Part shown: piece by piece, positions 1 through 41,904 of the stretch | Numbering within the stretch: position 1 is the stretch's first letter | How the letters are laid out: the number at the start of each line of letters is the position of its first letter | From: a virus | Length of the DNA stretch: 41,904 nt | Virus record (IMG/VR): IMGVR_UViG_3300045988_046732 | Strand: one strand, 5' to 3' | The notes under the pieces: generated by a model | Told to the model about the DNA's origin: nothing | What the model saw: only the letters and a program-made list of their open reading frames with translations | Databases searched by the model: none | Translations under genes and position numbers: made by a program

Positions 1-119
1 ACGTGATCGCCCACATTATGAGCCATTTTACCGGGCTGACCACGGAGCCGGTGGAAGTGCTTTCCATGTATGATGGCATGAGCTGCGGCCATATCGCGCT
101 GGACAAGCTGGGTACGGAG
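1..119. repeat. Terminal overlap, identical to 41786..41904 (circular-assembly overlap or short terminal redundancy)
   Basis: Direct comparison: acgtgatcgcccacattatgagcc...ctgggtacggag occurs at both ends with offset 41,785. Confidence 0.95.
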
Positions 120-284
120 ATCACCGCCTACTATGCGACCGAGATCGACAAATACGCCATCCAGACCACGCAGCACAATTTCCCGGACACCGTGCAGCTG
201 GGCGACGCATTCCAGGTGCGGAATGAGTCGTGGAGCATCGCCCAGGCCATGGCGGAGCAGTGGGGAGGATCGGAGGTTGAATGA
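1..284 (+). CDS. DNA (cytosine-5) methyltransferase, C-terminal segment with motifs I-III (continues ORF 40747..41904 across the junction)
   Basis: In-frame continuation through the overlap. VLSMYDGMSCG resembles motif I, ATEIDK motif II, LGDAFQV motif III. Stop TGA at 282-284. Confidence 0.8.
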   Translation, partial: VIAHIMSHFTGLTTEPVEVLSMYDGMSCGHIALDKLGTEITAYYATEIDKYAIQTTQHNFPDTVQLGDAFQVRNESWSIAQAMAEQWGGSEVE

Positions 285-784
285 TGGAAAATTTTAATTG
301 CCTTCGTTGCAGCTTTAGGCATGAGGACAACGGGAACTGTACTGCGGTCGGCGGGTTCTGCACGGCGGTTGAGGCTGCCCACTGCCCGCTGCTGCGGGAA
401 TATTTGGACACGGGGATGACGCCGGAACGCTGTGCCGAATTCGCGCGAGCAAACGCGGAAGGACGGTACATCGTAATGCGTGATGCGGAGCAGGATGGCG
501 TTGCCCGCCTGCGCGAGCTGGCCGAGGCCGACAAGGACGGGCGGCTGGTGGTGCTACCGTGCAAGGTGGGCGATATAGTGTGGGCGAATCTTGACGGGAT
601 GCGGCACACCCGCAAATGCGTCATAGAATTTGCGAACATTGGAAGCCACGTTACGACCATTGTATTTTCTACAGTAGATGGATTAAGAGAACAGTACGGG
701 GTCAATCTTAGCTCATTTGGCAAGACGGTATTCCGCACCCGCGAGGAGGCGGAAGCAGCATTGGAGGGGATGAAGGATGAATGA
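281..784 (+). CDS. Hypothetical phage protein (Cys-rich N-terminus, C-terminal REEAEAALEGMKDE tail)
   Basis: 167-aa ORF with GGAGG 6 nt upstream and ATGA overlaps with both neighbours. Confidence 0.7.
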   Translation: MMENFNCLRCSFRHEDNGNCTAVGGFCTAVEAAHCPLLREYLDTGMTPERCAEFARANAEGRYIVMRDAEQDGVARLRELAEADKDGRLVVLPCKVGDIVWANLDGMRHTRKCVIEFANIGSHVTTIVFSTVDGLREQYGVNLSSFGKTVFRTREEAEAALEGMKDE

Positions 785-1055
785 CTTAAAACCGTGCCCG
801 TTCTGCGGCGGCACAAAACTCAAGGTCGAGCGGAAGTCTCGTCTCGCGGGGTGGAATGGTCTTGATATGCGAGTAGAAATGCACACTTTTTCTGTCCGAT
901 GCAACACCTGTCACGCGCGTGGTGGCGCTGTTGGTGGCCGCGTTATGAATGCCCCGTGGACGCATTGCACTCAGTTTCCCGACTGGGTTACGACGGACAA
1001 AACTCTGGAAGCAAAAGCAATCGACGCATGGAACAGGAGGGCTGACAATGGCTGA
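777..1055 (+). CDS. Lar-family restriction-alleviation-like zinc-ribbon protein (copy 1)
   Basis: MNDLKPCPFCGG...CNTCHARG...AIDAWNRRA, the hallmark N- and C-terminal motifs of the Lar family. Confidence 0.7.
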   Translation: MNDLKPCPFCGGTKLKVERKSRLAGWNGLDMRVEMHTFSVRCNTCHARGGAVGGRVMNAPWTHCTQFPDWVTTDKTLEAKAIDAWNRRADNG

Positions 1056-1284
1056 ATACATTGAGCACAGGGCGGCGATTGAGGCCGCAAAGCACGCGTG
1101 GGCAAAAGGGCTTGAGCCGTCGCAGTATATTGAGGCCCTGCCCGCCGCCGACGTGGAGCCGGTGGTGCGGTGCAGAGACTGTGCACACCTGTATGGGTCA
1201 CTGTGTGCGGCCTGCGGCTTGTTACTCCGCAAACCTGACGAATTTTGCAGCAGAGGGGAGCGAAAGGAGACTGACTATGAGTAA
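1048..1284 (+). CDS. Hypothetical phage protein (ADVEPVVRCRDC motif)
   Basis: ATG at 1048 preceded by AGGAGGGCTGACA. 78 aa. Paralogous in style to ORF 1812..2120. Confidence 0.6.
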   Translation: MAEYIEHRAAIEAAKHAWAKGLEPSQYIEALPAADVEPVVRCRDCAHLYGSLCAACGLLLRKPDEFCSRGERKETDYE

Positions 1285-1465
1285 GCCTTTGCTTTGCAGG
1301 TTTGGCTTGCATAAGCCAAACAAGGAGAAATACGTCACGATCACCCGCAGGCACCACGGCACCCACGGCGGAAAATACAGAACGAACTATGCCATCTGCG
1401 AACGATGCGGGAAACTCTGCTACCGAGTACGCTTGCAGCAAAGGCAAAAGAAAGGAGCGCTCTGA
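1277..1465 (+). CDS. Small basic zinc-ribbon-like protein
   Basis: ATG at 1277 overlaps the upstream stop. 62 aa with CRFG...CERCGKLC. Confidence 0.45.
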   Translation: MSKPLLCRFGLHKPNKEKYVTITRRHHGTHGGKYRTNYAICERCGKLCYRVRLQQRQKKGAL

Positions 1466-1466
1466 C

Positions 1467-1553
1467 ATGCGTAAATGGTGCTTTGGGCTTTGCGCCCGGT
1501 GTGCATGGAGATATAACGGCGGTTGTTCGGAATGGAGGTGCGTTTATGGATAA
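1467..1553 (+). CDS. Very small Cys/Trp-rich ORF (28 aa)
   Basis: ATG at 1467, tightly packed between neighbours. No other support. Confidence 0.25.
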   Translation: MRKWCFGLCARCAWRYNGGCSEWRCVYG

Positions 1554-1650
1554 AAAATATCTGGGCCTGATTGGCCCTGCGGACAGCGTATACCTGCGGC
1601 TGATCCAGCGGGAGGCGGAGAAAGCATTGGAGGCGATGAAGGATGACTGA
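1546..1650 (+). CDS. Short ORF ending in EAEKALEAMKDD (truncated paralogue of the C-terminus of ORF 281..784)
   Basis: 34 aa. The last ~12 aa and underlying DNA resemble 744-784. It overlaps the Lar-2 start exactly as copy 1 does. Confidence 0.4.
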   Translation: MDKKYLGLIGPADSVYLRLIQREAEKALEAMKDD

Positions 1651-1819
1651 CCTGAAACCTTGCCCGTTCTGCGGCGGAGAAGTAATACTTGAAACAGTAG
1701 ATGGCAACAGCCCAGAAGAGTGCTATATATACTGTCCACAGTGCGATTTTGAAAGTGGCGTATATAGCAAACCCAAATTTATCGTCGAAAAGTGGAACAG
1801 GAGGGCTGGGAATGGATGA
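1643..1819 (+). CDS. Lar-family restriction-alleviation-like zinc-ribbon protein (copy 2; absent from the ORF track at 58 aa)
   Basis: Hand translation: MTDLKPCPFCGGEVILETVDGNSPEECYIYCPQCDFESGVYSKPKFIVEKWNRRAGNG. Confidence 0.7.
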   Translation: MTDLKPCPFCGGEVILETVDGNSPEECYIYCPQCDFESGVYSKPKFIVEKWNRRAGNG

Positions 1820-2120
1820 ATGCATTAAACGAGCAGCCGCAGTAAAATCTGTTTTGCGGATGCGTAGACCGGAGAACAGCGTGGCTCAAAATAGGATGCT
1901 ATCGATTATCCAGATGGATATGTTGAAACTTCCCACCGCTGACGTTGCGCCGGTGGTGTATGGGCGGTGGATTCACGATGGGCGCAGGATTGAGAGTGGC
2001 ATTGATTGGTGCCATTGTAGTGAGTGTGGGAAATCAGATAACTTTTGCACGCGCACAAACTACTGCCCCAACTGCGGGGCCAAGATGGACGGTGATGACC
2101 ATGGAAGAGAAGAAATATGA
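1812..2120 (+). CDS. Hypothetical phage protein with C-terminal zinc ribbon (ADVAPVVYGRW...CSECG...CPNCG)
   Basis: ATG at 1812 preceded by AGGAGGGCTGGGA. 102 aa. Confidence 0.6.
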   Translation: MDECIKRAAAVKSVLRMRRPENSVAQNRMLSIIQMDMLKLPTADVAPVVYGRWIHDGRRIESGIDWCHCSECGKSDNFCTRTNYCPNCGAKMDGDDHGREEI

Positions 2121-2349
2121 CCCTGTCAACCACCCGAAGCACTACTGCCGGGAGGGCGGGATGGAGTGTTTGGAGGAGATGGAGCTGATATTCGGGGCGA
2201 ATGCGGTGCGGACCTTCTGCCTGCTGAACGCCTGGAAGTACCGATACCGGGCGGCGGACAAGAACGGGGAACAGGACCTGAAAAAGAGCGACTGGTACAT
2301 GCGAAAATACCGGGAGCTGACCGCTGACGCATATGGTCCACATGACTAA
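2095..2349 (+). CDS. DUF3310-like phage protein
   Basis: VNHPKHY...ECLEEMELIFG...FCLLNAWKYRYRAADKNGEQDLKKSDWYM matches the DUF3310 pattern. The start could be 2095 or 2101. Confidence 0.65.
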   Translation: MTMEEKKYDPVNHPKHYCREGGMECLEEMELIFGANAVRTFCLLNAWKYRYRAADKNGEQDLKKSDWYMRKYRELTADAYGPHD

Positions 2350-2650
2350 GGCGGAGCTGAAGAAGGCGGTGAGCTACCAGATCTTCTGCCGCAGGACGGA
2401 CAAGGGGATCAGCCAGCCGATGCTGGCTTACATGCTGGGGGTACATGAGCGCAACGTGCGGCGGTGGGAGAGCCGGGACGGGCTGCCTTCGCCGGTGATG
2501 CTGTGCCGCATGGCGGAGATCTTTAGCTGCACTACCGACGACTTACTGGGAAGGAGCAAAGAGAGAGATGGCAAGCGGGTTTTTGGAGCGGCAGCGCCGG
2601 ATACAGGAGGAGGCCATGGCCACGGCGGAGCGGATCACGCGGCAGTATGA
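2333..2650 (+). CDS. XRE-family helix-turn-helix protein
   Basis: GISQPMLAYMLGVHERNVRRWESRDGLPSPVMLCRMAEIFSCTTDDLLG is a typical HTH_3 core. The 3' end overlaps the next ORF. Confidence 0.65.
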   Translation: MVHMTKAELKKAVSYQIFCRRTDKGISQPMLAYMLGVHERNVRRWESRDGLPSPVMLCRMAEIFSCTTDDLLGRSKERDGKRVFGAAAPDTGGGHGHGGADHAAV

Positions 2651-2900
2651 CATAGACTGCTGGCAGATCGCACTGGCCAGGTATGACAAGCTGGAGCTGG
2701 GCTACCAGCGGATCATGGAGCTGACGGAGCTGGCCCAGCAGGTGCGGCGGGAGTACGCCGGGGCGATCACCCGGGACAACGAGCAGGACTACTACCGGGT
2801 GCACATGGACCGGGAGCTGCAGGAGATCGCCAAGCACCACATGACGGTGATCCCCTTTGAGACGCGCTACCCGGAATTAAAACGCTACATAGGGAGATAG
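2568..2900 (+). CDS. Hypothetical phage protein
   Basis: 110-aa ORF. An alternative start at 2616 has a better SD (AGGAGGAGG). Confidence 0.55.
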   Translation: MASGFLERQRRIQEEAMATAERITRQYDIDCWQIALARYDKLELGYQRIMELTELAQQVRREYAGAITRDNEQDYYRVHMDRELQEIAKHHMTVIPFETRYPELKRYIGR

Positions 2901-2905
2901 AGAGA

Positions 2906-3094
2906 ATGAACCGCGAACAGTGCCGACGCTGCATCTACTACAAACAGTTTTCTTCGGTTAAGATCGACATGGCCTGCCACTACATGCTGGACACAGGGAT
3001 GGCCAGAGTCAGGGAAGGGGACAAGTGCTACTCCCGGCTGACAGCAAAGCAGGCCAAGAAGAGGGGCTTTGACGCGCCCCTGTCGCAGAGATGA
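2906..3094 (+). CDS. Small Cys-containing hypothetical protein
   Basis: 62-aa ORF with GGGAGATAGAGAGA upstream, followed by a strong terminator. Confidence 0.5.
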   Translation: MNREQCRRCIYYKQFSSVKIDMACHYMLDTGMARVREGDKCYSRLTAKQAKKRGFDAPLSQR

Positions 3095-3098
3095 GAAA

Positions 3099-3131
3099 AG
3101 AGCGTACCCAGAGGTGGGTGCGCTCTTTTTT
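3099..3131 (+). terminator. Rho-independent terminator
   Basis: 12-bp stem agagcgtaccca/tgggtgcgctct (one G:T), loop gagg, then a T-run. Confidence 0.8.
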
Positions 3132-3157
3132 CTGTGTCAAGGGCAAAAAAGAAAAAC

Positions 3158-3183
3158 CGGGCAAGTTTGTCCGTGTTTTTTTC
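3158..3183 (+). terminator. Possible second terminator
   Basis: 6-bp stem cgggca/tgtccg (one G:T), loop agtt, followed by tgttttttt. Confidence 0.35.
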
Positions 3184-3274
3184 TTTAACCAGCTGAGACA
3201 ATAGACGCGGCGGGAGCCCCGACCGCCCAAAACCTCCTGTGACCTGCGGTGCGCCACCGTGCCGCAGGGCATAT

Positions 3275-3351
3275 GCAGACGTAGCTCAGATGGCAAGAGC
3301 GTTTCGCAAATAATGAAAATGTCGCGGGTTCGAGTCCCGCTGTCTGCGCCA
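3275..3351 (+). tRNA. Phage-encoded tRNA with encoded CCA; nominal anticodon AAT (Ile?) in a non-canonical loop CAAATAA (A at position 33)
   Basis: Hand-folded cloverleaf. Acceptor GCAGACG/TGTCTGC, D arm GCTC-AGATGGCAA-GAGC, anticodon stem TTTCG/TGAAA, variable ATGTC, T arm GCGGG-TTCGAGT-CCCGC, discriminator G, then CCA. Confidence 0.75.
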
Positions 3352-3840
3352 GAGGCCGGGTAGCGCCCGGACACTGTGAGACCGTTCGTCGTGGCTCACA
3401 TGAAAATGACAATGACTGCTGAAAACTGCACCGTGGGGGGAACCCGCATCAACGTAATGGTGCCGCATATGTAAAGCGGCAATCGGTGACGTGACAATTT
3501 AAGCGGTAAGACGGCCAATATGCGGCATAGGTGCCCCGCAAGGGGAGACCACAGCGAGTGACGGGGACTTTCCCTGAAGTGCTAAAGCAGGGCAAGACTG
3601 CAATGCCGTACCAACCACACAAGCGGGCGAGGAAGCGCGAAAAGTTAAGTGCACACAAGCTGTGGCCACAGCGGCGGACAGTTAATCCGCAAAAACAGTG
3701 TGCGGCTGATGAAAAGGCGCAGCGCGGTGTGGTGCCGATATGCAGATCGTAAAGAATATTTTGTTGAGGCCCTTTAGGGCTGGGTAGATCTGCTGCGTTG
3801 GAGCCAGGGGCGGGGGCCGGCAGCAAAAACAGGAGGTAGT
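3352..3840 (+). ncRNA. Candidate large structured non-coding RNA or leader next to the tRNA (function unknown)
   Basis: About 490 nt with no credible CDS. Contains a 10-bp long-range pairing (3461-3470 with 3518-3527), a cccc-GCAA-gggg hairpin, a 12-nt palindrome ctgtggccacag and several other stems. Confidence 0.3.
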
Positions 3841-4422
3841 ATGGAAGTCACGAAGCGGCGGCTTGCGGACATTGTTCCGTATGCGGCCAACGCAAAGAAG
3901 CACGACAAGAGGCAAATCAACAATGTTGCGGAGAGTATAAAGCAATACGGCTTTGTGCAGCCGATTGTGATTGACCGTGACGGCGTGATCGTAATCGGCC
4001 ACTGCCGCGCTTTGGCGGCAAAGAAGCTGGGCATGAAAGAAGTGCCGTGCGTCTGCGTGGACGATCTGACACCGGAGCAGGTAAACGCCCTGCGGCTGGT
4101 GGATAATAAGAGCAACGAGAGCGACTGGGACCTTGACCTGCTGGCGGATGAACTGCCTGGTCTTGACCTGTCGGCGTTTGACTTTGATTGGGGGCTGCGT
4201 GACGAACTGAACAATTCCGTTGTCGAAGATGATTATGAACCTGTCATTCCGACGGAGCCGAAGAGCAAGCTGGGCGATGTGTACCAGCTTGGAGACCATC
4301 GCCTTATGTGCGGAGACAGTACATCTCTGACTGATGTACAAAAGCTTGTGGGGGGGGGCACAAATCGATCTTCTTCTCACCGATCCTCCGTACAATGTGG
4401 ACTATCAGGGCACCGCCGGTAA
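3841..4422 (+). CDS. ParB/Srx-like nuclease-domain ORF (N-terminal part of a ParB-methyltransferase fusion, ended by a frameshift at the G9 tract)
   Basis: AGGAGG SD. VPYAANAKKHDKRQINNVAESIKQYGFVQPIVIDRDGVIVIGHCRALAAKKLG is a ParB N-terminal-like core. After the G-run the frame gives 25 junk codons and a stop. Confidence 0.8.
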   Translation: MEVTKRRLADIVPYAANAKKHDKRQINNVAESIKQYGFVQPIVIDRDGVIVIGHCRALAAKKLGMKEVPCVCVDDLTPEQVNALRLVDNKSNESDWDLDLLADELPGLDLSAFDFDWGLRDELNNSVVEDDYEPVIPTEPKSKLGDVYQLGDHRLMCGDSTSLTDVQKLVGGGTNRSSSHRSSVQCGLSGHRR

Positions 4423-5035
4423 AATTAAGAACGATAACATGGAAGATGCAGCCTTTAGGCAGTTTCTGACGGATGCTTTCTCCAATGCGGCGATGGTTAT
4501 GAAACCCGGCGCTCCGTTCTACATCTGGCATGCAGACAGTGAGGGGTATAACTTCCGTGGTGCGTGTAAAGATTCGATGCTGCGCGTCCGGCAGTGCCTG
4601 ATTTGGGTAAAGAATTCCCTCGTAATGGGGAGGCAGGATTTCCAGTGGAAACATGAACCTTGCCTGTACGGCGAGAGTGAGATTGAAGAGGATGCACACG
4701 AACCCTGCCTGTACGGATGGACGGAAGGGAAGAAGCATTATTTCTTCAAGAACCGCAGGCAGACTACCGTCCTGAATTTTGATAAGCCTGTAAAATCTGC
4801 GGAGCATCCGACCATGAAGCCGATTAAGCTGTTCGATTACCAGATGCAGTGTTCCAGTAAGCCAGGAGAGAATGTTCTTGACCTGTTCGCTGGCTCCGGC
4901 ACAACGATCATGGCAGCGGAGCAGAACGGCAGACATGCTTTCTGCATGGAGTACGACCCGAAGTACGCAGATGTTATCGTTGACCGGTGGGAGAAGTTCA
5001 CAGGAGAAAAGGCGGTGCTTTTGCATGACGATTGA
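4334..5035 (+). CDS. Beta-class amino-DNA methyltransferase domain (N6-adenine or N4-cytosine), +1 frame relative to 3841..
   Basis: DLLLTDPPYNVDY (motif IV) precedes VLDLFAGSGTT (motif I). The ATG at 4334 has no SD, so the track start is probably artificial. Confidence 0.8.
   Translation: MYKSLWGGAQIDLLLTDPPYNVDYQGTAGKIKNDNMEDAAFRQFLTDAFSNAAMVMKPGAPFYIWHADSEGYNFRGACKDSMLRVRQCLIWVKNSLVMGRQDFQWKHEPCLYGESEIEEDAHEPCLYGWTEGKKHYFFKNRRQTTVLNFDKPVKSAEHPTMKPIKLFDYQMQCSSKPGENVLDLFAGSGTTIMAAEQNGRHAFCMEYDPKYADVIVDRWEKFTGEKAVLLHDD
4350..4358 (+). repeat. Homopolymeric G9 tract at the ParB/methyltransferase domain boundary
   Basis: Counted nine consecutive G. Eight G would fuse 3841.. in frame to the methyltransferase frame. 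Confidence 0.9.
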
Positions 5036-5130
5036 AGAAGCACAGGCGATTATTGCCAAAACAAGCAGCCCGCACTTAAAGCGAGATATGGAGAAGTTTA
5101 TTAAACGACAGCAGAGAAAGGAGGGCGCGT

Positions 5131-5499
5131 ATGGCAAGGCCAAGAAAGGAAATAGATCAGAAGCAGTTCGAGAACCTCTGCGGCCTGCAATGCACGCTTG
5201 AGGAAATCTGCGGTTGGTTTGGTGTGACTGATAAAACACTGGATAGTTGGTGTAAACGCACCTATCATGCCAGTTTTTCCGAGGTATTTAAACAAAAGCG
5301 CGGCGCGGGGAAAATTTCGCTGCGTCGGAGCCAGTGGCAGCTTGCGGCAAAGAACGCAAGCATGGCTATTTGGCTGGGGAAACAATACCTTGGACAGCGC
5401 GATATTGTTGAGCAGGGCTTTCCGACAGATAACACGCAGGAGGACGCTTTGAGCGTGAGCCTGCGTGAAATGGCAGAAGGGTTGGAGAGCGATGATTAG
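5131..5499 (+). CDS. terS: Terminase small subunit
   Basis: GGAGGG SD. N-terminal HTH-like KEIDQKQFENLCGLQCTLEEICGWFGVTDKTLDSW. Lies immediately upstream of and overlaps terL. Confidence 0.75.
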   Translation: MARPRKEIDQKQFENLCGLQCTLEEICGWFGVTDKTLDSWCKRTYHASFSEVFKQKRGAGKISLRRSQWQLAAKNASMAIWLGKQYLGQRDIVEQGFPTDNTQEDALSVSLREMAEGLESDD

Positions 5500-6772
5500 C
5501 CCGAAACAGAAGAAGATCCTTTCTTTCCCTTATTCCAAGTATGACGCGCTGATTTGCGACGGTGCTGTGCGTTCCGGTAAGACCTCAATCATGATGTGGG
5601 CGTTCGTCCGCTGGGCGATGGAGAATTTTAGCGGCCAGCGTTTCGGCGTGTGTGGCCGCACGGTTGACAGCTGCACCAAGAACATTATTGTGCCGTTCAC
5701 GGCGATGAGCCTTGCGAAGGAACGTTATATCATCCGCTGGCGGCGCGGTGATAAGGTGATGGAAGTACGGCGCGGAGCCGTGACGAATTACTTTGAAGTG
5801 TTCGGCGGCAAGGACGAGGCAAGCTATACACTGATCCAAGGCCGCACCCTGGCCGGCGTGCTGCTGGATGAGGTAGTGCTGATGCCGCGCTCGTTCGTGG
5901 AACAGGCGCTTGCACGTTGCTCTGTAGATGGTGCAAAGCTGTGGTTCTCTTGCAACCCTGGAAGCCCGCACCACTGGTTCTACCAGGAGTGGATTAAGCG
6001 GCATCGTGAGCGGAATACGCTGTATCTCCATTTCGAGATGACTGACAACCCCGGCCTGAGCGAAAGAACGCTTGAGCGCTACGCGAATATGTATGCTGGT
6101 ATCTTTTATGACCGCTATGTTCGCGGACTGTGGGTGGCAGCGGAAGGTGTCGTATACAAGGATTTCGCCAACAACACCGAGAAATACTTGATTGGGGATC
6201 CCTTGGAGTGGGCCGAGCAGAACGGGACCAGGTTCTCGATCATTTCTATTGGCGTTGACTTCGGCGGAACAAAATCCGCGACGAAGTTTCAGGCAACCGG
6301 AATCACGAAGGACTATCGTGTGGTCGCACTGGAAGAGGAATACATTAAGAACGAAGAGATTGACCCTGACGCGCTGAACCGGCGCTTTGCTACGTTTGCC
6401 CAGATGGTGACGGCAAAGTATGGATACAGCCAGACACGGGCAGACAGCGCGGAAACAGTTCTGATCCGTGGGTTAGATCATACCGCGCAAAAAATGCACC
6501 TTGGCACGCAGGTTAAGAACGCGCTGAAAATGCAAATCACAGATAGAATCCGGTTGGCGGTGCTGCTCATGAAGCAGGGCCGGTTCAAGGTTTCGCGGAG
6601 CTGCCCTCACCTGATCGATGCGCTGCAAACCGCAATTTATGATCCTGATAAGTTTGAGGACGAGCGCCTTGACGATGGAACGTCCGACATTGACAGCCTT
6701 GACGCCTTTGAGTACAGCATTGAGCCTTATTACAAAGACCTGGAACGTGCCGGTCACATGATGGGACGGTGA
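5492..6772 (+). CDS. terL: Terminase large subunit
   Basis: Walker A CDGAVRSGKTS, Walker B-like GVLLDEV, and a C-terminal nuclease region. ATG at 5492 overlaps the terS stop (track start 5465 is possible). Confidence 0.9.
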   Translation: MISPKQKKILSFPYSKYDALICDGAVRSGKTSIMMWAFVRWAMENFSGQRFGVCGRTVDSCTKNIIVPFTAMSLAKERYIIRWRRGDKVMEVRRGAVTNYFEVFGGKDEASYTLIQGRTLAGVLLDEVVLMPRSFVEQALARCSVDGAKLWFSCNPGSPHHWFYQEWIKRHRERNTLYLHFEMTDNPGLSERTLERYANMYAGIFYDRYVRGLWVAAEGVVYKDFANNTEKYLIGDPLEWAEQNGTRFSIISIGVDFGGTKSATKFQATGITKDYRVVALEEEYIKNEEIDPDALNRRFATFAQMVTAKYGYSQTRADSAETVLIRGLDHTAQKMHLGTQVKNALKMQITDRIRLAVLLMKQGRFKVSRSCPHLIDALQTAIYDPDKFEDERLDDGTSDIDSLDAFEYSIEPYYKDLERAGHMMGR

Positions 6773-6776
6773 AAAA

Positions 6777-8180
6777 GTGAATATTCGTAGAGCATTAAAG
6801 GATCTCGGGTTTGACACGGTCGACAGCAAATTTTACTCTCTGATCGACCTTTGGAACGCATGGTATAAGGGAAACGTTGAAGATTTCCACAGCTATACGG
6901 TGTGGAATGGCATTGAAGAGTTGGAGTGCCATAGGTATTCGGTGGGAATGGGAAAGAAAGTCTGCGAGGATTGGGCCAACCTCCTAATGAACGAGCGAGT
7001 CAACATCACGCTTGAAGGCAAACAGGAGCAGGAATTTATCGATACTGTTTTTGCCGACAACAACTGGGAGGTCAAGGCTAACGAATCGCAGGAGCGCAAA
7101 GCGGCAGTAGGAACCGTTGCGTATGTGCCGGTGATGGAAGGCATGGGAATTAATCCAGATACGGCAGAGATCGTTGATTCTGGGCGTATTCGCATTAACT
7201 ACGTTAGTGCCGGGAACATCTACCCGCTGACGTGGGATAACGGCGTTATCCGTGAGTGTGCGTTCGCGTCCACCAGAAAGGTCGATGACAAGGAATATAC
7301 TTACATCCAAGTTCACCGGCTTCGTAACGGCGAGTATGACATTGAGAACCACCTGTATGATGCGGAGGAAGTCCCGTTAACCAGCGTAAAGGGGTTTGAC
7401 ACAATTCCTCCGGTAATCCATACCGGCATCGACAAGCCGCAGTTTGTGATCGACCGGCTGAACATTGCAAACTCTGACGAAAATAACCCGCTTGGCGTGG
7501 CTGTTTTTGCCCACGCCATCGACCAGCTCAAGAGCGTTGATATTACCTATGACAGCTATGTGAATGAATTTGTCCTTGGCAAGAAGCGCATTGTGGTACA
7601 GCCGGAGGCCACCAAGAGCATTGACGGTCGACCAGTGTTTGATAAGCGTGAGACCGTTTATTATGTGCTGCCGGAGGACAGAGGCGGAAACGGCAACATC
7701 TTACAGCAGGTCGATATGTCTCTGCGGACGGCGGAGTTTAACACCGGTATGCAAGATATGCTGAACATCCTGTCCAGCAAGTGCGGCTTCGGTGAGAATC
7801 ATTACAAATTTGACCAAGGCAGTATTGCAACGGCCACGCAGGTCATCAGCGAGAACAGCACCCTGTTCCGCACGATCAAAAAACATGAAATTGTGCTTGA
7901 ACGGGCAATCACAGAGTTGTGCCGGAGCTTGCTCCGCATGGGGAATCGATACATGGGCGCATCACTTAATGAGGACGTCCAGATCTCCATTGACTTTGAC
8001 GATTCCATCATTGAGGACAAGGGCCAGGACTTTAACCGTGACGTGCAGCTTCTTAACGCTGGCATCATGAACGATTGGGAGTTCCGTATGCGCTGGATGA
8101 ACGAGGACGAAGCCACCGCAAAGGCAGCACTGCCGAAGGCACAGGATATGGCGGACGAAGCAGAAGAAGAGATTGAGTGA
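6777..8180 (+). CDS. Portal protein (SPP1 gp6-like)
   Basis: 467 aa with a GTG start, located directly after terL. Acidic C-terminus and typical portal size. Confidence 0.85.
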   Translation: MNIRRALKDLGFDTVDSKFYSLIDLWNAWYKGNVEDFHSYTVWNGIEELECHRYSVGMGKKVCEDWANLLMNERVNITLEGKQEQEFIDTVFADNNWEVKANESQERKAAVGTVAYVPVMEGMGINPDTAEIVDSGRIRINYVSAGNIYPLTWDNGVIRECAFASTRKVDDKEYTYIQVHRLRNGEYDIENHLYDAEEVPLTSVKGFDTIPPVIHTGIDKPQFVIDRLNIANSDENNPLGVAVFAHAIDQLKSVDITYDSYVNEFVLGKKRIVVQPEATKSIDGRPVFDKRETVYYVLPEDRGGNGNILQQVDMSLRTAEFNTGMQDMLNILSSKCGFGENHYKFDQGSIATATQVISENSTLFRTIKKHEIVLERAITELCRSLLRMGNRYMGASLNEDVQISIDFDDSIIEDKGQDFNRDVQLLNAGIMNDWEFRMRWMNEDEATAKAALPKAQDMADEAEEEIE

Positions 8181-8191
8181 GGTGACAGCGT

Positions 8192-9925
8192 ATGAGGGCG
8201 TACCCGTTTGACCCATCTACGCTTGATGCGCTCCCAGAGGATCTGGCGGAACTGTTCCGGGCTCTTGAAATCACACTTCTGGAAGGAATTTGCTCTCAGT
8301 TAAAAGAGGCGGATGAGCTGAACGAGGTAACAGTACAGAGCATCCGGGCCTTGCGCTCACACGGGATCAACCTGAAGGAAATCAAGAAAGCAATTTACGA
8401 GACTTCCGGCATCAGTAAAACGAAGCTGGACGAGCTGCTGGGCGATGTGGTCGCAAGGAACCAACAGTATTACACCAATCTGATTGACCTTGCGCATATC
8501 ACACAGCCTGAGACACTGGTTGATGCTGCGGAAGTGGCAGCGATCAGGACGCAAACGCTGGATACATTTCACAATCTCACCGCATCCATGGGCTTCCTTG
8601 TGGACGCTGGGCGTACGATGCTTCCACCTGCAAAAGCGTACCAATGGGCACTTGACAACGCAGCGTTGCAGGTGCAGAGCGGTGCAATTAACTACAATCA
8701 AGCAATTAAAACGGCGGTAAAGGAACTTGCGGACAGCGGTTTGAAAGTGGTTGACTACGAAAGCGGCCATTGGGATCACGTCGATGTTGCCGTGCGAAGA
8801 GCCGTAATGACCGGCGTATCTCAAATCTGCGCCAAGTATACGGAGCAATCCGCAGAATATCTGGATACACCCTATTTTGAGGTCTCTGCTCATATTGGCG
8901 CGAGAGATAAGCCGGGACCGTCACCGTGGTCGAGCCATAAGGATTGGCAAGGCCGTGTTTACAGCGTCCGTGTCGGGGACATTTACCCGAGCATTTATGA
9001 GGTGTGTGGCCTGGGCGCTGTTGATGGTCTGGAGGGAGCTAACTGCCGGCACAGGCGGTTCCCCTGGGTTGAGGGTGTGTCCGAGCGCACCTACACAGAT
9101 GCACAGCTGGAGCACATCGATGATGGGCACGGCTGCACGTTTGACGGCAAGGGTTACACGGCATACGAGGCAACCCAGATGCAACGCCGTATTGAGCGGA
9201 CAATCAGAAAGCTAAAGCGCGAAAAAGCCGCCTACAAGGCCGCAGGATTGCATGAAGATGAGGATGCAGTAAACATACGGCTGCGGCGGTTAAACGCTAA
9301 ATACAAGGCGTTCAGCGCGGAAGCTGGCCTGCCGGAGCAACCGGAGCGGATGCGCGTTTATTTCGAGGATGATGCAACAATCAAAGCGGCAAATTCCATG
9401 AAAACGAAACGGGCAGAAGTGGTAGCAACTTATGCTAAAGACGATAGAGACACTCTTGAGTTTTTCGGCGCAGACGCAAGAGATAACTTGAATTCTATTG
9501 TAAAAAGACGTACAATGAAACTGGAAAATGGCTTTGCCTGCTTCCCAGACGGTGACCCGCTAAACGAAAACGTTAAAAGGGTAAAACCTCTTAAAACGTA
9601 TTTTGATGTTGCTATGCACGGGAGCCAGACGGCAGTTGGATTCGGGTCAGAAGAAACAAATATGTCACCGAGATTGCTTGCGTCTGTAATTCGACATAGT
9701 AATGGATGGAACGGGCAAAAAGTGAGGTTGCTGTCATGCAACACAGGCAAGCGCATTGAAAATGATTATTGCTTTGCAGAGGAACTTGCAAATGCGCTTG
9801 GCGTAAAAGTAAAAGCACCAACCGATGTTCTATACATACCACCTAATGGGGAAATGTATGTGGGGGACACCGGGGAGGGATATTTTGAAACGTATAAGCC
9901 AAACGAAAGGGGGCGGGTAAAATGA
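8192..9925 (+). CDS. MuF/SPP1 gp7-like minor head protein with an extra C-terminal domain (candidate polymorphic toxin or His-Cys peptidase-like module)
   Basis: 577 aa after the portal. The N-terminal ~400 aa are head-morphogenesis-like. The C-terminal ~140 aa are AT-rich and carry VAMHGS...VRLLSCNTGK...FAEELANALGVKVKAPTD. Confidence 0.75.
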   Translation: MRAYPFDPSTLDALPEDLAELFRALEITLLEGICSQLKEADELNEVTVQSIRALRSHGINLKEIKKAIYETSGISKTKLDELLGDVVARNQQYYTNLIDLAHITQPETLVDAAEVAAIRTQTLDTFHNLTASMGFLVDAGRTMLPPAKAYQWALDNAALQVQSGAINYNQAIKTAVKELADSGLKVVDYESGHWDHVDVAVRRAVMTGVSQICAKYTEQSAEYLDTPYFEVSAHIGARDKPGPSPWSSHKDWQGRVYSVRVGDIYPSIYEVCGLGAVDGLEGANCRHRRFPWVEGVSERTYTDAQLEHIDDGHGCTFDGKGYTAYEATQMQRRIERTIRKLKREKAAYKAAGLHEDEDAVNIRLRRLNAKYKAFSAEAGLPEQPERMRVYFEDDATIKAANSMKTKRAEVVATYAKDDRDTLEFFGADARDNLNSIVKRRTMKLENGFACFPDGDPLNENVKRVKPLKTYFDVAMHGSQTAVGFGSEETNMSPRLLASVIRHSNGWNGQKVRLLSCNTGKRIENDYCFAEELANALGVKVKAPTDVLYIPPNGEMYVGDTGEGYFETYKPNERGRVK

Positions 9926-10224
9926 TGCTATTCGGGTATTTTAAAGGCATGAAATATAGCACCCATGCCGATGACTTTGAAAAGTATCGCACGTTTAGAA
10001 ATGCTATCAGCCGAGATAAAATCATTGAACACATAGAATCATTAACCCCAGCTCTTGCGTGTTTTGAAACGTTTGATATTTTTACAGGAGAAAGATTGCG
10101 AGCGGGTCAATACATTGATGGCGATTTCAGATTTCCACTTGATTTTCTGCATTACTACAAGAATTATGATATTGGCATCCCCTATGAGTATGAAGCGTAT
10201 TTGAAAGAAATTGGGGTAGGCTAA
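9922..10224 (+). CDS. Small AT-rich ORF overlapping the MuF stop (candidate immunity protein)
   Basis: ATGA overlap with the upstream gene. 100 aa, with the same low-GC composition as the MuF C-terminal module. Confidence 0.6.
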   Translation: MMLFGYFKGMKYSTHADDFEKYRTFRNAISRDKIIEHIESLTPALACFETFDIFTGERLRAGQYIDGDFRFPLDFLHYYKNYDIGIPYEYEAYLKEIGVG

Positions 10225-10355
10225 TGGATGATAAACTGATGCAGGCCATCGAGGCTATTATCCGGCGCGGTAATGATGCGGAGATCCGACGCAAGGGTGA
10301 CGGTTACATCGTGTTAGAAGTCAAGAAAACAATCAAATATTCAACTCCCTCGTAA
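10224..10355 (+). CDS. Small hypothetical protein (43 aa; absent from the ORF track)
   Basis: TAATG overlap. Hand translation: MDDKLMQAIEAIIRRGNDAEIRRKGDGYIVLEVKKTIKYSTPS. Confidence 0.45.
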   Translation: MDDKLMQAIEAIIRRGNDAEIRRKGDGYIVLEVKKTIKYSTPS

Positions 10356-10378
10356 TTGGGCGCGGGAAAGGGCAATAG

Positions 10379-10421
10379 GAGCCAACTGACTACGATTTGT
10401 AGCCGGTTGGCTCTTTTGTTT
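10379..10421 (+). terminator. Rho-independent terminator
   Basis: Stem gagccaac/gttggctc with an inner ctac/gtag stem, followed by ttttgttt. Confidence 0.7.
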
Positions 10422-10502
10422 CAGGTAAAACCCGCGAGGTACAGCGGTTTTATACAATCTATCGCCGCGACGGACTGCGGACAAGGGAAAGGAAGATAGA
10501 AA

Positions 10503-11096
10503 ATGGCACTTACACGCAAACTTTTAAAGGGCATGGGTCTCACCGACGAACAGGTGGATACCATCATTGAGGCGCATACCGACACCGTGGACGGCCTGAA
10601 GGCTGATATCAGCCGTTACAAGACGGATGCGGAAAAGCTGCCCGGCGTCCAGAAGCAGTTGGACGATCTAAAGGCGGTGGGTGACGGCGGCTATCAGGAT
10701 AAGTACGAGAAGGAGCACAAAGCCTTTGAGGACTTTAAAGCTGGCGTCACGGCAAAGGAAAGCAAGGCGGCAAAGGAAAAGGCCGTTCGTGCTTACTTTG
10801 AAAGCAAAAACATCACCGGCGCAAATCTCGACCTTGCCATGCGTGGCTGCGGCGAGGAAATGGCAGCGTTGGAGCTGGACGGCGAGAAAATCAAGGACAC
10901 CAAAAGCCTTGACGCCCTCGTAGACGGCACCTACAAGGGGCTTGTTTCCAAGCCTGCTATTCGGGTTGATATGGGTGGACGGCTCAATGAAGGCGGGAAA
11001 CCCATGACAAAGGACGAGATCATGCAAATCACAGACAGAGCGGAGCGGCGTGCTGCAATCGCTGCAAATATGGATTTGTTTAGAAAGGAAGAATGA
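10503..11096 (+). CDS. Head scaffolding protein
   Basis: 197-aa charged, helical, K/E/D/A-rich protein directly upstream of and overlapping the capsid gene. Confidence 0.75.
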   Translation: MALTRKLLKGMGLTDEQVDTIIEAHTDTVDGLKADISRYKTDAEKLPGVQKQLDDLKAVGDGGYQDKYEKEHKAFEDFKAGVTAKESKAAKEKAVRAYFESKNITGANLDLAMRGCGEEMAALELDGEKIKDTKSLDALVDGTYKGLVSKPAIRVDMGGRLNEGGKPMTKDEIMQITDRAERRAAIAANMDLFRKEE

Positions 11097-11971
11097 AAAT
11101 GGCTGTTGATCCTAAGCTGATTAAGAAGGAAGATCTTGCTCGTGTTCGCGAGATCGAGTTCACCGAAATGTTCGGCTACTCCATCAAGAAGCTGATGGAG
11201 GCTCTGGGTGTTACCCGTAAGTTTGCCAAGCAGGCCGGTACTGTGCTCAAGAGCTACAAGGCAACCGGCACTTTGGAGGACGGCGCTGTGGCCGAGGGCG
11301 AGACCATCCCCCTGAGCAAGTACAAGACCGAAGCCGTGAACTATAAGGAGATCACCTTGAAGAAGTGGCGCAAGGCCACCTCTGCCGAGGCAATCACTGA
11401 TCGCGGCTACGATCAGGCCGTCGAAATGACCACCGATGAAATGCTGAAGGACGTGCAGAAGGGCATCCGCAAGGACTTCTTCGACTTCCTTGCAACTGGT
11501 TCCGGAACGGCATCTGGTGCGACCTTCCAGGCTACCCTTGCACAGGCATGGGGCCAGCTGCAGGTGCTGTTCGAGGACGACGAGATCGGCGCAGTTTATT
11601 TCATGAACCCGCTGGACGTTGCGGACTATCTCGCAACTGCCAACATCACCCTGCAGACCGCTTTCGGCATGACCTATGTCGAGAACTTCATCGGTCTGGG
11701 CACTGTGATTCTGAACTCCAGCGTCCCCAAGGGCAAGATTTACGCCACCGCTAAGGACAACATCGTCCTGTACTACATCCCCGTGAACGGCGCTGATCTG
11801 GGCGAGGTGTTTGACTTTGTCACCGACGCAACCGGCTACATCGGTATCCACGAGGAGCCTGATTACACTAACATGACTGCGTCTGATACCGTTATTAACG
11901 GTATGGCGCTGTTTGCCGAGCGCATCGATGGCGTGGTTGTTGGCACTATTACCCCGGCAGTGGGGGGCTGA
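11093..11971 (+). CDS. Major capsid protein
   Basis: 292 aa after the scaffold gene. Position and size are typical. Ends ...PAVGG-TGA inside a G6 run. Confidence 0.85.
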   Translation: MKMAVDPKLIKKEDLARVREIEFTEMFGYSIKKLMEALGVTRKFAKQAGTVLKSYKATGTLEDGAVAEGETIPLSKYKTEAVNYKEITLKKWRKATSAEAITDRGYDQAVEMTTDEMLKDVQKGIRKDFFDFLATGSGTASGATFQATLAQAWGQLQVLFEDDEIGAVYFMNPLDVADYLATANITLQTAFGMTYVENFIGLGTVILNSSVPKGKIYATAKDNIVLYYIPVNGADLGEVFDFVTDATGYIGIHEEPDYTNMTASDTVINGMALFAERIDGVVVGTITPAVGG

Positions 11972-12141
11972 CCGAACTGCTGAGTGAGCCTGACCCTGAA
12001 TCCCCGGCTTTCTCCGACATGACAAAAGCGCAGTTGCTTGATTATGCCGGAGAAAACGGGGTGGATGGGGTCAGCAGTTCCATGAAGAAGGCTGAAATAA
12101 TAGCAGTATTGGAAGGAGCTGATACGGATGGCATACGCTGA
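11968..12141 (+). CDS. -1-frame extension ORF after the capsid stop, with a Rho-N/SAP-like helix-extended-helix motif (translated by frameshift, or from ATG 12019)
   Basis: Frame 1 is open from 11899 to 12141. Sequence LTELLSEPDPESPAFSDMTKAQLLDYAGENGVDGVSSSMKKAEIIAVLEGADTDGIR. There is no SD before ATG 12019. Confidence 0.45.
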   Translation: MTELLSEPDPESPAFSDMTKAQLLDYAGENGVDGVSSSMKKAEIIAVLEGADTDGIR

Positions 12142-12568
12142 TTATACATACTACTCCGGTACCTACATGGGCGCTGTGAGCGAGGGGGATTTTCCGCGTC
12201 TGGCTGTTCGGGCCAGCTCCTTCCTTGATTATTACACGCAGAACCGAACCAAGGACAACGCGGAGCTGGATGCGGTAAAGATGTGCTGCTGTGCGCTGGT
12301 TGACAAGTATGCGGTTATTGAGGCGGCGCAGGCGCTTGCCACGAAGAACCTTGCGAGTGCTGCCACTAATAACGCAGAAGTCAAAAGCGAGACTGTGGGC
12401 GGTTATTCCCGCACGCTGGAGACCGGCGGCGAATCTGCCACTGCTGCGCTGAACGCTACGGATGGAGCAAGAAAGATGCTTGCAGAGACCTGCATGGAGT
12501 ATCTCGCCCATACCGGCTTGCTGTACAGAGGGAGGGGGTGCTGGCCATGTACGCCCCCCACACTGTAA
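12128..12568 (+). CDS. Head-tail connector / DNA-packaging (gp6-like) protein
   Basis: GGAAGGAG SD. 146 aa in the first position after the capsid. Sequence YADYTYYSGTYMGAVSEGDFPRLAVRASSFLDYYT is typical of this family. Confidence 0.6.
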   Translation: MAYADYTYYSGTYMGAVSEGDFPRLAVRASSFLDYYTQNRTKDNAELDAVKMCCCALVDKYAVIEAAQALATKNLASAATNNAEVKSETVGGYSRTLETGGESATAALNATDGARKMLAETCMEYLAHTGLLYRGRGCWPCTPPTL

Positions 12569-12996
12569 CGATCTACAATTCGGTCAAAGAAACCGACAAG
12601 GAGACGTTTCAGGAAACGCAAAAACTGTATGTGACCGTACTCCGTGGCGTGATGCTGCAAGCATCTAAGGCAGTTAACGTGCGCGAGAGCGGCCTTGTTG
12701 GAGCGGATGCGGTTGACCTCTACATTCCATTTGGCGTGGAAGCTGTGGACGGCTTTACCGGCAAGGTGAAAACCTATGCCGGTCCGCAGCGGTTTTACGC
12801 CGCAGAGGACAAAACCGACCTGTGGACGCTTTCCGTCAAAGGCAATGGTGGGACAACGTTTTTCATTAAAGGCGAGTTTGCGACGAACGACGAAACCGTG
12901 GCGCTGGCTCAAGACAACTGCTATACCGTGACCAAGGTTGACGAAAAGGATTTCGGCAGCGTTGATATGCAGCACTGGCAGGTCGGAGGCGTGTGA
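12547..12996 (+). CDS. Head-tail joining protein (hypothetical)
   Basis: 149 aa from ATG 12547 (a GTG at 12538 is possible). Assigned by position in the head-tail connector block. Confidence 0.55.
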   Translation: MYAPHTVTIYNSVKETDKETFQETQKLYVTVLRGVMLQASKAVNVRESGLVGADAVDLYIPFGVEAVDGFTGKVKTYAGPQRFYAAEDKTDLWTLSVKGNGGTTFFIKGEFATNDETVALAQDNCYTVTKVDEKDFGSVDMQHWQVGGV

Positions 12997-12997
12997 T

Positions 12998-13408
12998 ATG
13001 GCGTTGATGTTCTCCGTTCATGCGGATGGCATGGACGCTGTAAAAGAGGCCATTTCTAAGGGCTGTGATAGCGCAGGACACGTTCTGGCGGTGCAGGTCT
13101 CAAAAGATACCACCCCATTCGTGCCCATGCTCACAGGCTCTCTAAGGGCCCGTACAAGGGTAACTGGAAACACGGTTGTTTATCCCGGGCCGTATGCCAG
13201 GTATTTGTACTACGGCAAGCTGTACGTTGATCCGCTGACCGGGAGCTCTTATGCGCGGAAGGGCGTTACGAAGGTTCCGGCAGTGCCGGAGAAGGATTTG
13301 ATTTTCCACAGAACCGGGACCTGCTCCCATTGGTTTGAAGCATCCAAGGCACAGAACATGGAGAAGTGGGTGCGTGTAGCAGAAAAGGCGGTGAAGCGTG
13401 ATCTCTAA
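12998..13408 (+). CDS. Minor capsid / head-tail joining protein (HK97 gp10-like)
   Basis: VVYPGPYARYLYYGKLYVDP is the motif typical of this family. 136 aa. Confidence 0.6.
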   Translation: MALMFSVHADGMDAVKEAISKGCDSAGHVLAVQVSKDTTPFVPMLTGSLRARTRVTGNTVVYPGPYARYLYYGKLYVDPLTGSSYARKGVTKVPAVPEKDLIFHRTGTCSHWFEASKAQNMEKWVRVAEKAVKRDL

Positions 13409-13862
13409 AGAAAAACCTGTGATGCTTGCGTCCAGTAGCGAAAAGGCGGATCTTGACCGCCTGATGCTGATTTGGGCGAACCAATTTCCTGGTATCCCGG
13501 AGAATGTGGACCTTATCAAGTACGAGTATTTCGCGGCGAAAACGGTAGGTATGGCGCTTTCCTCCGTGCAGGGTGCTGTTATCACCAAGAAGTATATCTG
13601 CGGTGGGTATCAGGCGGAGTATTCGTTTGAGGTCCATTACCAAATCGCGCCGCCCGGGACAAGCGACGACAAGCGCTTGAAAGCAGTCGAAACGCTGAAC
13701 AAATTCGCGGATTGGGCGCAGACACAGCGCCCGAACATCGGAGAGGGCAGGCGTGCCCTCCGCGTTGAGACTGTGGCCCTTGCGTCGTATCTTGGCGCGA
13801 CAAACGACCAATACGAGGACTATATTGTCCCGCTAAAATTGATTTACGAGGTGAATATATAA
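13398..13862 (+). CDS. Tail-completion / minor capsid-like protein
   Basis: 154 aa, overlaps its neighbours and lies just upstream of the major tail gene. Confidence 0.55.
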   Translation: MISKEKPVMLASSSEKADLDRLMLIWANQFPGIPENVDLIKYEYFAAKTVGMALSSVQGAVITKKYICGGYQAEYSFEVHYQIAPPGTSDDKRLKAVETLNKFADWAQTQRPNIGEGRRALRVETVALASYLGATNDQYEDYIVPLKLIYEVNI

Positions 13863-14383
13863 TGGCAGATTTGACCTTTGCGACTCCTGAAGGCCAGACC
13901 ATTGATCGAGAGCTTTTGATCGCGTATCTAAATACCGGCTCTAAGGAAGCTCCCACTTGGAGCGCCATCGGTAAGCGCGTGGAGGATTCCAGCGAAGAGA
14001 TGGACTGGGGTCAGGAGAACAAACAGGACATCCTGGGCAACACCTTCACCACCATGAAGAAGCCCGTTATTTCCCAGACCTTTGATCCCATCCCTCTGGA
14101 TGCCGGTGACGCTGCTGCGGTGAAGATGTGGAACCTTGCCGTCAAGGATCATGACGCGCAGGCTCTTGCCAATCAGGATATGATGATTGGACACTTCTAC
14201 GCTACGTCCGGCGAGGCGAAGTTTGCCGAGCGGTATGATTCCTGCGCTATTGCCGTGACCAGCATCGGCGGCGATGGCGGCGGCACCCTGAACATTGCCA
14301 GTGAGATTACTTACGGCGGTACGCGGACCCTTGGCACCATCACAAAGGGCACCAGCGGTGTAACTTTCACGGCAGATGTTTAA
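13862..14383 (+). CDS. Major tail (tube) protein
   Basis: 173 aa, positioned before the chaperones and tape measure gene, and followed by a strong hairpin. Confidence 0.75.
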   Translation: MADLTFATPEGQTIDRELLIAYLNTGSKEAPTWSAIGKRVEDSSEEMDWGQENKQDILGNTFTTMKKPVISQTFDPIPLDAGDAAAVKMWNLAVKDHDAQALANQDMMIGHFYATSGEAKFAERYDSCAIAVTSIGGDGGGTLNIASEITYGGTRTLGTITKGTSGVTFTADV

Positions 14384-14390
14384 AGACAGA

Positions 14391-14417
14391 GGGGCGGGGG
14401 ATCCCCGCCCCTTTTTT
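14391..14417 (+). terminator. Rho-independent terminator / attenuator after the major tail gene
   Basis: Stem ggggcgggg/ccccgcccc followed by TTTTTT. Confidence 0.8.
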
Positions 14418-14427
14418 GGAGGGTAAT

Positions 14428-14847
14428 ATGGAAAATCTGAATTTTTCTGACGGCAAAAAGACATTTATGGTCAACGGCAAGTGCGAAATCACTTTCAACC
14501 CCACGGATGCTGCATTTGCTGGGAAGTTGTATGACGTTTTCGAGGCTCTGGAGCAAAAGCAGAAAGCGAGAAAAAACCTTGCTGATGCTAACGCAACTGG
14601 ACGGGAAATCTATGACCAAATGCGCCAGATTGATAAAGAAATGCGAGATTCCATTGACGGCGTTTTTGAAGCTCCGGTATGCGATGCGGTATTCGGAGAA
14701 ATGAATCTGTACGCATACGGAGACGGTATGCCAGTATGGGCTAATTTTTTGCTTGCGATTATGGACCGGTTTGACGAAGGCATCAAGAGGGAAAAGGCGC
14801 TGTCCAATGAGAAAATCGCCAAGTATGTGAAGAAGTATCACCGATGA
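14428..14847 (+). CDS. Tail assembly chaperone
   Basis: GGAGGG SD with ATG at 14428. 139 aa acidic protein between the tube and tape measure genes. Confidence 0.65.
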   Translation: MENLNFSDGKKTFMVNGKCEITFNPTDAAFAGKLYDVFEALEQKQKARKNLADANATGREIYDQMRQIDKEMRDSIDGVFEAPVCDAVFGEMNLYAYGDGMPVWANFLLAIMDRFDEGIKREKALSNEKIAKYVKKYHR

Positions 14848-15389
14848 TGTACGACCTTCCTAAAAGCATGGAAATAGCAGGGACGAAATACGAGATCCGC
14901 TCCGACTATCGGGCCATTCTGGACATTTTTGGTGTGCTTTCCGCCCCGGAGCTGGACAACGAGGAAAAAGCCCTTGCGGCGCTCGACATTTTCTATCCTG
15001 ATTTTGTCCGCATTCCCGGGGATGCTTTGCAGGAAGCACTTACTAAGTGCATGTGGTTTATCAATTGTGGGGACGAGGGGGACAACCGCAAACGGCCCAA
15101 ACTGATGGATTGGGAGCAAGATTTTCAGTATATTGTCGCTCCCATCAATCGCGTTTTTGGCCATGATGTTCGGGCACTGCCTTATATCCACTGGTGGACT
15201 TTTATCGCGGCATACTACGAGATCGGGGATTGCTTCTTCGCCCAAATTGTCCGGATCCGCAATCTAAAGGCAAAGGGAAAGCACCTCGACAAAACGGATC
15301 AGGAATTTTACCGTGAGAACAAGCGTCTGGTGGACATCAAGCGGAAATACACCGACGCAGAAAACGATATCTTATCCCAATGGATTTAA
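14844..15389 (+). CDS. Gp15-like tail assembly protein
   Basis: 181 aa with its own ATG overlapping the upstream stop. Sequence YEIRSDYRAILDIF...LMDWEQDFQYIVAPINRV resembles the phage Gp15 family. Confidence 0.6.
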   Translation: MMYDLPKSMEIAGTKYEIRSDYRAILDIFGVLSAPELDNEEKALAALDIFYPDFVRIPGDALQEALTKCMWFINCGDEGDNRKRPKLMDWEQDFQYIVAPINRVFGHDVRALPYIHWWTFIAAYYEIGDCFFAQIVRIRNLKAKGKHLDKTDQEFYRENKRLVDIKRKYTDAENDILSQWI

Positions 15390-15401
15390 GGGGGTGAGTA
15401 A

Positions 15402-17414
15402 ATGGCAGCTGATGGCTCCATTATCATCGAAACAAAATTGGATGATGCTGATGCGCAAAAAGAGTTGATCAAGCTCTCGAAGAAAATCGACAAAATGCGC
15501 GAGGAATTGTCCGAAAAGCAAACCCAGCAGAGCGGCATTAAATCCGAACTTGAAGCGGCCACCAACGAGGCATTGAAAACTGAAAAGGTCATTTCGCGCT
15601 TAAAGGCTGAGCTATCTGACACCCAGCAGATTACCAGCGGTAAAACAAATGCCAGCCCGCTTGAATTTTTGTCAGCCCAGGAGAAGCAGGCGGCTATAAC
15701 CGCAAGCCTTAAAGAGCAGGAAGCCCTTTTGAATTCCCAAAACAAAGACGCCGAAAAACTTGGGAAGCAATACACCGGAATTACCGATAAGGTAATAAAC
15801 CAGTCTACCGCGCTTGAAACTGCCGAAAACAGAGCTGCAGAGCTGACGGAACAACTTTCCCATGCGGGGAAAGAAGCTGGAAATATGCCACCCAGCTTTG
15901 ACAAAATAGGGAAAAAACTACAGTCTATGGCCCGCCGTGTCTTTGTTTTTACGGTCGTTCTTTCCGTTCTGCGCCAGATTAAAGCTTTTCTTTGGGACGT
16001 CATCAAGGCTGACGCCCAAGCATCCGCCGCGTTTGCCCAACTAAAGGGGGCACTGCTTACATTGGCACAGCCTATAATCAGCGTTGTTGTTCCAGCCTTT
16101 ACGCTTCTGGTGCATGTGCTCACTGCCGTTGTATCTCAGCTTGCCCGTTTGGTGGCGATGATTTCAGGGAAAAGCATTGACTCAGCAAAGAAATCAGCTA
16201 AAGCCTTAAACGATCAGACAAAGGCGTTGAAGGGGACCGGGAAAGCGGCCAAAGACGCCGGGAAATCCTTGGCGGCTTTCGATGAGATCAATCAGCTGTC
16301 GGACAACAGCTCGTCTGCGTCCGGTGGCGGGGCAAGCTCCACCGACATTGCTCCTGATTTCAGTTTCCTTGACGGCGTAGATGAACGACTTCGCAAAATT
16401 GCAAATGCGGTGCTTCTAATTGGAGCGGGGCTTGCACTATGGAAGATCTCCTCTAAGCTCCCCGGTATGCTGGGAGAGATCGGCACAAAGTTGGCCGGAA
16501 TGGCGATTGCCATCGGTGGACTTATGCTGATGTTTGACGGCTTAAAGGACGCCTGGGAAAACGGGCTTGACTGGACAAGCCTAATGGAAATCATCGCAGG
16601 TGCAACGGCCCTTGTGAGCGGCCTTACCCTTGCTTTTGGAAAAAACGGGACGGCCATCGGACTGGTTGTTGCAGGCTTAGCGGCGCTTGTAACTGGATTT
16701 TCGGACGCAATGGAAAACGGTGTAAACCTCAAGAACACCCTGCTTGTTCTGGCCGGGATTATTGCTACCGGCCTTGGAATCGGGATGCTGACCAACAGCA
16801 CACTCCCAGCTTTGGTGGCCGGTATTATGTCCGTCCTTTATGCTATCACTGTTTTGGTGGGCAATGGCGACCAGCTGATGCAAAACTTCAAGGAGATTTT
16901 TGCCGGGGCTGCTGAGTTTATTGACGGTCTTATCCATCAGGATGTTAATAAAATGCTGAACGGCTTGAAAAAGATGGTGAAAGGGGCGCTGAACGCTGTT
17001 TTGACCATTGTCGGCAGTGTTGTAAATTTGATCATTCGTGGGTTGAACTGGCTGATCGACAAAATCAACAGCATTTCATTCTCCGTTCCCGATTGGGTCC
17101 CTGGAATCGGCGGAAAGAGCTGGAGCGCCAACATTCCTCACGCGGCTGAATGGGGTATTCCTCAGCTTGCACTGGGTGCAGTTATCCCTCCAAACCGGGA
17201 GTTCTTGGCGGTGCTGGGCGACCAGAAGTCCGGGACTAACATTGAAGCTCCGCTTGAAACCATCGTTCAGGCGTTTCGGCAGGCTTTGGCGGAACAGGGC
17301 GGGAACGGGAGTAATCGGCCTATCATTCTGATGCTCGACCGTCGTGAGCTTGGCCGTGCCGTTGTTGATGTTGGCAATCAGGAAAATGTTCGTGTAGGCG
17401 TATCTTTGACATAA
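15402..17414 (+). CDS. Tape measure protein
   Basis: 670 aa with an N-terminal coiled coil and central Gly/Ala-rich hydrophobic segments, in the canonical position. Confidence 0.9.
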   Translation: MAADGSIIIETKLDDADAQKELIKLSKKIDKMREELSEKQTQQSGIKSELEAATNEALKTEKVISRLKAELSDTQQITSGKTNASPLEFLSAQEKQAAITASLKEQEALLNSQNKDAEKLGKQYTGITDKVINQSTALETAENRAAELTEQLSHAGKEAGNMPPSFDKIGKKLQSMARRVFVFTVVLSVLRQIKAFLWDVIKADAQASAAFAQLKGALLTLAQPIISVVVPAFTLLVHVLTAVVSQLARLVAMISGKSIDSAKKSAKALNDQTKALKGTGKAAKDAGKSLAAFDEINQLSDNSSSASGGGASSTDIAPDFSFLDGVDERLRKIANAVLLIGAGLALWKISSKLPGMLGEIGTKLAGMAIAIGGLMLMFDGLKDAWENGLDWTSLMEIIAGATALVSGLTLAFGKNGTAIGLVVAGLAALVTGFSDAMENGVNLKNTLLVLAGIIATGLGIGMLTNSTLPALVAGIMSVLYAITVLVGNGDQLMQNFKEIFAGAAEFIDGLIHQDVNKMLNGLKKMVKGALNAVLTIVGSVVNLIIRGLNWLIDKINSISFSVPDWVPGIGGKSWSANIPHAAEWGIPQLALGAVIPPNREFLAVLGDQKSGTNIEAPLETIVQAFRQALAEQGGNGSNRPIILMLDRRELGRAVVDVGNQENVRVGVSLT

Positions 17415-17424
17415 GGAGGACGAT

Positions 17425-17820
17425 ATGAGCGGAATTTCTATTGACGGTGTTGAGTATGACCGAGTGCATGTCGTCAGCCTGAAGCGCTCTTTTTCCGTAC
17501 TGGACGGCCCGAACACGGGGCGCGTCCAGACGGGAGAAATGCGCAGGGATATCATCGGGACATACTACAATTACACTCTTAAAATTGAGCCCGACCAGTC
17601 TAATGTCTCGATTGCGCAATATGATGCGCTGTATGAGATTATTTCTTCCCCTTCTGCAAGTCATACTATCAAAGTCCCGTATGGGCAGGGGTGGAAACAG
17701 TTTAAAGCATACGTCACAAGCGGTGCTGACAACCTAATGCTGAAAACGGACGATTACAGCAAGTGGGACGGTCTGGAGATCAACTTCATAGCCATGTCCC
17801 CTGAAAGGGTGCCTGCATGA
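17425..17820 (+). CDS. Distal tail protein-like (short)
   Basis: 131 aa directly after the tape measure gene. Confidence 0.55.
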   Translation: MSGISIDGVEYDRVHVVSLKRSFSVLDGPNTGRVQTGEMRRDIIGTYYNYTLKIEPDQSNVSIAQYDALYEIISSPSASHTIKVPYGQGWKQFKAYVTSGADNLMLKTDDYSKWDGLEINFIAMSPERVPA

Positions 17821-19292
17821 GCAGTAAACTGATTTACCGGGATGTTGCCGTTGGGGCGGAGGAGGATGCCGCAGTAACGGCAACCGGCGCACATGGCCTG
17901 TCTGATACATCACTGCTCCCTTCTGGTGCAAACACTCCGCCGCTGTGCATCTTAGAGCACAATTTCTGGAGGCTTAACGGTGAGCACATGGTATACGATG
18001 GACAAGCCATTGCATTCCTGTCCTCTGAAGTTTCGAACGAAAACTGTGGATTCTCCGAAACGCCTAAAATCCGAATTGATTTTGATAGCAACTACACTAC
18101 GCTTGGAATTTCTCTGAAATTCTCTCCGGATACAGGAGACTACTGTAAGCAGGTGACTGTCGCCTGGTATCAAGGGGGAACGCAGCTTGCGTCTCAAGTA
18201 TTTACACCTGACAGCGCCAATTATTTCTGCGAAAAGACGGTATCTGCTTTTAACCGAGTGGATATCTCCCTGGACAAAACATCCCTTCCGCAGCGCCGAG
18301 CAAGGTTAGATCAAATCGTGTTCGGCATCATCCGGGAGTTCCAAGGCAGAGAGATCGGCAGCGTAACCATTCAGCAAGATGTCAACCCAATTTCTGCTGA
18401 ACTCGCCATCAATTACCTGGATTGGGAACTGAAAAGCAATTCAGACACAGAGTACATTTTCCAACTCAAGCAACCGGTAGAAGCATACCACAATAACAAA
18501 CTGATCGGCGTGTTTTACGTTGACAACATCCCAGAGCGGACCGGTGTGGGTGACTACTCCGTAGAGTGTCAGGACGCTTTGGGTGTGCTGGATAACTACG
18601 AGTGGCCCGGGGAAATGTATACCGCCGACACACCGTTTTCCTCTGTGGTTAATGAGATTGTGGGCGGCGCATTTGAGGTTGACATTGAAACCACCCTTGC
18701 CAGTGCGAAAATCAAAGGTTATATCCCAGACGGAACCAGGCGTGAAGCACTCCAGCAGGCGGCTTTTATCGTTGGCGCAGCAATAGACACCAGCAAGACA
18801 AACAAAATCCGCTTCTTTGCCCCAAAATACGAAAATCCTACCGCGTTGCCCGATCGGGATGTGTTTGAGGGCGGAAGCGTAAAGCAGGAAGCTATTGTTA
18901 CTGCGGTCATCGTTACATACCACACTTATACCCAAGGAACCGGCAACTCCGGGGATGAGGTAATCACTGTAAATGGTGTGAAATACGTACACACAACGGG
19001 GACGGTACGCATTGACAACCCAAATGTAACAGCGTCCGACAAACAGAACATCAAAACCGTGCAAGATGCTACGCTGGTCAACGCCAGCAATGCCCAGACT
19101 GTTGCAAAGCGGGTGTATGACTACTGGATGCGCCGAAAAACTGTGGAGACCAGCATTGTATGGGAAGATCAGGATATGTTGGACTACATTACCGTCCCGA
19201 CTCCATGGGGCCAAGATATGACCGGGAGCCTCACATCTGCAAAAATTACATTGTCAAACCTGACCACAGCCGAAATTGAGGTGATGGTGTGA
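17817..19292 (+). CDS. Tail-associated / baseplate hub-like protein
   Basis: 491 aa, second gene after the tape measure gene. Confidence 0.6.
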   Translation: MSSKLIYRDVAVGAEEDAAVTATGAHGLSDTSLLPSGANTPPLCILEHNFWRLNGEHMVYDGQAIAFLSSEVSNENCGFSETPKIRIDFDSNYTTLGISLKFSPDTGDYCKQVTVAWYQGGTQLASQVFTPDSANYFCEKTVSAFNRVDISLDKTSLPQRRARLDQIVFGIIREFQGREIGSVTIQQDVNPISAELAINYLDWELKSNSDTEYIFQLKQPVEAYHNNKLIGVFYVDNIPERTGVGDYSVECQDALGVLDNYEWPGEMYTADTPFSSVVNEIVGGAFEVDIETTLASAKIKGYIPDGTRREALQQAAFIVGAAIDTSKTNKIRFFAPKYENPTALPDRDVFEGGSVKQEAIVTAVIVTYHTYTQGTGNSGDEVITVNGVKYVHTTGTVRIDNPNVTASDKQNIKTVQDATLVNASNAQTVAKRVYDYWMRRKTVETSIVWEDQDMLDYITVPTPWGQDMTGSLTSAKITLSNLTTAEIEVMV

Positions 19293-19447
19293 TTTACTAC
19301 CAGCGCAAATGGTTGACCAAGGTAAACGAGGACGGCTCCACCACCACCCGGTGGAGGGTATCGGCCTACCCCGGCAAGGGCACCGCTGGCAAGCAGGGCG
19401 CTCCCGGCTGCGTGGTGGTATATTGGGATAAGGAGGAGAGCGTATGA
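19289..19447 (+). CDS. Small tail-region ORF with a short collagen-like GXY stretch (absent from the ORF track)
   Basis: GTG at 19289 overlaps the upstream stop. Hand translation: MIYYQRKWLTKVNEDGSTTTRWRVSAYPGKGTAGKQGAPGCVVVYWDKEESV. Confidence 0.4.
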   Translation: MIYYQRKWLTKVNEDGSTTTRWRVSAYPGKGTAGKQGAPGCVVVYWDKEESV

Positions 19448-19614
19448 GAGAGTCCTACCCCTTCCTCGTGCCCAAGATCACAGCGGCAGCCTTTGCGCCG
19501 AACCCCGCCAACATCAACAGCAAGACCGTGCTGACGGTCACGGTGACCGAGGAGACCGTCTATCTGGAGCCCTATTACTATTACAGCGGCGACTTGTACG
19601 CCGGGGAGGTATAA
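19444..19614 (+). CDS. Small tail-region ORF ending in YSGDLYAGEV (absent from the ORF track)
   Basis: ATGA overlap. Hand translation: MRESYPFLVPKITAAAFAPNPANINSKTVLTVTVTEETVYLEPYYYYSGDLYAGEV. Confidence 0.5.
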   Translation: MRESYPFLVPKITAAAFAPNPANINSKTVLTVTVTEETVYLEPYYYYSGDLYAGEV

Positions 19615-20526
19615 ATGGCAATCGCAAGTGTAAAGGCCGTACTTAACGGCCAGACCTACAACCTGACCTACGACGCCGCCAGCGGGACCTACAAGGCCAC
19701 GGTAACGGCTCCGGGGGCAACAAGCTACAACCAGGCTGGCGGTTATTACAACGTATCTGTGACGGCCACCAACGACGCCGGGACCACAGGAACGGCAGAC
19801 GGAGCAACACTGGCGGGCCTGCGGCTGGTGGTACGGGAGCGCGTGGCCCCGGTTATCACCATTTTGTCCCCCTCTGAGGGCGCATACGTCAGCAACAGCA
19901 AGCAGCCGGTGGTTTTTACTGTCACCGACGAGGCGGGCGGCTCCGGCGTGGATCTGACCACGCTGGTGGTCAAGCAGGACGGGACGGCGGTGGCTTCCAA
20001 CACTATCGAAACCACGGCCATCACCAACGGATACAGCGTGACCTACACACCGGCGGCAGCGCTTGGAGACGGCAGCCACACGGTGACGGTGGATATCAAG
20101 GACCACGACGGCAACGCGGCGACCCAGAAGTCCACCACCTACACGGTGGACACGGTGCCCCCGGTGCTTAATGTGACGGCTCCCACGGACAACCTGGTGA
20201 CCAACAAGGCGGCGCTGACTGTGAGCGGCACCACTAACGATGCCACATCCTCCCCCGTCACTGTGACGGTCAGACTTAACGGAACGGACCAGGGCGCGGT
20301 GACTGTGAGCACAGGCGGAGCCTTTACTAAGTCCATCACCCTGGTGGAAGGAAGCAACACCATTGTGGTGACGGCTACGGACGCCGCAGGCAAGAGCTCC
20401 AGCGTGACCCGGACGGTCAAGCTGGACACCAGCGTGCCGGTAATCACTGCCGCCAGCATTACTCCTAACCCGGCTGACGCAGGGGCAACCGTTATCATCT
20501 CCGTTACCATTACGGAGGGCGCATGA
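19615..20526 (+). CDS. Tail fibre/adhesin-like protein with tandem Ig-like domains
   Basis: 303 aa, Thr/Val/Ala-rich, with repeated beta-sandwich-like units (...SHTVTVDIKDHDGNAA..., ...SNTIVVTATDAAGKSS...). Confidence 0.65.
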   Translation: MAIASVKAVLNGQTYNLTYDAASGTYKATVTAPGATSYNQAGGYYNVSVTATNDAGTTGTADGATLAGLRLVVRERVAPVITILSPSEGAYVSNSKQPVVFTVTDEAGGSGVDLTTLVVKQDGTAVASNTIETTAITNGYSVTYTPAAALGDGSHTVTVDIKDHDGNAATQKSTTYTVDTVPPVLNVTAPTDNLVTNKAALTVSGTTNDATSSPVTVTVRLNGTDQGAVTVSTGGAFTKSITLVEGSNTIVVTATDAAGKSSSVTRTVKLDTSVPVITAASITPNPADAGATVIISVTITEGA

Positions 20527-21209
20527 TGGGCAGCCAGATCATCAGCGTCAGATTACCGGCTGGGACCCTGTATGTGTCCGGAACGGTCAACGGAGACGCC
20601 GTGACCTGGACCAACACAGATGGCAACCAGTGGGAGGCCACAGCGGCCCGGGCGGTGGACGACATCTATCAGGTGGAGCTGACCATTATCGGGAGTACGG
20701 GCAACTCAACCAAGACCAGCATGACGCTGTACTACGGCCTGCTCAACCTAATCACCGACCGGACTCAGGCAGACGTCAATCGTGTGGCCTATCTGGCCGG
20801 GCGGGTGAGCGCCGGGACGGCGACGGAGGCCGAAAAAACGGAGTGGGCCAGCGATTTAAAAGGCGCCTACAACGCCAGCGACCTGAACCGGGTGGGCGCT
20901 GCCGTGGCCTATGTGGCGGGGCGGCTGAACGGCTACGGCTACGCCGTGACGGTAAACCCAAAGCAGGACTGGACGGTCAGCGACATCCCCACGGCGGGGC
21001 AAATGGCCGCGTATCTGCGGGACGTGGCCGCCCTGCGGGGGGCCATCGCCGTGATGGCCAGCACGCCGCCCACGCCGGACAGCGCCAACAATCTGACCTG
21101 GCAGGAGGCCAACGACATCGAGCAGATCCTTTTGGACGTGGACAAGCTGCTGACCCGCATGGCGGCGGCGTGGTTTTATTCCGGCGACTTGTACGCCGGA
21201 GAGGTATAA
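20523..21209 (+). CDS. Tail fibre-associated protein ending in YSGDLYAGEV
   Basis: 228 aa. LITDRTQADVNRVAYL...YNASDLNRVGAAVAYV repeats are typical of Clostridia phage fibre-region proteins. Confidence 0.6.
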   Translation: MMGSQIISVRLPAGTLYVSGTVNGDAVTWTNTDGNQWEATAARAVDDIYQVELTIIGSTGNSTKTSMTLYYGLLNLITDRTQADVNRVAYLAGRVSAGTATEAEKTEWASDLKGAYNASDLNRVGAAVAYVAGRLNGYGYAVTVNPKQDWTVSDIPTAGQMAAYLRDVAALRGAIAVMASTPPTPDSANNLTWQEANDIEQILLDVDKLLTRMAAAWFYSGDLYAGEV

Positions 21210-21231
21210 AAAAGCCGCCCCGGAGGGCGGC
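21208..21231 (-). terminator. Terminator of the hicAB cassette (hairpin also faces the end of the plus-strand tail operon)
   Basis: Stem gccgccc/gggcggc with loop cgga. The A6 run on the plus strand gives a T6 tail on the minus strand. Confidence 0.7.
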
Positions 21232-21237
21232 AGCATG

Positions 21238-21636
21238 TCAGCCAAGGCTCAGGCGGGCGGTGAGACTCTCCTGCAAAAGCTGGGAGCAGTTGATACCCCG
21301 CTTATCCGCAAGGTTAGCCATCCATGCGGGAAGGGAGACGTTTTTCCGGACGGCCCGGGTGTCGGTCATAGCACGGTATGCGATGGTATCCACCCGGATA
21401 AGGGAGAACACCGCACCGTCCTCGTGCTCCAGCTCTGCCTGAGGCGTGGGGGCCGGGATCGGGTCCCCCTCGTCCTCTGCCACCACCAGCCAGCAGGATG
21501 CGGCGTCAGTGATCTGGTCGATGGCGTCCTGGAGATCGTGTCCGGTGGTGATGCACCCGGGCAGATCGGGGACACGGGCATAGTACTTCGTTCCATCCTC
21601 GTTGGGCGTAAACATGGCCGAGTAAATATATTTCAT
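21238..21636 (-). CDS. hicB: HicB-family antitoxin
   Basis: Start MKYIYSAMFTPNEDGTKYYARVPDLPGCITTGHDLQDAIDQITDA (HicB N-terminal fold) with a C-terminal RHH-like VSLPAWMANLADKRGINCSQLLQESL. GGAGGAGG SD. Confidence 0.85.
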   Translation of the reverse strand: MKYIYSAMFTPNEDGTKYYARVPDLPGCITTGHDLQDAIDQITDAASCWLVVAEDEGDPIPAPTPQAELEHEDGAVFSLIRVDTIAYRAMTDTRAVRKNVSLPAWMANLADKRGINCSQLLQESLTARLSLG

Positions 21637-21664
21637 AGCATTTCCTCCTCCGCGGGGCGGGGTC

Positions 21665-21862
21665 TCAGCCCCGCCGCCGCTCGTTCTGCTTGATCTCTTT
21701 CCGGATATACCGCAGGTCGTCCTCGTCAAAGTCGTGGCGTTTCAGCGGTATGCTCGCGCCGGTCTCTTTGTTCCGGTATATGTCATGGTTTGCTCCGTGC
21801 CTTGCAAAGCTGTATCCGCTGTTTTCAAGGTCTTTTGCCGCTTGATCCCGTGGCTTCATCAT
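21665..21862 (-). CDS. hicA: HicA-family mRNA-interferase toxin
   Basis: MMKPRDQAAKDLENSGYSFARHGANHDIYRNKETGASIPLKRH matches the HicA pattern. AGGAGG SD. Confidence 0.85.
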   Translation of the reverse strand: MMKPRDQAAKDLENSGYSFARHGANHDIYRNKETGASIPLKRHDFDEDDLRYIRKEIKQNERRRG

Positions 21863-21882
21863 TTCCCCTCCTAACAATATCT

Positions 21883-21910
21883 ATTATACACACTTTTACA
21901 CAAAAGTCAA
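21883..21910 (-). promoter_or_regulatory. Sigma-70-type promoter for hicAB
   Basis: Minus strand reads TTGACT, a 16-nt spacer, then TATAAT, about 20 nt upstream of the hicA start. Confidence 0.65.
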
Positions 21911-21935
21911 GTGTTTTTAAGAAAGGACTGATTCT

Positions 21936-23006
21936 ATGCAGGATAGGATCCCTCTTTACCCCGGGCGGGTAAAAATGACCCCGGTGGCCGGGCAGGCCAA
22001 CACCTACGACATGGTGCGGGCGGACGACCCCACCCAGGCGGGCACGCCGCTGAACAAGGCAACGCTGCTGAAGGACGCAACGGCGGCGCTGTATGGACTT
22101 GGGACGGGGGCGGTGCCGGATGATGTGTTTGCGGCGCTGGGGAAGTATAAGCAGTATTGGTGGCGGAGACGGACCCCGAAAACCACAGGGTACATCGAAA
22201 AGGCAGCAACTCAGGGCAGCACTTTTTTGGTGCAGTACAATGTTACGCCTGTAACTTATACCTATGGCGATTTGTCCATTGACCAGAGTACAGGGGCAGT
22301 ATCTATTTCCAACGCACAGACCATCACGCTGAATATATACAGTTCGGTTTCTGATTTTTATGTGCTGGTCGGGAAATATTTCACTCCCGACAAAACGGTT
22401 TCCCAGAGCTGGGGAAGTGTCAAAACTCTGACCGCAGGGGAAATTTACCGCATTACAGACAGCAGTTATATCAAGTATTACTCTGACGAGGACTCCACGT
22501 ATGTCTACTCCCAGCATATCGACGTGATAACGTCAATTTATTCCGCCGGAGATCCAGGCGACTGGCAATACCTCCAGTCCTCCTCTCGTTCCGCCTACCC
22601 GGACAGCGGCACCAGCGGCGGGTATGAGTACGAGTATCTGGGCATCCCCTTTGACAACGCGGTGACCGCGCCCAAGATCGAGACGGGGAGCTATGTAGGG
22701 ACGGGGACGTATGGAGCAAGTAACCCAAATACGCTGACGTTTGGGTTTGTGCCGAAGTTCGTGTGGATTTATGAATGGTTCCGGTCTGATGGTTGGTTTG
22801 ATGCTGGAGGTGCGGCGAAGATCCCATTTGAAATTATACCTGAAGGGGAATTTGGAAGAAAGTATCCCCCGTCTACCGATCCTACACCCTCCACAAATAC
22901 ATACTCAAAGAGGGTTGGGTCCACTTTGTATTGGTATAACACTGGTTCAGCTGGCAACCAATTGAATTATTCAGATTCGACGTATTACTACATCGCCATC
23001 GGCTAA
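21936..23006 (+). CDS. Tail fibre / receptor-binding protein
   Basis: N-terminus MQDRIPLYPGRVKMTPVAGQANTYDMVRADDPTQAGTPLNKATLL is the conserved fibre N-terminus seen in Clostridia phages. The central part is AT-rich and looks variable. Confidence 0.7.
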   Translation: MQDRIPLYPGRVKMTPVAGQANTYDMVRADDPTQAGTPLNKATLLKDATAALYGLGTGAVPDDVFAALGKYKQYWWRRRTPKTTGYIEKAATQGSTFLVQYNVTPVTYTYGDLSIDQSTGAVSISNAQTITLNIYSSVSDFYVLVGKYFTPDKTVSQSWGSVKTLTAGEIYRITDSSYIKYYSDEDSTYVYSQHIDVITSIYSAGDPGDWQYLQSSSRSAYPDSGTSGGYEYEYLGIPFDNAVTAPKIETGSYVGTGTYGASNPNTLTFGFVPKFVWIYEWFRSDGWFDAGGAAKIPFEIIPEGEFGRKYPPSTDPTPSTNTYSKRVGSTLYWYNTGSAGNQLNYSDSTYYYIAIG

Positions 23007-23021
23007 GAAAGGAGGAATCCT

Positions 23022-23303
23022 ATGAGAATCGTAGAAATTCAGGCGCTGGACAACGGCGCCCACCGCAATCAGACCACCACCTCCACCACCATCCCCACCG
23101 GCTGGGCGGAGATCCCCTCCGACGTGGCCATCCCGGAGACGTTCCCCTTTGTAGACATCCAGGTGGAGGGAAACAAGGTGGTGAGCATGACGGCTGGGGT
23201 GGTGCCCGAGCCGGAGCCTGAGCCCGAGCCGGAACCCACGGAGACGGAGCAGCTGAGGGCGGACGTGGACTTCCTGGCGGCCATGACGGGGGTGGCGTTA
23301 TGA
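23022..23303 (+). CDS. Fibre-associated small protein with an (EP)n linker
   Basis: 93 aa with AGGAGG SD, containing PEPEPEPEPEPEP. Confidence 0.55.
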   Translation: MRIVEIQALDNGAHRNQTTTSTTIPTGWAEIPSDVAIPETFPFVDIQVEGNKVVSMTAGVVPEPEPEPEPEPTETEQLRADVDFLAAMTGVAL

Positions 23304-23428
23304 GCGTGTATGAGCTGGCGAAAAAGTACTACCCCCGGCTGTGGGACCGGGAGCGGCTGGAGGCCCTGCTGGTTGCGGGGCGGCTGAGCCAGGAGGAATT
23401 TGACCGGCTGGTGGAAGCCGAAAAATAA
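23300..23428 (+). CDS. XkdX-family small protein (absent from the ORF track)
   Basis: Hand translation: MSVYELAKKYYPRLWDRERLEALLVAGRLSQEEFDRLVEAEK. Confidence 0.6.
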   Translation: MSVYELAKKYYPRLWDRERLEALLVAGRLSQEEFDRLVEAEK

Positions 23429-23463
23429 AGACCGCCCGGGTGGTGGGAGAGGAGAGAGAGAGC

Positions 23464-23706
23464 ATGACGGAGGCGATCATCTGTGCGGTGATCACCGGGG
23501 GGCTGACCCTGCTGGGGGTGATCATCGCCAACAGCAAGAGCCAGGCGGTGACGGAGGCCAGACTGGACGAGCTGACCCGGGAGGTACGGGAGCACAACAA
23601 CTTCGCCCAGCGGATGCCGGTGGTGGAGGAACAGATTAAGGTGATCAACCACAGGCTCCAGGATCTGGAGCAGGATATGAAAGGAGTCAACGAAAATGAA
23701 CGCTGA
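23464..23706 (+). CDS. XhlA-like membrane protein (lysis-associated)
   Basis: One N-terminal TM segment (AIICAVITGGLTLLGVIIA) followed by a coiled coil. Strong GGAGAGGAGAG SD. Confidence 0.6.
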   Translation: MTEAIICAVITGGLTLLGVIIANSKSQAVTEARLDELTREVREHNNFAQRMPVVEEQIKVINHRLQDLEQDMKGVNENER

Positions 23707-23953
23707 GTACATCTACAACATTTTTGAGGTCACGGAGCGCAACCACGACCACGACCTGCTGATCGGCATGGCCAAACTCATGGCGGCCAAGCCCCTGCCT
23801 GAGGGCATGGACGAGCGGGCCCTGGGCAAGTTTTTGGCCAAGCACTACCACGAGCTGGTAGATGCCTACGCCGCCCGGGACCTGGCGGTGATGGAGGAGG
23901 TCGTGCTGGCCTGCGAGGCGCAGGACGCTGAGGACGAAAAGGAGGCGGAGTAA
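23696..23953 (+). CDS. Hypothetical acidic protein in the lysis cassette
   Basis: 85-aa ORF overlapping its neighbours. Confidence 0.5.
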   Translation: MNAEYIYNIFEVTERNHDHDLLIGMAKLMAAKPLPEGMDERALGKFLAKHYHELVDAYAARDLAVMEEVVLACEAQDAEDEKEAE

Positions 23954-23954
23954 T

Positions 23955-24221
23955 ATGGATTTTGGCATTGTTTCTGTGGCGGCTATCACCGTCATCTGCT
24001 ATCTGGTGGGCATGGTGGTCAAGGCCATCCCCCACATGGAGGACAAGTACATCCCCATCGCCTGCGGCCTGTGCGGGGCGGTGCTGGGCCCTGTGGGCCT
24101 GTATCTGGGGCTGGACGGCTTCCCCGCCACGGACTACATGACCGCCGTGGCGGTGGGCATCGTCAGCGGCCTGGCGGCCACGGGCATTAACCAGGTGGGC
24201 AAGCAGCTGAGCAAGGAGTGA
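23955..24221 (+). CDS. Holin
   Basis: 88 aa with two or three hydrophobic segments and a charged C-terminus (KQLSKE), directly upstream of the endolysin. Confidence 0.75.
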   Translation: MDFGIVSVAAITVICYLVGMVVKAIPHMEDKYIPIACGLCGAVLGPVGLYLGLDGFPATDYMTAVAVGIVSGLAATGINQVGKQLSKE

Positions 24222-24225
24222 TTGT

Positions 24226-25728
24226 ATGCTCAAAATCGCCATTGATGCGGGCCACTACAAGAGGACGCCGGGTCGGCGGTGCTTAGCCGCCCTGGACCCC
24301 GCCCAGACGGGAGAGTGGGAGCTTAACCGCCGGGTGGCGGACAAGCTGGAGGCGCTGCTGGCGGGGTATGACTGCCAGGTCCTCCGGGTGGACGACAAGA
24401 CCGGGGACAGGCTGATCGACCTGGGAGACCGGGTGGCGGCGGCCAACGGCTGGCCCGCGGACGTATATCTGAGCATCCACCACAACGCAGGAATTCGCGG
24501 CGGCAGCGGGGGCGGCTGCGTGGTATACACGGCCCCCGCCTGTCAGGCCAAAAGTAAGGCCCTCCAGCGGGCCGTTTACGGGGCCGTGGTGAGCCGGACG
24601 GGGCTGGTGGGCAACCGGGCCACCCCCATGGCGGAGAGCGGCCTGTACGTGCTCCGGCGGACAAAAATGCCCGCTATTCTCATTGAGTGCGGCTTCATGG
24701 ACAGCTCCACAGACGTGCCGGTGATCCTGGGGCCGTACTTCGCGGCGCAGGTGGCCGAGGGGCTTCTGGCGGCGCTGGTGGAGGTATTTGAGCTGAGAGA
24801 GCGCAAGGAGGTGCGGGAGCGGATGAGCTATACCAAGAGGGGCGGGGCCCACATTGTGGAGGTGCCGGTCAAGGACTTTGGTGTCCGGCTGGTGGACAAG
24901 GCCAAAAAGACGGCGTACCGCGGCAACTACTGCAACGCCGGTTTTTTTGGCAACTACAACGAGGGCCGGGACAAGTTTACCCTCCCCGTGGGACACACGG
25001 TGGCGGCCATGGCGACGGACAACAAGTGGGTAAACCACTACTGCGCCCAGCGGGGCAAGGTGTCCGGCGGCAAGCTGGTCTATGCTGAGCCGGGACGGAC
25101 GGAGACCACCCTGTTTGTCCGGGGCAACCTGGCGGACATGGGGGAGCTGAGCGCACCCCCGGAGGGCTGCGCCTATGCCATTGCCGGCGTGCCCGTGCTG
25201 CGGCAGGGCAAGGCGGTGAGCTGGGCCGCCGCAAAGGCCCAGGGCTGGGAGGCGTCCTCTCTCTATGCCACATGGCACATCTTTGCCGGGTACGGACAGG
25301 ACCGGAGCAAGATCACGGTGGTAGCGCTGAGGACCACCACGGGCAACCTGATCTCCAGCGGCGAGGGGGCCAAAAAGCTGGCGGCCCTGGGGCTACGGGA
25401 GGCCATCAAGCTGGACGGGGGCGGCAGCACCATCCTCCGGGCGGGGGGCAAGACCCCCGTATGCACGGCGGGCAATCGGCGGATCTGCACAGTGCTGACC
25501 TTTGGGGGCAATCCGTACACCGCCCCCACCAAGGCGCTGGCCAAGGGCAACCGGGGCGAGGGCGTGCGGTGGCTCCAGTGGGAACTCAAAGACCGGGGCT
25601 TTCCCTGCGCCGTAGACGGCAGCTTTGGCCCGGGGACCAAGGAGGCCCTGATGGCCTATCAGGTGAGCGCGGGGCTGGTGCCGGACGGCAGCTGCGGCCC
25701 GGCGACGAGAAAGGCGCTGCAAGAATAA
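24226..25728 (+). CDS. Endolysin: N-acetylmuramoyl-L-alanine amidase (Amidase_3), central DUF2233/phosphodiester-glycosidase-like domain, C-terminal PG_binding_1
   Basis: IAIDAGH...YLSIHHNAG...AILIECGFMDS (amidase). NAGFFGNY...IKLDGGGST (central domain). GEGVRWLQWELKDRGF...VDGSFGPGTKEALMAYQ (PG-binding). Confidence 0.85.
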   Translation: MLKIAIDAGHYKRTPGRRCLAALDPAQTGEWELNRRVADKLEALLAGYDCQVLRVDDKTGDRLIDLGDRVAAANGWPADVYLSIHHNAGIRGGSGGGCVVYTAPACQAKSKALQRAVYGAVVSRTGLVGNRATPMAESGLYVLRRTKMPAILIECGFMDSSTDVPVILGPYFAAQVAEGLLAALVEVFELRERKEVRERMSYTKRGGAHIVEVPVKDFGVRLVDKAKKTAYRGNYCNAGFFGNYNEGRDKFTLPVGHTVAAMATDNKWVNHYCAQRGKVSGGKLVYAEPGRTETTLFVRGNLADMGELSAPPEGCAYAIAGVPVLRQGKAVSWAAAKAQGWEASSLYATWHIFAGYGQDRSKITVVALRTTTGNLISSGEGAKKLAALGLREAIKLDGGGSTILRAGGKTPVCTAGNRRICTVLTFGGNPYTAPTKALAKGNRGEGVRWLQWELKDRGFPCAVDGSFGPGTKEALMAYQVSAGLVPDGSCGPATRKALQE

Positions 25729-25760
25729 AAAGCGCATTTTAGCGCGGAAAGGAAAACGGC

Positions 25761-25781
25761 GGGATGTCTGCAACACTTCCC
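25761..25781 (+). repeat. Solitary hairpin with loop CTGCAAC (fifth member of the 33541-33669 family)
   Basis: Stem gggatgt/acttccc (6 of 7 pairs) around loop ctgcaac (25768-25774), about 40 nt upstream of ATG 25816. Confidence 0.6.
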
Positions 25782-25815
25782 CGCGCTTTAGCGTTCTGCA
25801 AGCCGCGGTGTCGGT

Positions 25816-26064
25816 ATGGACACTCAGCACAGGATGTTACGAGAGAATCTATCATCAATGGCCCCACAGCGTGCGATTTCTTATGTTCTGTCCTTCGATC
25901 TTCCTCCGGACGAGACTGCGTGCATCATCGAGTGCGATGTCCGGGGGAAATCCTGCGCGCAGGTAGGCTTTGAACTTAATTTATCGCCGGACACGATCAA
26001 GAAGTATCGCCGCAGGGCATATCATAAAATTGCAGACGGTCAAAGAGAGAGCATCGACTTTTAG
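25816..26064 (+). CDS. Sigma-70 region-4 / LuxR-like HTH small regulator
   Basis: ACIIECDVRGKSCAQVGFELNLSPDTIKKYRRRAYHKIAD resembles a region-4 HTH. The SD is weak. Confidence 0.55.
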   Translation: MDTQHRMLRENLSSMAPQRAISYVLSFDLPPDETACIIECDVRGKSCAQVGFELNLSPDTIKKYRRRAYHKIADGQRESIDF

Positions 26065-26079
26065 TCGGTGCTCTTTTTT
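26048..26079 (+). terminator. Rho-independent terminator
   Basis: 11-bp stem agagcatcgac/gtcggtgctct (one G:T), loop tttta, then a T-run. Confidence 0.8.
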
Positions 26080-26159
26080 GCTAGCACTTCCCTTACACTT
26101 TTCGGACGCTTTTAAGCGCCCGTTTTTTTGTATGATAAAAACAGAAAGAAGGTGTGGCG

Positions 26160-26300
26160 ATGTATGAGCGGCTTTTGGCCTGCGGCTATCCAGAAGATAT
26201 GGCTCGGGATATCATCGCACAGCACAGCAATCCAGCAGAATTAGAGCACTACGTTCGCTTTATTGAGTTGCTATACGATGACCGGAGGGAATATGTATAG
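26160..26300 (+). CDS. Small hypothetical protein (46 aa; absent from the ORF track), first gene of the cargo operon
   Basis: GAAGGTG SD. Hand translation: MYERLLACGYPEDMARDIIAQHSNPAELEHYVRFIELLYDDRREYV. Confidence 0.45.
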   Translation: MYERLLACGYPEDMARDIIAQHSNPAELEHYVRFIELLYDDRREYV

Positions 26301-26673
26301 TTTTTTCAACCCCAACCCCTGCGGGAAAAATGCAGGGGACTGCACCGTGCGGGCAATCGTAAAGGCTACGGGGATGGAGTGGGGCGAGATCTATTTAAGA
26401 CTCTGCATCCAAGGGTATCTAGACGGGGATATGCCGTCGGCTAACGCCTGTTGGGGGCGGTATCTCCGCAGCATCGGATACCGGCGGTACATCGTGCCTG
26501 ACACCTGCCCGGACTGCTACACGGTGGGACAATTTGCGGAGGACCACCCGGTAGGCACCTATATTTTAGCCCTGTCCGGCCATGTGGTCTGCGTCCGAGA
26601 CGGCGTGATCTGGGATAGCTGGGACAGCAGCAATGAGAACATATTGTATTACTGGGTCAAGGAGGATAACTAA
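26293..26673 (+). CDS. Conserved mobile-element protein with a papain/transglutaminase-like Cys-His-Asp signature (predicted)
   Basis: GGAGGG SD at ATG 26293. Signature residues lie in NPNPCGKNAGDCTVRAI...LSGHVVCVRDGVIWDSWDS. Confidence 0.55.
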   Translation: MYSFFNPNPCGKNAGDCTVRAIVKATGMEWGEIYLRLCIQGYLDGDMPSANACWGRYLRSIGYRRYIVPDTCPDCYTVGQFAEDHPVGTYILALSGHVVCVRDGVIWDSWDSSNENILYYWVKEDN

Positions 26674-26674
26674 A

Positions 26675-27103
26675 ATGGCGTACACACCTTACGGATGGCA
26701 GAATCCCTATTATGCACAGCCTATGCCGGATAACCTGGCGCAGCTCCGTCAACAGCAGATGCCGCCGATGATGGCACCGCAGACCCCGCAGAATCCGGTG
26801 GCGCAGAGCGGTGTGCAGTGGGTCAGCGGTGAGCAGGAAGCCCGAAACTGGATGATCGCGCCAAATGCCGCCGTGGCGTTGTGGGACAGCTCCGCGCCAA
26901 CGGTGTACCTCAAAAAGGCGGATGCCAGCGGTAAACCGTCGCTTACGATCTATGACCTTGTAGAACGCGCAGAAACGCCCCGTACAGCGCCCACGGCAGA
27001 CCAGGTGAAGTTTGTCACCCGGGAAGAATTTGACGCGCTGGCGGCGGTTGTGGACGGCATAAAGGGCAAAAAGAAGGTGAAGGAGGCTGACGCTGATGGC
27101 TAA
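26675..27103 (+). CDS. Hypothetical protein with a Q/P/M-rich N-terminus
   Basis: AAGGAGG SD. 142 aa. Confidence 0.6.
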   Translation: MAYTPYGWQNPYYAQPMPDNLAQLRQQQMPPMMAPQTPQNPVAQSGVQWVSGEQEARNWMIAPNAAVALWDSSAPTVYLKKADASGKPSLTIYDLVERAETPRTAPTADQVKFVTREEFDALAAVVDGIKGKKKVKEADADG

Positions 27104-27308
27104 CCCCTTTTTTGACGCTTTAGGCGGCGGGAACACGCCGGTAGGCCGGTTCCAACAGATGATGCAGCAGTTCAACCAGTTTCGGGCCTCATTTCAGGGA
27201 GACCCAAAGGCGGAAGTGGAAAAACTTTTGCAGTCCGGAAAAATGAGCCAGCGGCAGTTAAACCAGCTACAAGAAATGGCGAAGCAGTTTCAAGGGTTTA
27301 TAAAGTAA
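27096..27308 (+). CDS. Hypothetical Q-rich small protein
   Basis: GAAGGAGG SD. 70 aa. Confidence 0.55.
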   Translation: MANPFFDALGGGNTPVGRFQQMMQQFNQFRASFQGDPKAEVEKLLQSGKMSQRQLNQLQEMAKQFQGFIK

Positions 27309-27358
27309 TCAACATCGTGGCCACGATTTGATAATAAAAATCTGAAAGGAGTTTTTCT

Positions 27359-28090
27359 ATGTCTCTTTCCTCTGACGGCGCTCCCATGCTGACGATGCCT
27401 GTGGCCCCCACCAACGCTGGCAGCAATGGCGGTTTCGGCTGGGGCGACAACGGCGCTCTGTGGCTCATTGTCCTGTTCCTGTTCATTTTTGCAGGTGGTT
27501 GGGGTAATGGTTTTGGCAACAACGCTGGCAATTCCGGCGGCGTGGTCGACGGCTACGTGCTGACCTCTGATTTCGCTAATGTCGAGCGCAAGATCGAAAG
27601 TGTAAATCAGGGGCTTTGCGATGGATTTTACCAGCAGGCGCAGCTCATCAACAACACCAACATGGCAATGGCAAACGGCTTTGGACAGGCTGAGCTTTCC
27701 CGATCCAACCAGCAGGCCGCCCTGATGCAGCAGCTGAACGCCATGCAGATGCAGGCGGCCAACTGCTGCTGCGAGAACCGGGCCGCCATCGCCCAGGTGC
27801 GTTACGACATGGCGACGCAGGCGTGCGACACCCGGAACACGGTGAACACCGCCGCCCGGGACATCATCGACAACCAGAACCAGAACAGTCGGGCCATCCT
27901 GGACTTCCTGACCCAGAGCAAGCTGCAGGATCTCCAGAGCGAGAACCAGGGGCTGAAGCTGGCGGCGTCTCAGGCCGCCCAGAACAACTACCTGATCTCC
28001 CAGCTGCGGCCCACGCCCATTCCGGCCTATGCCAGCTGCAACCCCTGGGCGGGCGGAAGCTACACGGGATGCGGCACCTGCGGCTGCTGA
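27359..28090 (+). CDS. Membrane-anchored Gly-rich / Q,N-rich / Cys-rich protein of unknown function
   Basis: AAAGGAG SD. Contains GGFGWGDNGALWLIVLFLFIFAGGWGNGFGNN, an internal CCC and a C-terminal YTGCGTCGC. Confidence 0.7.
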   Translation: MSLSSDGAPMLTMPVAPTNAGSNGGFGWGDNGALWLIVLFLFIFAGGWGNGFGNNAGNSGGVVDGYVLTSDFANVERKIESVNQGLCDGFYQQAQLINNTNMAMANGFGQAELSRSNQQAALMQQLNAMQMQAANCCCENRAAIAQVRYDMATQACDTRNTVNTAARDIIDNQNQNSRAILDFLTQSKLQDLQSENQGLKLAASQAAQNNYLISQLRPTPIPAYASCNPWAGGSYTGCGTCGC

Positions 28091-28157
28091 CAACTGCATA
28101 GCATCAGCTGTTCGGGATTTCCGAACTGTTCAGCCCCGTGCTGATACTGGAACCATC

Positions 28158-28189
28158 GCGGCGGGGCAGTAGTCCCGCCGCTTATTTTA
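28158..28189 (+). terminator. Rho-independent terminator / attenuator
   Basis: 8-bp stem gcggcggg/cccgccgc followed by ttatttta. Confidence 0.65.
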
Positions 28190-28205
28190 TGAAAGGACTG
28201 ATTTT

Positions 28206-28628
28206 ATGGCAGAATACACCAACCCAGGAATTTTGACTGTAGCAGCCGGCCAGAACGTGCCCCTGACCTCCGCCGCGGTAAACAGCAAGCCGTGTATCGT
28301 TCACAGGGACGGGGCGGGGATCGTGACCCTGCGGGGGCTGACCAACCAGTGCAAGGCCCGCTTCCGGGTGAGCTTTGGGGGCAACATCGCCGTTCCCACC
28401 GGCGGGACGGTGGAGGCCATCACCGCCGCCCTGGCCATCAACGGGGAGCCGCTGAACAGCGCCACCGCCACTGTGACCCCTGCCGCTGTGGAGAACTACT
28501 TCAACATCTACGTCGGCGCCATTGTGGAGGTTCCCCGGGGCTGCTGCCTGACGGTGGCCATGGAGAACACCAGCACGCAGGCCATCAGTGTGGCAAACGC
28601 CAACATGACCGTGGACCGGATTAGCTGA
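28206..28628 (+). CDS. BclA C-terminal-domain-like (TNF/C1q-like jelly-roll) protein, no collagen region
   Basis: 140 aa. The alternating beta pattern and ending ...AISVANANMTVDRIS resemble exosporium BclA-type C-terminal domains (by eye). Confidence 0.5.
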   Translation: MAEYTNPGILTVAAGQNVPLTSAAVNSKPCIVHRDGAGIVTLRGLTNQCKARFRVSFGGNIAVPTGGTVEAITAALAINGEPLNSATATVTPAAVENYFNIYVGAIVEVPRGCCLTVAMENTSTQAISVANANMTVDRIS

Positions 28629-28642
28629 AAGGAGAATCATTT

Positions 28643-29008
28643 ATGGGTATGAGAACGTTATACAAGCTGAAAGACATGCTTTGTCAGGAGCTGGACGAGA
28701 TCGCCGACAAGGGCGACCTGGGGGCCGGTGATCTGGACATCGCCCACAAGCTGACGGACACAATCAAGAACATCGACAAGATTGAGGCGATGGACGAGCG
28801 GGGCTATTCTGGGCGCTATCTGGATGATGATTTGCGGAGCTACAATCGCGGCAGCTCCTACGCCCGCCGGCACTATGTCCGGGGGCATTACAGCCGCACG
28901 GACGCATCCGAGCATCTGCGTAGCCAGATCAACGATATGATGCGGGAGACCGACGATGACCGCATCAAGGACGCCTTGCGCCGCGCAATGGACATGATGG
29001 AGGACTAA
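28643..29008 (+). CDS. Hypothetical Tyr/Arg/Asp-rich protein
   Basis: AAAGGAG SD. 121 aa, including YSGRYLDDDLRSYNRGSSYARRHYVRGHYSR. Confidence 0.6.
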   Translation: MGMRTLYKLKDMLCQELDEIADKGDLGAGDLDIAHKLTDTIKNIDKIEAMDERGYSGRYLDDDLRSYNRGSSYARRHYVRGHYSRTDASEHLRSQINDMMRETDDDRIKDALRRAMDMMED

Positions 29009-29022
29009 GGGGGTAGGCCCCA

Positions 29023-29322
29023 ATGATTGACGAGCGAGAATTGGCGCTATGGATCAAGCGGTTGGAAACGGAAGAGTCCAGCTGGTCGAACTACGAAAAG
29101 CTGGCGGCGCTGTATACCATCCAAAACCAAAACCGGGAACCGGTGAGAGAAAGCCGCATTGTTGAGGCGTATTCTGCGGCTTCCGCGCCTGACAGTGATT
29201 TCCTCCGGGCTGTGGCAAGCATTGACCCCTCCCGCGCATGGGAGGTTATGGACGAGCTTATGGACAGTTTAAAGGTTGTGAATGAGCGCATTTATAACAA
29301 CGTTATGCGGAAACTCGAATAA
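29023..29322 (+). CDS. Hypothetical protein, last gene of the cargo operon
   Basis: AAGGGGG SD. 99 aa. Confidence 0.6.
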   Translation: MIDERELALWIKRLETEESSWSNYEKLAALYTIQNQNREPVRESRIVEAYSAASAPDSDFLRAVASIDPSRAWEVMDELMDSLKVVNERIYNNVMRKLE

Positions 29323-29323
29323 G

Positions 29324-29353
29324 ACACCCCCCGCCTTTTTAGGTGGGGGGTGT
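29324..29353. terminator. Hairpin between convergent genes (probable bidirectional terminator)
   Basis: 9-bp stem acacccccc/ggggggtgt. There is no clean T tail on either strand. Confidence 0.45.
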
Positions 29354-29399
29354 TAGGCATATTAGATGTTCAGTGTGGGGAATATAAAATAAGCCTAAC
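29352..29399. other. Candidate attP core for the serine integrase
   Basis: About 48 bp of imperfect dyad symmetry (gttaggcatatt ... aatataaaataagcctaac) abutting the integrase 3' end, at the boundary between cargo and lysogeny modules. Confidence 0.3.
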
Positions 29400-30696
29400 G
29401 AGGCAAAACAAAAAACGCGCCGTTATTATCTGCTTCGATCCGCTTTACTGTTCTGGTCCAGAATTCTTTTTTCATTTGCGGCGATAGGTTTGGATATTCC
29501 TCAATCTCTCTATGGAGTGCGTCACGGTCAAAATATTTCGGCTTTTGCGGTTCCATTTGCGATAGCTGTTGTTTTAAATCCTCATAATCTTTTCTATATT
29601 CGTCCAGCTCTATTAAATCAGCAAGGTATAGGTCTTTAAGTTTCGACATCTTTTTTCTGATTTTGTCCGCAGATAATGCGGGCTTTTTTTCTGCCTCATC
29701 GTATTGCCCGTGATATTTTGCGGCCATCTGCTCAATGCTGTTCAGCATGTAACTCTCCAGCACATCCTCTCGAACGCATTGGCGATGATCGCACTGTGCA
29801 TTCATCCTAAATTGTGTCCTGCACCGATAGTATTTATAACCCTTTACTGCGTTAGACTGCATTATTTGCCCGCATTCACGACAACGCAATATACCAGAAA
29901 ACAGATATACATTACCTTTCCTCGTGCCACAGCAGCGCTGGCTCCGCTGTTTCATGATTTCTCCGGCCAGCTCAAAGTCATGTGTGCTGATAAGCGCCGG
30001 GAATGCGTTTTCAATTCCATATACTTCTCCGATATATAGACGATTTGTTATTGCGTTTTTGTAATTGTTATATGCTCGATAAATACCCCAGGTGTCAAAC
30101 ATATATTGCCTGAGTGCGAGAGTGCTTTTTAGTTTGATATAAGCACTAAACATATCCACGGCAATCTCTGCTGTATTTTGGTCTATCTCATATCGTCCAT
30201 CCTTGATCGTTATTCCAAGGGGAGTTTTTGACCCGGAAGGTATTCCTTTTGCTTTCTTCCCTTCATTTATAAATTTAATCCGTTCACTTGTCCGGTCGGC
30301 TTCGTCCTGGGCGACGGACAGCATAATATTAACCTTTAACCGCCCGGACGCCGTCCGTGTTTCATAATCCTCTTTGGTGGCCTGCCAAGTCACGCCGTAC
30401 TTATCAAGCTGCGTTTGTACGTCGTAATATCCAGCGACATTTCTAAACCACCGATCCAATTTAATAAATAGGATGGTATCAATTTTCCCGCTCTTGCAAT
30501 CCTCCAGCAGCCTAAGCAGCGCCGGCCGCTTTTTATACGGCTTTCTGGCTGAGATCCCGGCATCCTCATAGATCCCGACAACCTCCATTTCATGCGCTTC
30601 TGCATATCGCTCCAGCGACTCTTTTTGCTCTGCAAGGGACAGGCCGTGTCGGGCCTGCTCCTCTGTTGACACGCGAATATATAATGCAGCCCTCAT
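29395..30696 (-). CDS. Large serine recombinase (integrase)
   Basis: MRAALYIRVSTEEQ (catalytic Ser), resolvase and recombinase domains, zinc ribbon CRECGQIM...YYRC and a C-terminal coiled coil. GGAGGAG SD at ATG 30696. Confidence 0.9.
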   Translation of the reverse strand: MRAALYIRVSTEEQARHGLSLAEQKESLERYAEAHEMEVVGIYEDAGISARKPYKKRPALLRLLEDCKSGKIDTILFIKLDRWFRNVAGYYDVQTQLDKYGVTWQATKEDYETRTASGRLKVNIMLSVAQDEADRTSERIKFINEGKKAKGIPSGSKTPLGITIKDGRYEIDQNTAEIAVDMFSAYIKLKSTLALRQYMFDTWGIYRAYNNYKNAITNRLYIGEVYGIENAFPALISTHDFELAGEIMKQRSQRCCGTRKGNVYLFSGILRCRECGQIMQSNAVKGYKYYRCRTQFRMNAQCDHRQCVREDVLESYMLNSIEQMAAKYHGQYDEAEKKPALSADKIRKKMSKLKDLYLADLIELDEYRKDYEDLKQQLSQMEPQKPKYFDRDALHREIEEYPNLSPQMKKEFWTRTVKRIEADNNGAFFVLPR

Positions 30697-30697
30697 C

Positions 30698-31111
30698 TTA
30701 TCTCCTCCAGAATCCATAGTTTAGACAGTTCATATCAATGTACACGCACCAGATGGAGAGAAACACGATGATGCAAAACATAATAAAAATAACGACGTTT
30801 CGGATGCGCACACCGCGACGCATGATTTCTATGGTGTCTGCCTTTGCGTCAACGTGCCGTTCCAATTCGTCGTTTCGAGCTTTCAATGTTCGTTCCGTTG
30901 GAGTCAAGTGTTCGGAGATCCCGAACACTTCGTCGAGAGATATCCCGAGGGATTTGCAGATCGGCGCTGCGGTATAAATAGAGGGGGCCTTGGACATCTT
31001 CGAGAAAAAGTTCTGAACCGTGGAAATTGGAACGCCGGATTCATCCGAGATTTCTTGATATGTGAGCTTCAGCGCATCTTTCCGGATTCTACACAACTCT
31101 TGTATGTTCAT
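30698..31111 (-). CDS. Membrane-anchored XRE-family HTH protein, adjacent to (one nucleotide upstream of) the integrase gene
   Basis: AGGAGG SD. HTH LTYQEISDESGVPISTVQNFFS, a coiled coil, and a C-terminal TM segment VVIFIMFCIIVFLSIWCVYI. Its stop lies 1 nt from the integrase start. Confidence 0.7.
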   Translation of the reverse strand: MNIQELCRIRKDALKLTYQEISDESGVPISTVQNFFSKMSKAPSIYTAAPICKSLGISLDEVFGISEHLTPTERTLKARNDELERHVDAKADTIEIMRRGVRIRNVVIFIMFCIIVFLSIWCVYIDMNCLNYGFWRR

Positions 31112-31251
31112 TGACGGCCTCCTAACTTTTCCGGCATTTGGGTGTCTCAATAGCAAGAACCAACCACCAGAAAATCTATGGTTTCGCAAGTTTTGGCGAT
31201 TGAAATTACAACGGGGTTTGGAGTACGGTTGTGTTACGCAATTTCTGGCCG

Positions 31252-31300
31252 AAAAAACGACAAAACGCCCACGCCGTTTGTTGCATGTAAGGCGTGGGCG
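31252..31300 (-). terminator. Rho-independent terminator on the minus strand, upstream of the HTH-integrase operon
   Basis: Perfect 10-bp stem cgcccacgcc/ggcgtgggcg. On the minus strand it is followed by ttttgtcgtttttt. Confidence 0.7.
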
Positions 31301-31448
31301 AACTATATTGATCTGCTGTATTCCACCGCGCCAACAAGACAGTATTTCGGAAACAGATTTTTTTGTTGTATGCTATATAACAACAAAATTCGATTACCGA
31401 GTATATATATAATAATCACACGCTGAGCCGAATCAGACGGAGGGAAGC

Positions 31449-31610
31449 ATGATGTTGTATGATGACGCAAAATTTGATACAATAAACAGAGAAGATACCG
31501 AAATGCTGCGCGAAAAGCTGATATGCGCTGCGCTGGCACTTTCGCGTGAAGCCAAGCTTGAGCTTCTGAAATTTATCGAGGGGAGAGAGAGCAATGAAAG
31601 AGGCCGATAA
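31449..31610 (+). CDS. Small hypothetical protein (53 aa; absent from the ORF track)
   Basis: GGAGGGAAGC SD. Hand translation: MMLYDDAKFDTINREDTEMLREKLICAALALSREAKLELLKFIEGRESNERGR. Confidence 0.45.
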   Translation: MMLYDDAKFDTINREDTEMLREKLICAALALSREAKLELLKFIEGRESNERGR

Positions 31611-31848
31611 AATGTGGTACATCGACCCAAAAATGGTTGATGCGGTAAATCGGTGCATGGATGTTATATCCGCCTGTGGGCTTTCCACTGACAGCGCGGA
31701 ATACCTTCCATTTTGCTTAGATCAGGCAATCAAGGCAAGCAATCAGATTTCCGCGCAAAAAATCCCGTTTCGAGCAACGCCAGTAAAAGTCGAAAATGAC
31801 AACGGGTGCTGCGACGTCAAGCCTTGGGAGTTATTATTTGTTCAATAG
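31594..31848 (+). CDS. Hypothetical protein (AT-rich island)
   Basis: 84-aa ORF overlapping the upstream small ORF. Confidence 0.5.
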   Translation: MKEADKMWYIDPKMVDAVNRCMDVISACGLSTDSAEYLPFCLDQAIKASNQISAQKIPFRATPVKVENDNGCCDVKPWELLFVQ

Positions 31849-31887
31849 CTGCCAACGCAATCCCTTTTGAGATTGTTTCGATCACCG

Positions 31888-32334
31888 TTACGGCTTTTGC
31901 CTCTTGCTCTCCAAAAAATCAATATAGCGTAAAATCTCCGTCAATTCCTCCGCAGATGCGGAGCGGATAAACTGGACGATTTTATCATCCACACCCTCGA
32001 TCTTCGGATCGGGGGCTTCTTTTTTCCCCTCGGCCTCGACCAGTTTCCGTACCGTCTCAATATCTTTTAAGCACTTTTCGGTTTCTTCCGGGGTTTTTCC
32101 CTCGTGCAGGAGGATGTCATCGGGGGAGACGTTGAGCGTTAAACACATTTGCACAGCAAGTTCTTTTGATGGCAAATTCAAATTTTTGCTTCTGCGTAAG
32201 TCAGATACCCATCTATTGTTTTTCCCAAATTTTCGAGAAAACGAAGCTTCACTAATATCTTTTCTTTTGCAATAAGCCTCGATAAATTTAACGCAATTAT
32301 TACCGAGAGTAACGCTATTTAATGTTTTCGGCAT
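31888..32334 (-). CDS. XRE-like HTH protein (candidate prophage repressor)
   Basis: 148 aa. ISEASFSRKFGKNNRWVSDLRR... is HTH-like, with an acidic helical C-terminus. Lies in the leftward operon of the switch region. Confidence 0.55.
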   Translation of the reverse strand: MPKTLNSVTLGNNCVKFIEAYCKRKDISEASFSRKFGKNNRWVSDLRRSKNLNLPSKELAVQMCLTLNVSPDDILLHEGKTPEETEKCLKDIETVRKLVEAEGKKEAPDPKIEGVDDKIVQFIRSASAEELTEILRYIDFLESKRQKP

Positions 32335-32345
32335 ATTAAATTCCT

Positions 32346-33011
32346 TTAAATTATATCTATTCCGTATAATGCCGCTTGGGCCAATGTTTTTTGATAGGCT
32401 TTAGAATTAGAGTTTTTCATTCTGGAGTATCCAGATAATGATTTTGGGCACAACGCAGGAAGATATTCTTGCAATCGATAATATTCATGTCGGATAGAAC
32501 GCTTTCTAATTCGTTCTTCTTCCATTTTCTTAATTAAGCGCTTCCATTTAAAATATGCAAATACGTTTGGGAAATCTCTTATAGAGAGATGCGGGTATAT
32601 TCCAACTTTTTGAAAATAGGAATCAACTCGCGCTTCTTCTTCCCATGCTTGCTTATGTGCACCTAAATTGTGCAAATGCATTATGTCAGATATGTAAGCA
32701 TCGTACTTCCAAACCATATCTGATATAAACATTAAGCTATGTGCTTTTCTTACACATTCTACGGCAAGTGCAATATTTTTCTCTTTGTAGTATTTTGCGA
32801 AGCACTGACCGCGCAAGTAATATTCTACACGGCCTGTAGGGGAATCTCCGTTTACCTCTGTACATGGGACAGGAATATTTCTTATCCCATCAACGGTTGA
32901 AAAATCATAAAAGCTTCTCAATCTAACGACTTCTTGTTCTCTTATTTGAGAATAAGCGTCGTTTTTTTCTTCGAGCGTTTTAGATCCGTCATCAAAAATA
33001 TTGTAAGCCAT
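32346..33011 (-). CDS. Hypothetical 221-aa protein, first gene of the leftward lysogeny operon (no family recognised)
   Basis: Long AT-rich ORF. There is no obvious SD upstream of the ATG at 33011. Confidence 0.6.
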   Translation of the reverse strand: MAYNIFDDGSKTLEEKNDAYSQIREQEVVRLRSFYDFSTVDGIRNIPVPCTEVNGDSPTGRVEYYLRGQCFAKYYKEKNIALAVECVRKAHSLMFISDMVWKYDAYISDIMHLHNLGAHKQAWEEEARVDSYFQKVGIYPHLSIRDFPNVFAYFKWKRLIKKMEEERIRKRSIRHEYYRLQEYLPALCPKSLSGYSRMKNSNSKAYQKTLAQAALYGIDII

Positions 33012-33088
33012 ACTTTAATAATAACTGCCAAATACAACGACATGTGTTTGTCCATTCTGCTAAATCCTACATTTTGTTGTCAAAGGCG

Positions 33089-33117
33089 TTGACATCCACC
33101 GTTATGTAGGCTATAAT
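33089..33117 (+). promoter_or_regulatory. Consensus sigma-70 promoter, rightward (early lytic, PR-like)
   Basis: TTGACA (33089-94), a 17-nt spacer, then TATAAT (33112-17). Confidence 0.75.
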
Positions 33118-33217
33118 AATCTCGTGAGTTATCATTGAGGCAACAAAAAACCAGACCCCCAAAGAAAAAATACTTTTTGCGGGTTTCATAGACGATATTT
33201 TGTTGGCTGACACTTAC

Positions 33218-33246
33218 ATGATAGCGGCGGGTGTTTCGTTTGTCAA
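33218..33246 (-). promoter_or_regulatory. Sigma-70 promoter, leftward (lysogenic, PL/PRM-like), face-to-face with the rightward promoter
   Basis: Minus strand reads TTGACA, a 17-nt spacer, then TATCAT. Confidence 0.55.
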
Positions 33247-33279
33247 GTGAAAACTCACATTGAAAGGAGGACGCACAAA

Positions 33280-33483
33280 TTGACATTGAGAGAGCTAAGG
33301 GAGCTTTCCGGTCTGACACGCGCACAGGTAGCGAAAAAGCTGAATGTTGACTTGTCCTGCGTGACGCATTGGGAGCTGGGCGATTGGCGACCGGCGCGGA
33401 AGTACCACAAGAAGCTGGCAAGGATGTACGGCGTGAGTGAGAAGGAGCTTATCGAGGCGCTTGAGGAAACGATTAAACCTTAG
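33280..33483 (+). CDS. Cro-like XRE-family HTH protein
   Basis: TTG start 8 nt after GAAAGGAGG. Sequence MTLRELRELSGLTRAQVAKKLNVDLSCVTHWELGDWRP... (the track uses a GTG at 33247). Confidence 0.7.
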   Translation: MTLRELRELSGLTRAQVAKKLNVDLSCVTHWELGDWRPARKYHKKLARMYGVSEKELIEALEETIKP

Positions 33484-33540
33484 CGAAAGCCAAAGCAACA
33501 CGGGACTGATTTTTGGTTGGCTTCGGCGGGGGAATGGGCC

Positions 33541-33669
33541 TGGTGATCTGCAACACCAATTTCCCCGCTTCTGCAACAAGCGAAAATGCCCCGCCGTCTC
33601 TGCAACAGACGGTGGGGCGGTGGAAGCGAATGGCATAAGCGCAAATGGTACGCCGTCTGCAACGCGACG
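33541..33669 (+). repeat. Tandem array of four hairpins sharing the 7-nt loop CTGCAAC with non-identical stems
   Basis: Loops at 33548-54, 33571-77, 33600-06 and 33657-63. Stems: tggtg/cacca (register shifted), cgctt/aagcg, ccccgccgtct/agacggtgggg, cgccgt/gcgacg. Confidence 0.8.
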
Positions 33670-33774
33670 AACCGGCTAAATACCAAGCTGATGCTTCCAT
33701 AGGGCAATATAGCACATTCCCCCGCCGAAGTCAATTAAAAGTTAGTTAAGGTTGCATAAAGAATTGGAGGTGAA

Positions 33775-33972
33775 ATGATGAGTTTCCGAAGCGCTCGGTT
33801 GGCCGCTGGTCTTAGCGTCCAGCAGGTGACCGAGAAACTGAATATCTCCGACGCGGCAGTGTACATGTGGGAGACCGGCCAGCAGAATCCGCGCGTGAGT
33901 CGGCTGCCGGAGATCGCCGCATTGTACGGCTGTACGTTGGACGAGCTGTTGAGGTCCGATGATGAAGAATAA
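33775..33972 (+). CDS. XRE-family HTH protein (second early regulator)
   Basis: GGAGGTG SD. Sequence LSVQQVTEKLNISDAAVYMWETGQQNPRVSRLPEIAALYGCTLDELL. Confidence 0.7.
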   Translation: MMSFRSARLAAGLSVQQVTEKLNISDAAVYMWETGQQNPRVSRLPEIAALYGCTLDELLRSDDEE

Positions 33973-34079
33973 GAAAAATGCCCCGCTCGGTGTAGCAGAC
34001 CGAACAGGGCGAGGGACAAAATCTCAGCAAAAGATATTGTGTCCTGCGGCTATTATACCGCAGGGGAAAGGAAAATACA

Positions 34080-34229
34080 ATGGGGAAGAAGCTTGAATAT
34101 AAAATTATTTGGTTGGAAGAGCCTGACCCCGTGAAGATTAAGACGACTCTGTGCCAGCTCTACGCCCGCCAAAACGGCCTGGAGTTTGTCGGCCTTGAGA
34201 AGGTCGAGACGGAATCGAAAGGTGCGTGA
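34080..34229 (+). CDS. Small hypothetical protein (49 aa; absent from the ORF track)
   Basis: Hand translation: MGKKLEYKIIWLEEPDPVKIKTTLCQLYARQNGLEFVGLEKVETESKGA. Confidence 0.4.
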   Translation: MGKKLEYKIIWLEEPDPVKIKTTLCQLYARQNGLEFVGLEKVETESKGA

Positions 34230-34408
34230 TTATGATGCGGGATCTGGTGGTGGCAGCCGCAGCCGTATGCGCGGTGAGCGGGTTGGTGCTGGCGGCGATG
34301 CCGGCCCTTGACAACAAGACGCAGCGCTGGATCGACGGCTTCTGCGCGGGCTGCCTGACGGCGTCCGTGGTGTGGGTGCTGGCGGCGGCGGTGCTGACGT
34401 TTGTGTGA
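34226..34408 (+). CDS. Small membrane protein
   Basis: 60 aa with two hydrophobic segments. Confidence 0.45.
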   Translation: MIMMRDLVVAAAAVCAVSGLVLAAMPALDNKTQRWIDGFCAGCLTASVVWVLAAAVLTFV

Positions 34409-34410
34409 GG

Positions 34411-34566
34411 ATGGTGTATATGGACAGAAAGACGAGGACCAGGCAGGAGATGCGCCTGGAGCGGCGGCTGGCGGGGCTGTATTTCGCGGCCATCGCCGGG
34501 CTGCTGCTGCTGTCCCTCTGGTTTTGGGACGCACTGCTGGCGGCCCTGGAGGCGGCGGCATGGTGA
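34411..34566 (+). CDS. Small membrane protein
   Basis: 51 aa from ATG 34411, with a hydrophobic core LYFAAIAGLLLLSLWFW. Confidence 0.4.
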   Translation: MVYMDRKTRTRQEMRLERRLAGLYFAAIAGLLLLSLWFWDALLAALEAAAW

Positions 34567-34739
34567 GAGACATTCCGGAGCCGGCCCTGGAGCCCAGAGA
34601 GCCGGAGGAGATGCCTAAGTGCCCCTGCTGCGGGTGGGAGTGCAACACCCTCTACCGGGCGAGGGGCGGCGAGATCGTGGGCTGTGAGAACTGCATTGAC
34701 GCGCTGGATGCCGTGGACAACCGGGATCTGGCAGACTAA
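34560..34739 (+). CDS. Small zinc-ribbon protein
   Basis: 59 aa from ATG 34560, containing CPCCGWEC...CENC. Confidence 0.45.
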   Translation: MVRDIPEPALEPREPEEMPKCPCCGWECNTLYRARGGEIVGCENCIDALDAVDNRDLAD

Positions 34740-34748
34740 GGAGGACGT

Positions 34749-35204
34749 ATGGACGAGCATGAGAACGGGATCTTTCAGATCCAGGACGACCAGGGGGCCG
34801 AATGGGCCCTGAAGAAGATCCGGGAGGCCCGGGAGGAGCAGGCCAAGTGGACCGACTTCTACCAGGGGCGCATGAACCAGGTAAAGACCCAGACCCAGGA
34901 GACCATCCAGTTTATGGAGGGCCTGCTGCGGCAGTATTTTGCCGGAGTGCCCCACCGGGTGACCCGCGGGGGAACGGAGAAATACACGCTGCCCAGCGGG
35001 GAGCTGATCTGCAAGCCCGCCGGGATCGACTATGAGCGGGACGAAGGGGCGCTGCTGAGCTGGTGCGAGGCCAACCTGCCCGAGGCCGTCAAGACCACCC
35101 GCAAGGCCAGCTGGGAGGACGTGAAGAAATACATCAAGGAGACCGGGGATATCCCGGAGGGCGTGGTGCCCGTGGAGACGGAGCCCACGTTCCAGGTGAA
35201 GTGA
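34749..35204 (+). CDS. Gam/Sipho_Gp157-like protein (putative host-nuclease inhibitor)
   Basis: AAGGAGG SD. 151 aa with an N-terminal coiled coil, positioned directly upstream of the annealing protein. Confidence 0.45.
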   Translation: MDEHENGIFQIQDDQGAEWALKKIREAREEQAKWTDFYQGRMNQVKTQTQETIQFMEGLLRQYFAGVPHRVTRGGTEKYTLPSGELICKPAGIDYERDEGALLSWCEANLPEAVKTTRKASWEDVKKYIKETGDIPEGVVPVETEPTFQVK

Positions 35205-35212
35205 GGCAGCGT

Positions 35213-35866
35213 ATGGAAAAGATGGAACTCTATGAGCAGAGCCGGAGATGCCCGGAGAACGCACAGCGGCAGATCCAGGCGGGCAAGCTGAAGGGCAAGA
35301 CGGATATCAACCCCATGTGGCGGCTGAAGAAGCTGACGGAGCTGTTCGGCCCCTGCGGCACCGGATGGAAGGTGGAAAACACCGCCTTCTGGACCACTCC
35401 GGGCGCGGGGGGCGAGGTGGTGGCCTGGTGCAGCCTGGAGCTGCGGTACGCCACGGAGAGCGGCTGGTCTGACCCGCTGTTCGGCATTGGCGGCTCCATG
35501 CTGGTGGACACCCAGAAGGGAAACCTGACCACCAACGACGACGCCTACAAGATGGCCTACACGGACGCCATCAGCGTGGCCTGCAAGAGTCTGGGCATGG
35601 CGGCAGACGTGTATTGGGACCAGGACAAGACCAAGTATGACAGGCAGCAGGAGACGGTAAAGCCCCCGCCCATCCTGTGCCAGCGGTGCGGGAATCCCAT
35701 CAAGGGCTACAACGGAAAGGCCGGGAAATTCACGGCGGAGGAGATCGCCGGGAAGAGCATGAAGGTCTACCACAGCAACCTGTGCTGGGACTGCATGAGA
35801 GCGGTGAAGAAGGCCCAGACCGAGCAGGCACAGGCGGAGCAGACGACCCATGAAGACGCCGGTTGA
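35213..35866 (+). CDS. Single-strand annealing protein (Rad52/Sak-like) with a C-terminal zinc ribbon
   Basis: NPMWRLKKLTELFGPCGTGW...DDAYKMAYTDAISVACKSLGMAADVYW is typical of Rad52-type phage recombinases. Confidence 0.65.
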   Translation: MEKMELYEQSRRCPENAQRQIQAGKLKGKTDINPMWRLKKLTELFGPCGTGWKVENTAFWTTPGAGGEVVAWCSLELRYATESGWSDPLFGIGGSMLVDTQKGNLTTNDDAYKMAYTDAISVACKSLGMAADVYWDQDKTKYDRQQETVKPPPILCQRCGNPIKGYNGKAGKFTAEEIAGKSMKVYHSNLCWDCMRAVKKAQTEQAQAEQTTHEDAG

Positions 35867-36539
35867 CACGGTAAAGGGCCGGATCGTGGGCTATGACGAG
35901 CGCACCCAGGAGCTGCTGATCCGGGCACACTACGACGACTGGTACACCATGACCAAGCGGGGGTACAAAGAGTGCCTGGTGCAGCCCCTGGACGCACGGC
36001 CTTTGAGCGACCGGCAGCGGAAGATGTGCTACGCCCTGCTGCGGGAGATCAGCGATTACACCGGGCAGGACGTACACTCCGCCAAGGAGTATTTGAAGCT
36101 CCGGTTCCTGGCGGACGACTTCGGGGAGACGGCGGACAGGATCTTTTCCCTGTCCAACGCCCCTATGAGCCTGGTATGTGCCTTCCAGCGGTATTTGGTG
36201 CGGTTCATCGTGGAGTACGACATCCCGTGCCGGGTGCCCCTGCTGGAGTATGTGGACGACGTGCCCGACTATATCTACGCCTGCCTGATCGCAAAGAAGT
36301 GCTGTATTACGGGCAGACCGGCGGAGCTGCACCACATCGACCGGGTGGGCATGGGCCGTGACCGGGACGACATCATCCACGAGGGCATGGAGGTGCTGCC
36401 CCTGTCCCGGGAGATGCACCAGGAGGCCCACACCATGAGCGACCTGGAGTTTTTCGACAAATACCACCTGCCCGGCGGGGTAGTGATGGACAAGACCCTG
36501 TGCCGGATCTACAAGGTGAAGGCGCGTAAGGAGAGATAA
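35850..36539 (+). CDS. Putative HNH-type nuclease
   Basis: CCITGRPAELHHIDRVGMGRDRDDIIHEGMEVLPLSREMHQEAH fits the HNHc-like pattern. Confidence 0.6.
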   Translation: MKTPVDTVKGRIVGYDERTQELLIRAHYDDWYTMTKRGYKECLVQPLDARPLSDRQRKMCYALLREISDYTGQDVHSAKEYLKLRFLADDFGETADRIFSLSNAPMSLVCAFQRYLVRFIVEYDIPCRVPLLEYVDDVPDYIYACLIAKKCCITGRPAELHHIDRVGMGRDRDDIIHEGMEVLPLSREMHQEAHTMSDLEFFDKYHLPGGVVMDKTLCRIYKVKARKER

Positions 36540-36540
36540 C

Positions 36541-37371
36541 ATGGCAAAGAGCGGAATTGATTACTTTCCGCTGGATGTCAACCTAAACGCAAAGTTTGAA
36601 CTGATAGAGGCAGAATTTGGCTTGACAGGATTTGGTGTAGTCGTTCACTTGCTGCAGGAGATCTACGGCAAGGCGGGTTACTACATTGAATGGACAGAGG
36701 AGGTTGCGCTTTTGTTCGCCCGCAAGGTCGGGTTGGGTGGGAGCGTCGTTTCCGAAATAGTGGAGGCCGCTATCAGACGAGGGATGTTCGACAAAGAGAA
36801 GTATGACAAGTACCGGGTATTGACCTCTAAAGGCATACAGGAGCGGTACTTCGAGGCAGTCAGCCGCCGTAAAACTCTCGAAGTCGATTACAACATCCTT
36901 CTGGTTGATGCTGCCCAAATTTTGCCTAATGTTGACATTCGAGCGAAAAATGTAAACATTCTTTCCGAAAATGCTGACATTTCCAAACAAAGTAAAGTAG
37001 AGGAAAGTAGAGTAGAGAAGAGTAGAGAAAAGAAGAGAAAAGGAGATGCATGCGCGGAGCCGCAAGCGGCATCCACGCCCGCGGCAGTCTCCCTCATTCT
37101 GAACGACGGATCTCTTTACGATGTTTCTGAACGGGATGTAGATCAGTGGTCAAAGCTCTATCCCAACGTGGATGTGCTTCAACAGCTGCGGAACATGGCG
37201 GGGTGGTGCGACGGAAACCCAACCAAGAGAAAGACCCGGGGAGGCGTCCGGCGGTTCATCACTTCCTGGCTGGCCAGGGAGCAGGACAAGGGCGGACGCC
37301 CCGCCGCCAGCCATGGCCGCGCAAGCGGAAACGTCTTTCTGGACATGCTGGAGGAGGAGCGGAGCCGATGA
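36541..37371 (+). CDS. DUF4373-type replication initiator-like protein
   Basis: N-terminus MAKSGIDYFPLDVNLNAKFELIEAEFGLTGFGVVVHLLQEIY is characteristic of DUF4373. Iterons lie inside the gene. Confidence 0.65.
   Translation: MAKSGIDYFPLDVNLNAKFELIEAEFGLTGFGVVVHLLQEIYGKAGYYIEWTEEVALLFARKVGLGGSVVSEIVEAAIRRGMFDKEKYDKYRVLTSKGIQERYFEAVSRRKTLEVDYNILLVDAAQILPNVDIRAKNVNILSENADISKQSKVEESRVEKSREKKRKGDACAEPQAASTPAAVSLILNDGSLYDVSERDVDQWSKLYPNVDVLQQLRNMAGWCDGNPTKRKTRGGVRRFITSWLAREQDKGGRPAASHGRASGNVFLDMLEEERSR
36928..36981. repeat. Three 12-bp palindromic iterons AATGYnnACATT at exact 21-bp spacing (candidate ori), followed by GTAGAG repeats
   Basis: aatgttgacatt (36928), aatgtaaacatt (36949), aatgctgacatt (36970), then gtagag copies at about 36995-37027 in a locally AT-rich stretch. 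Confidence 0.55.
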
Positions 37372-37922
37372 CACGGGAGGAGACGCTGGCGGTGATGAGC
37401 GTGCTGAAGGCCGCCTACCCCGGATTCTACCGGGACATGAAGCGCAGCGAGGCCGAGGGCATTGTCTCCCTGTGGGAGGAGATGTTCCGGGACGACCCGG
37501 CCCAGGTGGTAGGCATGGCAGTGAAGGCCCATATTGCCGGGGACGGCAAGGGATACCCGCCCACTATCGGGGAAATCAAGCAGGCGGTGGCTAAGCTGAC
37601 CAGGCCGAAGGAGCTGGACATGAGCGAGCTGGAGGCATGGGGCCTGGTGCGGCGGGCGGTGCAGAACGGGATCTATGGCGCGCAGAAGGAATTCGACGCG
37701 CTGCCTCCGGTGGTGCAGCAGTGCGTAGGCAGCCCAAGCCAGCTGAAGGAGTGGGCGCTGCTGGAAGAGGACGTGGTGGCCAGCGTGGTGGCCAGCAACT
37801 TTCAGCGGAGTTACCGGGCCCGGGCGGCCCAGGCAAAGGAGTTTTTGGCCCTGCCCGCTGATGTGCGCAGCGCTATGCAGCAGCTGGGCGCGGGCCTGCA
37901 ATTAAAAAGTTTGGAGGGATGA
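37368..37922 (+). CDS. Replisome organiser / helicase-loader-like protein
   Basis: 184 aa from ATG 37368 (ATGA overlap). Sequence LAVMSVLKAAYPGFYRDM...EGIVSLWEEMF resembles G39P-type loader proteins. Confidence 0.5.
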   Translation: MTREETLAVMSVLKAAYPGFYRDMKRSEAEGIVSLWEEMFRDDPAQVVGMAVKAHIAGDGKGYPPTIGEIKQAVAKLTRPKELDMSELEAWGLVRRAVQNGIYGAQKEFDALPPVVQQCVGSPSQLKEWALLEEDVVASVVASNFQRSYRARAAQAKEFLALPADVRSAMQQLGAGLQLKSLEG

Positions 37923-38245
37923 CCGTGGAGAGAAACATAGACAAGATCAAACGGCTGGAGTATGAGCTGGAGCGTTACCGGCAGAAGGTAGACCGGCAGG
38001 AGGCGGAGCTGGCCCAGCTGCGGCCCAACGCCAAGACGGCCCTGGACGGGCTGGCGGCGGCCCACGCCACCATGAACGCCAACATGGCGGTGCTGGCCAT
38101 GTGGTACGGCCAGAAGGAGGGGGACGGTTGGACGCTGAAAATGCCCCTGTTCGATCCGGCCAGGATCTTAGAGCGCTATAAAGTGAGCGCACAGCAGGAG
38201 GAGGACGGCTATCTGATCCGGGTGACCGTGGAGACGCCGGAATGA
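37919..38245 (+). CDS. Hypothetical coiled-coil protein
   Basis: 108-aa ORF overlapping its neighbours. Confidence 0.55.
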   Translation: MTVERNIDKIKRLEYELERYRQKVDRQEAELAQLRPNAKTALDGLAAAHATMNANMAVLAMWYGQKEGDGWTLKMPLFDPARILERYKVSAQQEEDGYLIRVTVETPE

Positions 38246-38637
38246 TCCGGTTTGAGATCCAGTATCCCAAGGGCGGCAAGGCCAAAACGATCTGGAATCG
38301 CCGGTTCGGCCTGAACGCCTACTACGCCGGGAAGAGCTGGCCGGAGCGGAAGCGGGACGCCGAGGAGCTGCACATGATCGCCCGGGCGGCCATGCACCGG
38401 GCGGGGATCAAACCGGGGGTGATCAGCAGTCCGGCGCAGGTGCGGTTTTACTGGGCGGACGGCCTGGATATCGACAACCACGCGGTGCTTGGGAAGGCCA
38501 TTGTGGACGCCATGAAGGGGTATCTTCTGGCGGACGACGGGCCGAAGTATGTCCGGAAGGTCTCCCACGAGTTTTGGGAGGGGGACTGCATCCGGGTGGA
38601 GGTGGAAGCGCTCCATGGGGCGGCACAAAAAGGATGA
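38242..38637 (+). CDS. rusA: RusA-family Holliday-junction resolvase
   Basis: ADGLDIDNHAVLGKAIVDAMKGYLLADDG carries the RusA acidic catalytic pattern. Confidence 0.75.
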   Translation: MIRFEIQYPKGGKAKTIWNRRFGLNAYYAGKSWPERKRDAEELHMIARAAMHRAGIKPGVISSPAQVRFYWADGLDIDNHAVLGKAIVDAMKGYLLADDGPKYVRKVSHEFWEGDCIRVEVEALHGAAQKG

Positions 38638-38812
38638 AGAGCATCCCGTCTACGGGATGGACAACAGGGACCTGGTATGGCGGTGCCTGCACTGCAAGCG
38701 GCCCGAGTGCAACAACTGCATGGGCTCGTTTTACGCGGACGTGCGGGCGTGCATCCGGGAAGAGGCAAAGAAGGCCAGGGAAGAATACGAAAAGGAGCAC
38801 GGAATATGTTAA
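38615..38812 (+). CDS. Small Cys-rich hypothetical protein
   Basis: 65 aa from ATG 38615, containing CLHCKRPECNNC. Confidence 0.45.
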   Translation: MGRHKKDEEHPVYGMDNRDLVWRCLHCKRPECNNCMGSFYADVRACIREEAKKAREEYEKEHGIC

Positions 38813-39198
38813 ATCACATTGTTATCATGGGCAGACTGGGAAAAGACCCGGAGCTGCGGAGGACCCAGAGCGGGGTGGCGGTGGCAACCTTCAACGTGGC
38901 GGTGGACCGGGACTTCAAGGACAAGGCCACCGGCCAGCGGGCCACGGACTGGATCACCTGCGTGGCATGGCGGAGCACCGCGGAGTTTGTGGAGAAGTAT
39001 TTCGCCAAGGGCAGCCAGGTGCTGGTGGCGGGCCGCCTGCAGATGCGGGACTGGACGGACAAGGACGGCAACAAGCGCATCAGCGCCGAGGTGCAGGCGG
39101 AGAACGTATACTTTGCCGGGGCCAAGACAGAAGGCGGACAGAGAGAGCTGCCGGAATTCGAGGTGATGGACGATGACGACCCAGACCTGCCCTTCTGA
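38806..39198 (+). CDS. ssb: Single-stranded DNA-binding protein
   Basis: MLNHIVIMGRLGKDPELRRTQSGVAVATFNVAV (OB fold) and the acidic tail DDDPDLPF. Confidence 0.9.
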   Translation: MLNHIVIMGRLGKDPELRRTQSGVAVATFNVAVDRDFKDKATGQRATDWITCVAWRSTAEFVEKYFAKGSQVLVAGRLQMRDWTDKDGNKRISAEVQAENVYFAGAKTEGGQRELPEFEVMDDDDPDLPF

Positions 39199-39346
39199 GG
39201 AGAAGAACATCTACTATCCCTGCGACCTGTGCTGCGCCCAGGACGATTGCCGGAGCACAGGCGGGTGCTGCCGCTGGAGGGCGTGGTTCCGGGCCTACTG
39301 GGCGGAGCTGAGGAGACGGTATGCTAAGAATTACAGTGGAGATTGA
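39173..39346 (+). CDS. Small Cys-rich hypothetical protein (57 aa; absent from the ORF track)
   Basis: Hand translation: MTTQTCPSEEKNIYYPCDLCCAQDDCRSTGGCCRWRAWFRAYWAELRRRYAKNYSGD. Confidence 0.35.
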   Translation: MTTQTCPSEEKNIYYPCDLCCAQDDCRSTGGCCRWRAWFRAYWAELRRRYAKNYSGD

Positions 39347-39467
39347 CGCCCACAGGGTGGACGCCCAGGGGGCGAAAGAGGCCATTGCGGATATGGAAAA
39401 ATACGGGGATGTGCGGGTGGTACAGGTGCAGGAGGTAAATCCCCGGCAAATGGAGGTTTGGAAATGA
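39321..39467 (+). CDS. Small hypothetical protein (48 aa; absent from the ORF track)
   Basis: Hand translation: MLRITVEIDAHRVDAQGAKEAIADMEKYGDVRVVQVQEVNPRQMEVWK. ATGA overlap with dut. Confidence 0.4.
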   Translation: MLRITVEIDAHRVDAQGAKEAIADMEKYGDVRVVQVQEVNPRQMEVWK

Positions 39468-39907
39468 CAGGGTATGAGATGATGAAACGTGACGTGCTCC
39501 GTGTCCGGCTTGACCCCGGGGCCTATCTGCCCCAGCGGGCCCACGACACCGACGCGGGGCTGGATCTGCGCACGCCGGTGGACGCCTACGTCCGAGCCGG
39601 GGGCAGCACGGTGATCGACACCGGGGTGCATATCCAGCTGCCGCCCGGGACGGTGGGGATGCTCAAGAGCAAGAGCGGGCTCAACGTCAAGGACGGGATC
39701 GTGTCCGAGGGCGTCATTGACGAGGGCTACACCGGGACCATCCAGGTCAAGCTGTACAACCACGGCACCGAGGCCAAGCAGTTTGGCCGGGGGGACAAGA
39801 TCACCCAGCTGGTGGTGCTTCCGGTTCTGTACGTCAAAGTGGAGCAGGCGGAGGAACTGGACGGCGGAGACCGGGGCGACAACGGGTTTGGGAGTACGGG
39901 GAGGTAA
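39464..39907 (+). CDS. dut: dUTP diphosphatase (trimeric dUTPase)
   Basis: AGLDLRTP, GVIDEGYTG and RGDNGFGSTG motifs. Confidence 0.9.
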   Translation: MTGYEMMKRDVLRVRLDPGAYLPQRAHDTDAGLDLRTPVDAYVRAGGSTVIDTGVHIQLPPGTVGMLKSKSGLNVKDGIVSEGVIDEGYTGTIQVKLYNHGTEAKQFGRGDKITQLVVLPVLYVKVEQAEELDGGDRGDNGFGSTGR

Positions 39908-39910
39908 GGC

Positions 39911-40735
39911 GTGAACATCGTATCTTTCGGAGGCGGCACCAACAGCACCGCCATGATCATCGGAATGTATCTGCACAAGATACCCATTGACCTGATCCTG
40001 TTTGCGGACACCGGGGGAGAGCAACCCCACACCTATGAGTTTATTGAGATATTCAATCGCTGGCTGGTGGAGCACGGACTGCCGAAAATCATCTCCGTGG
40101 AGTACCACGACAAGGACGGGAATCGGCTGACGCTGGAACAGGAGTGCCTAAACAGCGGAACGCTGCCCTCCATCGCCTATGGGTTTAAGCGATGCTCGTT
40201 AAAGCACAAAATCGGCACGCAGGAAAAATACTGCAACAACTACCAGCCGTGCAAGGACGTGTGGGCCAGCGGGCAGAGAGTCCACAAGTATATCGGATAC
40301 GATGCCGGGGAGACACGGCGCATCCAGCACGCAGCCCCGGCGGACGAGGCGAACAAAAAGTATGAGAACCACTACCCCCTCTATGTGTGGGGTTGGACCC
40401 GGGATGAGTGCGTGCGCGTGATCGAGCGGGCCGGACTGCCAAGGCCCGGGAAAAGCTCCTGTTTCTTTTGCCCGTCGATGAAAAAGAAGGAAATCCAGGC
40501 CCTGTGGGAGAACTACCCCGAGCTGTTCCGGCGGGCGGTGGAAATCGAGCACGGGGCGGAAGCGACGAACGTTAACGTCAAAGGGCTGGGACGTAACTGG
40601 TCTTGGGAGAGCTACTACAACGAGTTCCTTGCGAACAAGGAGTTTGAGGATGCGCAGATCACCTTTGACGAGTTATTCCCGGACAGCCCTGGCGGCTGCC
40701 TTTGTGGCGCTCCGTGCGGGTGCTGCGACGGGTGA
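39911..40735 (+). CDS. PAPS-reductase-like PP-loop ATPase-family protein with a C-terminal Cys cluster
   Basis: GTG start. SFGGGTNSTAM is an SGGxDS-type PP-loop. The C-terminus is GGCLCGAPCGCCDG. Confidence 0.7.
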   Translation: MNIVSFGGGTNSTAMIIGMYLHKIPIDLILFADTGGEQPHTYEFIEIFNRWLVEHGLPKIISVEYHDKDGNRLTLEQECLNSGTLPSIAYGFKRCSLKHKIGTQEKYCNNYQPCKDVWASGQRVHKYIGYDAGETRRIQHAAPADEANKKYENHYPLYVWGWTRDECVRVIERAGLPRPGKSSCFFCPSMKKKEIQALWENYPELFRRAVEIEHGAEATNVNVKGLGRNWSWESYYNEFLANKEFEDAQITFDELFPDSPGGCLCGAPCGCCDG

Positions 40736-40746
40736 GGAGGCGGAAA

Positions 40747-41904
40747 ATGAGAATCTTGATTGGCGGAAGCCCTTGCACACACTGGAGCATCGCGCAGACC
40801 AAAAACCGGGAGACAAAAGCGGAGGGCATCGGCTGGGAGCTGTTCCGCAACTATGTGATCGCCCGAGACAAATACCAGCCGGACTATTTCCTGTATGAAA
40901 ACAACAAGTCCATGTCGCCCGCCATCCGGGCACAGATCACCAAGGAGCTGGGCGTTGGACCCGTGCTTATCAACTCTGCGCTGGTGAGCGCACAGAACCG
41001 CCAACGCCTGTATTGGGTGGGCAGACGGAACCCGGACGGCACATACAGCCAGGTGGCGGTGGAGCAGCCGGTGGACCGTGGGATCCTCCTGCGCGATATT
41101 CTGGAAAGTGGTGTCTGCTGGAAAGAAAAAGGGTATGCCCTGCTGTCCACAACTGGCGGAACAACGGCAGACGACATGGTTTCCAGACACCAGCGGAATG
41201 GTGCGGCGGAACCTGTTGCCATTAAGCCGCTGACCGAAAAAGAAATGGATTATATGGTGCGCGAAACCAAGGACGGGCGGTACCATTTTGATTTCGATTA
41301 TTTCCACGACGCAACGCAGGGAAAAAGCGCCTGCGTGACGGCGAACCTCCATAAGGGCGTCCCGTATAACGTTCTGGTGGAGCCGATGAGGATCGGCACC
41401 ATTGAGAACGACGCAAAGAACCAGACTTTTGACAGCCAGCAATACCGTGTTTACAGCTCGGACGCCAAAAGCGTAACCCTCTGCGGGAATGGCGGCGGCC
41501 TGGGCGCAAAAACCGGGCTTTATGCCGTGCCCGTTATCCCGGACAGAAAAGGGCAGTTTGTAATTAAGGCGGCAGGCGGAAAAGAAATCCCAGTTTACGA
41601 GGTTCGCGGCGGGCGGATCACCATCAAAGGAAAGACATACCCCATTAAACTGGCAGACGGATTTTACATCATTCGCAAGTTGACCGTGACGGAATGTAAA
41701 CGTCTCCAGACCGCGCCGGACACATACGCCTTTCCTGTCAGCGACAGCCAGGCGTATAAGATGCTGGGCAACGGCTGGACGGTGGACGTGATCGCCCACA
41801 TTATGAGCCATTTTACCGGGCTGACCACGGAGCCGGTGGAAGTGCTTTCCATGTATGATGGCATGAGCTGCGGCCATATCGCGCTGGACAAGCTGGGTAC
41901 GGAG
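40747..41904 (+). CDS. DNA (cytosine-5) methyltransferase with permuted motif order (IV-X then I-III); runs off the window end and continues at 1..284
   Basis: GAGGAGG SD with ATG at 40747. Motifs ILIGGSPCTHWS (IV), YENN (VI), SAQNRQR (VIII), TECKRLQTAPDTY (IX), LGNGWTVDV (X). No stop before 41904, so it is absent from the ORF track. Confidence 0.85.
   Translation, partial: MRILIGGSPCTHWSIAQTKNRETKAEGIGWELFRNYVIARDKYQPDYFLYENNKSMSPAIRAQITKELGVGPVLINSALVSAQNRQRLYWVGRRNPDGTYSQVAVEQPVDRGILLRDILESGVCWKEKGYALLSTTGGTTADDMVSRHQRNGAAEPVAIKPLTEKEMDYMVRETKDGRYHFDFDYFHDATQGKSACVTANLHKGVPYNVLVEPMRIGTIENDAKNQTFDSQQYRVYSSDAKSVTLCGNGGGLGAKTGLYAVPVIPDRKGQFVIKAAGGKEIPVYEVRGGRITIKGKTYPIKLADGFYIIRKLTVTECKRLQTAPDTYAFPVSDSQAYKMLGNGWTVDVIAHIMSHFTGLTTEPVEVLSMYDGMSCGHIALDKLGTE
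41786..41904. repeat. Terminal overlap, identical to 1..119
   Basis: Direct comparison of both ends. Confidence 0.95.

Follow-up and report, generated by a model that had tools for sequence, protein, structure and literature searches.

Among phages, head proteins of the MuF type that carry a toxin domain and are followed by an immunity gene have a precedent (PMC5576092); Apk2, with IapK/Aph1, is the only characterized MuF polymorphic toxin, with experimental evidence for the Apk2/IapK pair (PMC12226406), and a recent account still gives the part played by MuF toxins during the phage cycle as unknown (PMC12254948). In the "MuF phage-capsid-like system" of Zhang 2012, papain-like proteases are the only proteases tabulated; in the same work, caspase-like domains in the C-terminal-most position are predicted to be toxins, and Imm36 is given as the immunity family of Tox-Caspase (PMC3482391). 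Effector domains anchored to MuF are also a feature of the polyvalent proteins, where they are thought to be packaged and injected; these proteins contain 2 to 15 effector domains, no cognate immunity genes are described for them, and caspase-like domains are unmentioned in the corresponding survey (Iyer 2017, PMC5512222). No description of a MuF domain combined with a caspase-like domain was found, and the terms "caspase", "C80", and "DUF4347" are absent from the accessible part of the Jamet 2017 supplement.

The window analyzed here, a stretch of 41,904 nucleotides of viral DNA (IMG/VR record IMGVR_UViG_3300045988_046732), offers a candidate for this combination. Its segment 9353-10203 is probably a mobile toxin–immunity cassette on a MuF2 head protein, with toxicity, proteolysis, and neutralization as predicted activities. 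The initial annotation had proposed a candidate MuF polymorphic toxin–immunity pair, and the computation supports this proposal through the carrier, the polymorphic C-terminus, the co-swapping ORF, and the clan-CD fold of the C-terminal domain (CTD). The cassette adds a member to the MuF polymorphic toxins, and is not a new class, with a candidate partner family that is undescribed. The features concerned are the following:

6777..8180, + strand: portal gene (PF05133 SPP1_portal, E 2.5e-18; 91% identity with the sibling phage L008)
8192..9925, + strand: MuF2-CTD fusion gene of 577 aa, from the ORF call; candidate polymorphic toxin
8192..9352, + strand: carrier, the MuF2/Phage_min_cap2 head-protein domain, aa 1-387 (PF06152 and phrog_581)
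9353..10203, + strand: AT-rich cassette of linker, CTD, and small ORF, present or absent as one unit (indel relative to L008; GC 0.38-0.44)
9353..9487, + strand: linker, aa 388-432 (pLDDT 53-63 where the model begins; columns poorly conserved in alignment A1)
9488..9829, + strand: predicted catalytic core, caspase-like (clan CD, DUF4347/C80-like), aa 433-546 (AF2 model, Foldseek, and profile search)
9617..9619, + strand: codon of the putative catalytic His476 (FDVAMHG), placed after a beta-strand in the model, with the His-Gly pair invariant in alignment A4
9737..9739, + strand: codon of the putative catalytic Cys516 (VRLLSC), placed after a beta-strand in the model and invariant in alignments A1, A3, and A4
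9830..9922, + strand: variable C-terminal tail of the CTD, aa 547-577, candidate partner-specificity element (variable columns; co-variation with the small ORF)
9922..10224, + strand: small ORF of 100 aa, pI about 5, candidate immunity protein or inhibitor (ATGA overlap; linkage to the CTD)
10224..10355, + strand: 43-aa ORF belonging to the phage backbone (homology with L008 restarts at 10204)

Over residues 7-374, the 577-aa ORF matches Phage_min_cap2 in Pfam (PF06152, E 5.8e-82), which is the "MuF2" of Jamet 2017 (PMC5576092), grouped there in the MuF superfamily with PF04233, MuF3, and MuF4, and its N-terminal domain matches the PHROG "minor head protein" family phrog_581. The gene order runs from the portal gene to MuF2 at 8192 and on to scaffold and capsid genes downstream, in agreement with the MuF-type head-protein N-terminus that had been read from the sequence; both ORFs, of 577 and 100 aa, are likewise present where they had been called. 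In the sibling phages, MuF2 stops where the carrier domain stops here (ending in GLPEQRERMKVLY and a stop). The fusion is a "hypothetical protein" in every public annotation source and is composed of the carrier and a single effector domain, a two-domain layout that differs from that of the polyvalent proteins. A large serine recombinase at 29395-30717 and an endolysin gene, both within the window, indicate that the phage is temperate, and gut Clostridia genomes contain homologous cassettes within prophages and their remnants; judged from these genes and homologs, the host phage is a temperate phage of gut Clostridia.

The composition changes sharply along the fusion gene, from a GC of 0.534 (GC3 0.58) in the MuF part to 0.438 (GC3 0.40) in the CTD and 0.376 (GC3 0.37) in the small ORF, and comparably AT-rich 825-nt windows make up only 2.7% of the 41.9-kb window. 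The segment 9353-10203 has no counterpart in the sibling phage MT837048.1 (L008), with flanks that are 76-91% identical, and since the compositional shift coincides with this indel, it is no chance fluctuation. The initial annotation had dated the AT-rich DNA from about 9400 and ascribed to it an extra domain of about 140 aa: the shift is real, but the foreign segment begins at about 9353, and the extra part is better divided into a linker of about 45 aa and a domain of 145 aa (residues 433-577). The small ORF had been described as AT-rich like the CTD, and the values given above agree. Compared with its flanks, the cassette is AT-poorer in 55 of 57 unrelated backbones. The 43-aa ORF can be discarded as a member of the cassette, as homology with L008 resumes at 10204; its homologs also sit after short MuF genes without the cassette (L189 and L192).

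A comparison of 76 MuF2 genes, 82-94% identical in the carrier domain, points to an exchangeable C-terminus: the window-type CTD is found on 51 of them, other C-termini (CdiA_C, a PBECR2 RNase, or two types without a family match) on 19, and no extension at all on the remaining 6, which are short MuF2 genes. The small ORF accompanies all 51 carriers with the CTD and none of the 25 without it. A swappable MuF C-terminus had been suspected from the sequence, as had its exchange together with the downstream gene, and both suspicions are answered in the affirmative by these near-identical carriers. A role of the CTD as an essential head-maturation protease is ruled out, given that near-identical phages have a short MuF without it. 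With the MuF polymorphic toxins (PMC5576092; PMC3482391), the locus shares a MuF N-terminus beside the portal gene, a variable C-terminal extension that alternates with recognized toxin domains and comes from a repertoire common to other polymorphic toxin families, a small ORF (<150 aa; 100 aa here) directly downstream, and location in a temperate phage of gut Firmicutes. It differs from them in that the CTD is caspase-like, and not a nuclease, metallopeptidase, ADP-ribosyltransferase, or (p)ppApp synthetase, and in that its partner falls outside the named immunity families.

The fold of the CTD was approached through an AF2 model (pLDDT 88.9, pTM 0.83), for which almost all Foldseek matches in the PDB belong to clan CD, with TcdB, TcdA, and MARTX CPDs, CHAT, caspases, gingipain, and legumain at the top. 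The best structural matches are the C80 CPDs of Clostridioides difficile TcdA/TcdB and Vibrio MARTX (3pa8, 3pee, 3ho6, 3gcd, 3eeb, and 8yjc), with E 5e-3, probability 1.0, and TM 0.43-0.51, a modest similarity; when normalized to the C80 target, TM is 0.30-0.42, the CTD core of about 115 aa covering only about half of a CPD, for which about 200-250 aa are usual. In the model, FDVAM-H476-G follows strand E54-58 and VRLLS-C516 follows strand E94-98, and the resulting His...Cys dyad has the same order and a similar spacing (40 residues in the CTD) as in C80. His-Gly and Cys are the sole invariant polar residues at 27-42% identity in the broad alignment A4, and His476 and Cys516 are conserved over about 2,300 family representatives. 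At the sequence level, searches of the CTD against PDB sequences, by sequence and by profile, returned nothing significant and matched no solved C80 structure, and the window's own CTD has no Pfam match at E<0.1, falling below the thresholds of DUF4347 (PF14252) and Peptidase_C80 (PF11713); its 28 close relatives include six that weakly match DUF4347 (best E 0.02) and one that weakly matches Peptidase_C80 (E 0.068). The order of the His-Gly and Cys motifs had been noted as reminiscent of clan CD and C80, and this resemblance is borne out by the Foldseek matches, the weak profile matches, and the invariance of both motifs. As modeled, the CTD has the caspase-like fold of clan CD in minimal form, a conserved His476-Gly/Cys516 dyad, and a putative peptidase activity. 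Like the C80 CPDs, it is part of a larger protein, here a candidate toxin with predicted delivery; unlike them, it is C-terminal, is predicted to act in bacteria, and has a protein partner. Host inositol hexakisphosphate activates C80 domains by way of a beta-flap, and their substrate is the polypeptide to which they belong.

An exhaustive profile search for the CTD family returned 2,277 representatives, and the cassette occurs frequently in sequences of human-gut phages and Clostridia, with hundreds of contigs. The carriers of the family comprise WXG100-type giant toxins, MuF1, MuF2, LPD3, and proteins without a family match. In the giant proteins, the repeats of the family are matched at the same residues by the CTD-family profile and, above threshold, by DUF4347, which links the window CTD to DUF4347 indirectly; on these profile matches, the CTD family overlaps Pfam DUF4347, that is, the "Tox-Caspase" class of Zhang 2012. 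With this class (PF14252; Zhang 2012), the CTD has in common a caspase-like fold with an H...C signature, an occurrence in Caudovirales, where the class has been recorded, and a distribution over giant T7SS-type multi-effector proteins, where the copies are internal, and other carriers, where they are C-terminal. The differences reside in the sub-threshold score of the window CTD, in its extra tail ending in PN.R.R.K, which the internal repeats do not have, and in the small ORF, which does not match Imm36. Two further candidates are rejected. Stand-alone CTD genes of 134-146 aa are not a conserved free-standing toxin but pseudogenized fusions called by gene finders, as shown by start sites at a conserved TTG (Leu) codon or at an internal ATG, closely preceded by linker remnants and an in-frame stop. 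An intein or HINT domain before the CTD, acting as a "releasing peptidase" and thereby identifying the CTD as its cargo, is also discarded, because the sub-threshold intein matches fall inside the MuF domain, where they are probably true inteins.

The small ORF overlaps the fusion gene by ATGA at 9922-9925, as had been pointed out, and is preceded, just before its start, by a Shine-Dalgarno-like run (AAAGGGGG); a consensus scan for an internal promoter was not usefully above shuffled expectation. More than 247 homologs were collected, all of about 100 aa, and in 114 of 121 instances the small ORF directly follows the CTD, the apparent exceptions being contig ends or artifacts; L097 and L102, considered as CTDs without a partner, both proved to have it. 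The association extends over MuF1, MuF2, and carriers without a family match. The two products differ in charge, with a median pI of 9.4 for the CTD vs 4.9 for the small ORF. Its AF2 model (pLDDT 94.5) was submitted to the structure search that had been suggested, with no informative outcome: there was no PDB match, and matches in BFVD were with uncharacterized viral proteins only. The small ORF has no Pfam, PHROG, or NCBIfam match, and none of the Imm families, Imm36 included, was matched at E<=10 by any of 41 members of its family. These data indicate that translation of the small ORF is coupled to that of the CTD, that the two are strictly inherited together, and that the partner family, as far as sequence and predicted structure can tell, is previously undescribed, with no known family or fold.

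The CTD ends in a variable 31-residue tail, formed by a Gly-anchored hairpin region and the conserved PN.R.R.K end, in which variable columns are interspersed among invariant Gly, Pro, Asn, and Arg residues. The identity of the tail correlates with that of the small ORF (r 0.92, partial r 0.83), in pairs that are dominated by two phage lineages and uncorrected for phylogeny, and tail types agree with small-ORF types (ARI 0.95), again in pairs dominated by two phage lineages. Tail and small ORF exchange as one unit on a conserved core, and about 16-18 tail-plus-partner types are present in a small sample; an 81%-identical type, for example that of L033, stands beside the window type. Nevertheless, this co-variation could come from adjacency alone, via recombination breakpoints in the conserved core.

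In the proposed mechanism, a few copies of the fusion would be built into the capsid through the MuF domain, as for MuF proteins of the SPP1 gp7 type, and would exit along with the DNA upon infection; once in the cytoplasm of the recipient, the putative cysteine peptidase would cleave one or more host proteins, leading to growth arrest or reprogramming of the cell. In producer cells, the small protein, translated together with the CTD, would bind this basic domain and block it, its conserved C-terminal half, with the pattern DG.F.FP..FLHYYK.YDIGIP.EYE.YL, probably contacting the conserved catalytic face and its variable N-terminal half probably contacting the 31-residue tail, thereby setting the matching between inhibitor and toxin. 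Any cell retaining the small ORF, be it a lysogen or one with a decayed prophage, would be shielded against incoming particles of that type.

A rather unlikely alternative is that of a host-takeover or anti-defense effector, in which the injected protease would cleave host defense or regulatory proteins and the small ORF would be a safety catch for the producer cell until packaging. MuF fusions are interpreted by such "polyvalent protein" logic in PMC5512222, and CTD relatives do occur on LPD3 carriers of the polyvalent type and beside proteins with MuF_C and Tox-PL1 domains; in addition, Jamet 2017 suggests that MuF toxins of the peptidase type may be moderately toxic and guide the lysis–lysogeny decision (PMC5576092). 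The sibling cassettes with PBECR2 or CdiA_C, which have no obvious immunity gene, imply that not every effector in this slot needs one, leaving room for a non-toxin role, and the PBECR2 siblings in particular favor the takeover reading; the same slot, however, by holding CdiA_C, holds a classical antibacterial toxin domain, and the joint swapping of tail and small-ORF types resembles a diversification of immunity specificity. The pattern of decay also argues against it: the small ORF is retained in decayed prophages without virion genes, where a pure safety catch would be useless, and both L117-L119 and the widespread L208 remnant have an intact small ORF beside a CTD devoid of the catalytic His. 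No intact CTD without the small ORF was found. In the L208 remnant, a pN/pS of 0.13 for the dead CTD fragment vs 0.09 for the small ORF does not distinguish selection between the two.

It is improbable that the CTD acts in cis only, in the manner of the C80 CPDs, cutting the linker at assembly or ejection with no target in trans and with the small ORF timing the cleavage. The nearest structures are indeed autoprocessing CPDs, and the family recurs about every 450 aa between the effector modules of giant WXG100-type proteins, a layout typical of releasing peptidases and read as such for internal copies by Zhang 2012 (PMC3482391); in the window, however, the CTD is the last domain, with no cargo downstream, a position that the same authors read as that of a toxin. 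Moreover, siblings assemble with a short MuF that has no CTD, which makes a processing step unneeded, the partner-linked tail is absent from the internal repeats, and a dedicated partner with exchangeable specificity types would be hard to explain. Finally, a non-catalytic binding or structural module, with the small ORF as an unrelated moron adjacent by chance, would agree with a catalysis that is only predicted, with the relative P0085, in which Leu replaces the catalytic His (alignment A1), and with the caspase-like repeats lacking catalytic residues in Zhang 2012 (PMC3482391), but is extremely improbable in view of the family-wide invariance of His-Gly and Cys as defining residues, the presence of the small ORF in 51/51 vs 0/25 carriers, the usual 4-nt overlap, which is kept over carriers down to about 50% identity, and the tandem array of L108, where the partner of a divergent CTD copy is a small ORF that has diverged correspondingly.

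Under the preferred reading, that of a mobile toxin–immunity cassette, the locus would represent a tractable second model of a MuF toxin, with a putative activity, that of a cysteine protease, different from Apk2, and with both mutable putative catalytic residues (His476 and Cys516) and natural swappable specificity variants available. It would also provide a putative function for two families of "hypothetical proteins" and link the uncharacterized DUF4347 to the toxin proteases of the C80 type. A bolder and decidedly doubtful extension is that the CTD and the small ORF constitute a hitherto undescribed, protein-regulated branch of the caspase-like C80/DUF4347 peptidases, in which a dedicated partner of about 100 aa replaces the host small molecule, the tail-plus-partner types form a recognition code among gut prophages, and the injected protease arrests or kills cells without the matching partner. 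If this were true, virions would police which lineages can be superinfected, with the matching partner supplied by a resident prophage or by a retained orphan gene.

The two reading frames proposed in the initial annotation as a candidate toxin-immunity pair are present at 8192..9925 (577 aa) and 9922..10224 (100 aa), and they overlap, as described there, by ATGA at 9922-9925, where a G-rich Shine-Dalgarno-like run lies upstream of the junction and translation of the two is coupled. The longer product is a fusion whose first part is indeed a MuF-type head protein, residues 7-374 corresponding to PF06152 Phage_min_cap2 (E 6e-82) and phrog_581, and its gene has the following neighbours:

6777-8180, portal gene
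10503-11096, scaffold gene
11093-11971, capsid gene

The phage is temperate, since a serine recombinase is encoded at 29395-30717. Both proteins are labelled 'hypothetical protein' in all sources; the 90%-identity cluster of the 577-aa protein has a 98-aa fragment as its representative, which is why full-length fusions were missing from the first homology listing, where many 'proteins' were fragments or TTG-start calls.

The reported shift towards AT is borne out by GC/GC3 values of 0.534/0.58 in the MuF part, 0.438/0.40 in the C-terminal domain (CTD; aa 433-577) and 0.376/0.37 in the small ORF, an AT-richness reached by only 2.7% of same-sized windows along the 41.9 kb. Compared with MT837048.1 (locus L008), a sibling gut phage taken as reference, identity is 91% over the portal, 76% over the MuF part (8222-9352) and 87% over the scaffold region (10204 and beyond); 9353-10203 has no counterpart in this sibling, whose 392-aa MuF ends ...GLPEQRERMKVLYEN*. 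With both flanks matched, the AT-rich stretch is therefore one indel comprising linker, CTD and small ORF (the cassette), and in 55 of 57 distinct backbones the cassette has a lower GC than its surroundings (mean 0.431 vs 0.521). The next gene belongs to the backbone, outside the cassette, and in siblings that have a short MuF gene (L189, L192) it is likewise present downstream:

10224-10355, conserved 43-aa ORF between the MuF and scaffold genes, with the motif ...AI.AI..RGNDAEIRRKGDGYIVLEVKKTIKYS and TAATG coupling to the small ORF

In MT837048.1, where the cassette is absent, portal and MuF are separated by a 1.5-kb insertion (2011-3501) that encodes a 227-aa ORF (2822-3505) and gives this head module its second variable site. 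Further AT-rich islands in the window, with GC down to 0.35, may be additional acquired cargo in the lysogeny region; one (29250-29600) overlaps the end of the serine recombinase gene, and the other (31600-32700) involves two ORFs:

31888-32334, minus strand, ORF without Pfam match
32346-33011, minus strand, ORF without Pfam match

The C-terminus is swappable, as had been suggested. Among 76 IMG/VR loci with enough downstream sequence and a MuF2 (PF06152) carrier 82-94% identical to that of the window, this CTD occupies the slot in 51, other long C-termini in 19 and short ones in 6, the alternatives including CdiA_C (PF18451), the BECR-fold RNase PBECR2 and two types without family match. The downstream gene swaps together with the CTD: in this near-isogenic set the small ORF is found in 51/51 carriers of the CTD and 0/25 loci lacking it. 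Across all 121 CTD instances it lies downstream in 114, usually with the 4-nt overlap, and most of the other seven trace to a contig end, an artefact of filtering (L097, L102) or a short remnant of the CTD (L120). The linkage extends to a Lachnospiraceae MAG contig (L108, JAZQCK010000016.1), where one CTD copy is divergent and its paired small ORF diverges correspondingly:

1-2909, at least three CTD cassettes in tandem on one short contig
941-1531, divergent CTD, followed by its own divergent small ORF at 1528-1857
2008-2409, unrelated 133-aa ORF preceding the third cassette copy

Other forms seen in the MuF2 slot include an abundant 583-aa protein with an unmatched C-terminus (L130, 3501-5252), a 514-aa protein with another unmatched C-terminus, followed by a Cys-rich 64-aa ORF that is a candidate immunity gene (L182, 5038-5232), and a CdiA_C form (L170, 3489-5231), after which the 204 nt preceding the scaffold gene contain no called ORF. 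Intein-like insertions (sub-threshold Intein_splicing matches) interrupt the MuF1 or MuF2 domain in the CTD-bearing head proteins P0242 and P0352. Elsewhere the CTD is carried by MuF1, MuF2, LPD3 and several carriers without Pfam match. In Oscillospiraceae MAGs, CTD proteins on unannotated carriers (L109, 2-2365; L114, 4561-6384) adjoin large proteins with effector-type C-termini (Tox-PL1/Gln_amidase; MuF_C), which suggests clusters of several delivered effectors.

The CTD has no direct match in Pfam, PHROG, NCBIfam or PDB sequences. Its AlphaFold2 model, built with 49 homologues as input, is confident (pLDDT 88.9, pTM 0.83), and its fold matches in the PDB are almost all clan-CD peptidases, in agreement with the clan-CD/C80 motif pattern noted earlier; the C80 cysteine protease domains of TcdB, TcdA and Vibrio MARTX toxins rank highest, and behind them come the Craspase protease CHAT, caspases, gingipain and legumain, with modest scores (E 5e-3, TM 0.43-0.51). 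A beta-strand precedes each member of the conserved dyad, His476 (FDVAMHG) and Cys516 (VRLLSC), and in an alignment of members sharing only 27-42% identity with the window, conservation is complete at the His and its Gly, at the Cys and at two hydrophobic positions. An exhaustive profile search recovered 2,277 family representatives at E<=1e-3; of 28 close relatives of the CTD, six match DUF4347 and one Peptidase_C80, all weakly. The family is the 'Tox-Caspase' class of Zhang et al. 2012 (PMC3482391), in which internal copies were interpreted as releasing peptidases and the C-terminal-most copies as toxins. It includes giant proteins of 2,800-6,800 aa with an N-terminal WXG100-like domain (P0241, P0253, P0263, P0312 and others), apparently destined for type VII secretion, which carry PI3/PI4-kinase-like or TcdA/TcdB-glycosyltransferase modules and 3-8 CTD-family copies (spaced ~450 aa in P0241) coinciding with above-threshold DUF4347 matches. 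Their layout of 'effector plus protease' repeats is MARTX-like, and similar arrays were mentioned by Zhang et al. (PMC3482391).

The small ORF has more than 247 homologues, all of ~100 aa, and a confident model (pLDDT 94.5), with no match in Pfam, PHROG or NCBIfam, Imm36 included, and no fold match in the PDB; its look-alikes in the structure search are uncharacterised viral proteins only. The CTD is basic and this partner acidic (median pI 9.4 and 4.9, respectively). The last 31 residues of the CTD (aa 547-577), absent from the internal repeats of the giants, vary except at a few invariant Gly, Pro, Asn and Arg residues. Small-ORF identity correlates with identity of this tail at Pearson r 0.92 and with that of the core (aa 433-546) at 0.71, the partial correlations being 0.83 and 0.17, and the agreement with the tail is particularly close in the partner's variable N-terminal half. 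Among CTD pairs with cores >=88% identical, partners are ~98% identical where the tail is the same (n=253) and ~56% where it differs (n=172), only nine pairs being intermediate; tail and partner types agree with an ARI of 0.95, in counts dominated by two phage lineages. Because physical adjacency could explain this covariation without protein contact, and because of those two lineages, we infer rather than assert that tail and partner N-terminal half may form a specificity module with a protein interface.

The pair is also retained at several chromosomal sites (L001-L007, L010-L014) that border prophage structural genes or have none; '145-aa stand-alone genes' called there were rejected as gene-caller artefacts from disrupted fusions. 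Decay is asymmetric: no intact CTD without partner was found, and in L117-L119 an intact partner adjoins a CTD without the catalytic His. In the L208 remnant, a 291-nt deletion (window 9325-9615) removes the linker and His region and joins the MuF end, with a frameshift, to the CTD just past the catalytic His; the small ORF (97/100 aa identical) and a 41-aa ORF are intact, and pN/pS did not separate CTD fragment from partner. This remnant type (L208-L211; e.g. ERZ937230 NODE_659, around 5958-6721) is very widespread (148 index blocks), in surroundings other than a head module, with a 741-aa coiled-coil protein upstream and, in L210, integrase and HTH genes nearby.

If the fusion behaves like SPP1 gp7, whose capsid incorporation and exit with DNA are summarised in PMC5576092 and PMC12226406, it would enter the capsid via MuF and leave with the DNA. 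The CTD would then cleave host proteins in trans, and the partner would neutralise it. The main rival reading assigns the same parts to a host-takeover or anti-defence effector, with the partner as a safety catch in the producer cell. A role confined to cis, as in CPDs, is less likely given that the CTD is terminal in the protein, dispensable in sibling phages and accompanied by a type-specific partner. MuF polymorphic toxins (PMC5576092) and, by computation only, caspase-like toxin domains (PMC3482391) have already been described, Apk2 being the only MuF toxin tested (PMC12226406); in the accessible portions of the literature no description of the two combined was found. The pair in the window, with its partner from an unannotated family, adds a candidate member to the known MuF toxins.

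Follow-up and report, generated by a model that had tools for sequence, protein, structure and literature searches.

The window analysed here is a 41,904-nucleotide stretch of viral DNA (IMG/VR record IMGVR_UViG_3300045988_046732). Positions 26160-29322 hold eight closely packed + strand ORFs (o1 to o8), all at the starts given in a preliminary description of the sequence. A GGAGG, AAGGAG or GAAAGGA motif (SD) lies upstream of every start, and the gaps between ORFs are -8 to +14 nt, with the exception of 50 nt upstream of o5 and 115 nt upstream of o6. A holin (Phage_holin_5_2) and an Amidase_3 lysin are encoded upstream, and a large serine recombinase downstream. The eight ORFs make up the larger part of an undescribed accessory cassette that is self-contained, has its own regulator and moves from one Clostridia phage backbone to another. 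The unit is bigger than first described and runs from a small DNA-binding regulator, through a repeat array and promoter-like site, o1-o5, a structured three-hairpin spacer with a terminator-like stem, and o6-o8, to an end terminator. Its features are listed below; the repeats, the hairpin with the -10-like element and the end terminator were read from the sequence.

25816-26064, +: small regulator, 82 aa, stand-alone sigma-70 region 4 / LuxR (GerE)-type helix-turn-helix protein preceding the cassette
26084-26113, +: three direct repeats (GCACTT, ACACTTTT, ACGCTTTT), spacing ~11 nt
26103-26141, +: hairpin and T-run, followed directly by a TG-extended -10-like element (TGTATGATAAAA)
26160-26300, +: o1, 46 aa, acidic helical protein, ORF with SD, accessory member
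26293-26673, +: o2, 126 aa, papain-like cysteine peptidase candidate (invariant residues, AlphaFold, phrog_3754 at E 4.7e-34)
26675-27103, +: o3, 142 aa, core member (phrog_21718 at E 8e-31)
27096-27308, +: o4, 70 aa, Q/M/F-rich helical protein, core member (phrog_22984 at E 2e-24)
27359-28090, +: o5, 243 aa, putative membrane anchor, core member (phrog_16490 at E 1e-35)
28110-28191, +: three-hairpin element of the o5-o6 spacer (terminator scan, conservation in related spacers)
28110-28126, +: HP1, part of this element
28130-28144, +: HP2, with GATACTG directly 3'
28158-28181, +: HP3, 10-bp GC-rich stem with a T-run after it, terminator-like
28206-28628, +: o6, 140 aa, predicted stand-alone TNF/C1q-like jelly-roll (AlphaFold, Foldseek, phrog_20016 at E 2.6e-58)
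28643-29008, +: o7, 121 aa, core member (alignment, phrog_28802 at E 8e-10)
29023-29322, +: o8, 99 aa, acidic helical protein, accessory member (alignment)
29325-29352, no strand assigned: terminator, hairpin CACCCCCCGCC-TTTTTA-GGTGGGGGGTG between the convergent o8 and integrase genes

Regulatory signals and flanks

The regulator matches Sigma70_r4_2 (E 2.2e-5) and GerE (E 8e-5) slightly under the Pfam cut-offs (24.4 vs 25.7 bits), and 18 homologues give Pfam matches up to E 8.9e-9. A PDB profile search retrieved sigma factor region 4, KorA/TrfB and LuxR-type regulators, and from its likeness to KorA the protein could be a repressor instead of an activator. It was detected by tblastn in 69/81 related loci, an incomplete count since several of the diverged 80-88 aa equivalents, seen 5' of o2 in most of 16 loci inspected, had escaped this search. 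The equivalent is placed between o2 and o3 in a lineage that carries the cassette within its head operon, an RHH protein replaces the regulator in some loci, and none was identified in the cassette of Dulem virus 39.

The direct repeats form a putative binding array for the regulator. In the same place, related loci carry three to four repeats of a lineage-specific motif of ~8 nt (GGCAGTTT, GCCACTTT, GNCCTTT, AGTGACCC, GTGATGCAC/TGAGGCAC, GACAGATT). The following hairpin and T-run are terminator-like and may close the regulator gene; the same hairpin/T-run/-10-like layout (TACCATAA, TATGATAA, CATACTGG) stands upstream of the cassette in related loci. We infer a promoter at 26103-26141, where a generic consensus promoter scan called none on the + strand. 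Sigma-E, K, F or G promoters had been suggested as targets for a search, and the -10-like elements are by eye unlike these consensus sequences. The hairpins between o5 and o6 were found again in nearly all related spacers. HP1 stem sequences vary among loci, one HP2 base pair is GC in 23, AU in 15 and CG in 3 sequences, and the element matches no Rfam family.

With its own regulator, lineage-specific direct repeats and hairpin/T-run elements on both flanks, the cassette appears to be an independent transcription unit. At one locus (L108), opposite-strand genes stand between the lysis genes and the cassette. Integrated prophages on contigs of 118-355 kb have host genes directly 3' of o8, and the cassette is therefore the last unit before the attachment junction, as the earlier placement at the prophage end by att and integrase had anticipated.

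Distribution of the cassette among phages

More than a thousand phage genomes from gut and rumen carry the cassette. The order o2-o8 is kept in 76-81 of 81 related loci, and the genes are thus co-conserved; a lack of co-conservation had been named beforehand as evidence against a joint system. These loci differ in tail, lysis and integrase genes: none of the 80 IMG/VR loci has a homologue of the window tail genes, integrases are serine or tyrosine enzymes (36% or 66% identical) or absent, and lysins vary too. Cassette order is unchanged in uncultured Clostridia genome bins and in a rumen lineage of 495 contigs. It also holds in the head-operon lineage (97 contigs), in which the cassette is found between the Phage_min_cap2 and scaffold/capsid genes in 80/80 contigs and all 78 nearest capsid relatives, a placement that persists where the capsid is 84% identical but o6 only about 42% identical.

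In Dulem virus 39, whose capsid and portal are unrelated, o5 and o6 were found by tblastn and ORFs resembling o3, o4 and o7 by eye, beside the integrase in the replication region and far from the structural genes. There is no o2 in this phage, and a small HExxH protein, possibly a peptidase substitution, ends its cassette. The core in all lineages is o3, o4, o5, o6 and o7, with the small regulator and a peptidase (in most cases o2) as usual companions, and the cassette is independent of virion type. A reading as sporadic moron cargo does not fit its fixation in whole lineages and its location inside a head-morphogenesis operon in one of them.

The carriers are Clostridia phages. The sole cultured one, Butyrivibrio virus Ceridwen, infects B. 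fibrisolvens, has no integrase and has only been observed in lytic growth. The capsid-protein type of the window occurs in 123 phage records, including many Streptococcus, Staphylococcus and Enterococcus phages, and a search of the latter for o6 found nothing.

The encoded proteins

Sequence searches against Pfam, PHROG, NCBIfam and PADLOC matched no ordinary phage, lysis, replication, defence or spore family; the preliminary description had likewise assigned none of the proteins to a phage structural, lysis or replication family. Seven of the eight proteins match PHROG families of unknown function, six of them at E 8e-10 to 2.6e-58; the match of o8 is weak (E 0.005), and o1 has none in PHROG or Pfam. 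Median dN/dS against homologues, with dS close to saturation, ranges from 0.07 (o6, the most conserved member) to 0.22 (o7) for the regulator and o2-o8, o1 being left out, and all genes tested are under purifying selection. The odd compositions reported for o3, o4, o5 and o7 hold when measured against the large proteins of the same window: o3 is enriched in P (2.8x), Q (2.5x) and M (2.1x), o4 in Q (5.5x), M (3.6x) and F (3.4x), o5 in C, Q and N, and o7 in D, R, M and H.

By tblastn o1 is present in 24/81 loci, and by eye a small o1-like ORF with an L..G(Y/F)..MA.DI motif lies 5' of o2 in most loci. Alignment of o3 shows a low-complexity N-terminus rich in P, Q and Y, then a conserved domain of ~50 aa, followed by a helix and a tail rich in K and E; the protein has no match in Pfam or PDB. 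o4 is present in 79/81 loci. o7 consists of a variable Tyr/Ser/Arg/Gly/Asp low-complexity stretch between two helices, and every source-given name among its at least 7946 relatives is 'hypothetical'. o8 occurs in 76/81 loci and has longer variants (165-166 aa) with Pfam DUF7841; searches of the head-operon lineage and of Dulem virus 39 found no homologue.

A papain/transglutaminase-like signature had been noted in o2. C17, H97 and D108 are invariant in alignments of 17 and 121 sequences, and an adjacent invariant Asn is N8 in the smaller set and N6 in the larger. In the AlphaFold model (pLDDT 94.4), C17 starts helix 17-26, H97 starts a strand and D108 ends the next strand. This predicted Asn/Cys/His/Asp arrangement supports a papain-like layout without a significant solved-structure match (best PDB fold E 0.5, with faint echoes of Josephin, Tae4 and TssM). 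A fold search of BFVD gave 21 matches at E<1e-3, almost all uncharacterised phage proteins, and a C39-domain phage protein at E 8e-3. The transglutaminase assignment is not supported, as there is no Pfam match or significant PDB fold and the echoes are those of C39 and Josephin alone.

A membrane-type hydrophobic segment is present in o5 alone; no hydrophobic or export signal was found in the other cassette proteins. The acidic, K/R-free N-tail of o5, proline-rich at its N-terminus like o3, is followed by a single Gly/Trp-flanked hydrophobic segment (~34-52), an extended helical region rich in Q and N that contains the invariant CCC (C136-138), and a Cys-rich C-terminus with a conserved Cys pair, ending in CGTCGC in the window protein. 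Hydrophobicity and flanking-charge statistics over 70 homologues revealed K/R after the segment in 31% alone, a weak charge bias. Some integrated copies of o5 are split or truncated. No family was found in PDB, Pfam or NCBIfam, and one of 23 homologues touches ZorA (E 1e-4), probably because of coiled-coil similarity. The Q/N-rich region, hydrophobic stretch, CCC and CGTCGC had all been described correctly; the suggested YjcZ likeness is not supported, with TIGR01732 matching 1 of 23 homologues at E 0.06.

The earlier proposal of a BclA-type jelly-roll for o6 is borne out by its AlphaFold model (pLDDT 90.9). The best Foldseek PDB matches are F-BclA CTD (9h38), BxpB (8d02), ExsF (9h3d/7r1m) and BclA (1wck), at TM 0.70-0.77 and E about 1e-6, which supports a predicted TNF-like jelly-roll of the BclA-CTD/ExsF/BxpB type. 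Relatives fall into 646 clusters at 50% identity; the best 150 of the 646 representatives are all stand-alone proteins of 72-196 aa, with no collagen-like fusions seen. The model also matches TNF ligands and phage fibre knobs with E-values only slightly weaker, and the predicted TNF-like fold alone tells little about o6 function.

Possible roles and related systems

We tentatively favour, at somewhat less than an even chance, a mobile accessory cassette whose products would assemble, unsecreted and tethered to the membrane, around o5 and an o6 trimer. With o5 alone bearing a hydrophobic segment, the products would not be secreted. The K/R-free acidic N-tail and an occasional Arg just past the segment suggest an N-out/C-in topology for o5, in which the long helical region with its cysteines would lie in the cytoplasm. 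In this compartment o6, a trimer-type stand-alone ExsF/BxpB-like jelly-roll, would serve as a hub to which partners dock through proline-rich tails, the o3 N-terminus being one, while low-complexity o3, o4 and o7 would supply bulk, papain-like o2 would trim one component, and the cassette's own regulator would provide switching. Anchor, hub, bulk and trimming enzyme together would thus make a counterpart of the exosporium's ExsF/BxpB anchoring layer, attached instead to the phage host's cell membrane. The site of action would be the host cell (lysogen or late infected cell) and not the virion, in spore-formers and others. The weak charge bias of o5, the low functional content of a TNF-like fold, the possibility that the regulator represses, and the split or truncated o5 copies count against this explanation.

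Remodelling of the spore coat or exosporium, as originally hypothesised, would involve mother-cell expression in a sporulating lysogen, with the Cys-, Tyr- and Gln-rich products and o6 entering the coat or exosporium, o2 cross-linking or processing components, and spore surface properties being altered. In favour of this proposal, exosporium proteins head the fold matches of o6. Signal peptides are not required for exosporium assembly in the mother-cell cytoplasm, and the cassette proteins have none; ExsF docks proline-rich N-terminal (leader) peptides of its partners (PMC12357932), and the N-termini of o3 and o5 are proline-rich. A GerE/LuxR-type regulator, the att-proximal position in prophages and the Clostridia phage carriers fit as well. 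Against it, no sequence-level link of the cassette to any spore protein was found (the Pfam/NCBIfam models searched included BclA_C, exosporium-leader and YjcZ), o6 relatives lack collagen-like fusions among the best 150, the fold is unspecific, and the -10-like elements do not resemble sporulation sigma consensus sequences. Both integration sites seen lie outside sporulation genes, one lineage has the cassette in its head operon, and o6 was not found in the collection's deposited Bacillus, Clostridioides and Clostridium phages. Ceridwen carries the cassette without an integrase, and the spore hypothesis is weakened because the host of this sole cultured carrier, Butyrivibrio, is a genus not known to form spores. 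A spore role is unlikely, and the cassette is probably not spore-specific.

Placement between Phage_min_cap2 and the scaffold would fit a head-associated role too, and counts against the membrane-tethered assembly. A virion function, with o6 trimers as head decoration or as a fibre knob on an o5 shaft, or with internal or ejected proteins matured by o2, would further agree with the 42% identity between the window capsid protein and that of the head-operon lineage, the TNF-like knobs of phage fibres (9k09, 9eul, 8ke9) and the strongest constraint falling on o6. We nevertheless consider it quite improbable, given that Dulem virus 39 has the core remote from its structural genes, that the carriers' tail modules are unrelated, that the cassette has its own regulator and terminators and o5 a membrane-type segment, and that most phages of this capsid type lack the cassette. 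A membrane-associated cassette could also protect the lysogen or infected cell through superinfection exclusion, defence or counter-defence: an att/integrase-side position is typical of such prophage-borne genes, the unit is self-regulated with a membrane-anchored protein, one slot holds different cassette subtypes in closely related phages, a pattern reminiscent of allelic turnover, and peptidases like o2 are common among phages that infect many different hosts. This too is quite doubtful, since PADLOC gave no meaningful match (o4 alone against a DRT-associated model, E 0.002), the ZorA contact of o5 probably reflects coiled-coil similarity, no nuclease, ATPase, NTPase or other typical effector is encoded, and o6 is strongly conserved, not diversifying. 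Linkage with no joint function would suit the turnover of o1, o8, extra ORFs and an HNH endonuclease insertion, but is very improbable in view of the purifying selection and a core order that three lineages retain at protein identities as low as 30-40% and on unrelated backbones.

Among known systems, o6 shares its predicted 10-stranded jelly-roll with ExsF/BxpB (ExsFA) and the BclA C-terminal domain of the Bacillus cereus group exosporium; ExsF/BxpB is likewise stand-alone, about 140-170 aa, and without a signal peptide, and the proline-rich peptides of ExsF partners have a parallel in o3 and o5. However, structural alignments give 12-14% identity, no Pfam/NCBIfam model matches, collagen repeats and an exosporium leader are missing, and o6 is phage-encoded and present in a phage whose host is not known to sporulate. 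By analogy, o5 and o6 could also be likened to a TNF-family ligand (type II membrane protein, stalk, trimeric jelly-roll head) split over two genes, o5 supplying the N-terminal anchor and a long helical stalk with Cys clusters and o6 the head; EDA and 4-1BBL are among the fold matches. The likeness is limited: no fused o5-o6 protein was seen in the best 150 representatives, o6 has no export signal, and o5 would, judging by its charge bias, be oriented the other way round.

In common with small papain-like (clan CA, C39-like) phage peptidases of PHROG 3754, the candidate peptidase o2 has its catalytic residues in the order Asn...Cys...His...Asp, with the Cys starting a helix and the His placed on a strand, but it differs in having no Pfam family or significant solved-structure match. 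Stand-alone homologues occur in Tsamsa/Kirov-group Bacillus phages, where some are annotated 'putative peptidase', and in Geobacillus GBK2 and Lak megaphages; in other phages the homologue is found by itself in early regions. The regulator resembles stand-alone sigma-70 region 4/LuxR regulators (GerE, KorA/TrfB) in its Sigma70_r4, Sigma70_r4_2 and GerE model matches, in its profile matches to KorA, sigma and LuxR structures, and in adjoining short direct repeats; its sub-cut-off Pfam score and its substitution by an RHH protein in some loci are differences. As a whole, the cassette is comparable to the morons and lysogenic-conversion cassettes that temperate Gram-positive phages carry between lysin and att; examples of morons or conversion genes are HK97 gp15 and the toxin genes found in prophages of streptococci and staphylococci. 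The cassette likewise comes last before attR and lies on the late strand, with promoter- and terminator-like flanks, its own regulator and exchange between unrelated backbones, but it comprises seven to nine genes and not one or two, is lineage-fixed and not sporadic, and also occurs within a head operon and in an integrase-less phage.

Genomic setting and layout of the cassette

The window looks like the full genome (∼42 kb) of a temperate siphophage. Its genes run from terminase, SPP1-type portal, Phage_min_cap2, scaffold and capsid protein through the tail genes to a Phage_holin_5_2 holin and an Amidase_3 lysin. Eight plus-strand ORFs (o1 to o8) follow, and then a convergent large serine recombinase with a repressor region. 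A preliminary description had located the eight ORFs between the lysis genes and attP/integrase; this is right, since host genes start immediately after o8 in integrated prophages on contigs of 118-355 kb. The ORFs were confirmed at the coordinates listed here, each with a Shine-Dalgarno motif, and are spaced by -8 to +14 nt, except that 50 nt precede o5 and 115 nt precede o6. PHROG families of unknown function are matched by seven of the eight (o8 weakly), with o1 unmatched, and dN/dS values against homologues are 0.07-0.22 for the regulator and o2 to o8. By sequence criteria, the eight ORFs are real genes. The features of the cassette are as follows.

25816-26064, regulator gene, 82 aa
26084-26113, three direct repeats with ∼11 nt spacing, between the regulator gene and o1
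26084-26141 region, hairpin with a T-run, then a TG-extended -10-like element, between the regulator gene and o1
26160-26300 (+), o1
26293-26673 (+), o2
26675-27103 (+), o3
27096-27308 (+), o4
27359-28090 (+), o5
28110-28191, three-hairpin element within the 115-nt o5-o6 spacer, also present in the spacers of related loci L001-L098 and L100
28206-28628 (+), o6
28643-29008 (+), o7
29023-29322 (+), o8
29325-29352, GC-rich hairpin ending the cassette

Two further features were observed amid the late genes of the window. A HicB-like antitoxin (21238-21636, minus strand, Pfam E 3.6e-14) lies beside a HicA-like toxin (21665-21859, minus strand, E 1.3e-3), in a slot that is filled by different plus-strand genes in the near-identical phages L104-L106. 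The 303-aa late protein encoded at 19615-20526 carries the Ig-like domains Big_7, Big_13 and Glucodextran_B; it is shared by only a few of the related phages and probably represents an adhesin module of the tail or a fibre.

Conservation and mobility across phage lineages

An IMG/VR scan with o6 returned 584 relatives, and two further scans with divergent o6 proteins returned 97 (the Dulem virus 35 lineage) and 495 (a rumen lineage). Detailed comparison covered 81 loci, namely the 80 best IMG/VR loci and Dulem virus 33. The genes had been taken for a single operon, and co-conservation and synteny across genomes bear this out: in 76-81 of the 81 loci, o2 to o8 are present and follow one another as in the window. 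For the 80 IMG/VR loci, the 8 kb preceding the cassette contain no detectable homologue of the window tape-measure and tail proteins, and matches to the window lysin in related loci are rare and partial. Some loci have a serine recombinase as integrase, at 66% identity or, in a more distant form, at 36%; others have a tyrosine integrase or none. Opposite-strand genes separate the cassette from the lysis genes in one related locus (L108). The same picture is found in species-representative genomes of uncultured Oscillospiraceae and Clostridia bins, and the hosts are uncultured Clostridia plus one cultured species, Butyrivibrio fibrisolvens.

The rumen lineage includes the cultured Butyrivibrio virus Ceridwen and has the order regulator, o2 to o8 within unrelated flanks. 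The order in the Dulem virus 35 lineage is Phage_min_cap2, o2, regulator, o3-o7, Zn-ribbon, scaffold and capsid protein, in 80 of 80 contigs. All 78 of the nearest capsid-protein relatives carry the cassette in this head-operon slot, as two divergent subtypes. Relatives with 84% identical capsid proteins are ∼42% identical in o6 and ∼35% in o5, so the slot has stayed fixed while cassette subtypes were swapped in it. The 60-kb genome of Dulem virus 39 (PP511791) encodes another capsid and portal; there, o5 and o6 (by tblastn) and o3-, o4- and o7-like ORFs (by eye) adjoin an integrase in the replication region. From the comparison of lineages, Dulem virus 39 included, it follows that the core is o3-o7, usually with a peptidase and the regulator, and that o1 and o8 are accessory. 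The genes thus move and are inherited as one unit that has a regulator gene of its own and is independent of tail, lysis and integrase type and, as Dulem virus 39 demonstrates, of capsid type.

In the window, the stretch between Phage_min_cap2 (8192-9925) and scaffold (10503-11096) holds just a 100-aa ORF and ∼280 nt of spacer (9922-10502); the equivalent slot holds the whole cassette in the Dulem-35-like lineage, and the capsid proteins are 42% identical. A strict functional link to the SPP1-like head module, prompted by this identity, was rejected because the capsid and portal of Dulem virus 39 differ and most phages of this capsid type are without the cassette. Additional genes occur within some copies: an annotated endonuclease gene, opposite in strand to the cassette, between o4 and o5 in Dulem virus 33 (L001, 8168-8719, minus strand), a 279-aa ORF between o5 and o6 in L351, and, in Ceridwen, an ORF of 264 aa that weakly matches HTH_17 and separates o6 from o7. 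Of the two integration junctions seen, one adjoins an ABC transporter and the other a PCC/FtsK locus, and integration into sporulation genes was rejected on this ground.

Putative regulatory elements and predicted proteins

The regulator is a stand-alone sigma-70 region 4 / LuxR (GerE)-type helix-turn-helix protein with profile similarity to KorA, and belongs to the corresponding HTH models. Among 18 homologues, Sigma70_r4 is matched by 11 and Sigma70_r4_2 by 9 (best E 8.9e-9); the window protein, at 24.4 bits, falls just short of the Pfam cut-off of 25.7, and its PDB profile matches are sigma region 4, KorA and LuxR regulators. By tblastn it is present beside the cassette in 69 of the 81 loci. 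Most of the remaining inspected loci have a diverged protein of 80-88 aa with the same build in the same place, and an RHH protein replaces it in a few.

The layout of repeats, hairpin and -10-like element recurs in related loci (upstream of o2 in L002-L098). The arrays comprise 3-4 direct repeats of lineage-specific sequence: GGCAGTTT, GCCACTTT, GNCCTTT, AGTGACCC, GTGATGCAC/TGAGGCAC and GACAGATT. These motifs appear to differ between loci with differing upstream regulators, and we infer a putative dedicated regulator-operator pair, which could act by activation or by repression. As judged from sequence, the cassette is flanked by terminator-like hairpins and preceded by the -10-like element with upstream repeats. 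By eye, the -10-like motifs do not fit the consensus of sigma-E, K, F or G, and sporulation-sigma promoters were rejected for this reason.

Each hairpin of the o5-o6 spacer has a distinct pattern of conservation. The first (HP1) is found in nearly all related spacers, with stem sequences unrelated between loci. The second (HP2) and the GATACTG that follows it are nearly invariant, and a single HP2 pair covaries (GC in 23, AU in 15 and CG in 3 sequences). The third (HP3) resembles a terminator, with a GC-rich stem of 10 bp and in most cases a T-run after it. Because HP3 has no T-run in Dulem virus 35 (L100), simple termination may be an incomplete explanation of the role of the spacer. The element matches no Rfam family and is absent from Ceridwen; in ∼10 loci, an extra ORF of ∼68 aa lies between HP3 and o6. 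A small ORF within the spacer was rejected, its start codon not being conserved, as was antiterminator pairing of HP2 with the 5' arm of HP3, which by eye lacks covariation in divergent loci.

Pfam, NCBIfam, PADLOC and PHROG scans of the nine proteins gave unknown-function PHROGs and sub-threshold noise, which upholds the earlier statement that the eight fall into no recognisable phage structural, lysis or replication family. With PADLOC-DB v2, o4 hit a DRT-associated model at E 0.0019 and the other eight proteins hit nothing; none is a defence-system component by this measure. Every named protein among public exact or near-exact copies is called ‘hypothetical’, and no account of the cassette turned up in the literature under DUF7841, BclA with prophage or TNF-like with phage.

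The most conserved member is o6, with 81-88% identity where other members show 53-77%, and a dN/dS of 0.07. Its AlphaFold model is all-beta (pLDDT 90.9, pTM 0.84) and has the predicted form of a ten-stranded TNF/C1q-type jelly roll. Foldseek against the PDB returned 9h38, 8d02, 9h3d, 7r1m and 1wck (E 5e-7 to 5e-6, probability 1.0, TM 0.65-0.77). The F-BclA head, BxpB, ExsF/ExsFA and the BclA C-terminal domain rank at the top, followed by TNF ligands (EDA, 4-1BBL) and then by phage fibre or spike knobs. The ranking vindicates, at the level of fold, the guess that o6 resembles the BclA C-terminal domain; membership does not extend to sequence, as no Pfam or NCBIfam match to BclA_C or equivalent models was obtained at E≤1. 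In Bacillus, the exosporium nap is anchored via a fold of this type.

The small Cys/His/Asp signature of o2 had been read as papain- or transglutaminase-like, and the papain-like half of this reading is tenable. C17, H97 and D108 are invariant in alignments of 17 and 121 sequences, with an upstream Asn (N8 in the former, N6 in the latter), giving the papain-like residue order Gln/Asn, Cys, His, Asp/Asn at the sequence level. In the model (pLDDT 94.4) the Cys sits at the N-terminal end of a helix, His and Asp occupy two strands next to each other, and the predicted helix 17-26 and strands 97-102 and 105-108 fit a papain-like layout. The label ‘papain-like’ is reasonable. No Transglut_core or related Pfam model is matched, and no transglutaminase is among the fold matches in the PDB or in predicted viral structures. 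The searches of Pfam, NCBIfam and PDB sequence profiles gave no match, and that of solved structures no significant one (best PDB Foldseek E 0.5; Josephin-2 TM 0.37). Among predicted viral structures, o2 groups with uncharacterised phage proteins of many hosts, with weak echoes at E 8e-3 (a phage protein with a C39 domain) and E 0.13 (a Josephin protein). Stand-alone homologues occur in Bacillus, Geobacillus and Lak phages; those of Geobacillus GBK2 and Bacillus phage Kirov have early-region neighbours that are uninformative. Dulem virus 39 lacks o2, and its cassette ends with a 105-aa HExxH protein (L349, 14241-14558) that weakly matches Peptidase_M78 and DUF6782. This protein may be a non-orthologous peptidase replacement, and the apparent substitution of a metallopeptidase-like protein for o2 hints that some peptidase is needed.

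The only one of the eight proteins with a hydrophobic segment is o5. It has an acidic N-tail without K/R, a single short hydrophobic segment with Gly and Trp at its flanks, a long helical Q/N-rich region, an invariant CCC and a Cys-rich C-terminus. The proposed likeness to YjcZ sporulation peptides did not survive: window o5 leaves TIGR01732 unmatched (E≤1), and the family model takes its name from tiny transmembrane peptides, whereas o5 has 243 aa. The YjcZ match of one of 23 homologues (E 0.063) was set aside as coiled-coil/composition noise, as was the ZorA match of one of 23 (E 1e-4); NCBIfam scans of all members and the PDB sequence profile search yielded nothing for o5. Some integrated prophages on long bacterial contigs have a split o5 (L357, 8679-9410, 48 + 185 aa) or a truncated one (L358, 9120-9410, 96 aa) with the other cassette genes intact, which could be decay or assembly error. 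The odd amino-acid compositions had been described correctly. Short helical/beta modules are joined to a P/Q/Y-rich low-complexity stretch in o3, to a Q/M-rich stretch in o4 and to a Y/S/R/G/D-rich low-complexity stretch in o7. For o3, the PDB sequence profile search and Pfam scans of all alignment members gave nothing. The small, acidic, helical o8 contains DUF7841 in longer variants.

Possible roles of the cassette

We tentatively lean towards an assembly directed at the host cell, although this reading falls short of probable. The products would assemble at the cytoplasmic side of the membrane; the cassette proteins have no export signals besides the o5 anchor. The tether would be o5, in a topology suggested by charge bias alone. 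ExsF clamps proline-rich leader peptides (PMC12357932), and by analogy an o6 trimer might serve as docking hub. The low-complexity proteins would form the matrix, with o2 as candidate maturation peptidase.

The preliminary description had placed the products on the spore surface. This would explain the lack of signal peptides, but the cultured host, Butyrivibrio fibrisolvens, is a non-spore-former and the head-operon placement conflicts with such a role; we regard it as unlikely. That same placement favours a virion role for the proteins, against which stand Dulem virus 39 and the dedicated regulator; we hold this to be quite improbable. Exclusion or defence would fit the location and the subtype turnover, yet the cassette is without the usual enzymatic effectors, and we hold this reading to be equally improbable.

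The observation holds up and has more substance than the window alone could reveal: the cassette is widespread, conserved and undescribed. Of the conserved blocks without assigned function in phages that infect human-gut and rumen Clostridia, it is one of the more widespread. The searches with o6, o2 and o7 matched at least about 7,800-8,000 protein clusters each, and its function, once worked out, would annotate thousands of phage genes. It could also bring to light a novel means by which temperate phages alter gut Firmicutes that are abundant but poorly cultured. Because Ceridwen and B. fibrisolvens DSM 3071 form a cultured phage-host pair, the question is directly testable.

It is conceivable, though unlikely, that phages of gut and rumen Clostridia carry a kit of five to seven small, regulator-controlled proteins which, without being secreted, build themselves into a cross-linkable layer resembling an exosporium, anchored by o5 and an ExsF-like TNF-fold trimer and reaching the spore in spore-forming hosts. 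If so, a layer on the spore would alter the transmission or persistence of gut commensals, and the phage could use it to travel with, or be protected in, dormant cells. There is a small chance that the cassette installs such a layer and is in that sense a genuinely new kind of system.

We class the cassette, as a working assignment, as a phage accessory or moron-type cassette. A typical moron is present in some close relatives and absent from others, whereas all 78 nearest capsid relatives in the head-operon lineage carry this cassette; it resembles a moron in moving between unrelated backbones. Compared with exosporium proteins, o6 shows a structural-alignment identity of 12-14% to BclA, ExsF and BxpB, and at 140 aa without repeats it lacks the exosporium leader and collagen-like GXY repeats of BclA. 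Among the best 150 of 646 o6 representatives, sizes range over 72-196 aa and no fused o5-o6 or collagen-o6 proteins occur. The o6 family is a stand-alone domain of ∼140 aa, and is therefore nearer to ExsF/BxpB than to collagen-tailed BclA.

Follow-up and report, generated by a model that had tools for sequence, protein, structure and literature searches.

A predicted small RNA gene with repeated apical loops in an exchangeable cassette beside the cro gene of temperate phages

A cluster of hairpins sharing one loop sequence, located between two early HTH genes of a temperate phage, is best read as a minus-strand small RNA gene that sits in a swappable cassette, runs antisense to the early operon and uses its identical apical loops for recognition; we consider this reading, taken as a whole, probable, albeit with considerable reserve. 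The anatomy of the unit, its strand, its homologues and the exchange of its payloads are apparent from sequence comparison. On that basis, we are fairly confident of its putative identity as a gene composed of promoter, RNA and terminator, representing the long form of a family of RNAs not found in Rfam and lying in an exchangeable cassette. With respect to mechanism, we infer that the small RNA is expressed and, with moderate to low confidence, that its identical loops mediate recognition in antisense or trans regulation.

Four hairpins and a predicted small RNA gene between two HTH genes

The window, i.e. the whole 41,904-nt stretch of DNA analysed here (IMG/VR record IMGVR_UViG_3300045988_046732), stems from a temperate phage. 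Its minus strand carries the genes for a serine integrase and for repressor-like proteins, and its plus-strand genes run in the order cro, Gam, annealing protein, HNH-type nuclease, replication initiator. The only matching phage records are unannotated human-faecal ‘Bacteriophage sp.’ entries. The features of the region are as follows.

33089–33117, plus strand: early rightward promoter (TTGACA-17-TATAAT; 12 of 12 matches)
33280–33483, plus strand: Cro-like HTH gene (HTH_31 and HTH_3), upstream of the cassette
33505–33539: left arm of the inverted repeat (35 nt, 83% complementary to 33712–33746), past the end of the small RNA
33541–33558, minus strand: hairpin A (stem tggtg/cacca, register shifted by one; apex UGUUGCAGA; motif unpaired with probability 0.82)
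33566–33582, minus strand: hairpin B (stem cgctt/aagcg, 7-nt loop; motif unpaired with probability 0.92), downstream of terminator C
33583–33699, minus strand: predicted small RNA of ~115 nt, starting ~7 nt past the −10 box and ending with the U-run after hairpin C
33587–33619, minus strand: hairpin C (13-pair G+C-rich stem with one G:U on the plus strand; loop GUUGCAG), followed by AUUUUCGCUU
33651–33669, minus strand: hairpin D (five of six pairs), apex of the long 5′ stem-loop domain of the predicted small RNA
33706–33734 (33734→33706), minus strand: sigma-70-type promoter (TTGACT-17-TATATT, TG before the −10 box; 10 of 12 matches)
33712–33746: right arm of the inverted repeat, overlapping the −35 box and spacer of the minus-strand promoter
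33775–33972, plus strand: second HTH gene, downstream of the cassette; the first early gene in relatives

The motif TCTGCAAC occurs on the plus strand at 33547, 33570, 33599 and 33656, with a distant fifth copy at 25767, amounting to five matches as compared to 1.54 expected on both strands of the whole window. As the first-pass annotation had observed, four of these copies are crowded into ~120 nt (precisely, the 117 nt from 33547 to 33663) of the noncoding gap after the Cro-like gene. This gap spans 291 nt (33484–33774) up to the second HTH gene, and each clustered copy forms the apex of a hairpin. Three of the four share the 9-mer TCTGCAACA, the remaining one reading TCTGCAACG. Tandem Repeats Finder reported no tandem repeat in the array, which is thus not a simple tandem duplication. 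This agrees with the earlier assessment, and the stems that had been assigned to hairpins A–D were likewise recovered, with that of C extending to 13 pairs. Measured against shuffled sequences, the gap attained a fold z-score of −7.4 on the plus and −5.5 on the minus strand.

Reading the gap as coding was rejected: minus-strand open reading frames of 80–84 aa across it lack a ribosome-binding site, and the motif falls in three frames. Scanning IMG/VR for three spaced copies of TCTGCAAC returned only coding tandem repeats of unrelated viruses, and a literature word search on CUGCAAC/GUUGCAG loops yielded nothing relevant.

The array constitutes the interior of a 242-nt unit that is closed by the 35-nt inverted repeat, whose right arm covers the −35 box and spacer of the minus-strand promoter; the first-pass annotation had overlooked both the repeat and the promoter. 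The ends of the small RNA following this promoter are predicted from the promoter itself, from folds and from the alignment with a shorter form of the RNA (see below). On the minus strand its loops read GUUGCAG, and all four are predicted to be unpaired. Hairpin C is followed by AUUUU, with only four U residues in the window, and a terminator scan of the window did not call it. Its homologue in the short form, comprising 16 pairs, the loop GUUGCAG and a trailing TTTTATCTCT (U6), was called as a terminator by the scan. Judged by sequence, hairpin C is probably the intrinsic terminator of the predicted small RNA. Hairpin A, which is confined to the long form, lies downstream of C in the RNA sense.

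No promoter or terminator was found on the plus strand between cro and position 33775. Given the single rightward promoter and the lack of a plus-strand terminator, the early transcript very probably reads through the unit, and the placement of the minus-strand promoter suggests that it very probably fires against this transcript. Both strands are probably transcribed. The unit thus has the makings of an antisense RNA gene: it possesses its own promoter and terminator (that of the short form being called by the scan) and lies opposite an early region that presumably gives rise to a sense transcript.

Several observations favour the minus strand as the functional one. Its folds have the lower energies, both for the short form (−57.4 versus −51.4) and for the long form (−68.2 versus −62.8), and individual hairpins are more stable on the minus strand for D, B and A of the long form as well as for C and D of the short form, hairpin C of the window being the exception. 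Every motif copy is predicted to be unpaired on the minus strand (probability 0.82–0.98), whereas on the plus strand the value for copy D drops to 0.44 in the short form and 0.66 in the window. The stem of short-form D depends on three G:U pairs that can form only on the minus strand, and the compensatory path C-G → U·G → U-A in the terminator works only there. Within the cassette frame, the promoter, the U-tract and two further payloads described below (FuFi-1 and a small open reading frame) all point the same way. Two details run counter to this assignment: the G:U that C displays on the plus strand becomes an A·C mismatch on the minus strand, and the B variants of two relatives (L228 and L235) retain pairing only via G:U on the plus strand.

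According to the proposed mechanism, the promoter at 33734→33706 would start an RNA of ~115 nt from the prophage. This RNA would fold into a long 5′ stem-loop capped by D and end at terminator hairpin C, and read-through past C would add hairpins B and A. The apical loops, 5′-UGUUGCAGA-3′, may then establish the initial contact, either with the mirror-image loops that the early transcript carries when it reads through or with phage hairpins elsewhere that bear the exact complement UCUGCAACA. Either loop contact would alter the stability or translation of the contacted RNAs, for example via RNase III.

Two forms of the RNA and a cassette with interchangeable payloads

A search of the array against Rfam 15 returned no family match, in keeping with the earlier impression that this is not a described element. 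Homologues are frequent all the same in related phages. The short form, a 169-nt unit present in ~40 metagenome and ~60 IMG/VR contigs (many labelled human gut), combines the cassette frame with a promoter (TTGACT-17-TATGGT), an RNA of ~120 nt and a minus-strand terminator, promoter and terminator both being called by the scan. Its two hairpins are the homologues of D, which caps the long 5′ stem-loop, and of C, the terminator; its minus-strand fold has an energy of −57.4 kcal/mol (z = −6.55). The long form (218 nt) is rare and occurs in the window and in the related loci L120/L126, L192, L197, L228, L235 and L238. It consists of the same RNA, with hairpins B and A inserted between the terminator and the left arm.

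Overall identity between the two forms is 52%, falling to 44% once the motifs are set aside. Among the stretches they share without a mismatch, TGTTGCAGAGAC (12 nt) is the longest, followed by ACCGCCCC and GTTGCAGA (8 nt each); the loop motifs account for two of these three, and GTTGCAGA and TGTTGCAGAGAC are kept exactly in the homologous RNA of more than 100 contigs. The stem of D is unrelated between the forms even though its loop motif is identical, and that of C differs at several pairs with pairing retained. In the MAFFT alignment, the 5′ stem and the 5′ arm of D came out one to two columns off, and per-hairpin folds and direct reading were used for these comparisons. With only two divergent RNA forms available, covariation rests on two lineages, and counts of covarying pairs would mislead. 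Since the loops are exact in two forms whose stems have diverged, the pattern of a conserved apex on a variable stem is nevertheless real across lineages. The first-pass annotation had taken such a pattern as the mark of a selected single-strand structure and had made its reading dependent on loop conservation in related phages; both points held up.

The RNA shares its cassette with other contents. The reverse complement of the promoter region (TATAGCANAT...GCCGNAGTCAA) is present in 59 IMG/VR contigs. A search pattern consisting of TTGACT, a fixed 17-nt gap and TAnnnT recovered 165 cassette copies, in which the promoter is therefore present by definition and the −10 hexamer was always TATGGT, TATACT, TATATT, TATAGT or TATAAT. 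The frame, made up of the promoter, the terminator end and the inverted repeat, is common to related phages, and the units between the same arms come in discrete sizes. They contain the array RNA in its short or long form; FuFi-1 RNA (Rfam RF02986; 108–121 bits as compared to a gathering threshold of 59.6, on the strand modelled by Rfam); a gene for a 43-aa basic protein with a ribosome-binding site and a match to phrog_5079 (E = 1e-11); other contents; or nothing. One and the same left flank houses units of 169, 196, 265, 338 and 423 nt, and an identical 169-nt unit is found in three flank contexts; payload and flanks hence assort independently. The window itself has an empty site at 33262|33263, where its near-twin L126 carries a unit, and no unit precedes the HTH gene of L119 (MT835513, from human faeces). 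When the genome collection was searched, the conserved leader had no match, and the 3′ arm pattern returned only chance matches, in L184 and L185.

Like MITEs, the cassette has terminal inverted repeats: the 35-nt arms described above in the window and, in L126, a pair of 20 nt without any mismatch. However, most flank contexts showed no direct repeat that could represent a target-site duplication, and the one context that seems to have a duplication shows an operator-like repeat instead. We therefore rejected a MITE-like transposon as the vehicle and regard recombination at the conserved frame as more likely than transposition.

Comparison of cassette types shows both partners exchanged at three pairs of the arms. 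Pairing of the arms is seen in the plus-strand fold but is impossible in a minus-strand RNA that starts past the −10 box. That they covary implies selection at the level of the plus strand or of the DNA as well, and the sense read-through transcript presumably also folds, with the arms closing off the cassette, which may serve processing, insulation or exchange.

The same loop on other phage hairpins, and alternative readings

Hairpins whose loops are complementary, or nearly so, to those of the small RNA cap further phage transcripts. Two of them belong to the window.

33980–34010 (34010→33980), minus strand: terminator of a second small unit (loop CUGCUAC; z = −6.9)
25757–25790, plus strand: the distant fifth copy, a weak hairpin with loop CUGCAAC directly after the endolysin gene (z = −0.3, not significant)

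In relatives, a G+C-rich hairpin between two minus-strand genes of the lysogeny module always displays UCUGCAACA when read in the RNA sense; its stem exists in over 15 variants among ~60 loci, all of which keep the 9-mer. At the terminator after cro or after the second HTH gene, the loop of most relatives is CUGCAAC and is complementary to the small RNA loops. The L177 orthologue of the post-endolysin hairpin possesses a perfect 7-pair stem of different sequence with the loop unchanged, and in four relatives a CUGCAAC-loop hairpin before a holin-like gene sequesters the ribosome-binding site. Orientation is nearly fixed over ~60 loci, with one flip at one site (L121) and none at another; the inner part of one orthologous hairpin is inverted in L121 relative to L119. 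A hairpin census found this loop to be the commonest among loops of at least 5 nt, yet it accounts for only ~14 of 1604 distinct hairpins, and other terminators have other loops.

Loop complementarity between the RNA and these hairpins forms the basis of a kissing-loop idea. In such a ‘loop code’, the UGUUGCAGA loops would complement the UCUGCAACA loops, and the RNA would act as a trans-acting kissing-loop regulator that ties several units together, its putative targets being the hairpins that end the lysogeny operon, end the second small RNA, follow the lysis genes and, in some relatives, precede the holin-like gene. We consider this extension doubtful. Phages with a FuFi-1 or open reading frame payload likewise have CUGCAAC-loop hairpins, which marks those loops as independent of the array RNA, and the mismatched loop CUGCUAC at the neighbouring site was found in 22 of 37 contexts with the array RNA, as compared to one of 29 contexts with other contents; both observations weaken the idea. 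Physical linkage or an avoidance of self-targeting could explain this excess. Given that carriers of the RNA are often mismatched next door and other phages keep a perfect target, the RNA could also be a weapon against related superinfecting phages. Moreover, since RNA-sense CUGCAAC hairpins cap other transcription units, a factor reading that loop is possible.

Alternatives to a minus-strand small RNA were weighed against the same data. The array could belong to the sense strand, with its hairpins serving in the early transcript as protein sites for nut/boxB-like antitermination, processing or stability, a reading we regard as unlikely; the same holds for a variant in which the hairpins and a 33-pair closing stem together provide a cleavage site for RNase III, through which the downstream HTH gene would be controlled. 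The plus strand must be transcribed to reach 33775, as there is no other promoter and no plus-strand terminator, and it is in this orientation that the gap folds with a z-score of −7.4, that the long closing stem can form and that the G:U pairs in C and in the B variants are accommodated; other phage hairpins, too, display CUGCAAC in the mRNA sense. Still, copy D of the short form is largely paired on this strand (unpaired with probability 0.44) and owes its stem to three minus-only G:U pairs, the cassette is missing from some close relatives, and a conserved promoter and U-tract would be left without a role. The nut/boxB-like sites proposed in the first-pass annotation lost ground in particular: the interval 33484–33774 contains no boxA-like CGCTCTTTA at up to one mismatch, which together with the dispensability of the unit in relatives argues against a nut site, and in the common form the sense strand exposes D only poorly. 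Hairpin similarity offers a different explanation. On its minus strand, C reads CCCCACCGTCTGTTGCAGAGACGGCGGGG and closely resembles CCCCGCCGTTTGTTGCAGAGGGCGGCGGGG, the hairpin of the lysogeny module in relatives; direct reading finds the 3′ side of B to be similar to that of C; and loops at orthologous sites vary slightly (CTGCTAC, CTACAAC, GTTGCGGA). C could accordingly be an inverted copy of another phage terminator and D, B and A partial duplicates, with loops that lack a function and are alike owing to recent copying, and with stems that drift and are mended by templated changes within the palindrome. This history is improbable, as both loop motifs match exactly in forms whose remaining identity is 44%, the two forms have entirely different stems for D, and the 9-mer is retained throughout the more than 15 stem variants found for the lysogeny-module hairpin.

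A role at the DNA level, in which a protein of the phage or host would recognise TCTGCAACA/TGTTGCAGA as a duplex or as an extruded DNA hairpin, in replication, in recombination or module exchange, or in nucleoid organisation, and the motif would occur in terminator loops because it is tolerated there, strikes us as decidedly unlikely. It would account for the occurrence of the motif in both orientations relative to transcription, for the inner hairpin flip between L121 and L119, for four direct copies in 117 bp and for cassette arms that covary though unpairable in the small RNA. It sits poorly with an orientation that is almost fixed per site at ~60 loci and with the irregular spacing of the clustered copies (23, 29 and 57 bp); a duplex site, moreover, would not require inverted repeats, yet every copy here is flanked by a stem of its own in which changes compensate each other. 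As to the single-stranded DNA hairpins for replication suggested earlier, there is no indication of a replication origin.

The first-pass annotation had further likened the hairpins to tRNA-Cys(GCA) anticodon stem-loops and proposed decoys or sponges for an anticodon nuclease or a tRNA-modifying enzyme. We consider this very improbable. The plus-strand loops, read C-U-GCA-A-C, do have 7 nt with U at position 2 and A at position 6, and the same RNA-sense loop caps several other transcripts of these phages. However, the gene signals lie on the opposite strand, where the loop is GUUGCAG with a G at the would-be position 32, and a 5-pair stem is found in B only, the stems ranging from 5 to 16 pairs (7 to 16 in homologues) and the longest being the terminator. 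The loops of bacterial tRNA-Cys generally read UUGCAAA rather than CUGCAAC. ARAGORN and the Rfam tRNA model detected a single tRNA in the window, at 3275–3348, and nothing at the array; no tRNA-Cys was found among 60 related loci; and no nuclease or inhibitor gene was linked to the motif. Neither the tRNA likeness nor the decoy function built on it is supported by these results.

Relation to known RNAs and phage modules

With the minus-strand small RNA as the preferred reading, the array RNA would belong with the small RNAs of phage immunity regions and with moron-like cassettes. Lambda OOP, P22 sar and P1 c4 are cis-antisense small RNAs from the immunity regions of temperate phages. Like them, the array RNA is predicted here to have its own promoter and an intrinsic terminator and lies beside cro, directed against the early transcript; unlike them, it presents two to four identical loops and resides in an inverted-repeat cassette with unrelated, exchangeable payloads, and it bears no sequence relation to any of the three. 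The place of the array just after cro and its conserved-loop hairpins also recall lambda nutR/boxB, from which it differs in the lack of a boxA, in a functional strand that is apparently the opposite one and in being dispensable in relatives.

Several hairpins of Staphylococcus aureus RNAIII have one common loop motif. Similarly, the loops of the array RNA are the exact complement of those on other phage hairpins, suggesting that they may pair; in contrast to RNAIII, these putative targets are mostly terminator hairpins rather than ribosome-binding sites, and co-occurrence does not favour perfect complementarity. In RNAIII–mRNA complexes, loop–loop interactions occur and RNase III cleaves the bound regions (PMC2837412).

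FuFi-1, the payload that takes the place of the array RNA in some relatives, was reported as a strongly conserved motif that has a terminator at its 3′ end and no known function (Weinberg et al. 2017, PMC5737381). In these phages it shares with the array RNA the cassette, the minus-strand promoter, the arms, the place in the early leader and an intrinsic terminator at its 3′ end, but lacks the repeated identical apical loops. The two are distinct at the sequence level as well, the RF02986 model giving no match in 32800–34400 at E ≤ 10 nor in the whole window at the gathering threshold.

The PeSL of T4-type phages are small conserved promoter/stem-loop elements that act as exchange points between unrelated sequences and give rise to insertions, deletions and replacements between close relatives (PMC2839356, PMC4122927). 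The cassette behaves alike, in that a constant promoter/stem-loop frame encloses varying, unrelated payloads and is present or absent between close relatives. The likeness is one of behaviour: phages and sequences are different, and the cassette has inverted-repeat arms, is located in the lysis–lysogeny switch and carries RNA genes along with a small open reading frame.

These results replace an unsupported tRNA-decoy reading with one that can be tested: a small RNA family, missing from Rfam, at the lysis–lysogeny switch. The phages that carry it are temperate and common in human-gut metagenomes. FuFi-1, hitherto an orphan structured RNA, gains a genetic context as one interchangeable payload that is driven by the same promoter and is antisense to the early operon, and because natural alleles with the array RNA, FuFi-1, the small protein or an empty site can be compared, its function becomes approachable. 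The repeated loops and their complements elsewhere in the phage suggest a simple mutational test of RNA–RNA or RNA–protein recognition.

Interchangeable payloads of the antisense cassette

In related phages, a cassette with the same promoter and inverted repeat, likewise antisense to the early operon, houses the FuFi-1 RNA (RF02986), an orphan motif in Rfam. Upstream of this RNA lie a ribosome-binding site and an ORF of 16-22 codons (MTNLL(I/T)LPVP...). Another alternative payload encodes a very basic protein of 43 aa (MP(R/K)NSVRTSKRVASKASK...LAASALSNRRSK) that matches phrog_5079, a family of unknown function; a version of 32 aa, nearly leaderless, is present in L192, a further related locus.

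Alternative cassette payloads in related phage loci (L-numbers)
L121 2584-2808, minus strand of the locus: FuFi-1 RNA
L127 508-664: FuFi-1 RNA
L144 764-922: FuFi-1 RNA
L122 about 2690-2965, minus strand of the unit: 43-aa basic protein
L160 about 6250-6516, minus strand of the unit: 43-aa basic protein

A comparison of L121 (4708-4741) with L119 (MT835513; 4146-4190) revealed the same terminator hairpin within the same flanks, with the inner stem and loop inverted, the sole such flip observed among about 60 loci.

An empty site and a second minus-strand unit around the HTH genes

The window carries an empty cassette site (33262|33263) immediately 5' of the ribosome-binding site that serves cro. 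The matching site in the near-identical phage L126 is occupied by a 338-nt unit with perfect terminal inverted repeats of 20 nt and a possible ORF on its sense strand (MLRKVCRGEVTNLEQL...).

Directly after the second HTH gene follows a second small, highly structured unit (z = -6.9), for which the sole Rfam match was a weak sX13-like one (20.6 bits, E = 0.33). The promoter scan also called a promoter for its counterpart in a related locus (L186, 2087->2059).

Second small unit in the window
33975-34078, minus strand: structured unit
34010->33980, minus strand: its terminator, with loop CUGCUAC and U5

In the window, the interval separating cro from the genes on the repressor side further contains divergent near-consensus promoters (33218-33246, minus strand; 33089-33117, plus strand), together with GTGAGTT / AACTCAC repeats that are operator-like in appearance; relatives of other immunity types have CTAAGTT / AACTTAG in their place.

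CUGCAAC-loop hairpins at the lysis genes

The late region of the window includes a tRNA gene (3275-3348, plus strand; Rfam 54.8 bits), assigned by ARAGORN to tRNA-Ile with anticodon AAT.

CUGCAAC-loop hairpins also occur at lysis genes. One lies in the window directly 3' of the endolysin gene (24226-25728); this hairpin is weak here, whereas its counterpart in the related locus L177 has a perfect 7-pair stem of other sequence. Another, ccttaaaa-CTGCAAC-ttttaagg in L183, has a 3' arm that forms part of the ribosome-binding site for a small membrane-protein gene, downstream of which holin-like and lysin-like genes follow. The stems of this ribosome-binding-site hairpin covary among the four loci that carry it.

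Hairpins at lysis genes
Window 25757-25790: CUGCAAC-loop hairpin after the endolysin gene
L183 about 10627-10649, minus strand of the locus: ribosome-binding-site hairpin with loop CTGCAAC, also in L253, L274 and L287

Follow-up and report, generated by a model that had tools for sequence, protein, structure and literature searches.

The window, the whole stretch of 41,904 nucleotides analysed here, very likely encodes an intact orphan C5 DNA methyltransferase of a temperate gut siphophage, predicted to be probably active and to have an M.HhaI/DNMT3-type fold with a circularly permuted chain. The protein starts just ahead of the catalytic motif IV and ends after the AdoMet-binding motifs I-III. 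As a topological variant, it is new within a known enzyme class. On balance, we think that it belongs to the first recognised natural C5 clade permuted inside the Rossmann domain ('type C', class-beta-equivalent), a clade abundant in gut Clostridia prophages, under strong purifying selection and accompanied by tandem-fusion intermediates in nature.

A methyltransferase gene with a permuted motif order

Comparison of the window ends revealed that positions 1-119 match positions 41786-41904 exactly over 119 nt, so that the sequence closes as a 41,785-bp circle. The methyltransferase ORF starts at ATG 40747 and its frame remains open across the junction to TGA 282-284, giving 440 aa. An earlier sequence-only reading had proposed this start codon with its GAGGAGG Shine-Dalgarno sequence, the open frame to the window end and the length of 440 aa via the 119-nt overlap, all of which we confirmed. 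It was also right that the gene was absent from the ORF list: because the gene runs off the window end, only a fragment, 3-284, had been listed. The features of the gene and its surroundings are as follows.

40734..40740, + strand: Shine-Dalgarno-like GAGGAGG, 6 nt 5' of ATG 40747, read from the sequence
40747..41904, + strand: methyltransferase ORF part 1, residues 1-386, running off the window end (PF00145, E 6.8e-31)
120..284, + strand: methyltransferase ORF part 2, residues 387-440 and TGA 282-284, past the circular junction
41786..41904, no strand: terminal overlap identical to window 1-119 (exact match; same DNA in contigs L004 and L005), a circularisation signature that holds the motif X-to-I join
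40747..41031, + strand: Block B, catalytic sub-domain, residues 1-95, with motifs IV (GGSPC), VI (YENN, Glu51) and VIII (QNRQR, Arg85 and Arg87)
41032..41646, + strand: variable / target-recognition region, residues 96-300, differing among close relatives with 94-95% identical flanks
41647..41814, + strand: Block C, residues 301-356, with motif IX (RKLTVTECKRLQT) and motif X (GNGWTVDV helix), aligning to M.HhaI 233-316
41815..41835, + strand: linker, residues 357-363 (about 8 residues), from the ancestral C-terminus to the ancestral N-terminus, assigned from the spacing in permuted proteins
41836..41904, + strand: Block A part 1, residues 364-386, with motif I (VLSMYDGMSCG, AdoMet binding), aligning to the N-terminal motif I of DNMT3A
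120..233, + strand: Block A part 2, residues 387-424, with motif II (ATEID, Glu394) and motif III (LGDAFQV, Asp415), to Trp424, assigned from conservation
234..281, + strand: variable C-terminal tail, residues 425-440, whose length and sequence vary among close homologues
281..784, + strand: downstream gene, 167 aa, phrog_38832 (unknown function), its ATG overlapping the methylase stop (ATGA)

All motifs quoted in the sequence-only reading are present in the translation, in the order that it had given: IV, VI, VIII, a variable region, IX, X, I, II and III. The N-terminal part carries the Pro-Cys nucleophile (P9-C10 in GGSPC, residues 6-10, with the Cys10 codon at 40774-40776), the ENV-type Glu (E51-N52-N53 in YENN, 50-53) and the QxRxR motif (Q83-R85-R87 in QNRQR, 83-87), and TECKRLQ is found at 314-320. 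The AdoMet motifs are likewise complete, namely motif X with its GNG (GNGW, 341-344), motif I of the FxGxG type (YDGMSCG, 370-376), the acidic residue of motif II (E394 in ATEID, 392-396) and the Asp of motif III (D415 in GDAFQV, 414-419). The protein departs from the canonical I-to-X order and instead runs IV-VIII, TRD, IX-X, I-III. Motif VI reads ENN rather than ENV, and the canonical-order relatives have ENN too.

The proposed identity as a C5 DNA methyltransferase was borne out by these motifs and by the Pfam profile PF00145, which gave a strong match (108.3 bits against a cut-off of 22, E 6.8e-31) split into three stretches; no other Pfam domain was found in the protein. Furthermore, phmmer aligned query residues 354-403 to DNMT3A residues 7-56 (motif I) and query residues 3-92 to DNMT3A residues 86-180 (motifs IV-VIII), which shows the order swap directly. 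The motif positions and this swap support the earlier reading of the translation, in which the break falls between III and IV.

A permuted family in prophages of Clostridia

The permuted order was found in all of the best 120 of more than 8,000 homologue matches, in most of the best 150 representatives at 50% identity and in 180 of the 272 collected sequences. Of 80 retained loci from bacterial species representatives, 75 have one uninterrupted ORF with this order, and most of the carrier loci are prophages in Oscillospiraceae, Lachnospiraceae and other Clostridia. Related prophages occur in the cultured bacteria Flavonifractor sp. An92, Oscillibacter sp. 1-3, Anaerotruncus colihominis JM4-15, Acutalibacter caecimuris and Robinsoniella peoriensis. 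The sequence-only reading had asked whether homologues share the permutation, and it is indeed common to the best 120 matches and to the 75 loci. Its remark that permuted C5 enzymes are rare holds for the literature but not for nature, given the size of this family. Across the permuted family, the catalytic Cys stands at residue 10-11, the GNG-to-motif-I spacing is 26-31 residues (177 proteins), and motif I contains 'MY' in 54 of 61 permuted proteins as opposed to 'LF' in 28 of 40 canonical ones. The copy in Phage nd4 is annotated as a 'hypothetical protein'.

The target-recognition region of the query contains one strong TRD-like module at residues 223-267 (41413-41547) and two weaker look-alikes at about 126-164 and 193-222. 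Family members have 1-5 tandem HMM-detectable TRD-like modules between flanks that are 94-95% identical. Judging from these module repeats in the family, the enzyme is probably multi-target, albeit with one clear module in the query.

Origin of the permutation

The permuted set formed one clade of 69 representatives in the NJ tree, nested among canonical relatives with PCTxWS / ENN signatures. Among the relatives, P0125 and P0248 are each a natural double enzyme, in which one complete copy is fused head to tail with another, and P0269 has a CABC arrangement; such tandem double enzymes are the intermediate predicted by permutation-by-duplication. Moreover, when the C-terminal tail and the N-terminal head of canonical relatives are added together, the range of lengths obtained includes the 26-31 residues of the X-to-I linker, and the III-to-IV connector of 21 residues was kept almost whole, divided between the two new termini. 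Both lengths fit a clean cut-and-join. With the double enzymes, the CABC form and these lengths, the tandem-duplication origin suggested in the sequence-only reading is plausible. On this comparative evidence, the topology would have arisen a single time, when two canonical genes fused head to tail and motifs I-III of the first copy and IV-X of the second were then lost.

We consider it unlikely that the permutation arose several times, or by non-homologous segment shuffling, instead of once by tandem duplication and trimming. The bootstrap for monophyly of the permuted set is just 52/100 (NJ, 195 columns), and neither P0125 nor P0248 branches directly beside the permuted clade in this tree, P0248 being distant, both of which would suit multiple origins. 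The tree nevertheless gives a single clade, whose members share the derived 'MY' in motif I, the fixed linker of 26-31 residues and the Cys at residue 10-11. In addition, one study reports that M.HaeIII variants starting between III and IV, obtained by laboratory evolution, were active and were reached via tandem-duplication intermediates (Peisajovich et al. 2006, in PMC5944983).

We also considered whether phage integration or excision could have produced the order, through a prophage inside a host methylase gene or an attP in the X-I linker, and rejected this because the serine integrase (29395-30717) lies about 10 kb from the methyltransferase gene, the same single ORF occurs mid-contig in differing genomic contexts, and insertion at the linker would not restore a canonical gene.

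Genomic context and probable role

The ATGA overlap between the methylase stop and the start of the 167-aa gene suggests an operon. The neighbours are a PAPS-reductase-like gene, the 167-aa ORF, a Lar-like restriction-alleviation gene, a replication module and a second (ParB-fused) methylase, whose gene contains a G tract at about 4349-4357. Pfam and NCBIfam searches of the two flanking ORFs gave nothing useful, apart from which a weak PAPS-reductase-like PHROG match was obtained. Of the neighbouring genes that were scanned, none was recognised as a cognate endonuclease, and the methyltransferase gene does not qualify as part of a restriction-modification system. From the sequence and its context, the enzyme is probably an orphan anti-restriction methylase.

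The chain begins four residues before strand beta4, which makes the catalytic Cys residue 10, and passes through motifs IV-VIII, a long modular target-recognition region and then IX-X. From there, a linker of about 8 residues leads into motifs I-III, the AdoMet pocket that comes first in ordinary enzymes. As expected from family knowledge, Cys10 would attack C6 of the flipped-out cytosine, Glu51 would protonate N3, and the methyl donor would be AdoMet, bound in the pocket that motifs X and I-III form. The phage DNA, marked at one or several short targets, would thereby be shielded from host restriction.

It appears quite improbable that the enzyme is active on a different substrate or in a different role, for instance by methylating tRNA/RNA as Dnmt2 does or by regulating phage or host genes epigenetically, instead of acting in anti-restriction. 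Orphan methylases can be regulatory, and the best PDB sequence matches are the eukaryotic DNMT3A/B/C rather than bacterial restriction-modification enzymes. However, the large DNA-type TRD region has the T-L style modules of DNA enzymes, and the gene adjoins the Lar-like and ParB-methylase genes in the phage early/replication region, which argues against such a role.

Conservation, selection and predicted structure

In a 56-sequence alignment (A1), the invariant residues are P9, C10, E51, N52, Q83, R85 and R87 in Block B, Q321, G341, N342 and W344 in Block C, and S368, D371, G372, E394 and G414 in Block A, where D415 and W424 are at least 90% conserved. Block-wise dN/dS, calculated over hundreds of pairs from 79-82 sequences comprising the genome-locus ORFs and the window gene, was 0.065 for IV-VIII, 0.12 for IX-X and 0.10 for I-III. 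As judged by these ratios, the relocated I-III block and the other conserved blocks are under purifying selection. We dropped dN/dS on the nearest pair (the window against L004/L005) in favour of the block-wise values because its 11 differences are uninformative: the window and L004 differ by 9 non-synonymous and 2 synonymous changes, too few to interpret and with no sign of constraint at this short timescale.

These data also bear on whether the gene could be a decayed or non-catalytic relic of a rearranged methylase gene, for example a DNA-binding remnant, which we regard as less probable still than a different role for an active enzyme. The excess of non-synonymous changes in the window/L004 pair would be in keeping with decay, as would the NCBIfam profile TIGR00675 (dcm superfamily), which scored 91.1 bits, below its cut-off of 100.65, and aligned to profile positions 63-327 only. 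Such a sub-threshold score is nonetheless the expected effect of a permuted protein on a linear profile. Moreover, the catalytic and AdoMet residues are invariant or nearly so across 56 diverse members, dN/dS is 0.07-0.12 on every block, and the ORF is intact at 75 of 80 loci.

The AlphaFold2 model (pTM 0.75) has a core mostly at pLDDT of about 86-98. Block B lies in this range except for residues 11-20 (about 67), motif I is above 90, and residues 122-210 fall below 50. The modelled secondary structure series is beta4-alphaD-beta5-alphaE-beta6-beta7, followed later by the motif IX-X helices and by beta1-alphaA-beta2-alphaB-beta3. Foldseek searches of PDB and BFVD returned M.HhaI (E 6e-13, probability 1.0), DNMT3A/B, M.MpeI, M.HaeIII and DRM as best matches. 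The predicted fold is similar to those of solved C5 enzymes, and the comparison with M.HhaI that the sequence-only reading had recommended confirmed it over the IV-X part only (TM 0.58-0.60, normalised to M.HhaI). Since the alignment is sequential, Foldseek cannot display the permutation.

Continuity across the circular junction

The motif X-to-I join lies entirely within the 119-nt overlap and is reproduced in two independent contigs: L004, from an ENA assembly of 33.8 kb, has it mid-contig, and the second is the Logan contig L005. The two contigs match at 97% identity, unbroken over positions 1-2163 of a junction-spanning query in which the overlap region is 1767-2004. The DNA therefore continues straight through the junction at which a mis-join had been feared, and no stop or frameshift separates motifs X and I, as the single frame is open to TGA 282-284. 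Doubts about the junction no longer matter, since linear contigs elsewhere carry the gene in one piece. Although the ORF is visible only once the window ends are joined and 119 nt is a common assembler k-mer size, an assembly artefact, in which the end overlap joins unrelated pieces or collapses a repeat so that the 440-aa ORF exists in no real molecule, has a negligible chance of being correct and was ruled out by the join inside the overlap, by the two other assemblies that are contiguous mid-linear-contig and by the same single ORF at 75 genome loci.

Implications

C5 methyltransferases are a textbook example of a fixed motif order. In the open literature searched, prokaryotes have a single alternative order and plants another, and a III/IV break is reported solely for laboratory permutants. 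We found no description of a natural C5 enzyme with the IV-X, I-III order in the open full-text literature searched; a match to 'permut' in a phage glycosyltransferase preprint was unrelated. One study argues that nature favours cuts leaving the two structural domains intact. If our assignment is true, the published rule that nature always cuts permuted C5 enzymes in the variable region, and so keeps both domains intact, no longer holds: a large III/IV-cut family under purifying selection would mean that nature also uses a topology shown viable by directed evolution. It would also offer a natural test of whether the beta-order topology enforces dimerisation.

The living tandem-fusion forms in related lineages could serve as natural examples for the model in which circular permutation proceeds by duplication and trimming. 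Because linear profiles under-score permuted proteins, as seen for TIGR00675 and the Phage nd4 copy, the 5mC methylomes of gut Clostridia phages and prophages may be under-annotated. Furthermore, the modular recognition region could supply new specificities, and, with its catalytic Cys at residue 10 and its cofactor module at the C-terminus, the enzyme may be a handy scaffold on which to build split or engineered methyltransferases.

Comparison with known systems

The closest canonical-order phage relatives are gp5 of Pelagibacter phage HTVC134P (WMM95357.1) and the metagenomic P0148, P0159 and P0182. They share the motif sequences VLSLFDGMSCG...YYASEIDKYAIQ...LGD, GSPC, ENN or ENV, SAQxRxRLYW, RKLTxxECERLQT and MLGNGWTVDVIAHI, and they have a long variable region as well. 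Their motifs run I-III, IV-X, and a connector fixed at 21 residues separates III from IV, whereas the window protein is cut within this connector and has its former termini linked.

Plant DRM is reportedly arranged as VI-X, I-V with the break between V and VI (said to be described in Cao et al. 2000). DRM1/DRM2 and the window protein both have an X-to-I join with nearly equal spacing and are both DNMT3-like in sequence, and DRM2 (7L4C) aligns unbroken to query residues 331-436, covering X, I, II and III. However, DRM enzymes are eukaryotic and carry UBA domains, whereas the window protein comes from a phage/prophage gene and has IV and V in its N-terminal part, which sets it outside DRM.

Among natural prokaryotic C5 enzymes, M.BssHII, M.Alw26I, M2.Eco31I, M.Esp3I and M2.BsaI ('type H', zeta-like) have motif X directly before I, as found here. 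Type H enzymes start in the variable region and run IX, X, I-VIII with both structural domains intact. By contrast, the window protein starts 4 residues before motif IV, has IX-X in its C-terminal third and has its break within the large Rossmann domain, at the point between III and IV. This N-terminus substantiates the claim of the sequence-only reading that the break point is distinct from those of M.BssHII (IX-X-I-VIII) and DRM (VI-X-I-V). According to one study, the permuted C5 enzymes of natural origin found in REBASE, 27 in number, are all of the variable-region ('type H') kind, and type H is the only topology reported for natural enzymes, which is stated explicitly for the neighbouring type B (PMC5944983).

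The laboratory permutants, namely the M.HaeIII variants and the 'type C' M.MpeI variants, have the same IV...X, I...III topology as the window protein, but they are artificial. According to the same study, cp122M.MpeI had low activity, not detectable on gels (PMC5944983); judging from the position of the catalytic Cys in M.MpeI, its new N-terminus would lie between III and IV.

In class-beta enzymes, the catalytic motif IV is followed by the TRD and the AdoMet motif I, and a need for dimerisation has been proposed (PMC7544214). The linear region order of the class-beta N6A/N4C amino-methyltransferases (M.PvuII, M.RsrI, CcrM and M.EcoGII) is that of the window protein. Their chemistry is different, however, and their motif IV is (D/N/S)PP(Y/F), whereas the window protein has GGSPC, is not close in sequence and is not a member of the beta family. 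The orphan C5 enzymes of the Bacillus phages SPR, phi3T, rho11s and H2, studied by Trautner and co-workers, are said to carry several tandem TRDs in an enlarged variable region and to protect against several restriction systems. The family described here has 1-5 tandem TRD-like modules and may be multispecific, whereas the Bacillus phage enzymes have the canonical I-X order.

A permuted methyltransferase gene across the circular junction

The sequence-only reading had proposed a C5 DNA methyltransferase of permuted motif order, encoded across the window ends and missing from the ORF track. Both ends share exactly 119 nt (1-119 = 41786-41904), so the sequence closes as a 41,785-bp circle. From the ATG at 40747, with GAGGAGG six bases 5' of it (40734-40740, plus strand), the frame runs through the overlap without a stop before the TGA at 282-284, giving the 440 residues that had been claimed. 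The gene was indeed absent as a whole from the mechanical ORF list, which shows only a 3-284 fragment because ORFs running off an end are not listed.

The join between motifs X and I falls within the 119-nt overlap and is therefore present at both contig ends. A 440-aa homologue with 98% identity (P0004) is encoded mid-contig in another assembly, on a linear contig of 33.8 kb, and a third data set carries it too, on a contig of 2.3 kb. Compared with both contigs, a 3.4-kb junction-spanning segment showed 97% identity, unbroken over positions 1-2163, where the overlap region occupies 1767-2004. A circularisation artefact was ruled out, as the same gene is contiguous in two independent contigs with the join inside the overlap.

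Every motif quoted in the sequence-only reading was found in the translation.

Motifs of the window protein in chain order, with examples of columns invariant in an alignment of 56 sequences reaching down to about 42% identity
Residues 6-10, motif IV, GGSPC; invariant P9, C10
Residues 50-53, motif VI, YENN; invariant E51, N52
Residues 83-87, motif VIII, QNRQR; invariant Q83, R85, R87
Residues 314-320, motif IX, TECKRLQ; invariant Q321
Residues 341-344, motif X, GNGW; invariant G341, N342
Residues 370-376, motif I, YDGMSCG; invariant S368, D371, G372
Residues 392-396, motif II, ATEID; invariant E394
Residues 414-419, motif III, GDAFQV; invariant G414

Family assignment, selection and predicted fold

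Pfam PF00145 matched the protein in three stretches, with a score of 108 bits (cut-off 22, E 6.8e-31), and NCBIfam TIGR00675 reached 91 bits, below its cut-off of 100.65, aligning only motifs IV-X; linear profiles under-score the permuted family. The swap itself was directly visible with phmmer against solved structures: the alignment to the DNMT3A catalytic domain paired query residues 354-403 with 7-56 (motif I) and query residues 3-92 with 86-180 (motifs IV-VIII). The best solved-structure sequence matches were mammalian DNMT3A/3B/3C (E ~1e-12), ahead of bacterial M.HhaI (E ~5e-9), and one homologue was named 'DNA (cytosine-5)-methyltransferase 3A' by JGI. The DNMT3/DRM lineage may have in this phage family one of its closer relatives in the prokaryotic world.

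Codon comparisons among 79-82 sequences, using only pairs whose dS was 0.2-1.5, gave median dN/dS values of 0.065 for block B (motifs IV-VIII), 0.12 for block C (IX-X) and 0.10 for the relocated block A (I-III). AlphaFold2, with the 56-sequence alignment as input, returned a model with pTM 0.75 and mean pLDDT 73.5, in which the core (residues 1-120 and 300-430) lies mostly at ~86-98, with dips to ~67-78 at 11-20 and 111-120, and the recognition region at 122-210 is poorly defined. The predicted secondary structure runs beta4, alphaD, beta5, alphaE, beta6, beta7, the IX/X helices, beta1, alphaA, beta2, alphaB, beta3, a series that in the model reads as a class I methyltransferase from beta4 onward. 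Foldseek matched the model with M.HhaI (E 6e-13), the comparison suggested beforehand, as well as DNMT3A/B/C, M.MpeI, M.HaeIII and tobacco DRM. By every chemical and structural criterion tested the protein is a C5 enzyme, in an order other than the canonical one, and we infer that it is a working enzyme.

Breadth of the permuted family

The permutation is shared by homologues. A word-indexed search gave more than 8,000 matches, the best 120 of which all begin M[KR]xL[IL]GGSPC and have about 70 residues between motif I and the C-terminus. An exhaustive search of 1.84 billion representatives found 8,773 proteins at E<=0.001, with the permuted order in most of the best 150. Block HMMs, scored on 272 collected sequences, assigned the permuted order BCA to 180, the canonical ABC to 40, ABCABC to two and CABC to one, the remainder being fragments. 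Scanning one genome per bacterial species revealed 394 related loci, and 75 of the 80 kept have a single uninterrupted BCA ORF.

The vast majority of carriers are Clostridia (Oscillospiraceae, Lachnospiraceae, Acutalibacteraceae, Christensenellaceae), including the cultured Flavonifractor sp. An92, Oscillibacter sp. 1-3, Anaerotruncus colihominis JM4-15, Acutalibacter caecimuris, Robinsoniella peoriensis and Criibacterium bergeronii. The deposited 'Phage nd4' (OR777945.1, 32378-34054) encodes a permuted homologue of 559 aa whose sole annotation is 'hypothetical protein'. Permuted homologues at four loci (L006, L062, L067, L080) lie in MAGs that carry the labels Desulfovibrio, Bacteroidota, Bacteroidales or Corallococcus; mis-binning of phage contigs, not real hosts outside the Clostridia, is the probable explanation.

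Some relatives bear inteins exactly at the catalytic Cys of motif IV (GGSP/CFVA...), three of them permuted (P0141, P0228, P0253) and four canonical (P0144, P0167, P0181, P0190). They have Hint/Intein_splicing domains, in some cases with LAGLIDADG homing-endonuclease domains. In the permuted hosts the intein begins at residue 10, leaving an N-extein of only nine residues. The window gene is without an intein, and a search of open-access full text yielded no paper on inteins at this site.

Cut and join points, and origin of the permutation

In canonical-order relatives such as gp5 of Pelagibacter phage HTVC134P, the motif sequences are nearly identical to those of the query but run from I to X. 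Across 37 canonical relatives, motif III Gly-Asp and motif IV Pro-Cys are a fixed 20-22 residues apart. In the window protein about 11 connector residues (GDAFQVRNESW) close the conserved C-terminal part and about eight (MRILIGGS) start the N-terminus, a split that places the cut in the 3-4 residue loop before beta4. Almost no residues have been lost or duplicated at the III/IV cut, and nearly every member has its catalytic Cys at residue 10 or 11. In 177 permuted proteins, GNG of motif X and motif I are separated by 26-31 residues, a length within the range reached in canonical relatives by adding the C-terminal tail to the N-terminal head (median 34, many 25-31).

In a neighbour-joining tree of re-ordered concatenated blocks (195 columns, 114 sequences), the 69 permuted representatives formed one clade nested among canonical sequences, and these canonical neighbours have the same unusual signatures, PCTxWS in motif IV and ENN in motif VI. 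Strict monophyly had a bootstrap value of only 52/100. Motif I carries 'MY' in 54 of 61 permuted and 'LF' in 28 of 40 canonical sequences; 'MY', a shared derived state, points the same way, to a single permuted clade.

Two proteins, P0125 (962 aa) and P0248 (618 aa), are complete C5 methyltransferases fused head-to-tail in one polypeptide, and P0269 (556 aa) has IX-X ahead of a full enzyme (CABC). These are candidate natural intermediates, as ABCABC and CABC are the states that permutation by duplication requires. A laboratory route via duplication of M.HaeIII yielded active III/IV permutants, as summarised in PMC5944983. The tree, the shared 'MY', the tandem forms and this precedent together make it likely that the topology arose by duplication, fusion and trimming, the origin first suggested for the window gene.

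A modular recognition region

Close relatives have 94-95% identity to the query over residues 1-263 and the C-terminal third, with insertions between. An HMM built from query residues 222-270 detected 1-5 tandem TRD-like copies (...RxYSxxGKSxTL..GGG..TGLYAVPV) in permuted proteins: one in 79, two in 55, three in 36, and four or five in 4. In the query one copy is strong (223-267), and two look-alikes are weaker. Multispecific C5 enzymes of Bacillus phages have tandem TRDs, which these modules resemble, and the analogy suggests that permuted members might confer protection from several restriction systems.

Genomic setting

The circle is a temperate siphophage-type genome, whose structural genes match only uncultured human-faecal phage contigs.

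Features of the window
777-1055, plus strand, Lar-like restriction-alleviation gene (phrog_599, E 1.5e-11), two genes downstream of the methylase
3841-4422, plus strand, ParB-like N-terminus (phrog_498 positions 33-221)
4334-5035, plus strand, DPPY amino-methyltransferase part (phrog_498 positions 214-432)
5465-6772, large terminase
6777-8180, portal
11093-11971, major head protein
15402-17414, tape measure protein
24226-25728, endolysin
29395-30717, minus strand, serine integrase
35-39 kb, replication module

The methylase lies at the end of the replication module, with its stop and the start of the following ORF overlapping as ATGA. Directly upstream lies a 274-aa ORF (39911-40735, plus strand) that is weakly PAPS-reductase-like (phrog_424, E 2.5e-33) and has no Pfam match. 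The 33.8-kb contig has a 274-aa gene, also without a Pfam entry, in the same place (5165-5989), matched by length and position; this upstream ORF and the methylase may be a conserved pair. The second methyltransferase gene, a ParB-fused amino-methyltransferase 3.5 kb beyond the methylase, is split (3841-5035, plus strand) into two parts in different frames, switching at a run of nine G (~4349-4357). Candidate explanations are an error in homopolymer sequencing, a pseudogene, and a switch by phase variation or frameshifting. Around the circular junction, the Lar-like gene and the two methylases make up a small anti-restriction cluster. Scanning of flanking ORFs recognised no endonuclease, and the most economical reading is that the methylase would be an orphan, self-protective, anti-restriction enzyme.

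Comparison with known enzymes

Plant DRM enzymes run VI-X, I-V. DRM2 aligns contiguously over motifs X, I, II and III of the query, but its chain breaks elsewhere, and the window protein is not a DRM. Nor is it of the M.BssHII type, as the sequence-only reading had held. PMC5944983 (2018) describes a REBASE search that looked among C5 enzymes for motif X ahead of motif I, in which all 27 found were permuted in the variable region, in the order IX, X, I-VIII, and it reports activity for engineered permutants with cuts between II/III or III/IV. With the class-beta amino-methyltransferases, defined in PMC7544214 as motif IV, TRD, motif I, the window protein shares topology only.

Searches confined to open-access full text gave no description of a natural IV-X, I-III C5 enzyme, and we put the chance that this topology is undescribed for natural C5 enzymes at slightly better than even. 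The permuted C5 methylase is real, and the initial interpretation was essentially right. The enzyme brings no new chemistry. What is new is the topological variant, in an enzyme class that is very well known; the variant is widespread in gut prophages and is of clear value both for annotation and for studying the evolution of protein topology.
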